DNA of 20,000 bases, from positions 7,604,329 through 7,624,328 of the forward strand of contig NC_057753.1 in assembly GCF_004010195.1 (NCBI RefSeq), written 5' to 3'. This document shows, piece after piece, positions 1-20,000 of this stretch (its first letter is position 1; each line of letters begins with the position of its first letter). The notes beneath the pieces are model-generated. The model worked only from the letters and a program-made list of their open reading frames with translations. It made no database searches and was not told the origin of the DNA. The position numbers and the translations under genes are program-made. The DNA is from Chiloscyllium plagiosum (taxonomy: Eukaryota).

Positions 1-417
1 TTGTTCCCCAACAAAACCACCGGAAGTTCATCAGTCACGTGCGAGCATAAAATACGAAAAGAAAATCTTTACACAGCTCAGCACAGTCAATGTTCCCACG
101 ACCACAGGCGCCATTTTCCGTTTGCAATATTTACTATTCAGCTTCTGGCAATAAGTGGCCAGAAATCGATCAAGGTGAAAGTGATAGTGAACCAGCCAGC
201 ATAATCATTGGCTGCATAAATCAGGTTGGCATGAATATATCACACAGGGATAGACTTCAAGAAGTAAAGCTGAGAGAGGCAATCGGAATGTGTCTCAACA
301 GCAGGTCGAGGAAAATAACCAGAAGATCCGCCACTGCCATGACCATGAGGTAGAGGCTGCCACATGGAGACAACCCGCAATCTTTATAAAACAGGACAAA
401 GATCGTCACTATATTAA
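1..417 (-). pseudogene. Class A GPCR pseudogene, main coding exon (TM1-TM4), resembling the expanded GPR139/GPR142-like family of cartilaginous fishes; continues off the window start
   Basis: Pieced minus-strand translation: VNIVTIFVLFYKDCGLSPCGSLYLMVMAVADLLVIFLDLLLRHIPI / YFLKSIPVCDIHANLIYAANDYAGWFTITFT / DRFLATYCQKLNSKYCKRKMAPVVVGTLTVLSC / ...LMNFRWFC. It contains TM2 AxADL and TM3 DRF motifs. Frameshifts fall near 270, near 172 and below ~70. An acceptor-like 'cctacctcacAG' ends at 418. Confidence 0.8.
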
Positions 418-1114
418 CTGTGAGGTAGGCAAACAAAGTATTCATCAGCTTGGAGGGAAAGCTAACAGTTTGGCTGAGGACGTAATGATAATTTCACATG
501 TGTCACTGCATTCAGAAATTTAGTGAAATATTTGAAGTTGTAATAACAAATAGGAATCTCTGAATTACTCAGAAAAAATGTGATGCAACTCACAAGACAC
601 ACTCGATCTCGAAAAATACAAATTAAACATTTATAAGAGTAGATATTTTACAAAATTCTACATATTTGATTACTTGCCCTTAAATAATCTCTCCCAAATC
701 CTTGAAGAAAACTGGAAATGGAAAATATGACTTATCGTCTAAATTATAGCTGATCTTCTGTATTGAAGAAATGTAAACGCAGGGAAAGAATATTCAAACT
801 CTTTACCTGCCTGAGGAACTTCAACTCAGTATCTATTTCTCCATGAAACGGGATCTCTTCACTGAGGAATTATTTTTTTGTTCAATTAACTAACTTTGGG
901 CCAATCAAAAAATAGTCAGTTGTAGAATATTTTGGAGAATTATGGTTAAAGAATACTCCAGAGAATGTTGGTTATAGAATGTTATGGATTATGTTATTTA
1001 TAGAATACGACTGCGCCATAAATGGCTACAGCACAGAAAAAAAAAATCTTACTTTCCATAAAGCATTCTTCAGTCCAAAACAATTGCCTAACCATTTTCC
1101 AACCAAAAGAAAAA

Positions 1115-1405
1115 TCAGGGAAATGACAAATGGGGAAGTACAGAGACAGTCCACCCTTCAAACGTACTCGGCCATTCAATATCATTATGGTTGAAATGAA
1201 TGTGACCTGATATCTACATTCTCTCCCATTCCACGATAACCATTGACCCCTTTGTTCTTGATGAATCGATCTGTCTTGACTGCAAAAAATGTTCAATTAC
1301 TTTATCTCCGTTGGTCTCTGGCAAAAGTGTTCCAAAGACTTATGTCAAGTTGAGAAAACAAAAATAATTATCTCCATCACCACATTAAATCGAAAACGCT
1401 TGTTC
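1115..1405 (-). mobile_element. Old, degraded CR1 LINE 3' end fragment
   Basis: Diverged resemblance to the reverse complement of the CR1 ORF2 end and 3'UTR (gccattcaat..atcattatgg, ctctgg..gtgttccaaagact, ctccatc..ttaaat). Boundaries are approximate. Confidence 0.45.
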
Positions 1406-1623
1406 CAAAACAAATATGCACACCCTACCTGTAATCTCGCCATGTTGTTTCCTTCACTTTGTGATTAGACACACTTCTGGACATCTTTGTTAAATGCTAG
1501 TGGTTCACTTTCTCAATGAAGCCTTCTCTGCTTTTAAATATTATTTTCCTGCCTTCCCCTTGATTACTGACTCACTTTTACATGGGCATACTTTCGATTG
1601 CGACTTTAGAGAAGATGTAATTA

Positions 1624-3003
1624 CCCAGGTAATTATGGACCAGTGAGCCTTACTTCTGCTGTAGGAAATGTTTTGGAAAATATTATCAGAGATGAGATTT
1701 ATAATCATCTAGCAAGCACCAATTTGATTTCAGATTGTAAACATGGTTTCTTCAACGAAAGGTCGTGCCTCACAAACTTCACTGAGTTTATTGAGAAAGT
1801 GAACAAGAATGTAGATGAAGGTAGAGCGGTTGATATAGTATACATGGACTTCAGTAAAGCCTTTGATAAGCTTCCCAATGGTAGGCTGTTGGAGAAAATG
1901 AAGAGGCATTGGATTGATGGTAATTTAACAGATTGGATTAGAAACTGGCTTTCTGAAAGAAAGCAGCAACTTGTGGTTGATGGAAAATATTCAGCCTGGA
2001 GTCCAGTTAGGTGTGGTTTGGCACAAGGATCTGTTTTGGAAACACTGCTGTTTGTCATTTTTATAAATGACTTAGACGCAGGCATAAATGGACGGATTCG
2101 TAAATTTGCAGATGACTCTAAATTCGGTGGAGTAGTGGACAGTTTGGAAGAATGTGACAGATGGCAGGGGGCTTTAGATAAGCTACAGGATTGGGTTGAG
2201 AGGTAGCAAATGGAGTTCAATACAGCTAAACGTGAGGTGATTCATTTTGGGAAGAATAACAGGAAGGCAGAGCACTGGGACAAAGCAAAGACTCTTGGTA
2301 GTGTAAATGTGCAGAGGGATCTTGGAGTCCATGTACTTTGATCCCTAAAAGTTGCCACCCAGTTTGATAGTGTTGTCAAGAAGGCATGCGGTGTGTTAGG
2401 TTTCATTTGTAGAGGGATTGAGTTCCGGACGCGCAATATCATGCTGCAACTATACAAAACGCTGGTGCGGCCATATTTGGAATATTGCGTACAGTTGTGG
2501 TTGCCATATTTCGGGAAGGATGTGGAAACATTGGAAAAGATGCAGAGGAGATTTACGAGGATGTTACCTGGTCTGAAGGGGAGGTCTTATGAGGAAACGC
2601 TGAGAGACTTGGGTCTGTTCTCATTGGAAAGAAGAAGGTTAAGAGGGGATTGGATAGAGACATACAAGATGGTCAGGGGATTAGATGGGGTAGACAGTGA
2701 AAGTCTTTTTCCTCGGGTGATGTCATATTCTTGTACGAGGGGGCATAACTGCAAATTGAGCGGTGATAGATTTAAGACAAATGTCAGAGGCAAGTTCTTC
2801 ACTCAGAGAGTGATAATGGCGTGGAATGCCCTATATGCCAATGTAGTTAACTCAAACACATTACGGAGAGTGACACAATCCTTGGATAAGCACATAGATA
2901 ATGATGGGATAGTGTAAGCGGGCGAGCTGAGAATAGTTCACGGGTCGGCGTAACATCGAGGGACGAAGGGCCTGTTTTGCGCTGTATTGTTCTATGTTCT
3001 ATG
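1624..3003 (+). mobile_element. 5'-truncated CR1 LINE (RT domain, C-terminus and 3'UTR) with a 9-bp TSD
   Basis: ORFs 1643-2206 and 2393-2917 are in one frame, broken by stops at 2204 and 2338. Motifs: [55 protein letters not shown]. The tail is (ttctatg)n. 'atgtaatta' occurs at 1615-1623 and 3001-3009. Confidence 0.95.
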
Positions 3004-3336
3004 TAATTATTAGCTTCAATTTCCATTCTGATTCGTTCCAATCCTTCAGCCTTGACTTCCCTGTGCGGCTGAACACAAGATCATTTGAGTGCAACTGCAC
3101 TCTCCCATTTACTTTGTATCTGTCACATTCCATTAGATGACGTCGGATCCCAGTAGGGTACCTCCTTTTCCCTTGCATGCGCATTCCATGCCACAACTCT
3201 GGTGGACAGGGATTAAGCTGTGGCTGACCCATCTCCTGCACGAATGTCATTGTTACTTCTACTGCTTTCCAGATCAAACGGTTCACTAATATTGCAGCAT
3301 GCAAAATGCTTGCCCATGCGCAGTAAAACAAAGACC

Positions 3337-3470
3337 TGTACATGCTGGAGATCTGATACCAAAGCTGTTCTGATGAAGAGTCTCCAGATCTGACATGTTA
3401 ACTTTGCATTTGCTCTTCTGATGCTGCCAGAGCCGATGCGTTTCTTCAGCAATGTATGTTTTTGTTTGTG
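3337..3470 (+). mobile_element. Degenerate Penelope-like terminal-repeat fragment with a decayed hammerhead core
   Basis: ctgatga at 3370-3376, then a-gagtc..gatct-gaca-tgtt, then the 'gatgctgccaga..tttcttcagca' segment shared with other copies in the window. Confidence 0.55.
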
Positions 3471-5295
3471 GAAATTCCTGTTCTTGATACGTATAAAACT
3501 TCCCCTGCACTGTTGACTTCGACCTACAACTCCTACCAGTGTTTACTTCACCATGTTGTTTCAAAGCTCCCGATGAACTGTTTCTATGTAATCTGACGGA
3601 GATGGGCTCTGGCAGGATTAATGGCAGGTTCGGAGACATATTTTTTGAAGCCTGCATCGATGCTGACATCATCGTGCAATCGCTTCCTTGCTATCCCCAG
3701 GAGGAATGGCATGTTTCCCAGTGTATGTACACTTATGGTGGCGGAGTGAAGAAGGACAATGGTCTCCCTACAATACTATTTATTCCTCCAGTTATTGAAC
3801 AATTCAAATCTGGTTTGCATTTTTCATGCAGTTAGGTATCTTCTTGTGCCATGGTATCTTCTGTTGTCATGGTCTCTACCACTGGTCATGGGGGAAGAGG
3901 GAATCCTTCTGAAGCACAAGTCCATACAAGAGGTTGTTCATTATTATGCCCAGAATGCATTGTTGGCGGGCACCACTCGTTTCCCTGCCTGACACGTTAA
4001 GGGACAATCTCACAAACTGTGAAAAGTAGTTCCATTTGAAATGGTTGTTCAGCTGCACCATGGACTTTCAGGTACTGGTTCCAGGGATGCTGGTGAATTT
4101 CGGTAGCTTTGTTAAGGGACGAGCTGCTGTGGGAATGGCACACAGTAACGGGTGGCGGTAAACCAACATCATTCTCGCCACGAGGACTCGAAAGCAAATT
4201 AATGCCATGATTATTTGAGATCCACACAAGTTCGCTGTGGTAATCTCTTCATGCCGTCGCATCAGCTAGCACTTTTCAGACTATGTCTCCCCTGTGACAT
4301 TAAATCATATCGATTTTCCTGAATGTATTCGTCGAATTCCTCTTTTTTTTTGAGAATATAGCACACCATTCCTTTCTCTATCTTTTTTCACCATCAGGAC
4401 AGGTCCACTTGGCACTGTTTTATACAGTAAAGTAAGGATTGTACCTGGAATTACTTAACATTGATTGCAGAACCTGCGATATCTCATGTTATTTAGTGTC
4501 CGTAACTTCAAGGGAGCTAACGATTGCAATGAGACAGTGAGCAATTTTCTGTCCTCATAAACTTATATCCTATATCAAAGATATGAATGAATGGAACAAA
4601 CGTTCCAGACTAAATCTCTGGACGAAACTAGGATGGATAGGAATCTAAGTTATCAATGGGAAGTAGAGAACGTGTCAATGAATAACTAATGGCAACAATT
4701 GGTAGATGCAAAATTACATGGGTAATTGGATATGTCAATTTTTCAGGGACAAAACACGACTGTCTATTTCGTACATTGTGAGGTAAAGTATGACAAATTG
4801 GTACACTGTGTACTGGAAGTTTCACTTCTTCATGTTCCGAAATCAGAAATGTTGCTTCAAATCACCTGCTGATGTTCTCAGTGTTTCAATTCCCGTCTAT
4901 GCACAGGGCACGTTATAATGCGGTTGGTCGGAATTGGGTGTGATGTGGGCACAGATGTTTTGAACCGTGCATCAAGCAGAAGCTTTTACCAGCATGCCAT
5001 GCTTTTCTTCTAAGTGGAGACGTGAAGAGAGTACGAATGGTAGTTTGTTTGCACAGAGACGCTGTGGCTGCTACTGGGAGAGTAGGAATTGCTCAAAGTG
5101 ATATGCTGTGTATGGATGCGCTTCAGTATTAATGCAGTGATAGCGTTGACGGTGCAATCACAAGAATCAGAACATAAAATAAATGCATTGCAGTTGCAAC
5201 TGAAATACAAGGTCGTATCACATTCTCAATGCACCTCATAGAAATAGCCCAGATGCCATAAAACTAGATGAAACATTTGTTCATCATGTAAAAAC

Positions 5296-5421
5296 TCTTC
5301 AGGAATCCTGAAGAAGGGCTCATGCCCGAAACGACGATTCTCCTGCTCCTGACCTGCTGCGCTTTTCCAGCAACACATTTTCAGCTCTGATCTCCAGCAT
5401 CTGCAGTCGTCACTTTTTCCT
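5296..5421 (+). mobile_element. Short PLE-derived element with a hammerhead motif and a mini fold-back at its 5' end
   Basis: 'tcttcagga-a-tcctgaaga' inverted repeat at 5296-5314. The body is homologous to the copies at 10240-10331 and 19110-19216 and ends 'ccagcatctgcagtc..ttttcct'. Confidence 0.8.
5302..5341 (+). ncRNA. Minimal type I hammerhead ribozyme motif (cleavage triplet mutated GUC>GAC)
   Basis: ggaatc-CUGAAGA-A-GGGC(ucau)GCCC-GAAA-CG-AC-gauucu. Stem I ggaauc/gauucu pairs over 6 bp (one G-U) and stem II has 4 bp. Confidence 0.7.
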
Positions 5422-6272
5422 AGAAGACCAGGCCAGTGTACAGTTCAATGGATTAACAGTGGAATCGCGTGCTAACCACACTAGAGCATTGATCTCGAAG
5501 GTTGGGCAAGGTATATGACCAGAATGGAAAGCTTCGCAGCCCAATGTGGCTCCCAGATGTAACTATCTCTCTGTCTCGCTGTCTCTCTCCCTCTCTCTGC
5601 GTCTCCATGTCTTGCCATCAACTGTTTTTCTTTCTTATTCCCTGCCCCTGTTTCTCAGTGGCTTGCCTGCAGACAATGCTACTGTACCGCTCACTTCAAA
5701 ACGGCATTGTATCCAGAGTGGAACACTGTGCAAACCACACCTGACCAAAATAAGGAGATGCACAGTCCGTATATTGGTCGCCGAATGTAACTCCCTCTCT
5801 CTCTCTCCATCTAAGTCCGTGCTTCTCCATGTCTTCCCCGGCATTACATGCAGCCATTTCAAGCTTAACTGTCAAACTATGAATCATCCCCCATTGGATA
5901 GCATAGTAGAGTTTGACAATTTAAAACATTTATCACATTCCTGGCGTCAAACATTCACCATTCACCTTTCACCGCACAAATTAATCTAAAACCAGCCTGG
6001 AATGAAAACGAGATCTTTGCACAATCTGTTTGGTTCTCCACCTGGATAATCCTCACAATCTGTGCAATTGCGTTCACATGCTAGAACTCTCCGTATTTCT
6101 GGAACATCATATACGAGAGCATTTATAGTAATCCTTATTTTTTTTTGTTCATGCAATCCCTGCAACCACCTCTGCCTTTTGTTATCTCGTTTACTATTCA
6201 CACCTCTTCCGAAAATTCAACTTTCAGTATCTATGCAATCTTCTCCTGCCCTTTCAAACCTTCTAGACTGTA

Positions 6273-6772
6273 NNNNNNNNNNNNNNNNNNNNNNNNNNNN
6301 NNNNNNNNNNNNNNNNNNNNNNNNNNNNNNNNNNNNNNNNNNNNNNNNNNNNNNNNNNNNNNNNNNNNNNNNNNNNNNNNNNNNNNNNNNNNNNNNNNNN
6401 NNNNNNNNNNNNNNNNNNNNNNNNNNNNNNNNNNNNNNNNNNNNNNNNNNNNNNNNNNNNNNNNNNNNNNNNNNNNNNNNNNNNNNNNNNNNNNNNNNNN
6501 NNNNNNNNNNNNNNNNNNNNNNNNNNNNNNNNNNNNNNNNNNNNNNNNNNNNNNNNNNNNNNNNNNNNNNNNNNNNNNNNNNNNNNNNNNNNNNNNNNNN
6601 NNNNNNNNNNNNNNNNNNNNNNNNNNNNNNNNNNNNNNNNNNNNNNNNNNNNNNNNNNNNNNNNNNNNNNNNNNNNNNNNNNNNNNNNNNNNNNNNNNNN
6701 NNNNNNNNNNNNNNNNNNNNNNNNNNNNNNNNNNNNNNNNNNNNNNNNNNNNNNNNNNNNNNNNNNNNNNNN
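6273..6772. other. Assembly gap (500 N)
   Basis: Run of exactly 500 N, a typical scaffolding placeholder. True distance and adjacency across it are unknown. Confidence 1.
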
Positions 6773-7419
6773 CCCTGCTGCTTCCCTCCTGGGTACAACA
6801 CGTTTGTCCGGGTGGGGAAGGAAATAGGGATGTAATCGTGCTGGGAGCAGTAAGCTTGTAGAAGCAGATACTCAAAAGACAAGCAGTCCCTGTTCACTCC
6901 AAGCAGGGAATACAACATAGGTGCCTTGTTTCTTCTCTTCTTGTGTAAAAGTTAGTGGTTTTAACCGTTTGAACTGTTTCCAACGTGTAATACTCCCACA
7001 ATGACCAATGACTCGAACGCAATACTGGGGAAGTAGAGACACTCCCTGAGACAGAGATTTGATGTCGTCTGGTGCTGAGGACTTGTAGCCTGAGTTTTTT
7101 AGCTGCCTTTACTATGATATGGGATGGTGGAAAGTACGAATATATTTCTGAATGTGAGTTTCTATTTTCCTGTGTTGTTTCTCTCACTGCGTGCCCCTCT
7201 GACAGGCTTTTTCTGACTGGCAGTGATTAACCTGATGCACAGCTTGGCTTTACACAGGGGCTGGTGGTCAAAATCCCAGACCATCCCGGCAGTGTCACTG
7301 GTGAGAGCAGACAGAGTGCCACAGAGGCCTGTGGGATGTTGGTAATGAGGTGAAACTCACCAGAGCTCACTGGGAGAAACGATCCGTGAAATTCAGAGAA
7401 ATTTTGGTGTAAAACCGAG

Positions 7420-7680
7420 CCTGTGTTTTTCCTTATTGTGGGTGAGTCCGGAATTAGAGGGCACCGTTCTCGAATTAGGAGTTGCCTTTTCAGGATAAAG
7501 GGAGAGGAGAAGGGATTATTTTATTTTTGTCTCAGATGGTTGGGCGACTTTGGGACTCTATATCGCAGAAGGTGGTGGAGACGCAAGCAGTGAGTAGTTT
7601 CTAGGCACAGGTAGTTTTTTTTGTTTGGCAGTGGGATCAAAGTTAATCGGGAGTGGGTGGAAATTTGGGAATTGGAACTC
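7420..7680 (+). mobile_element. Degraded CR1 3' fragment
   Basis: Remnants of the SRTRGH..KIRG..FFSQRVV..LW..P.K.VE coding region (gagtccggaattagagggcac; ctttgggactc..cagaaggtggtggag). Boundaries are approximate. Confidence 0.55.
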
Positions 7681-7849
7681 AAGTGGAGTCAAAAAGCAGA
7701 GTGACCTGTATCTTCAGAAAAGTACCTGTATTTTATAAGTACCTGTATCTTCTAATGAGAACATTCTGTCTGGATGTATCACGACCTGGTATGGCAACTG
7801 TACCATTCAATATCGGAGACTGTTACAGAGAGTGGTGAACTTGACCCGG

Positions 7850-8211
7850 ACAGTCACAAAGGCCAACCTCCCATCTACCAGGCCCATTCTCAAGGAAAGG
7901 TCGCCAGCATTCTCAAAGAGCCATCCCACCCTGGCAATGCTTTTCTACAACCTCTACCATCGGGGAGAAGGTACAGAAACCTGAACACACGCACCAGCCG
8001 GTTTTGAAACAGTTTCTACCCAACTGTTGTTAGAATACTGAATGGACTCTCAAACTCTTAACATTCGCCTGTCCCTGTGTTTTTGTTTTTGCCGCTGTTT
8101 ACCTACTAATTACTATCTGTGCTACTTAACTCTGCGATCTGCCTGTATTGCTCGCAAGACAAAGCTTTTCACTGTGCCTCGGTACATGTGACAATAAATT
8201 CAATTCAATTC
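7850..8211 (+). mobile_element. Rex1/Babar-type LINE 3' end
   Basis: Translates as ASILKEPSHPGNAFLQPLPSGRRYRNLNTRTSRF*NSFYP, the typical Rex1/Babar C-terminal motif. The 3'UTR ends 'gacaataaattcaattcaattc'. Confidence 0.75.
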
Positions 8212-8259
8212 TAGTCATATGTCTGTTGGAAGCTGGGTAATTGAACTGAACGCAGATCA

Positions 8260-8420
8260 GCAATTGACCAAAGCTCCTGAGATAGCATGTTCCAATCCCA
8301 GGACCTCTGCTTTCCAGAAACACAAAGGGGGCAGACACGTGGGAATATCACTCCCAGGTCTCCACGTCATCTGACTTGGAAATCTATCCCCTTTGCTTCA
8401 ATGTCACTGGGTCAAATCTG
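8260..8420 (+). mobile_element. Degraded fragment of a second CR1-like LINE family (near its 3' end)
   Basis: Recognisable remnants 'ttccaatcccaggacctct', 'tgggaatatcact' and 'ctgacttggaaatctatc..gtcactgggtcaaatc'. Confidence 0.45.
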
Positions 8421-9026
8421 TCAGCCACACTCCTCACTTAAACCTCTGTTTCTGCCTGGAGGCCAATTAGCGCGTTCGGTTAAGTGCAGGGTGTCTTTCT
8501 CATTCCGACGTTAGTCTCAAAATGACTTACTTCACCTTCTCAGCTTATTTCAGTCGAAAAACAAATGGTAAATCGTCAGAAGGTGGTGACATTGGACTGA
8601 AATTTCTGGCGCAGGCCCATCTGCAGATCGTTGTTTATCCCCCCAGACATGGTCCAGGGACCGGTCACATGGTTAAAAGCACTTCTCTTTAACAGTTCGT
8701 AGACAAGGAGTCAAACAGCTCCAACAGAAGCTTTCCATTTAGAAGTGTCTCCTACAATTTCCTTTCACTGGAATGTCCATCAGCAATGGGCTGGCAAATG
8801 TACCACATCAAAGGTGGCTCATCCCAAGTCCCATTCGGTGCTTCATTCCTTCACTCTCAGTCACTTCCATACAATTTGACACGTCCCATTCTAGCTGCCG
8901 TCCTGTCACATTCATGAGCCCTGGAGAATATTATACCCAACGCTTAGAATATCGTTCAGACAGGATTCTGAGCTTTAATGCAATGGGTTTATTCGTTTTT
9001 TTTAATTTTATTTGGCATCTATTCCA

Positions 9027-9257
9027 GGCATGGTGGCTCAGCGGTTAGCGCTGCTGCCTCACAGTACCAGGGTCCCAGGTTCGATTCCAGCCTCGGGTGA
9101 CTGTCTGTGTGGGTTTCCTCCCAGAGTGCAAAGATATGCACATTAAGTGCAATCATCAGAGAGAAATGGGTCTGGGTGGGTTACTCTTCGGAGGGTCAGT
9201 GTGGACTTGTTGGGCCGAAGGGCCTGTTTCCATACTGTAAGGAATCTAATCTAATCT
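9027..9257 (+). mobile_element. tRNA-derived SINE (HE1/V-SINE type), internally deleted
   Basis: Box A tggctcagcgg at 9034-9044, box B ggttcgattcc at 9078-9088, CR1-like 3' end 'gggccgaagggcctgtttcc' and an (aatct)n tail. Confidence 0.85.
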
Positions 9258-9274
9258 TAAAGAAAAGGGGTAGT

Positions 9275-9552
9275 GCACGGTGGCTCAGTGGTTAGCACTG
9301 CTGCCTCACAGTGTCAGGGACTCGGGTTCAATGCCAGCCTCAGGCGACTGTCTGTGTGGAGTTTGTACATTCTCCCAGTGTCTGAGTGGGTTTCCTCCCA
9401 CAGTCCAAAGATGTGCAGGTTAGGGTGGATTGGCCATGCTAAATTGTCCCAAAATGTTAGCTGAATTAGTCAGGGGTAAATATAGGGTAGGGGAATGGGT
9501 TGGTGTGGACTTTTTGGGCCGAAGGGATTGTTTCCATACTGTAGGGAATCTA
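9275..9552 (+). mobile_element. tRNA-derived SINE (HE1/V-SINE type), second tandem copy
   Basis: gcacggtggctcagtggttagcactgctgcctcacag head, box B ggttcaatgcc, central 'gtgggtttcctcccacagtccaaagatgtgcaggttag' and the same CR1-like tail. Confidence 0.85.
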
Positions 9553-10100
9553 AAAAAAAATTCCTTACTCTTTTCCTGGTAGGTTGTACTTGGCATTGTT
9601 TTTATTTTAATCTTTGCCCAGTCTCAGATAGCTGACACGTTCACTTAATCTTCAGATGAATTTTGACTAATTTTAGTCGAAATTCAGGAATGGCCTAAAC
9701 TATTCCACAATTGTTTTTGTTAACTTCTGATTCTCTGCTTAAGCTTCGGGTAAATTTCCCACAAATGTTTAAGGTGTAAATTCACCTCAGTTTATGTTTC
9801 AGAAGCATTTATGCCCACATTTGATAGTTTTCATGTTGCTTTAACATCAGGGACAGTAGTGCTTGCTGTCAATTTTGACGTAACTGCCACAGCCCCTGTT
9901 CTGAAGCATTTTGTTTTGAATCACAACAAAGGATCTGAATGGTTAAGGCCCAATCTTTGTAAGTCAATGTTTTTCATTCAAGTCTTGTTCTGTCATCCCA
10001 GTCGTTAGGTTAATGAATTCATTTTTAAAATATCCACAATTCCTGTGGCAAAATTAGTCTGGAAACCATCATCACCTCTTTAAAACTGCACACTGGATCG

Positions 10101-10331
10101 AGGCAAACGTGAGGACTGCAGATGCTGGAGATTAGAGTCAAGATTAGAGTGGCGCTAGAAATGCACAGCAGCTCAGGCAGCATCCGAGGAGCAGGAAAAT
10201 CGATGTTTCAGGCAGGAGCCCTTCATCAGGAATCAATGCATTCCTGATGAAGGGCTCTTTCCTGAAACATTGATTTTCCTGCTCCTTGGATGCTGCCTGA
10301 GCTGCTGTGCATTTCCAGCGCCACTCCAATC
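10101..10331. mobile_element. Palindromic PLE-derived element with a hammerhead core in each arm
   Basis: Arms 10142-10233 and 10240-10331 (92 bp, 6 mismatches by manual alignment) around a 6-nt spacer. CUGAUGA is at 10244-10250 (+) and 10223-10229 (-). Confidence 0.85.
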
Positions 10332-10339
10332 ACAGACAG

Positions 10340-10850
10340 GATCTACTTGGCCATGAACAAGTCCTCAGGAGTGAGAGCTGAAATAACAATGCTGCAAGTT
10401 GGGTTTTGCTGGGCAGGCCGCGATGCCTACCATTTTCAGGTTGAGGAGAGCTCCTCTCCTACTTCTCCCTCCCCCCGTTATTTCCTTTCTGCTGACGGCC
10501 ATCCCTCGGCAAATCTTCCCCATCAGAGGAGCTGCTGGTGTGTCCGTCATGCAGCTGCCACTTCCCCTGATGCTGTGGAGGATGGGGTCCCGAAGTGGTT
10601 ATCTTCCCTTGAGCCCGTCATTCCCTCCTTCTCTCATTGACTGGTTTCCCGGGTGGAGGTGGATGGTTTGCTGGGACATTGCATTGCGATTGCTTCCTTC
10701 CTTTCCTCTCCTCACTTCAGGGTTCTTGCCTGGGGGTGGCACCTTCAGTATAGCGAGGGTCATCAGCTCATGTTGGAGCAGAGGAGCCCCCCCCCCCCCG
10801 TCCTCTGTTCTTGGGCAGGTCTTGTACACATCGTTGCCTCTTCAAACTCT
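10340..10850 (-). mobile_element. Possible degraded Tx1/L1-type ORF1 fragment
   Basis: Purine-rich minus strand. 'VYKTCPR' resembles the end of a zinc knuckle and is followed by a low-complexity charged region (GKWQLHDGHTSSSSDGED). No intact CCHC motif is present. Confidence 0.3.
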
Positions 10851-10856
10851 TTGGTC

Positions 10857-13800
10857 TGTTGTTGTTTTTAGGTAGTGAGTAGTCCCAGTCTTATCCGAAA
10901 GATGATATACAAATGCACACAGTTGTTAGTCAATCTGGGTAGTGACAGTCACAGACTGAACCAAAGGTGTTATATAAATGCACATTGTTATTGTTGTCTC
11001 TGAGCAGTGAGCAGTTCCAGTCTGAACCGAAAGTCGCTATCTAAATGCACACTTGTTGTCGGTGGGTAGTGAGCAGTTCCACTCTGAGCCAAACGCTGCT
11101 ATATAAATGCACTGTTTTGTTGTTGTTGTCTCTGGGCAGCGAGCAGTCCCAGCTTGAATCAAAGGGTGCTATATAAATGCACTCTGTTGTTATCTCTGGG
11201 TAGGAAGAACTCCCAGTCTCAATCAAGAGGTGCTATATAAATGCACACTTGTTCTTGTTGTCTGTTGGCAGTGGGCAATCCCAGTCTGAATCAAAAGGCT
11301 ATATCAATGCAGACTGTTGTTGTCTCTGGGCAGTAAAGCAGTCACAGTCTGAACCAAACGGTGATATATAAATGCACAATGTTGTTGCTGTCTCTGTGTA
11401 GTGAGCAGTCCCAGACTGAAGCAGAAGGTGCTATATCAATGCAGACTGTTATTGTCTCTGGGTAGTAAGCAGTTGCAGTCTGAACCAGAAGGTGCTATAT
11501 AACTGCACAATGTTGTTGTTTGCATCTGGGCAGTATGCAGTCCATGTCTGAACCAAAAGGTGCTGTATCAATGCAGACTGATGTTGTTGTTGTAGCAACA
11601 AAAGTTACTACATAAATGCACGCTGTTATTGTTGCCTCTGGGCAGTAAGCAGTCCCCGACTGAAGCAGAAGGAGCTATATCAATGCAGACTGTTGTTGTT
11701 GTTGTCTCTGTGTAGTGAGTAGTACCAGTCTGAAACAGAAGGTGCTATACCAGTGCAGGCTGTTGTTGTCGTCGTCTCTGGGTAGTGAACAGTCACTGTC
11801 TGAACCAAAAGGTGCTATATAAATGCACACTTGTTGTTTGCCTCTGGGCAGTGTGAAGTCCATGTCTGAACCAAAAGGTGCTATATCAATGCAGACTGAT
11901 GTCGTTGTTGTCTCTGTGTAGTGAGCAGTCCCAGTCTGAACCAAGAGGTGCTACATAAATGCACGCTGTAGTTGTTGTCTCCGGGCAGTATCAGTTCCAG
12001 ACTGAAGCTGAAGGAGTTATATCAATGCAGACTTGTTGTTGTTGTCTCTGTGTAGTGAGTAGTACCAGTCTGAAACAGAAGGTGCTATATCAATGCACAC
12101 TGTTGTTGTTGTCTATGCACTGTGAGCAGTCTCAGTCTGAAGCAAAGGGTGCTATATAAATGCACACTTGCTGTTTGCCTCTGGGCAGTGTGCAGTCCAT
12201 GTCAGAACCAAAAGGTGCTATAATCAATGCAGACTGATGTTGTTGTTGTCTCCGGGTATTGAGCAATCCCGGTCTGAACCAAGAGTCGCTATATAAATGC
12301 ACGCTGTTGTTGTTGCCTCTGGGCAGTAAGCAGTCCCAGACTGAAGCATAAGGAGCTATATCAATGCAGACTGTTGTTGTCGTAGTCTCTAGGTAGTGAA
12401 CAGTCACTGCCTGAACTAAAAGGTGCTATATAAATGCACGCCATTGTTGTATCAGAGCAGTAAGCAGTTGCCGTCTGAACCAAACGGTGATATATAAATG
12501 CATAATGTTGTTGTTGTCTCTAGGCAGTAAGCAGTCCCAGACTGAAGCAGAAGGTGCTATATCAATGCACACTATCGGTATTGTCTCTGGGCAATAAGCA
12601 GTCGCAGTCTGAACCAAACGGTGATATATAAATGCACAATGTTGTTGTTGTTTTTGGGCAGTGAGCAGTCCCAGACTGAAGCAGAAGGTGCTATGTCAAT
12701 GCAGACTTGTTGTTGTTGTCTCTGGGCAGTAAGCAGTCACAGTCTGAACAAAACTGTGCAATACCAATACACAGTGTTGTTGTTGTATGTGGGTAGTGAG
12801 CAGTCCCAGTCTGAATCAAAAGGTGCTATACAAATGCACACTGTTGTTGTCTCTGGGCAGTAAGCAGTCCCAAACTGAAGCAGAAGGTGCTATATCAATG
12901 CAGACTTGTTGTTGTTGTCTCTGGACAGTAAGCAGTCTCAGTCTGAATCAAACAGTGATATATAAATGCACAATGTTGTTGTTGTCTGTGGGCAGTGAGC
13001 AGTCCCAGATTGAAGCAGAAGGTGTTATATCAATGCCAACTACTGTTGTTGTTGTCTCAGGGCAGTGTACAGTCCCTGTCTGAACTGAAAGGTGCTATAT
13101 AAATGCACAATGTTGTTGTGTCTGGGCAGTGAGCAGTCCCAGTCTGAACAAAACGGTGCTATATAAATACACACTGTTGTTGTTGTGTGTGGGCAGTAAA
13201 CAACCCAGACTGAACCAGAAGTTGCTATATAAATAGACAGTGTTGTTGTCTTTAGGCAGTGGAGCCAACCCAGTCTGAAACAAACGGTGATATAGGAATG
13301 CACAATGTTGTTGTTGTTGTCTGTGGGCAGTGAGCAGTCCCAGACTGAAGCAAACGGTTCTATATCAATGCAGACTGTTGTTGTTGTCGTCTCTGGGCAG
13401 TGGGCAGTCCATGTCTGAACACAAAGGTGCTATATAAATGCAATGTGTTCTTGTTGTCTCTGGGTAGTGAGCAGTCCCAGTCTGAATCAAAAGGTGCTAC
13501 ATAAATGCACACAATGTTGTTGTCTGTGGACAGTGTGCAGTCCCGGTCTGAACCAGAAATTGCTATATCAATGCAGACTGTTTTTGTTGTTCTTGTCTCT
13601 GAGCAGTGAGCAGTCCCAGTCTGAACTAACAGGCGATATATAAATGCACAATCTTGTTGTTGTTGTCTCTGGGTAATGAGCCGTCAATGTCTGAATCAAA
13701 AAGTGCTATATCAATGCACAGTTTTGTTGTTGTTGTCTCTGTGGGCAGTGAGCAGTCCCAGTCTGAACAAAAAGGTGCTATATAAATACACACCGAGTTA

Positions 13801-14100
13801 TTGTTATTGTCTCTGGGCAGTGAGCAGTCCTGTTGTGAACCAAAAGGTGCTATATAAATGCACACTGTTGTTATCATCTCTGGGCAGTGAACAGTCCCAG
13901 TCTGAACCAAAAGGTCTTATATAAATGCACACTTGTTGTTGCATCTTGACAGTCAGCAGTCCCTGTCTGTGCATTTATATAAGACCTTTTGGTTCAGACT
14001 GGGACTGCTCATTGCCCAGAGACAACAGCAACAACAGTGTGCATTGACATAGTACCGTTTGGTTCAATATTGTTGTTGTTGTTGTCTCTGGGCAGTGAGC
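10857..14100 (+). repeat. Tandem satellite, ~66-70 bp unit, roughly 48 copies
   Basis: Consensus gtctctgggcagtgagcagtcccagtctgaaccaaaaggtgctatataaatgcacactgttgttgtt. Unit length varies with the (ttg)n tract. An inverted segment lies at 13968-14066. Confidence 0.97.
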
Positions 14101-14124
14101 CAGCGTGTACACACACCAGGGAGT

Positions 14125-14225
14125 TCATAAGTGAACCCAGTGCCCCATGGACTGCAGCAGTAGTTCCCCACCATCTTCTCAAGGGCAATGGGTGATAGAC
14201 AATAAATGCTGGCTCTTCCTCCATG
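14125..14225 (+). mobile_element. 3' end remnant of a CR1-like LINE
   Basis: 'catggactgcagcag..caccatcttctcaagggcaat..caataaatgctggc' matches my recollection of a common elasmobranch CR1-like 3' terminus. Confidence 0.5.
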
Positions 14226-14836
14226 AAATTATTCTAAATCAGGAGCTGAACGAGTTAGATTCTCTTGTTTTTGCTGCTCTCGTTTAAGGATATTTTTAAC
14301 ATGAAGCCATTGCATTCACAAAAGCAAAGGTTACAGAGTCAATTAAACCAATGCTTTGTCGAGAGAAGCTCTTCAGTCTGAGCTGATCATTTTGTCATGT
14401 GTTGTGGAGTCTGAGTCACGACACCCGACAGTGTCAGGGTTAAGACTGGCATGAAAGAGGACTGTGTGTAATCCTGCACTCGGTTCAGTACATTCCTGTC
14501 CATTTCCCTCTCCCTGGTGTCCCCTGCAGGTATGAAAGGAGTTTATCTGTACACCAGGTCAGAGGGCAAGATTCGCCAATTGCTCCAAACTGAAAACAAG
14601 GCCAAAGCTATAACTCGATTTCACTCAGAGGATTGTTCTGGACTGAAGATTCTGCATTCGTAATGCACACAGAAACTCAGCTACAAAGGAATTGTCTATC
14701 TCTCTCCTTGTCTGTCAGGGAAACTGTGTTGGACTGCGATTTACAGCTTTTCAATATGTTTCCTGAAAACTAAAATGGTCTGTTCTGAATTCCTAACCTC
14801 GGCTGACAGTGTTGACTTGACTAAACTCCTTCACAG

Positions 14837-15640
14837 GATATTAGAAGGGGAGGGTTCATGATTTGGAAACTCAATCTCACGTTAACATTAACAGAGCCTC
14901 AATCGATCAGGACTGGAATCCCATTGATCTTTGAAAGTGGAAGGAGAAATGTTTGCTCTGTCTGCGGGAGAATGGTTCAAATATCAGTGAAAATTGCTGA
15001 GAGACACACACACAATCTGAGTTAGTGGGTTGCAGTGCAGCGGTGACTGTGGAAGGAGCTTTAATCAGTCTCACAGTGTGAAAAACCCCTCCATCACACT
15101 GCTCCCAGCAGGGAGCCCCAGTACATGTGAGGGCATGTGAGTTCAGGGCTTCAACTGATTGTCCAACCTGGAGAAATGCAGAAACACTGGCACCAGGCAG
15201 AAACCTTGGAAATATGAACGCTGTAGGAAAGGATTCACTGGAAAGCCTTTGACGCAGTCCCACTGGAGAGAAACCGTGCATCTGTTCCCTATGTGGGAAG
15301 GGATTTACTCAGATATCTCCGTGATCTCTCACCAGAGAGTTCACACTGAGGAGTGACCCTGCAAAACTGCATTTCCCGTGAAAAAAAATTCAACAATTTA
15401 TCCCCCCTCACCGTACCCCAGTGAGCTCACACGGGGGAGAGAGGGTTCACTGGACCGGGTGGGGGAAATGATTCATTCAATCATTCGAGCTGGTCACACA
15501 GTGACCACACAGTGGGGAGACCATTCACCTTCCCTGTTTGTGCGGAAGGGTTCACTCCGTTGTTCCATTTCCTGTCACACCACCAGGTTCACACCGAGGA
15601 AAAACAATTCATCTGCTCTGCCTCTTGGAAGAGTTTTTAG
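14837..15640 (+). pseudogene. Decayed C2H2 zinc-finger gene exon (Krueppel-type tandem fingers)
   Basis: Acceptor 'tccttcacAG' ends at 14836. Finger and linker remnants: KPWKYERCRKGFT, TGEKPCICSLCGKGFTQ, HQRVHTEE*P and RPFTFPVCAEGFTPLFHFLSHHQVHTEEKQFICS. There are many stops, frameshifts and lost Cys/His residues. Confidence 0.85.
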
Positions 15641-15655
15641 GGAGTTATGCAAATC

Positions 15656-15741
15656 TGCTGGAGAAACTCAGCAAGTCTGGCAGCATCTGTGGAGGGAGAA
15701 ACAGGGTCAACATTTTATGTCCAGTGCCCCCTTCTTCAGAA
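15656..15741 (-). mobile_element. PLE terminal-repeat fragment with a decayed hammerhead core
   Basis: tgctggagaaactcagcaagtctggcagcatc... On the minus strand CUGAAGA is at 15733-15739, with a broken stem II and GAAA. Confidence 0.6.
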
Positions 15742-16477
15742 GCTCTCTGTAGAGTAACATCCTGAAACTGGGTAACGTGTGTGTCTGTGTGTGTGTGGGA
15801 GAGGGAATTTACTCCATTGTAATAATACCTGCTGAGATATCAGCCAGTCCAGAAGTGAAGGTTGGGTTCTGCTTCTGCTGCTAGTGCCCGTGTTAATCAT
15901 CCCGTAAACCTATTTAGTTTGTTCCAGCATCCATGAACAACCCTGTAACTGTCCAGAGGTTAATATTCTGGAAAGTCTTGCTGATTTGGTGGAGCTCAAT
16001 CTGAAATCTTTTCCCCTCGATGCAAAAAGATCATGTAAACATATTCACGGTAAAATTGTGAACTTTTACTTGGATTGCCAATGGACCAATGGTAGCAGAT
16101 ATACAATTCAGTCTCTGAAAGGCGGCACCGATGAACATCTCCAACGAGAAAGCGCTGATTAATCTTCACTGACAATTCTGGCTGATGGGCACATTCTTGA
16201 TTGTGGCAGGTCCACTCTGAAATGAAATCATGAAGGAGCATGAAACCGAATCAGGAAGTATTTTGCAGACACATCAACAAAACCTCATTGTTGTGGAGTG
16301 GGGGGTGGGGGAGGCTCACTACCAGTTCTTCAGTCTTACACTCGAATAGCTCTCCCCTGATTGCCCCAGACACTTGATCCCTGTTTCTCACCACCTCCCA
16401 CCCCCCACCTCTGCACTGTGGGCTCAGCAGCCCATCTCTGGTTTCTGTAGGTCCCCACCGATCCTCTGTAATCCCTG

Positions 16478-16665
16478 TGTGGTCTTACCAGACCATAGGG
16501 GCTGCTCTCTCATTAGAGAGAGAGATGCGAGAGGCGGTGTGTTAACCTGAAGTCCGGTGGCCCTCAGGCCAGGGAAGAGAAGTTGAGAAGGAGAGTCCTT
16601 CGTTGGAACCTCAAACCCACACTGCTGGCGTCACACCACTCTGTAAGCCAACTGAGCTAAACTGA
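16478..16665 (-). mobile_element. tRNA-derived SINE of a second family (degraded)
   Basis: The minus strand begins with a box A-like 'tagctcagttgg', has a partly deleted box B, and ends 'ctctctctaatgagagagcagcccctatggtctggtaagac'. Confidence 0.6.
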
Positions 16666-16849
16666 TTCCTATGCACATATAACAAAGCGGGGAGCTCCCA
16701 ATGGGTTTCCTGTACACAGTGGACTTGTCATTACAACTGAAAGTGAGTGTTTGTACTGGCTGAACGGAATCCTGTGCTCAACCCACAGACCCACCAGGTC
16801 CCTGAGCTTCCCATGTGACCGCGCAGATACAACAGCTGCACACACACTG

Positions 16850-17565
16850 ATGTAAAAGCAGTGATGTGCTACTAAGATGGTATAAAACTCTGGTTAGGCC
16901 CCATTTAGAATACTGTATCTAAATGTGGGCCCCACACCTCAGGAAGGACAGACTGGTACTGGAGTGTATCCAGCGGAGATTCACATGGATGATCCCTGGA
17001 ATGGTAGTCTAGATGAGAGTGGTGCTGGAAAAGCACAACAGGTCAGGCAGCATCTGAGGAGCAGGAAAATTGATATTTCTGGCAAAAGCCCTTCCATCAG
17101 GAATGGGCCTAACATACGATGAATGGCTGAGGAGCCTGGGATTGTATTCATAAGAGTTTAGAAGGTTGAGGGGAGATCTAATAGAAAATTACAAGATAAT
17201 GCATGGCTTAGAGAGGGTGGACGCTGGGAATTTGTTTCCATCAGGCAGGGATACTAGGACCCATGGGCACAGCCTTAAAACTAGAGGGGGTCAGTTTAGA
17301 ACGGAAATGAGGAGACATTTCTTCAGCCAGAGAGTGGTGGGCCCTGTGGAATTCATTGCCACAGAGCACAGTGGAGGCCGGGATGTTAAATGTCTTCAAG
17401 GCAGAGATTGATAAATTCTCAATCTCGCAAGGAATTAAGGGATATGGGGAGAGTGAGGGTAAGTGGTGTTAAAATACCCATCAGCCATGATTAAATGGCG
17501 GAGTGGACTCGATGTGTTGAATGGCCTTGCTTCCACTCCTGTTTCTTATGGCCTTATGGTCTTAT
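16850..17565 (+). mobile_element. 5'-truncated CR1 LINE, interrupted by a PLE-derived insert
   Basis: YKTLVRPHLEYC..WAPHLRKD, then RGDLIENYKIMHGLERVDAGNLFP..TRTHGHSLK..FFSQRVV. The tail is (cttatgg)n. Confidence 0.9.
17008..17104 (-). mobile_element. Single-arm PLE-derived insert with a degenerate hammerhead, inside CR1
   Basis: Homologous to the left arms at 10142-10233 and 19015-19105. It ends at 'catcaggaat', and CR1 coding sequence resumes on both sides. Confidence 0.8.
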
Positions 17566-17667
17566 AACTGTAGAGGGGCAGAGCAACATACAGACTGCAG
17601 TCCATCTGCCCAGTTGCAAATTTCCTTGAGGTAGGCTGTCTCAAAACAAATCAAGCGTAGTTTCTGT

Positions 17668-18115
17668 GAACATCACGGTTGAGTGACCCATCTTCAGAAT
17701 TGATGGGAGCGAGGAAAGGGTTGCTGTTTGTGCAGAAGATAGAGTAATGGCGGGGGGGGGGGGGGGGGTGCAGGGAGAAATAAGCAAGCAATAGGTGGGA
17801 ATAGATCCCAAAGAGAGAGAGAAAAACAGTTGGATCCACAGTGGTGTTGGGGGAGACCAGCTTGGTAAAATAAGGGTTACTCCTGAAACATTGACCTCTC
17901 CACCTCCTCATGCTACCTGGCATACTATGGTCTTCCAGCCTCCTGTTTGTCTACCTTGGATTCCAGCACCTGCAGTTTTTTTCTTATCTCTAACTTTGAT
18001 AAAATATTGTGGACTATTAGGTGTCACTCATACCAAAATGTGAACTCTGATTTTTCACCACAGATGCTGCCAGATTTGCTAAGATTTTCCAGCAATTTGT
18101 ATTTTTGTCTCCAAG
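17668..18115. mobile_element. Cluster of degraded PLE terminal-repeat fragments
   Basis: Minus-strand CUGAAGA at 17691-17697 with gggtca..cc stem remnants. Plus-strand 'cctgaaacattgac..atgct..ccagcacctgcag' lies at ~17880-17980 and 'cagatgctgccagatttgct..tccagca' at ~18037-18115. Confidence 0.5.
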
Positions 18116-18349
18116 TTGCAGCGCTTTTTCATTAGTCACTAAAAATGGGTTGCGTGTGGTAGCAGCCGAAATGAGGAGAAGGTCTAGTGGGGTTTGGGGT
18201 ATGAAGATATGGGAAAAGCTGTTCAATCCCTCAGATTGTTGACTTTCCTATTCATACACCCATACAGATACCTTTTTAAATGTTGTAATTTAATACTCAC
18301 TCACTGCTATTGGTTGGACTGATTTGCAGGTGCTGATGTTGGACTGGGG

Positions 18350-18492
18350 TGCACAAAGTTAAAAATCACACAACACCAAGGTATAGTGCATCAGATTTAT
18401 TTGGAAGCACTAGCTTTCGGAGCGCTGCTCCTTCATCAGGTAGTCGTGGAGTATTAGCTCAGAGGACACAATTTTTAGCAAAGGTTTACAGT
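18350..18492 (-). mobile_element. Penelope-like terminal repeat (second family), cut by the CR1 insertion at 18493
   Basis: 'aaaaatcacacaacacca..tttatttggaagcactagctttcggagcgctgctccttcatcagg' carries an intact hammerhead core. Confidence 0.7.
18408..18443 (-). ncRNA. Minimal type I hammerhead ribozyme motif, intact core
   Basis: Minus strand: cuac-CUGAUGA-A-GGAGC(agc)GCUCC-GAAA-GC-UA^gug. Stem II has 5 bp, stem III is the palindrome AGCU, the CUA triplet fits the NUH rule, and stem I uac/gug is short. Confidence 0.78.
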
Positions 18493-19015
18493 ATAGAACA
18501 TAGAAGAATACAGCGCAGTACAGGCCCTTCGGCCCTCGATGTTGCGCCGATCCAAGCCCACCTAACCTACACTAGCCCACTATCCTCCATATGCCTATCC
18601 AATGCCCGCTTAAATGCCCATAATGAGGGAGAGTCCACCACTGCTACTGGCAGGGCATTCCATGAACTCACGACTCGCTGAGTAAAGAACCTACCCCTAA
18701 CATCTGTCCCCCCCTTAATTTAAAGCTATGCCCCCTTGTAATAGCTGACTCCATACGTGGAAAAAGATTCTCACTGTCGACCCTATCTAAACCCCTAATC
18801 ATCTTGTACACCTCTATCAAGTCACCCCTAAACCTTCTTTTCTCCAAGGAAAACAACCCCAAGTGCCTCAGCCTTTCCTCATACGATGTTCCTACCATAC
18901 CAGGCAACATCCTGGTAAACCTCCTCTGCACCCGTTCCAGTGCCTCCACATCCTTCCTATAGTATGGTGACCAAAACTGCACACAATACTCCAGATGTGG
19001 CCGCACCAGAGTCTT

Positions 19016-19216
19016 GGATCAGTGGTGCTGGAAGAGCACAGCAATTCAGGCAGCATCCGAGGACAGGCAAAATCGACGTTTCGGGCAAAAGCCCTTCATC
19101 AGGAATCCTGAAACGTCGATTTTGCCTGTCCTCGGATGCTGCCTGAATTGCTGTGCTCTTCCAGCACCACTGATCCAGAATCTGGTTTCCAGCATCTGCA
19201 GTCATTGTTTTTACCT
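19016..19216. mobile_element. 201-bp palindromic hammerhead-bearing insertion with a 14-bp TSD
   Basis: 'cgcaccagagtctt' at 19002-19015 and 19217-19230. The inverted arms 19015-19082 and 19110-19177 are identical over 68 bp. Confidence 0.93.
19069..19108 (-). ncRNA. Minimal type I hammerhead ribozyme motif, intact core
   Basis: Minus strand: ggauuc-CUGAUGA-A-GGGC(uuuu)GCCC-GAAA-CG-UC^gauuuu. The triplet is GUC and stem III is the palindrome ACGU. Stem I is imperfect. Confidence 0.8.
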
Positions 19217-20000
19217 CGCACCAGAGTCTTATACAACTGCAACATGACCTCAGGACTCCGGAACTCAATTCCTCTACCAATAAAAGCCAGTACGCCATAT
19301 GCCTTCTTCACCGCACTATTTACCTGGGTGGCAACTTTCAACGATCTGTGTGCATGGACACCAAGATCCCTCTGCTCATCCACACTACCAAGTATCCGAC
19401 CATTAGCCCAGTACCCCATCTTCTTGTTACTCTTACCAAAGTGAATCACCTCACACTTAGCTACATTGAACTCCATTTGCCACCTTTCTGCCCAGCTCTG
19501 CAGCTTATCTATATCCCGCTGTAACCTGCCACATCCTTCCCCACTGTCTACAACTCCTCCGACTTTCGTATCATCTGCAAACTTGCTCACCCAACCTTCT
19601 AACCACTCCTATAGGTCATTTATAAAAATGACAAACAGCAATGGTCCCAAAACAGATCCTTGCGGAACACCGCTAGTGACGGCACTCCAAGATGAACCTT
19701 TGCCATCAACTACTACCCTCTGTCTTCTTTCGGCCAGCCAACTCCTAATCCAAACCTCCAACTCACCCTCAATGCCATACCTCCGTATTTTTTGCAGTAG
19801 TCTACCATGGGGAACCTTATCAAACGCCTTACTAAAATCCATATACACCACATCTACCGCTTTCCCCTTGTCCACCTCCTTAGTCACCTTCTCAAAGAAT
19901 TCAATAAGGTTTGTGAGGCACGACCTGCCCTTCACAAAACCATGCTGACTATCCTTGATCACATTATTCCTATCCAGATGTTCATAAACCCTATCCCTTA

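Follow-up and report, generated by a model that had tools for sequence, protein, structure and literature searches.

The motif and its nine sites

The 20,000 nt of Chiloscyllium plagiosum DNA analysed here (the window) contain nine hammerhead-like sites, raising the question whether these are working ribozymes, chance matches to a short motif, or pieces of a known mobile element. The core CUGA(U/A)GA was confirmed at eight of the nine sites claimed in an earlier note, namely 3370+, 5308+, 10229-, 10244+, 15739-, 17697-, 18439-, and 19102-; minus-strand sites are named by C3, which lies six positions above the lowest of the seven core positions, the one given in the earlier note. The ninth site, 17100- (formerly 17094), reads CUGAUGGA, with an extra G in the core. 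The bare core occurs 30 times in the window, as compared to 14.9 ± 3.6 times in 300 dinucleotide shuffles, and CUGA(U/A)GAAGG six times, as compared to 0.16. A strict minimal-hammerhead descriptor (core, stem II of at least 4 bp, GAAA, palindromic helix III, UH, and stem I of at least 2 bp) matched 18439- and 19102- (shuffle mean 0.003), and a relaxed one matched four sites, two beyond the strict ones (shuffle mean 0.027); the remaining five sites are relics. The claim of about nine cores thus holds for the CUGANGA sequence, which is found at eight sites and in excess of shuffles, but not for complete motifs, since only two of the nine pass the strict descriptor.

Random occurrence would account for about half of the 30 bare cores, and 17697- is weak; however, none of the 300 shuffles reached the strict or the relaxed count, and the sites head alignable repeat families. 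Chance occurrence of a short motif is therefore refuted for eight of the nine sites, and as a general explanation it has almost no probability left. A search of the window against Rfam returned no hammerhead family at E ≤10. Matches to Rfam miRNA-type hairpins at the inverted pairs described below stayed under the gathering scores and were dismissed as inverted-repeat artefacts.

Both intact motifs, 19102- (stem II GGGC/GCCC, helix III ACGU, triplet GUC) and 18439- (GGAGC/GCUCC, AGCU, and CUA, respectively), match the consensus CUGANGAH-G..C-GAAAN-palindrome-NUH published for the minimal hammerheads (min-HHRs) of Penelope-like elements (PLEs; PMC4209133). The motif is a hammerhead-type structure, as the earlier note had said. 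The other sites are damaged in different ways: at 5308+ stem II is perfect, but an A has replaced the U that precedes the cleavage site (U16.1); at 10229- and 10244+ the palindrome of helix III is gone (ACAU), and stem II contains G-U or mismatched pairs; both core and stem II are broken at 17100-; and GAAA is missing at 3370+, 15739-, and 17697-. Owing to this damage, the stems, palindromes, and triplets that had been named, though present, each rest on one intact copy (GGGC/GCCC on two). The extra A between A9 and stem II was rightly described as nearly universal, as it occurs at seven of the eight sites with a regular core, including both intact copies; the extra nucleotide at 17697 is U. 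The G10.1-C11.1 pair and the palindromic helix III, present in both intact copies, are gone from most relics.

Repeat families and their insertion

The motif heads three short dispersed repeat families of about 100–130 nt, designated A, B, and C (Table 1), in agreement with the proposal that distinct repeat families carry it. The core-less members at 17880+, 18035+, and 19107+ had not been listed before. Assignment of 17660..17870 to family B is tentative: blastn gave no link to other copies in the window, and the stretch upstream of core 17697 is repeated at modest depth in sequencing contigs.

Table 1. Motif-bearing and related units in the window, with strand and structural details
Feature	Positions	Strand	Details
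Family B relic	3367..3470	+	core 3370; GAAA gone
Family A	5296..5420	+	core 5308; short inverted repeat of own head; 12-nt deletion downstream
Family A, core intact, helix III palindrome gone	10102..10233	-	found by descriptor scan and alignment
Family A, head-to-head inverted twin, core intact	10240..10331	+	stems II and III damaged; inverted repeat of 92 nt, 93%
Family B relic	15645..15742	-	core 15739; stem II and GAAA gone
Family A, broken core	17006..17104	-	within CR1-type piece
Weakest site (tentatively family B)	17660..17870	-	core 17697, GAAA gone; preceded by pyrimidine-rich repeated stretch (76% C+T)
Core-less family A-like copy	17878..17990	+	window alignment, contig depth
Core-less family B copy	18033..18125	+	direct repeat, window alignment, contig depth
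Family C, intact minimal hammerhead	18320..18495	-	core 18439-18433; predicted cut after 18411; AAUAAA 18401-18396; poly(A) site 18382; GU-rich stretch downstream; tail to 18320
Target-site duplication, left copy	19002..19015	+	exact 14 bp; right copy 19217-19230
Family A, intact minimal hammerhead	19016..19106	-	core 19102-19096; stem II 19094-19083; predicted cut after 19075; 5' edge 19106, common to other copies
Family A, head-to-head inverted twin without core	19107..19216	+	99% complementary to 19016..19106

Two head-to-head inverted pairs, but no head-to-tail tandem hammerhead units, are present within the window. The pair 19016-19216 as a whole sits inside a CR1-type LINE, and its 14-bp target duplication compares with a best score of 9 among 150 random edge pairs. 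It is the only duplication above chance among the ten units; the 7-bp direct repeat at the edges of 17006..17104 is no more than expected at random.

Among the 129 of 283 stop-free frames of at least 35 aa in the window that were scanned against Pfam, none coded for a PLE RT or GIY-YIG domain. The three matches obtained were all RVT_1 of the CR1 type, and a homolog search with the RT frames led to vertebrate CR1-like RTs. The AUG within the core opens only 17 codons in family A and eight in family C. ARAGORN predicted no tRNAs in the window, and no loci turned up when viral, metagenome, and prokaryote collections were scanned for exact patterns.

Decay of the copies

Judged from summed contig depth, which gives an order of magnitude and not a copy number, families A and C comprise roughly 10^5–10^6 copies each. 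The earlier note had suspected a very large genomic load of ribozymes; abundance is indeed very high, but seven of the nine window copies are damaged, and intact min-HHR motifs of the PLE class did not cleave as monomers in vitro (PMC4209133). It is accordingly very improbable that the genome holds many working ribozymes that are under selection and act on host transcripts. In favour of such a set, two of the nine copies are intact and family RNA is present, for family A on both strands and for family C mainly on the hammerhead strand; however, no covariation was found within a family. For the five copies of family A, the covariation score was 0.089 as compared to 0.075 in shuffles, of which 290 of 500 scored at least as high, and most substitutions break pairs, at CpG sites, which indicates that the copies are decaying rather than being kept. 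The covarying stems proposed earlier thus come down to a single contrast, between the masters of families A and C, with nothing beyond shuffles within family A.

Folding points in the same direction. ViennaRNA gave a hammerhead fold for neither intact copy, whether taken singly or as a homodimer, and the head-to-head pairs, which place their two motifs on opposite strands, collapsed into hairpins of -155 to -177 kcal/mol that bury the motif. Single-strand folding of the nine sites also gave no hammerhead fold (z-scores of -2.1 to +1.6), a result which is uninformative because the motif is of the dimer type.

RNA and the edges of the copies

The one fresh detail concerns family C RNA, which carries a poly(A) tail just past the uncut motif: 422 RNA reads have poly(A) 14 nt past AAUAAA, i.e., 29 nt past the predicted cut site of the hammerhead, and stem from molecules uncut at the ribozyme site. 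In one poly(A) library, a type poor at capturing cut products, neither RNA starts nor RNA ends accumulated, and a poly(A) run, from which circles would be missing, listed no joint at the cut site of the kind that circular RNA would give.

In the DNA, 5' edges pile up just before the core. Loose ends with unlike flanks occur at 19106 in four of four runs and at 18441 in three of the four listed, and opposite-strand joints were found in two DNA runs at 19106 (15 and 19 contigs) and at 18439-18444. Joints in family C that go back 84 nt (four and seven contigs) hint at rare tandems elsewhere in the genome. The family C copy 18320..18495 extends upstream past the usual 5' edge (18441-18451) by about 45 nt, and 585 RNA reads share a stretch upstream of this edge (18451-18495) that contains a TATA-like motif.

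These edges could be explained in other ways. The units of about 130 nt might be self-standing non-autonomous elements, either SINE-like repeats headed by a hammerhead or solo retrozymes, with masters of their own and served in trans by PLE proteins. That the units have constant edges at both ends and are very abundant would fit, and animal retrozymes, in the accessible part of a recent preprint, are proposed as non-autonomous pLTR derivatives and reported from the sole chondrichthyan genome sampled (10.64898/2026.07.22.740005). Nevertheless, this origin is unlikely, as the copies start before the core, whereas processed retrozyme RNA would start at the cut site; the poly(A) library shows no accumulation of RNA starts or ends; head-to-tail tandems are absent from the window; and the longer copies and reads with upstream sequence extend beyond such a unit.

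Alternatively, the 5' pile-up may mark a break point, due to polymerase fall-off or a GIY-YIG nick just upstream of the fold and sealed by microhomology, rather than an RNA start. The family A edge (19106) begins exactly at ATT, which is what the nuclease of the anole PLE cuts (PMC11167929), and there is overlap between target flank and element head at 17100-. Yet the family C edge lacks ATT and lies 26–36 nt past the TATA-like motif of the long copies, and one would expect a polymerase that stalls at the fold to halt before copying it, so that we regard a break point as rather doubtful. The initiator motif YYANWYY adds little to the case for an RNA start, since it was found at the edge of two of the nine sites only, and target DNA supplies one of these.

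Probable origin from Penelope-like elements

The window copies, mostly decayed, are probably Penelope-type hammerhead stubs. We put at roughly 85% the probability that the nine sites are two intact and seven decayed minimal type I hammerheads heading three families that are likely retrotransposed pLTR-plus-tail ends of PLEs and likely inert in place. PLEs carry an ORF for a telomerase-like RT and a GIY-YIG nuclease upstream of the pLTR. As no PLE RT or GIY-YIG frame was found among those scanned in the window, we infer the PLE membership of families A, B, and C from shared traits. Inverted 5'-truncated neighbours, a PLE trait (PMC8557442, PMC3846280), are represented by the two pairs in the window and the opposite-strand joints; the distance from the start of stem II to the 3' edge is 112 nt (family C), 117–120 nt (family A at 10221), and 119 nt (family A twin at 19107), in keeping with a PLE 3' end about 110–120 nt past stem II; and a target duplication, seen in some PLE insertions, accompanies one unit in ten.

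Such copies would arise if a PLE RT/GIY-YIG protein started copying about 110–120 nt downstream of stem II, copied the uncut hammerhead, and mostly stopped 4–12 nt upstream of the core, the probable reason being that the template RNA begins there. In the parent element, cleavage by the motif would require a dimer or the element's own protein, and inserted copies would undergo neutral decay that reaches CpG sites first. A concrete model of PLE RNA ends and solo repeats is offered by the fixed 5' edge together with the 3' edge at the mapped priming site and the poly(A) past the cut.

More tentatively, the PLE hammerhead may lie within an LTR-like R region, in which transcription would begin at stem I and a working poly(A) site would follow 29 nt past the cut; the hundreds of thousands of solo copies would then be strong-stop-like cDNAs that run from an internal priming site to the cap and were inserted without jumping. 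If so, the element would replicate through an end-to-end template jump of the LTR style, its ribozyme would act on the cap or poly(A) ends of the element RNA, and the spread of family C would have left about 10^5 poly(A) signals across the genome, some of them terminating host transcripts. The role of PLE hammerheads has been stated as unclear (PMC8557442).

Comparison with known systems

Since Penelope-type hammerheads have been known since 2014, and families A, B, and C are likely PLE end pieces, the main value of these results lies in annotation: the units occupy 1,457 of the 20,000 nt (about 7% of the window), and their motif is invisible to Rfam.

Minimal hammerheads in the pLTRs of metazoan PLEs were described by Cervera and De la Pena (2014; PMC4209133) as occurring mostly as solo copies, besides opposite-strand pairs, with an extra nucleotide and a palindromic helix III as published traits. 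The window motifs share with them the type I topology, the CUGANGA and GAAA core, the extra nucleotide separating position 9 from 10.1, G10.1-C11.1, the palindromic 15.2-16.2, and the presence of several consensus families per genome. The motif at 19102- is nearly identical to the Nematostella and Acropora entries of Fig. S3 of that study, and 18439- is similar to its Marsupenaeus and turtle entries; neither Table S1 nor Fig. S3 has a chondrichthyan entry. About 4,000 descriptor matches were reported for coelacanth and 9,000 for Xenopus (PMC4209133); the family relics found here look 10–100 times commoner, though the two measures differ. In the accessible text of that article, shared 5' edges and poly(A) are not discussed, and neither "polyadenylation signal" nor AATAAA occurs.

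The protein of PAc, a Poseidon element of Anolis carolinensis, primes 111–118 nt into the ORF beginning at stem II, for the most part on uncut RNA (Frangieh et al. 2024; PMC11167929). The present copies resemble PAc in having the hammerhead about 110–120 nt upstream of the 3' end, in the copying of uncut RNA, and in the absence of reads ending at the cut. Unlike PAc, they have no ORF starting at stem II, and no protein gene of this kind was found among the window frames scanned. Animal non-LTR retrozymes, as far as the available portions of their descriptions go (Li, Clavereau, and Pollet 2026, preprint; Cervera 2020), are likewise non-coding, carry a type I hammerhead, are related to pLTRs, and occur in one chondrichthyan genome, but they are defined by head-to-tail tandems, whereas the window copies are dispersed singles or head-to-head pairs.

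LTR retroelements possess an R-U5 region and form minus-strand strong-stop DNA. Family C resembles this arrangement in its TATA-like motif, a likely RNA start, a poly(A) signal and site, and a short tail as the likely start of reverse transcription, and its short copies run exactly from this start to the tail, a likeness which we regard as analogy and not as membership.

Hammerhead motifs and the repeats that carry them

All CUGANGA cores on both strands of the window were tabulated. Eight of the nine cores listed in an earlier note lie where it placed them, its minus-strand positions marking the low end of the core, while the ninth has an extra G within the core. The bare core occurs 30 times, compared with 14.9 expected from 300 dinucleotide shuffles, meaning that roughly half of these occurrences are noise. 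Motif frequency nevertheless exceeded that in shuffled sequence when structure was required: a strict minimal-hammerhead descriptor (core, stem II of at least 4 bp, GAAA, palindromic helix III, UH, stem I of at least 2 bp) matched 19102- and 18439- (shuffle mean 0.003, 300 dinucleotide shuffles), and a relaxed descriptor added 10229- and 10244+ (four matches; 0.027 in shuffles). The remaining five sites of the earlier note have no GAAA, no U preceding the cut site, or no core. A search of the window against Rfam gave no hammerhead match at E ≤ 10.

By alignment and blastn, the sites head three short repeat families, of which A and B have a downstream block in common. Ten units total 1,457 nt of the window. 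Two family A pairs are arranged head to head. One of them splits a CR1-type LINE and sits between the two copies of an exact 14-bp duplication; no score above 9 was reached in 150 random edge pairs. Flanking duplications above chance were absent from the other nine of the ten units. The core-less A-type copies at 19107 and 17880 start just before GAAA with CCUGA, which could reflect CpG decay or a microhomology jump across the stem II hairpin.

Motif-bearing repeats (grouped by alignment and blastn) and other features, in window coordinates
Feature	Position	Remarks
Family A, with core	5308+, 10229-, 10244+, 17100-, 19102-	
Family A, core-less	19107+	
Family A, distant	17880+	
Family B, with core	3370+, 15739-	
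Family B, core-less	18035+	
Family B, tentative	17697-	
Family C	18439-	3' edge at 18320
Family A pair in CR1-type LINE	19016-19216	head to head
CR1-type LINE RT pieces	1610-2917 (+), 18460-20000 (-)	broken; 73-78% alike
Assembly gap	6273-6772	500 N
SINE-like repeat, adjoining copies	9028-9260, 9275-9553	tRNA-like head; no tRNA by ARAGORN
Tandem array	10856-13969	~47 copies of a 67-bp unit; no hammerhead core
Inverted copies ending the array	13968-14100	
Zinc-finger-like repeated stretches	15080-15640	decayed; by eye; no Pfam match

The best homologs of the window's LINE RT (proteins P0001 and P0002; 87–90% identity) are encoded on 627-nt contigs labelled Proteus mirabilis, probably animal sequence that ended up in an assembly of a bacterium.

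The earlier note had also claimed covarying stems. The masters of families A and C do differ coherently, with GGGC/GCCC versus GGAGC/GCUCC in stem II, CG versus GC in helix III, and a different stem I, which amounts to one comparison. Among the five family A copies, in contrast, 86.7% of cells pair and one pair shows a double change, but 290 of 500 shuffles scored as well. Pair losses among these copies concentrate on CpG positions. The hammerhead structure was selected in the masters, and the copies are decaying.

Abundance and edges

Four data sets were placed on 17600-19112 at 80% likeness: DNA contigs of organism A, DNA contigs of organism B, a raw poly(A) single-cell RNA run (2% read) and a putative RNA contig set. 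In sequence run X1, summed depth was 19 on the locus-specific bin (4–5 locus contigs), 1.7–2.2 million on family C, 3.7–5.1 million on family A and 1.0–3.4 million on the CR1 piece. The depth ratios correspond to about 9×10^4 to 5×10^5 for family C and 2×10^5 to 1×10^6 for family A, as orders of magnitude only, since summed depth is not copy number. Organism B gave similar abundance. The order of magnitude agrees with the density of the families in the window, bearing out the very large genomic load that had been anticipated.

Loose ends of family A cluster at 19106, four bases before the core, in all four runs (1151, 1034, 519 and 149 among the records listed), with flanks unlike one another (agreement 0.32–0.44); all five core-bearing family A copies of the window have the same start point. 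For family C, the three contig sets show 173-, 199- and 72-fold drops in depth from 18445 to 18455, to which the divergence of this copy's upstream stretch contributes, and loose ends fall at 18441 and 18451 among those listed.

Transcripts of families C and A

In 422 raw-run reads of family C sequence, the T run before 18382 represents a poly(A) tail on the hammerhead strand. The poly(A) site lies 14 nt after AAUAAA (18401-18396) and 29 nt past the predicted cut; since the DNA beyond it is GU-rich, not A-rich, internal priming is unlikely. In run X21, 478 RNA reads from a family C variant carry AUUAAA in place of this signal at 18396-18408 (agreement 0.95). First mates over the motif favour the plus strand 5:1, with a depth at 18442 still 90% of the value at 18395; these molecules therefore span the cut site uncut. 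The listed results contain no pile-up of RNA starts or ends, cut products being poorly captured by a poly(A) run. Upstream of 18451, 585 reads extend in common sequence (agreement 0.71) with TATAAAT 26 nt before that position, while 359 reads extend from 18441 in unlike sequence, suggesting host transcripts reading into solo copies. Family A RNA comes from both strands in similar amounts.

Set beside the observed anatomy, families, edges, duplication, polyadenylation and uncut RNA, the following course is proposed. A protein of a Penelope-like element (PLE) would prime in the tail and copy back through the uncut hammerhead, halting just past stem I, most simply because the RNA starts there. 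Such a start would agree with the TATA-like motif of family C and barely with the initiator test (motif at the edge in two of nine sites). Fold-back at the stop point would yield the head-to-head twins, in whose transcripts the motif is predicted to be buried within a long hairpin. No parental PLE ORF was found among the window frames examined or as an extended frame in the copies.

Comparison with published PLE hammerheads

In PMC4209133, the class definition covers every trait of the earlier note; solo copies predominate, opposite-strand pairs occur, and motifs number ~4,000 in coelacanth and ~9,000 in Xenopus. Monomers were uncleaved and multimers cleaved weakly. No cartilaginous fish stands among the entries of its Table S1 or Fig. 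S3. In Fig. S3, inspected by eye without a control and with AU-rich flanks, AAUAAA lies within ~15 nt past the cut site in 9 of 56 rows; in several rows stem I is directly preceded by UCA(G/U)U, which resembles an initiator, likewise by eye without a control. Our literature search, covering few subscription papers and neither Repbase nor Dfam, found no paper on hammerhead ribozymes in sharks, no explanation of solo copies by strong-stop synthesis or an RNA start site, and no poly(A) signal beside the hammerhead of a PLE terminal repeat (pLTR). Other sources report PLEs in every sampled vertebrate, including elephant shark (PMC4350176), and tandem retrozymes in one chondrichthyan (2026 preprint, bioRxiv 10.64898/2026.07.22.740005).

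PMC3846280 describes a rotifer pLTR with TATA plus initiator and head-to-head inversions, offering recombination or deletion as the origin of solo pLTRs, and PMC8557442 describes inverted neighbours and tails in PLEs, calling hammerhead function unclear. Drosophila Penelope (PMC2377424) has a TATA-less internal promoter with an intron, unlike the TATA-type start modelled here. In PMC11167929, the template is mainly uncut RNA, the ribozyme cleaves only with protein, and reverse transcription begins 111–118 nt into an ORF starting at stem II; the equivalent distance here is 112 nt in family C and 117–120 and 119 nt in family A. The motifs are real and of a kind already known; the lineage is new, and the load is very large.

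Follow-up and report, generated by a model that had tools for sequence, protein, structure and literature searches.

The insert in the window, by which we mean the whole 20,000-nucleotide stretch of Chiloscyllium plagiosum DNA that was analysed, holds the same hammerhead-bearing repeat end twice, head to head and in one case with a tail, between 14-bp duplications. It is probably a severely 5'-truncated, dead insertion of an endonuclease-bearing (EN+) Penelope-like element (PLE), and its intact hammerhead core is best explained by inheritance and the youth of the sequence, rather than by a function at this site. The coordinates of the insert, of its host and of its relatives in the window are collected in Table 1.

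Table 1. Features of the insert, its host element and family copies in the window
Feature	Position	Strand	Remarks
Left target-site duplication (TSD)	19002-19015		14 bp of CR1 ORF2 sequence; the inner 11 bases resemble the tail start (9/11)
Left arm, a pseudo-LTR (pLTR) end copy without tail	19016-19106	-	Sense on the minus strand
Minimal type I hammerhead core	19075-19102	-	CUGAUGA-A-GGGC-UUUU-GCCC-GAAA-CG-UC at 19102-19075; features as described in the available part of PMC4209133
Head-to-head junction	19100-19112		Small palindrome TCAGGA-A-TCCTGA
Right arm, a pLTR end copy	19107-19177	+	Sense on the plus strand
One-sided 39-bp tail of the PLE-insertion type	19178-19216	+	Loose ends pile at 19216 and 19178
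Right TSD	19217-19230		14 bp
Host CR1-type LINE ORF2, 3' part	18490-20000 (left boundary approximate)	-	RVT_1 match, E 1.4e-20
Same family, full fold-back	10103-10335 (outer limits approximate)		92-bp arms, 93%
Same family, single arm without tail	17005-17104	-	Inside another CR1-type copy
Same family, older, arm and tail	5296-5421	+	Inverted stub of ~8-10 nt at the 5' end; no clear TSD

In the repeat search the two direct repeats were identical at 14 of 14 positions, with 201 bp (19016-19216) between them. The inverted arms (19015-19082 and 19110-19177) were complementary at all 68 positions, the first of which, 19015, is also the final base of the left TSD, and the pairing reaches 71 bp with a single mismatch at 19083/19109. 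The tail occurs on the right arm only and has no mirror on the left. The left arm extends to a point just upstream of the hammerhead core, while the right arm is without the first half of the core and without stem II, which is absent on the plus-strand side of the junction. When the insert and one repeat are taken out, the frame of the host, a LINE that we take to be of the CR1 type, runs for 195 codons with 0 stops; the host ORF2 has one in-frame stop at 19609-19611. Thus the initial annotation was right that an insert with a 14-bp direct repeat and two identical 68-bp inverted arms splits CR1 ORF2, that its removal regains the frame, and that only one strand carries a full core, and its view that the insert arose by retrotransposition with a TSD is supported. 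Its further claim that the insertion was recent stands insofar as the arms are identical, but in a relative sense only, because 0 differences in 82 paired arm positions allow a pairwise divergence of up to ~3.7% (rule of three), a bound which presumes that the arms were not homogenised by hairpin repair. The window also contains the 3' part of another CR1-type ORF2 on the plus strand (1610-3000), which is 73-78% like the host copy and is uninterrupted at the homologous site.

The assignment to PLEs comes from the anatomy of their insertions, for which the comparisons made here hold for the available parts of the sources cited. PLE insertions are described as truncated at the 5' end, frequently accompanied by an inverted copy next to them, and with a 30-40-bp tail on one side (Craig et al., PMC8557442). 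In Pen2a_Av a pLTR is inverted, one pLTR carries a tail of 31 bp and the TSD measures 9 bp (Arkhipova et al., PMC3846280), in which study palindromes at head-to-head junctions were read as self-priming. The corresponding features of an EN+ PLE insertion unit were found here: an inverted, 5'-truncated, head-to-head pLTR, a one-sided tail of 30-40 bp, a minimal type I hammerhead in the pLTR and a variable TSD length. With the EN+ Penelope/Poseidon units (Pen2a_Av, PMC3846280; PAc, PMC11167929; PMC8557442) it shares the inverted head-to-head pLTR, the 30-40-bp one-sided tail, a TSD of similar size, the junction palindrome and the position of the hammerhead ~85 and 124 nt from the two ends, and with Pen2_Av it shares insertion into a non-LTR element (PMC3846280). 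In vitro, the protein of anole Poseidon cleaves each of the two strands and extends it (Frangieh et al., PMC11167929); according to the available part of that report, its reverse transcription begins at two positions within the RNA, which mark the limits of the tail, and hammerhead cleavage is not needed. The distances are also close to those of anole Poseidon, since the cut lies 25 nt from the AUG of the core here and 26 nt there, and the long end lies at +124 here and at +111-118 there, the short end here being at +85 (PMC11167929). The agreement of the head-to-head pLTR ends, the one-sided 39-bp tail, the TSD and the minimal hammerhead with published PLE anatomy supports the Penelope-like origin proposed earlier, and the truncated pLTR ends and one-sided tail agree with what had been offered as an alternative, namely that the insert is an extreme PLE truncation product. 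We infer that it was mobilised by a PLE reverse transcriptase (RT)/GIY-YIG protein.

In comparison with EN+ PLE units, the insert has no ORF and no direct pLTR pair, and only the terminal ~90-130 nt are present on each side. In PAc and Pen2a_Av the ORF starts inside the pLTR (available parts of PMC11167929 and PMC3846280); the AUG of the core is likewise placed here, but its frame closes after 17 codons, and a later start or another frame is possible. Among 44 ORFs of at least 90 aa in the window, with Pfam run on six stretches, no PLE ORF was recognised. Pattern scans gave 0 relatives of the repeat in viral contigs (one scan) and 0 in metagenome contigs (two scans). The kind of insertion described here has already been published. 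None of the entries listed in a search of the literature on Penelope, shark repeats and hammerheads named the family itself.

A scheme of the insertion can be proposed from these features. A PLE protein with GIY-YIG endonuclease and RT, encoded elsewhere, would cut both CR1 strands 14 nt apart, and the bottom-strand end would prime RT at the far start site of the pLTR RNA (the tail end, 19216), from where ~125 nt would be copied, as far as the leading edge of the hammerhead. Two routes to the mirror arm may be considered: the small palindrome of the junction may have allowed a fold-back, or the top-strand end may have primed a second time, at the near start site. There, 9/11 bases of the target match the RNA, and both routes could use this match; 20 of 38,978 window positions score as well, under a scoring that was chosen after the fact and with the family copies included among those positions. 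Stem II may have been lost from the right arm in one event, through an 18-nt slip between CCTGA and CCCGA, or alternatively through a stop at the foot of stem II and then one CpG transition. A simple fold-back would need the later 18-nt loss of stem II, and two primings would need the stop and the one CpG transition. A small centre palindrome is present in the 5-kb copy too, which fits a fold-back with the later 18-nt loss. The hammerhead motif would be inherited cargo in either case. Because the copies hold sequence 5' of the cut site, the template was apparently uncut. The enzyme, the order of the steps and the death of the copy are what we infer in this scheme.

The other members of the family in the window differ in layout. 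The copy at 10103-10335 has the core on both arms, a 6-nt spacer and the tail on its left arm, and has no firm TSD, the best candidate being 8 nt with one mismatch. The 17-kb copy has a candidate TSD of 7 bp (16998-17004 and 17100-17106) which overlaps the 5' end of the element. The junction palindrome TCAGGA-A-TCCTGA is also found at the 5' end of the copy near 5300. Together with the insert, these four copies present four layouts with different centres, with TSDs of 14 bp, 7 bp (candidate), 8 nt (candidate with a mismatch) and none that is clear, and all four end within ~10 nt upstream of the core. The 17-kb copy (16998-17106) lies in the 3' part of another CR1-type ORF2, so that two of the four are in CR1, which probably reflects the abundance of CR1. 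At 17857-17985, 18020-18110, 15640-15760 and 3340-3465 there are decayed repeats that either have a tail motif like this one or resemble the insert weakly, and these are probably further old PLE-end families. The window contains other repeats as well: ~46 copies of a 67-bp satellite (10856-14066), whose unit presumably resembles the 3' tail of a LINE or SINE and which are terminated by an inverted segment (13968-14066) folding back on the preceding copies; two neighbouring copies of a tRNA-like SINE at 9028-9553 (86% identity over 85 nt and 89% over 57 nt); and, by eye, decayed C2H2 zinc-finger-like coding remnants with TGEKP-type linkers at 14900-15650. An assembly gap of ~500 N occupies 6273-6772.

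The stretch or part of it was present in 20 of the 24 public sequencing runs listed. Four runs were aligned at 90% likeness, comprising DNA contigs of organisms A, B and C (X2, X9 and X12, respectively) and raw RNA reads of organism A; runs X17-X20, which held small shares, were left out. The summed contig depth over the core, which is no copy number, was 2.8-5.7 million and was higher than over the CR1 flanks in each of the three DNA runs, and this shows that the family is very abundant in the DNA runs of the three organisms. Among the 24 of 1414 loose-end rows listed, those with mixed flanks piled at 19216 (278 contig records, agreement 0.34, in X9), at 19178 (18 records, X9) and at 19021 (11 records, X2), as well as at 19106 in all four runs (249-379 records each, agreement 0.34-0.57), with a consensus that starts with GA(A)GG in each of the four; 30 letters beyond the aligned part were available at each loose end. 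The centre of the insert (19108-19129) had 0.4-3% of peak depth in the three DNA runs, although some of this thinness is artefactual, as a read that could be placed on either arm may have been counted for the left one. The copy-specific stretch 19065-19066 reached ~16% of peak depth in X2 and <1% in X9 and X12, which suggests that a subfamily with this stretch expanded in organism A. The variant at 19172 made up ~40% in X2, 3% in X9 and 50% in X12. An empty junction, with a skip of 215 and 14 letters that fit either side, occurred in all four runs among the 15 of 325 joint rows listed, but CR1 paralogues give the same empty join, so this junction says nothing about insertion polymorphism. The RNA reads of organism A covered the family both ways, and 89% of them ran on into unlike sequence.

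The strongest of the other readings is that the ~130-nt unit from the hammerhead to the end of the tail is a non-autonomous, SINE-like partner of a PLE, with the fold-back still made at insertion and with a short RNA of its own that would start just upstream of the hammerhead. The pile of mixed-flank 5' ends at 19106, found in each of the four runs among those 24 of 1414 rows, is sharper than expected from random truncation, and the common 5' limit of the four window copies, the closure of the frame from the core's AUG and the frequency of the 19065-19066 stretch in X2 point in the same direction. However, RT stalling at hammerhead hairpins, or fold-back on them, would give the same pile, and the GA(A)GG consensus hints that some copies continue into shared upstream sequence. 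Organisms A and C have the other variant, at 19172, at about equal frequency, and in the RNA run there was no site where many molecules begin and no pile of ends, which is a weak test in a poly(A) single-cell library of which ~2 reads in 100 were read. Because a dedicated short RNA and truncation would explain the sharp limit at 19106 equally well, we keep a small chance for the SINE-like partner beside the truncated PLE insertion that we prefer.

As the initial annotation had stated, a hammerhead core is present on the minus strand, with C17 at 19075 and a predicted cut between 19075 and 19074. Its parts are CUGAUGA, a bulged A, a 4-bp stem II with a UUUU loop, GAAA and a loop-less, palindromic ACGU stem III; stem I is weak (C-G, U-A, a U.U mismatch and A-U). 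The minimal hammerheads of PLEs are marked by an extra base before stem II, by G10.1-C11.1 and by a loop-less palindromic helix III, and are reported to have no activity as monomers and low activity as dimers (Cervera and De la Pena 2014; PMC4209133, available part). The same source describes pairs of minimal hammerheads that lie on opposite strands at a distance of 100-700 bp, although most motifs were single ones left by truncated PLEs. Our core shares with these metazoan motifs the conserved core, the extra base between positions 9 and 10.1, G10.1-C11.1, the palindromic loop-less helix III, the short helix I and the solo or opposite-strand occurrence, and differs in a helix II of 4 bp as against 7-8 bp in the Schistosoma families (PMC4209133, available part). 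It differs also in that it sits within a long duplex, as judged from sequence and folding. A minimal-hammerhead descriptor custom-built for this analysis had four matches in the window (10242 on the plus strand, and 10231, 18441 and 19104 on the minus strand), compared to a mean of 0.007 and a maximum of 1 in 300 first-order Markov simulations. This descriptor matched the core (19104, minus strand), and Rfam did not: there was no hammerhead family among 13 Rfam matches up to E 1 in the whole window, where the matches over the insert were generic microRNA hairpins below gathering scores, nor among two matches up to E 10 on 19040-19115. The descriptor match at 18441 belongs to a second, unrelated minimal hammerhead on the minus strand (18333-18480), with a GGAGC/GCUCC stem II and an AGCU palindrome, which abuts the 3' end of the host CR1 copy and is likely from another PLE family.

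Folding predictions suggest that the core is not free to act in this copy. The minus-strand RNA of the insert folded into one long hairpin of -157.2 kcal/mol (z = -22 against 200 shuffles), in which stem II had a predicted probability of 0.97, stem I of ~0, and C17 a probability of 0.0001 of being unpaired. Opening the hammerhead half was predicted to take 24.5 kcal/mol in the fold-back and 5.8 kcal/mol for the left arm without the antisense arm. For a dimer of the 43-nt core, the unconstrained minimum-energy fold differed from the double hammerhead, with the ACGU duplex worth only -1.7 kcal/mol. The hammerhead motif is therefore predicted to be locked shut by the hairpin, with the cut site paired in a long duplex, and because of this the completeness of the core is no proof of ribozyme activity in this copy. 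Since the antisense arm is transcribed first, no rescue by co-transcriptional folding would be expected. The word "intact" in the initial annotation holds for the completeness of the core on the minus strand, and its weight is reduced because the core is predicted to be trapped in the 68-bp duplex. As the plus-strand RNA lacks a full core and the minus-strand cut site is predicted to be paired, this copy likely neither cleaves nor propagates as a unit.

These results leave a very small chance that the insert is a fold-back retroposon, or an element like a retrozyme, which propagates itself and processes its own RNA with the minus-strand hammerhead. Such an element would account for the intact core on one strand, the identical arms and the perfect TSD, fold-backs recur in the family (the 10.1-kb copy), and a protein might remodel the RNA, because the anole Poseidon hammerhead works only with its protein (PMC11167929, available part). 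However, the cut site is predicted to lie in the 68-bp duplex with the penalty of 24.5 kcal/mol, the centres differ between the window copies, and the core is kept together with its 5' flank, which indicates that the template was not cut. The repeat search found no tandem array and no second core on the same strand at the site, and retrozymes are by definition tandem repeats with type I hammerheads in the available parts of PMC7229834 and bioRxiv 10.64898/2026.07.22.740005. With the animal non-LTR retrozymes of these two sources the insert does share its small size, the lack of coding sequence, a type I hammerhead, the relation to PLEs and a TSD of >4 bp. Nevertheless, retrozymes are head-to-tail repeats that yield circular RNAs (PMC7229834, available part), whereas in the insert the two units stand head to head, with a single minimal core between them and a tail of the PLE type. 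A non-LTR retrozyme was rejected on this ground, a single head-to-head pair not being a series of head-to-tail units each with a hammerhead, and one with a canonical type I hammerhead, with a helix III loop and tertiary contacts (PMC7229834, available part), was rejected for the loop-less helix III and weak helix I; the 2026 preprint, in its available part, also admits minimal cores in retrozymes (bioRxiv 10.64898/2026.07.22.740005). The label "retrozyme-like" is thus not supported, as there is no tandem array and the core is minimal rather than canonical. Similarly, the four layouts in the window and the thinly covered centre do not support a self-contained fold-back that moves as such.

MITEs of DNA transposons are short, palindromic, non-coding inserts with high copy number, and the insert, being short and non-coding with long inverted repeats and numerous copies, could be mistaken for one in which the hammerhead match is incidental. 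This is extremely improbable: its inverted arms miss one end because of the 39-bp tail on one side, single-arm copies exist, the TSD candidates vary (14, 7 and ~8), and the hammerhead descriptor matches are far above chance. A test for two-ended terminal inverted repeats and a fixed TSD failed, and the MITE was rejected on the asymmetric and single-arm copies and the variable TSD; the initial annotation had named fixed inverted-repeat ends and a constant TSD as evidence against itself, and a one-sided tail and variable TSDs were found instead. An assembly artefact, a chimeric fold-back, has next to no chance: the window holds an N gap and no listed contig piece spans either insert junction, but a perfect 14-bp TSD, a restored frame and an asymmetric centre are hard to get by mis-assembly.

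The truncated PLE insertion alone matters little, being one of very many such stubs. As a clean and young example in which both junctions can be read, it bears on the way in which PLEs form inverted pLTRs and tails, a step described as still undefined in the available part of PMC8557442. Two of its features, the 9/11 target match at the short end and the loss of stem II from one arm only, are countable genome-wide and could separate fold-back from twin priming. More speculatively, and with a modest chance of being right, the family may be an active, Penelope-dependent SINE of ~130 nt with an RNA that starts at the hammerhead, and this copy may record twin priming by a dimeric PLE protein. Each strand of the cut, staggered by 14 nt, would then prime one template: one strand would do so at the long start site, and the other at the short site with the help of microhomology to the target. 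If true, twin priming would explain the inverted arm, the one-sided tail and the TSD in one step. Under the combined reading, every fold-back would silence its own ribozyme, and each would be a source of hairpin RNA against the family.
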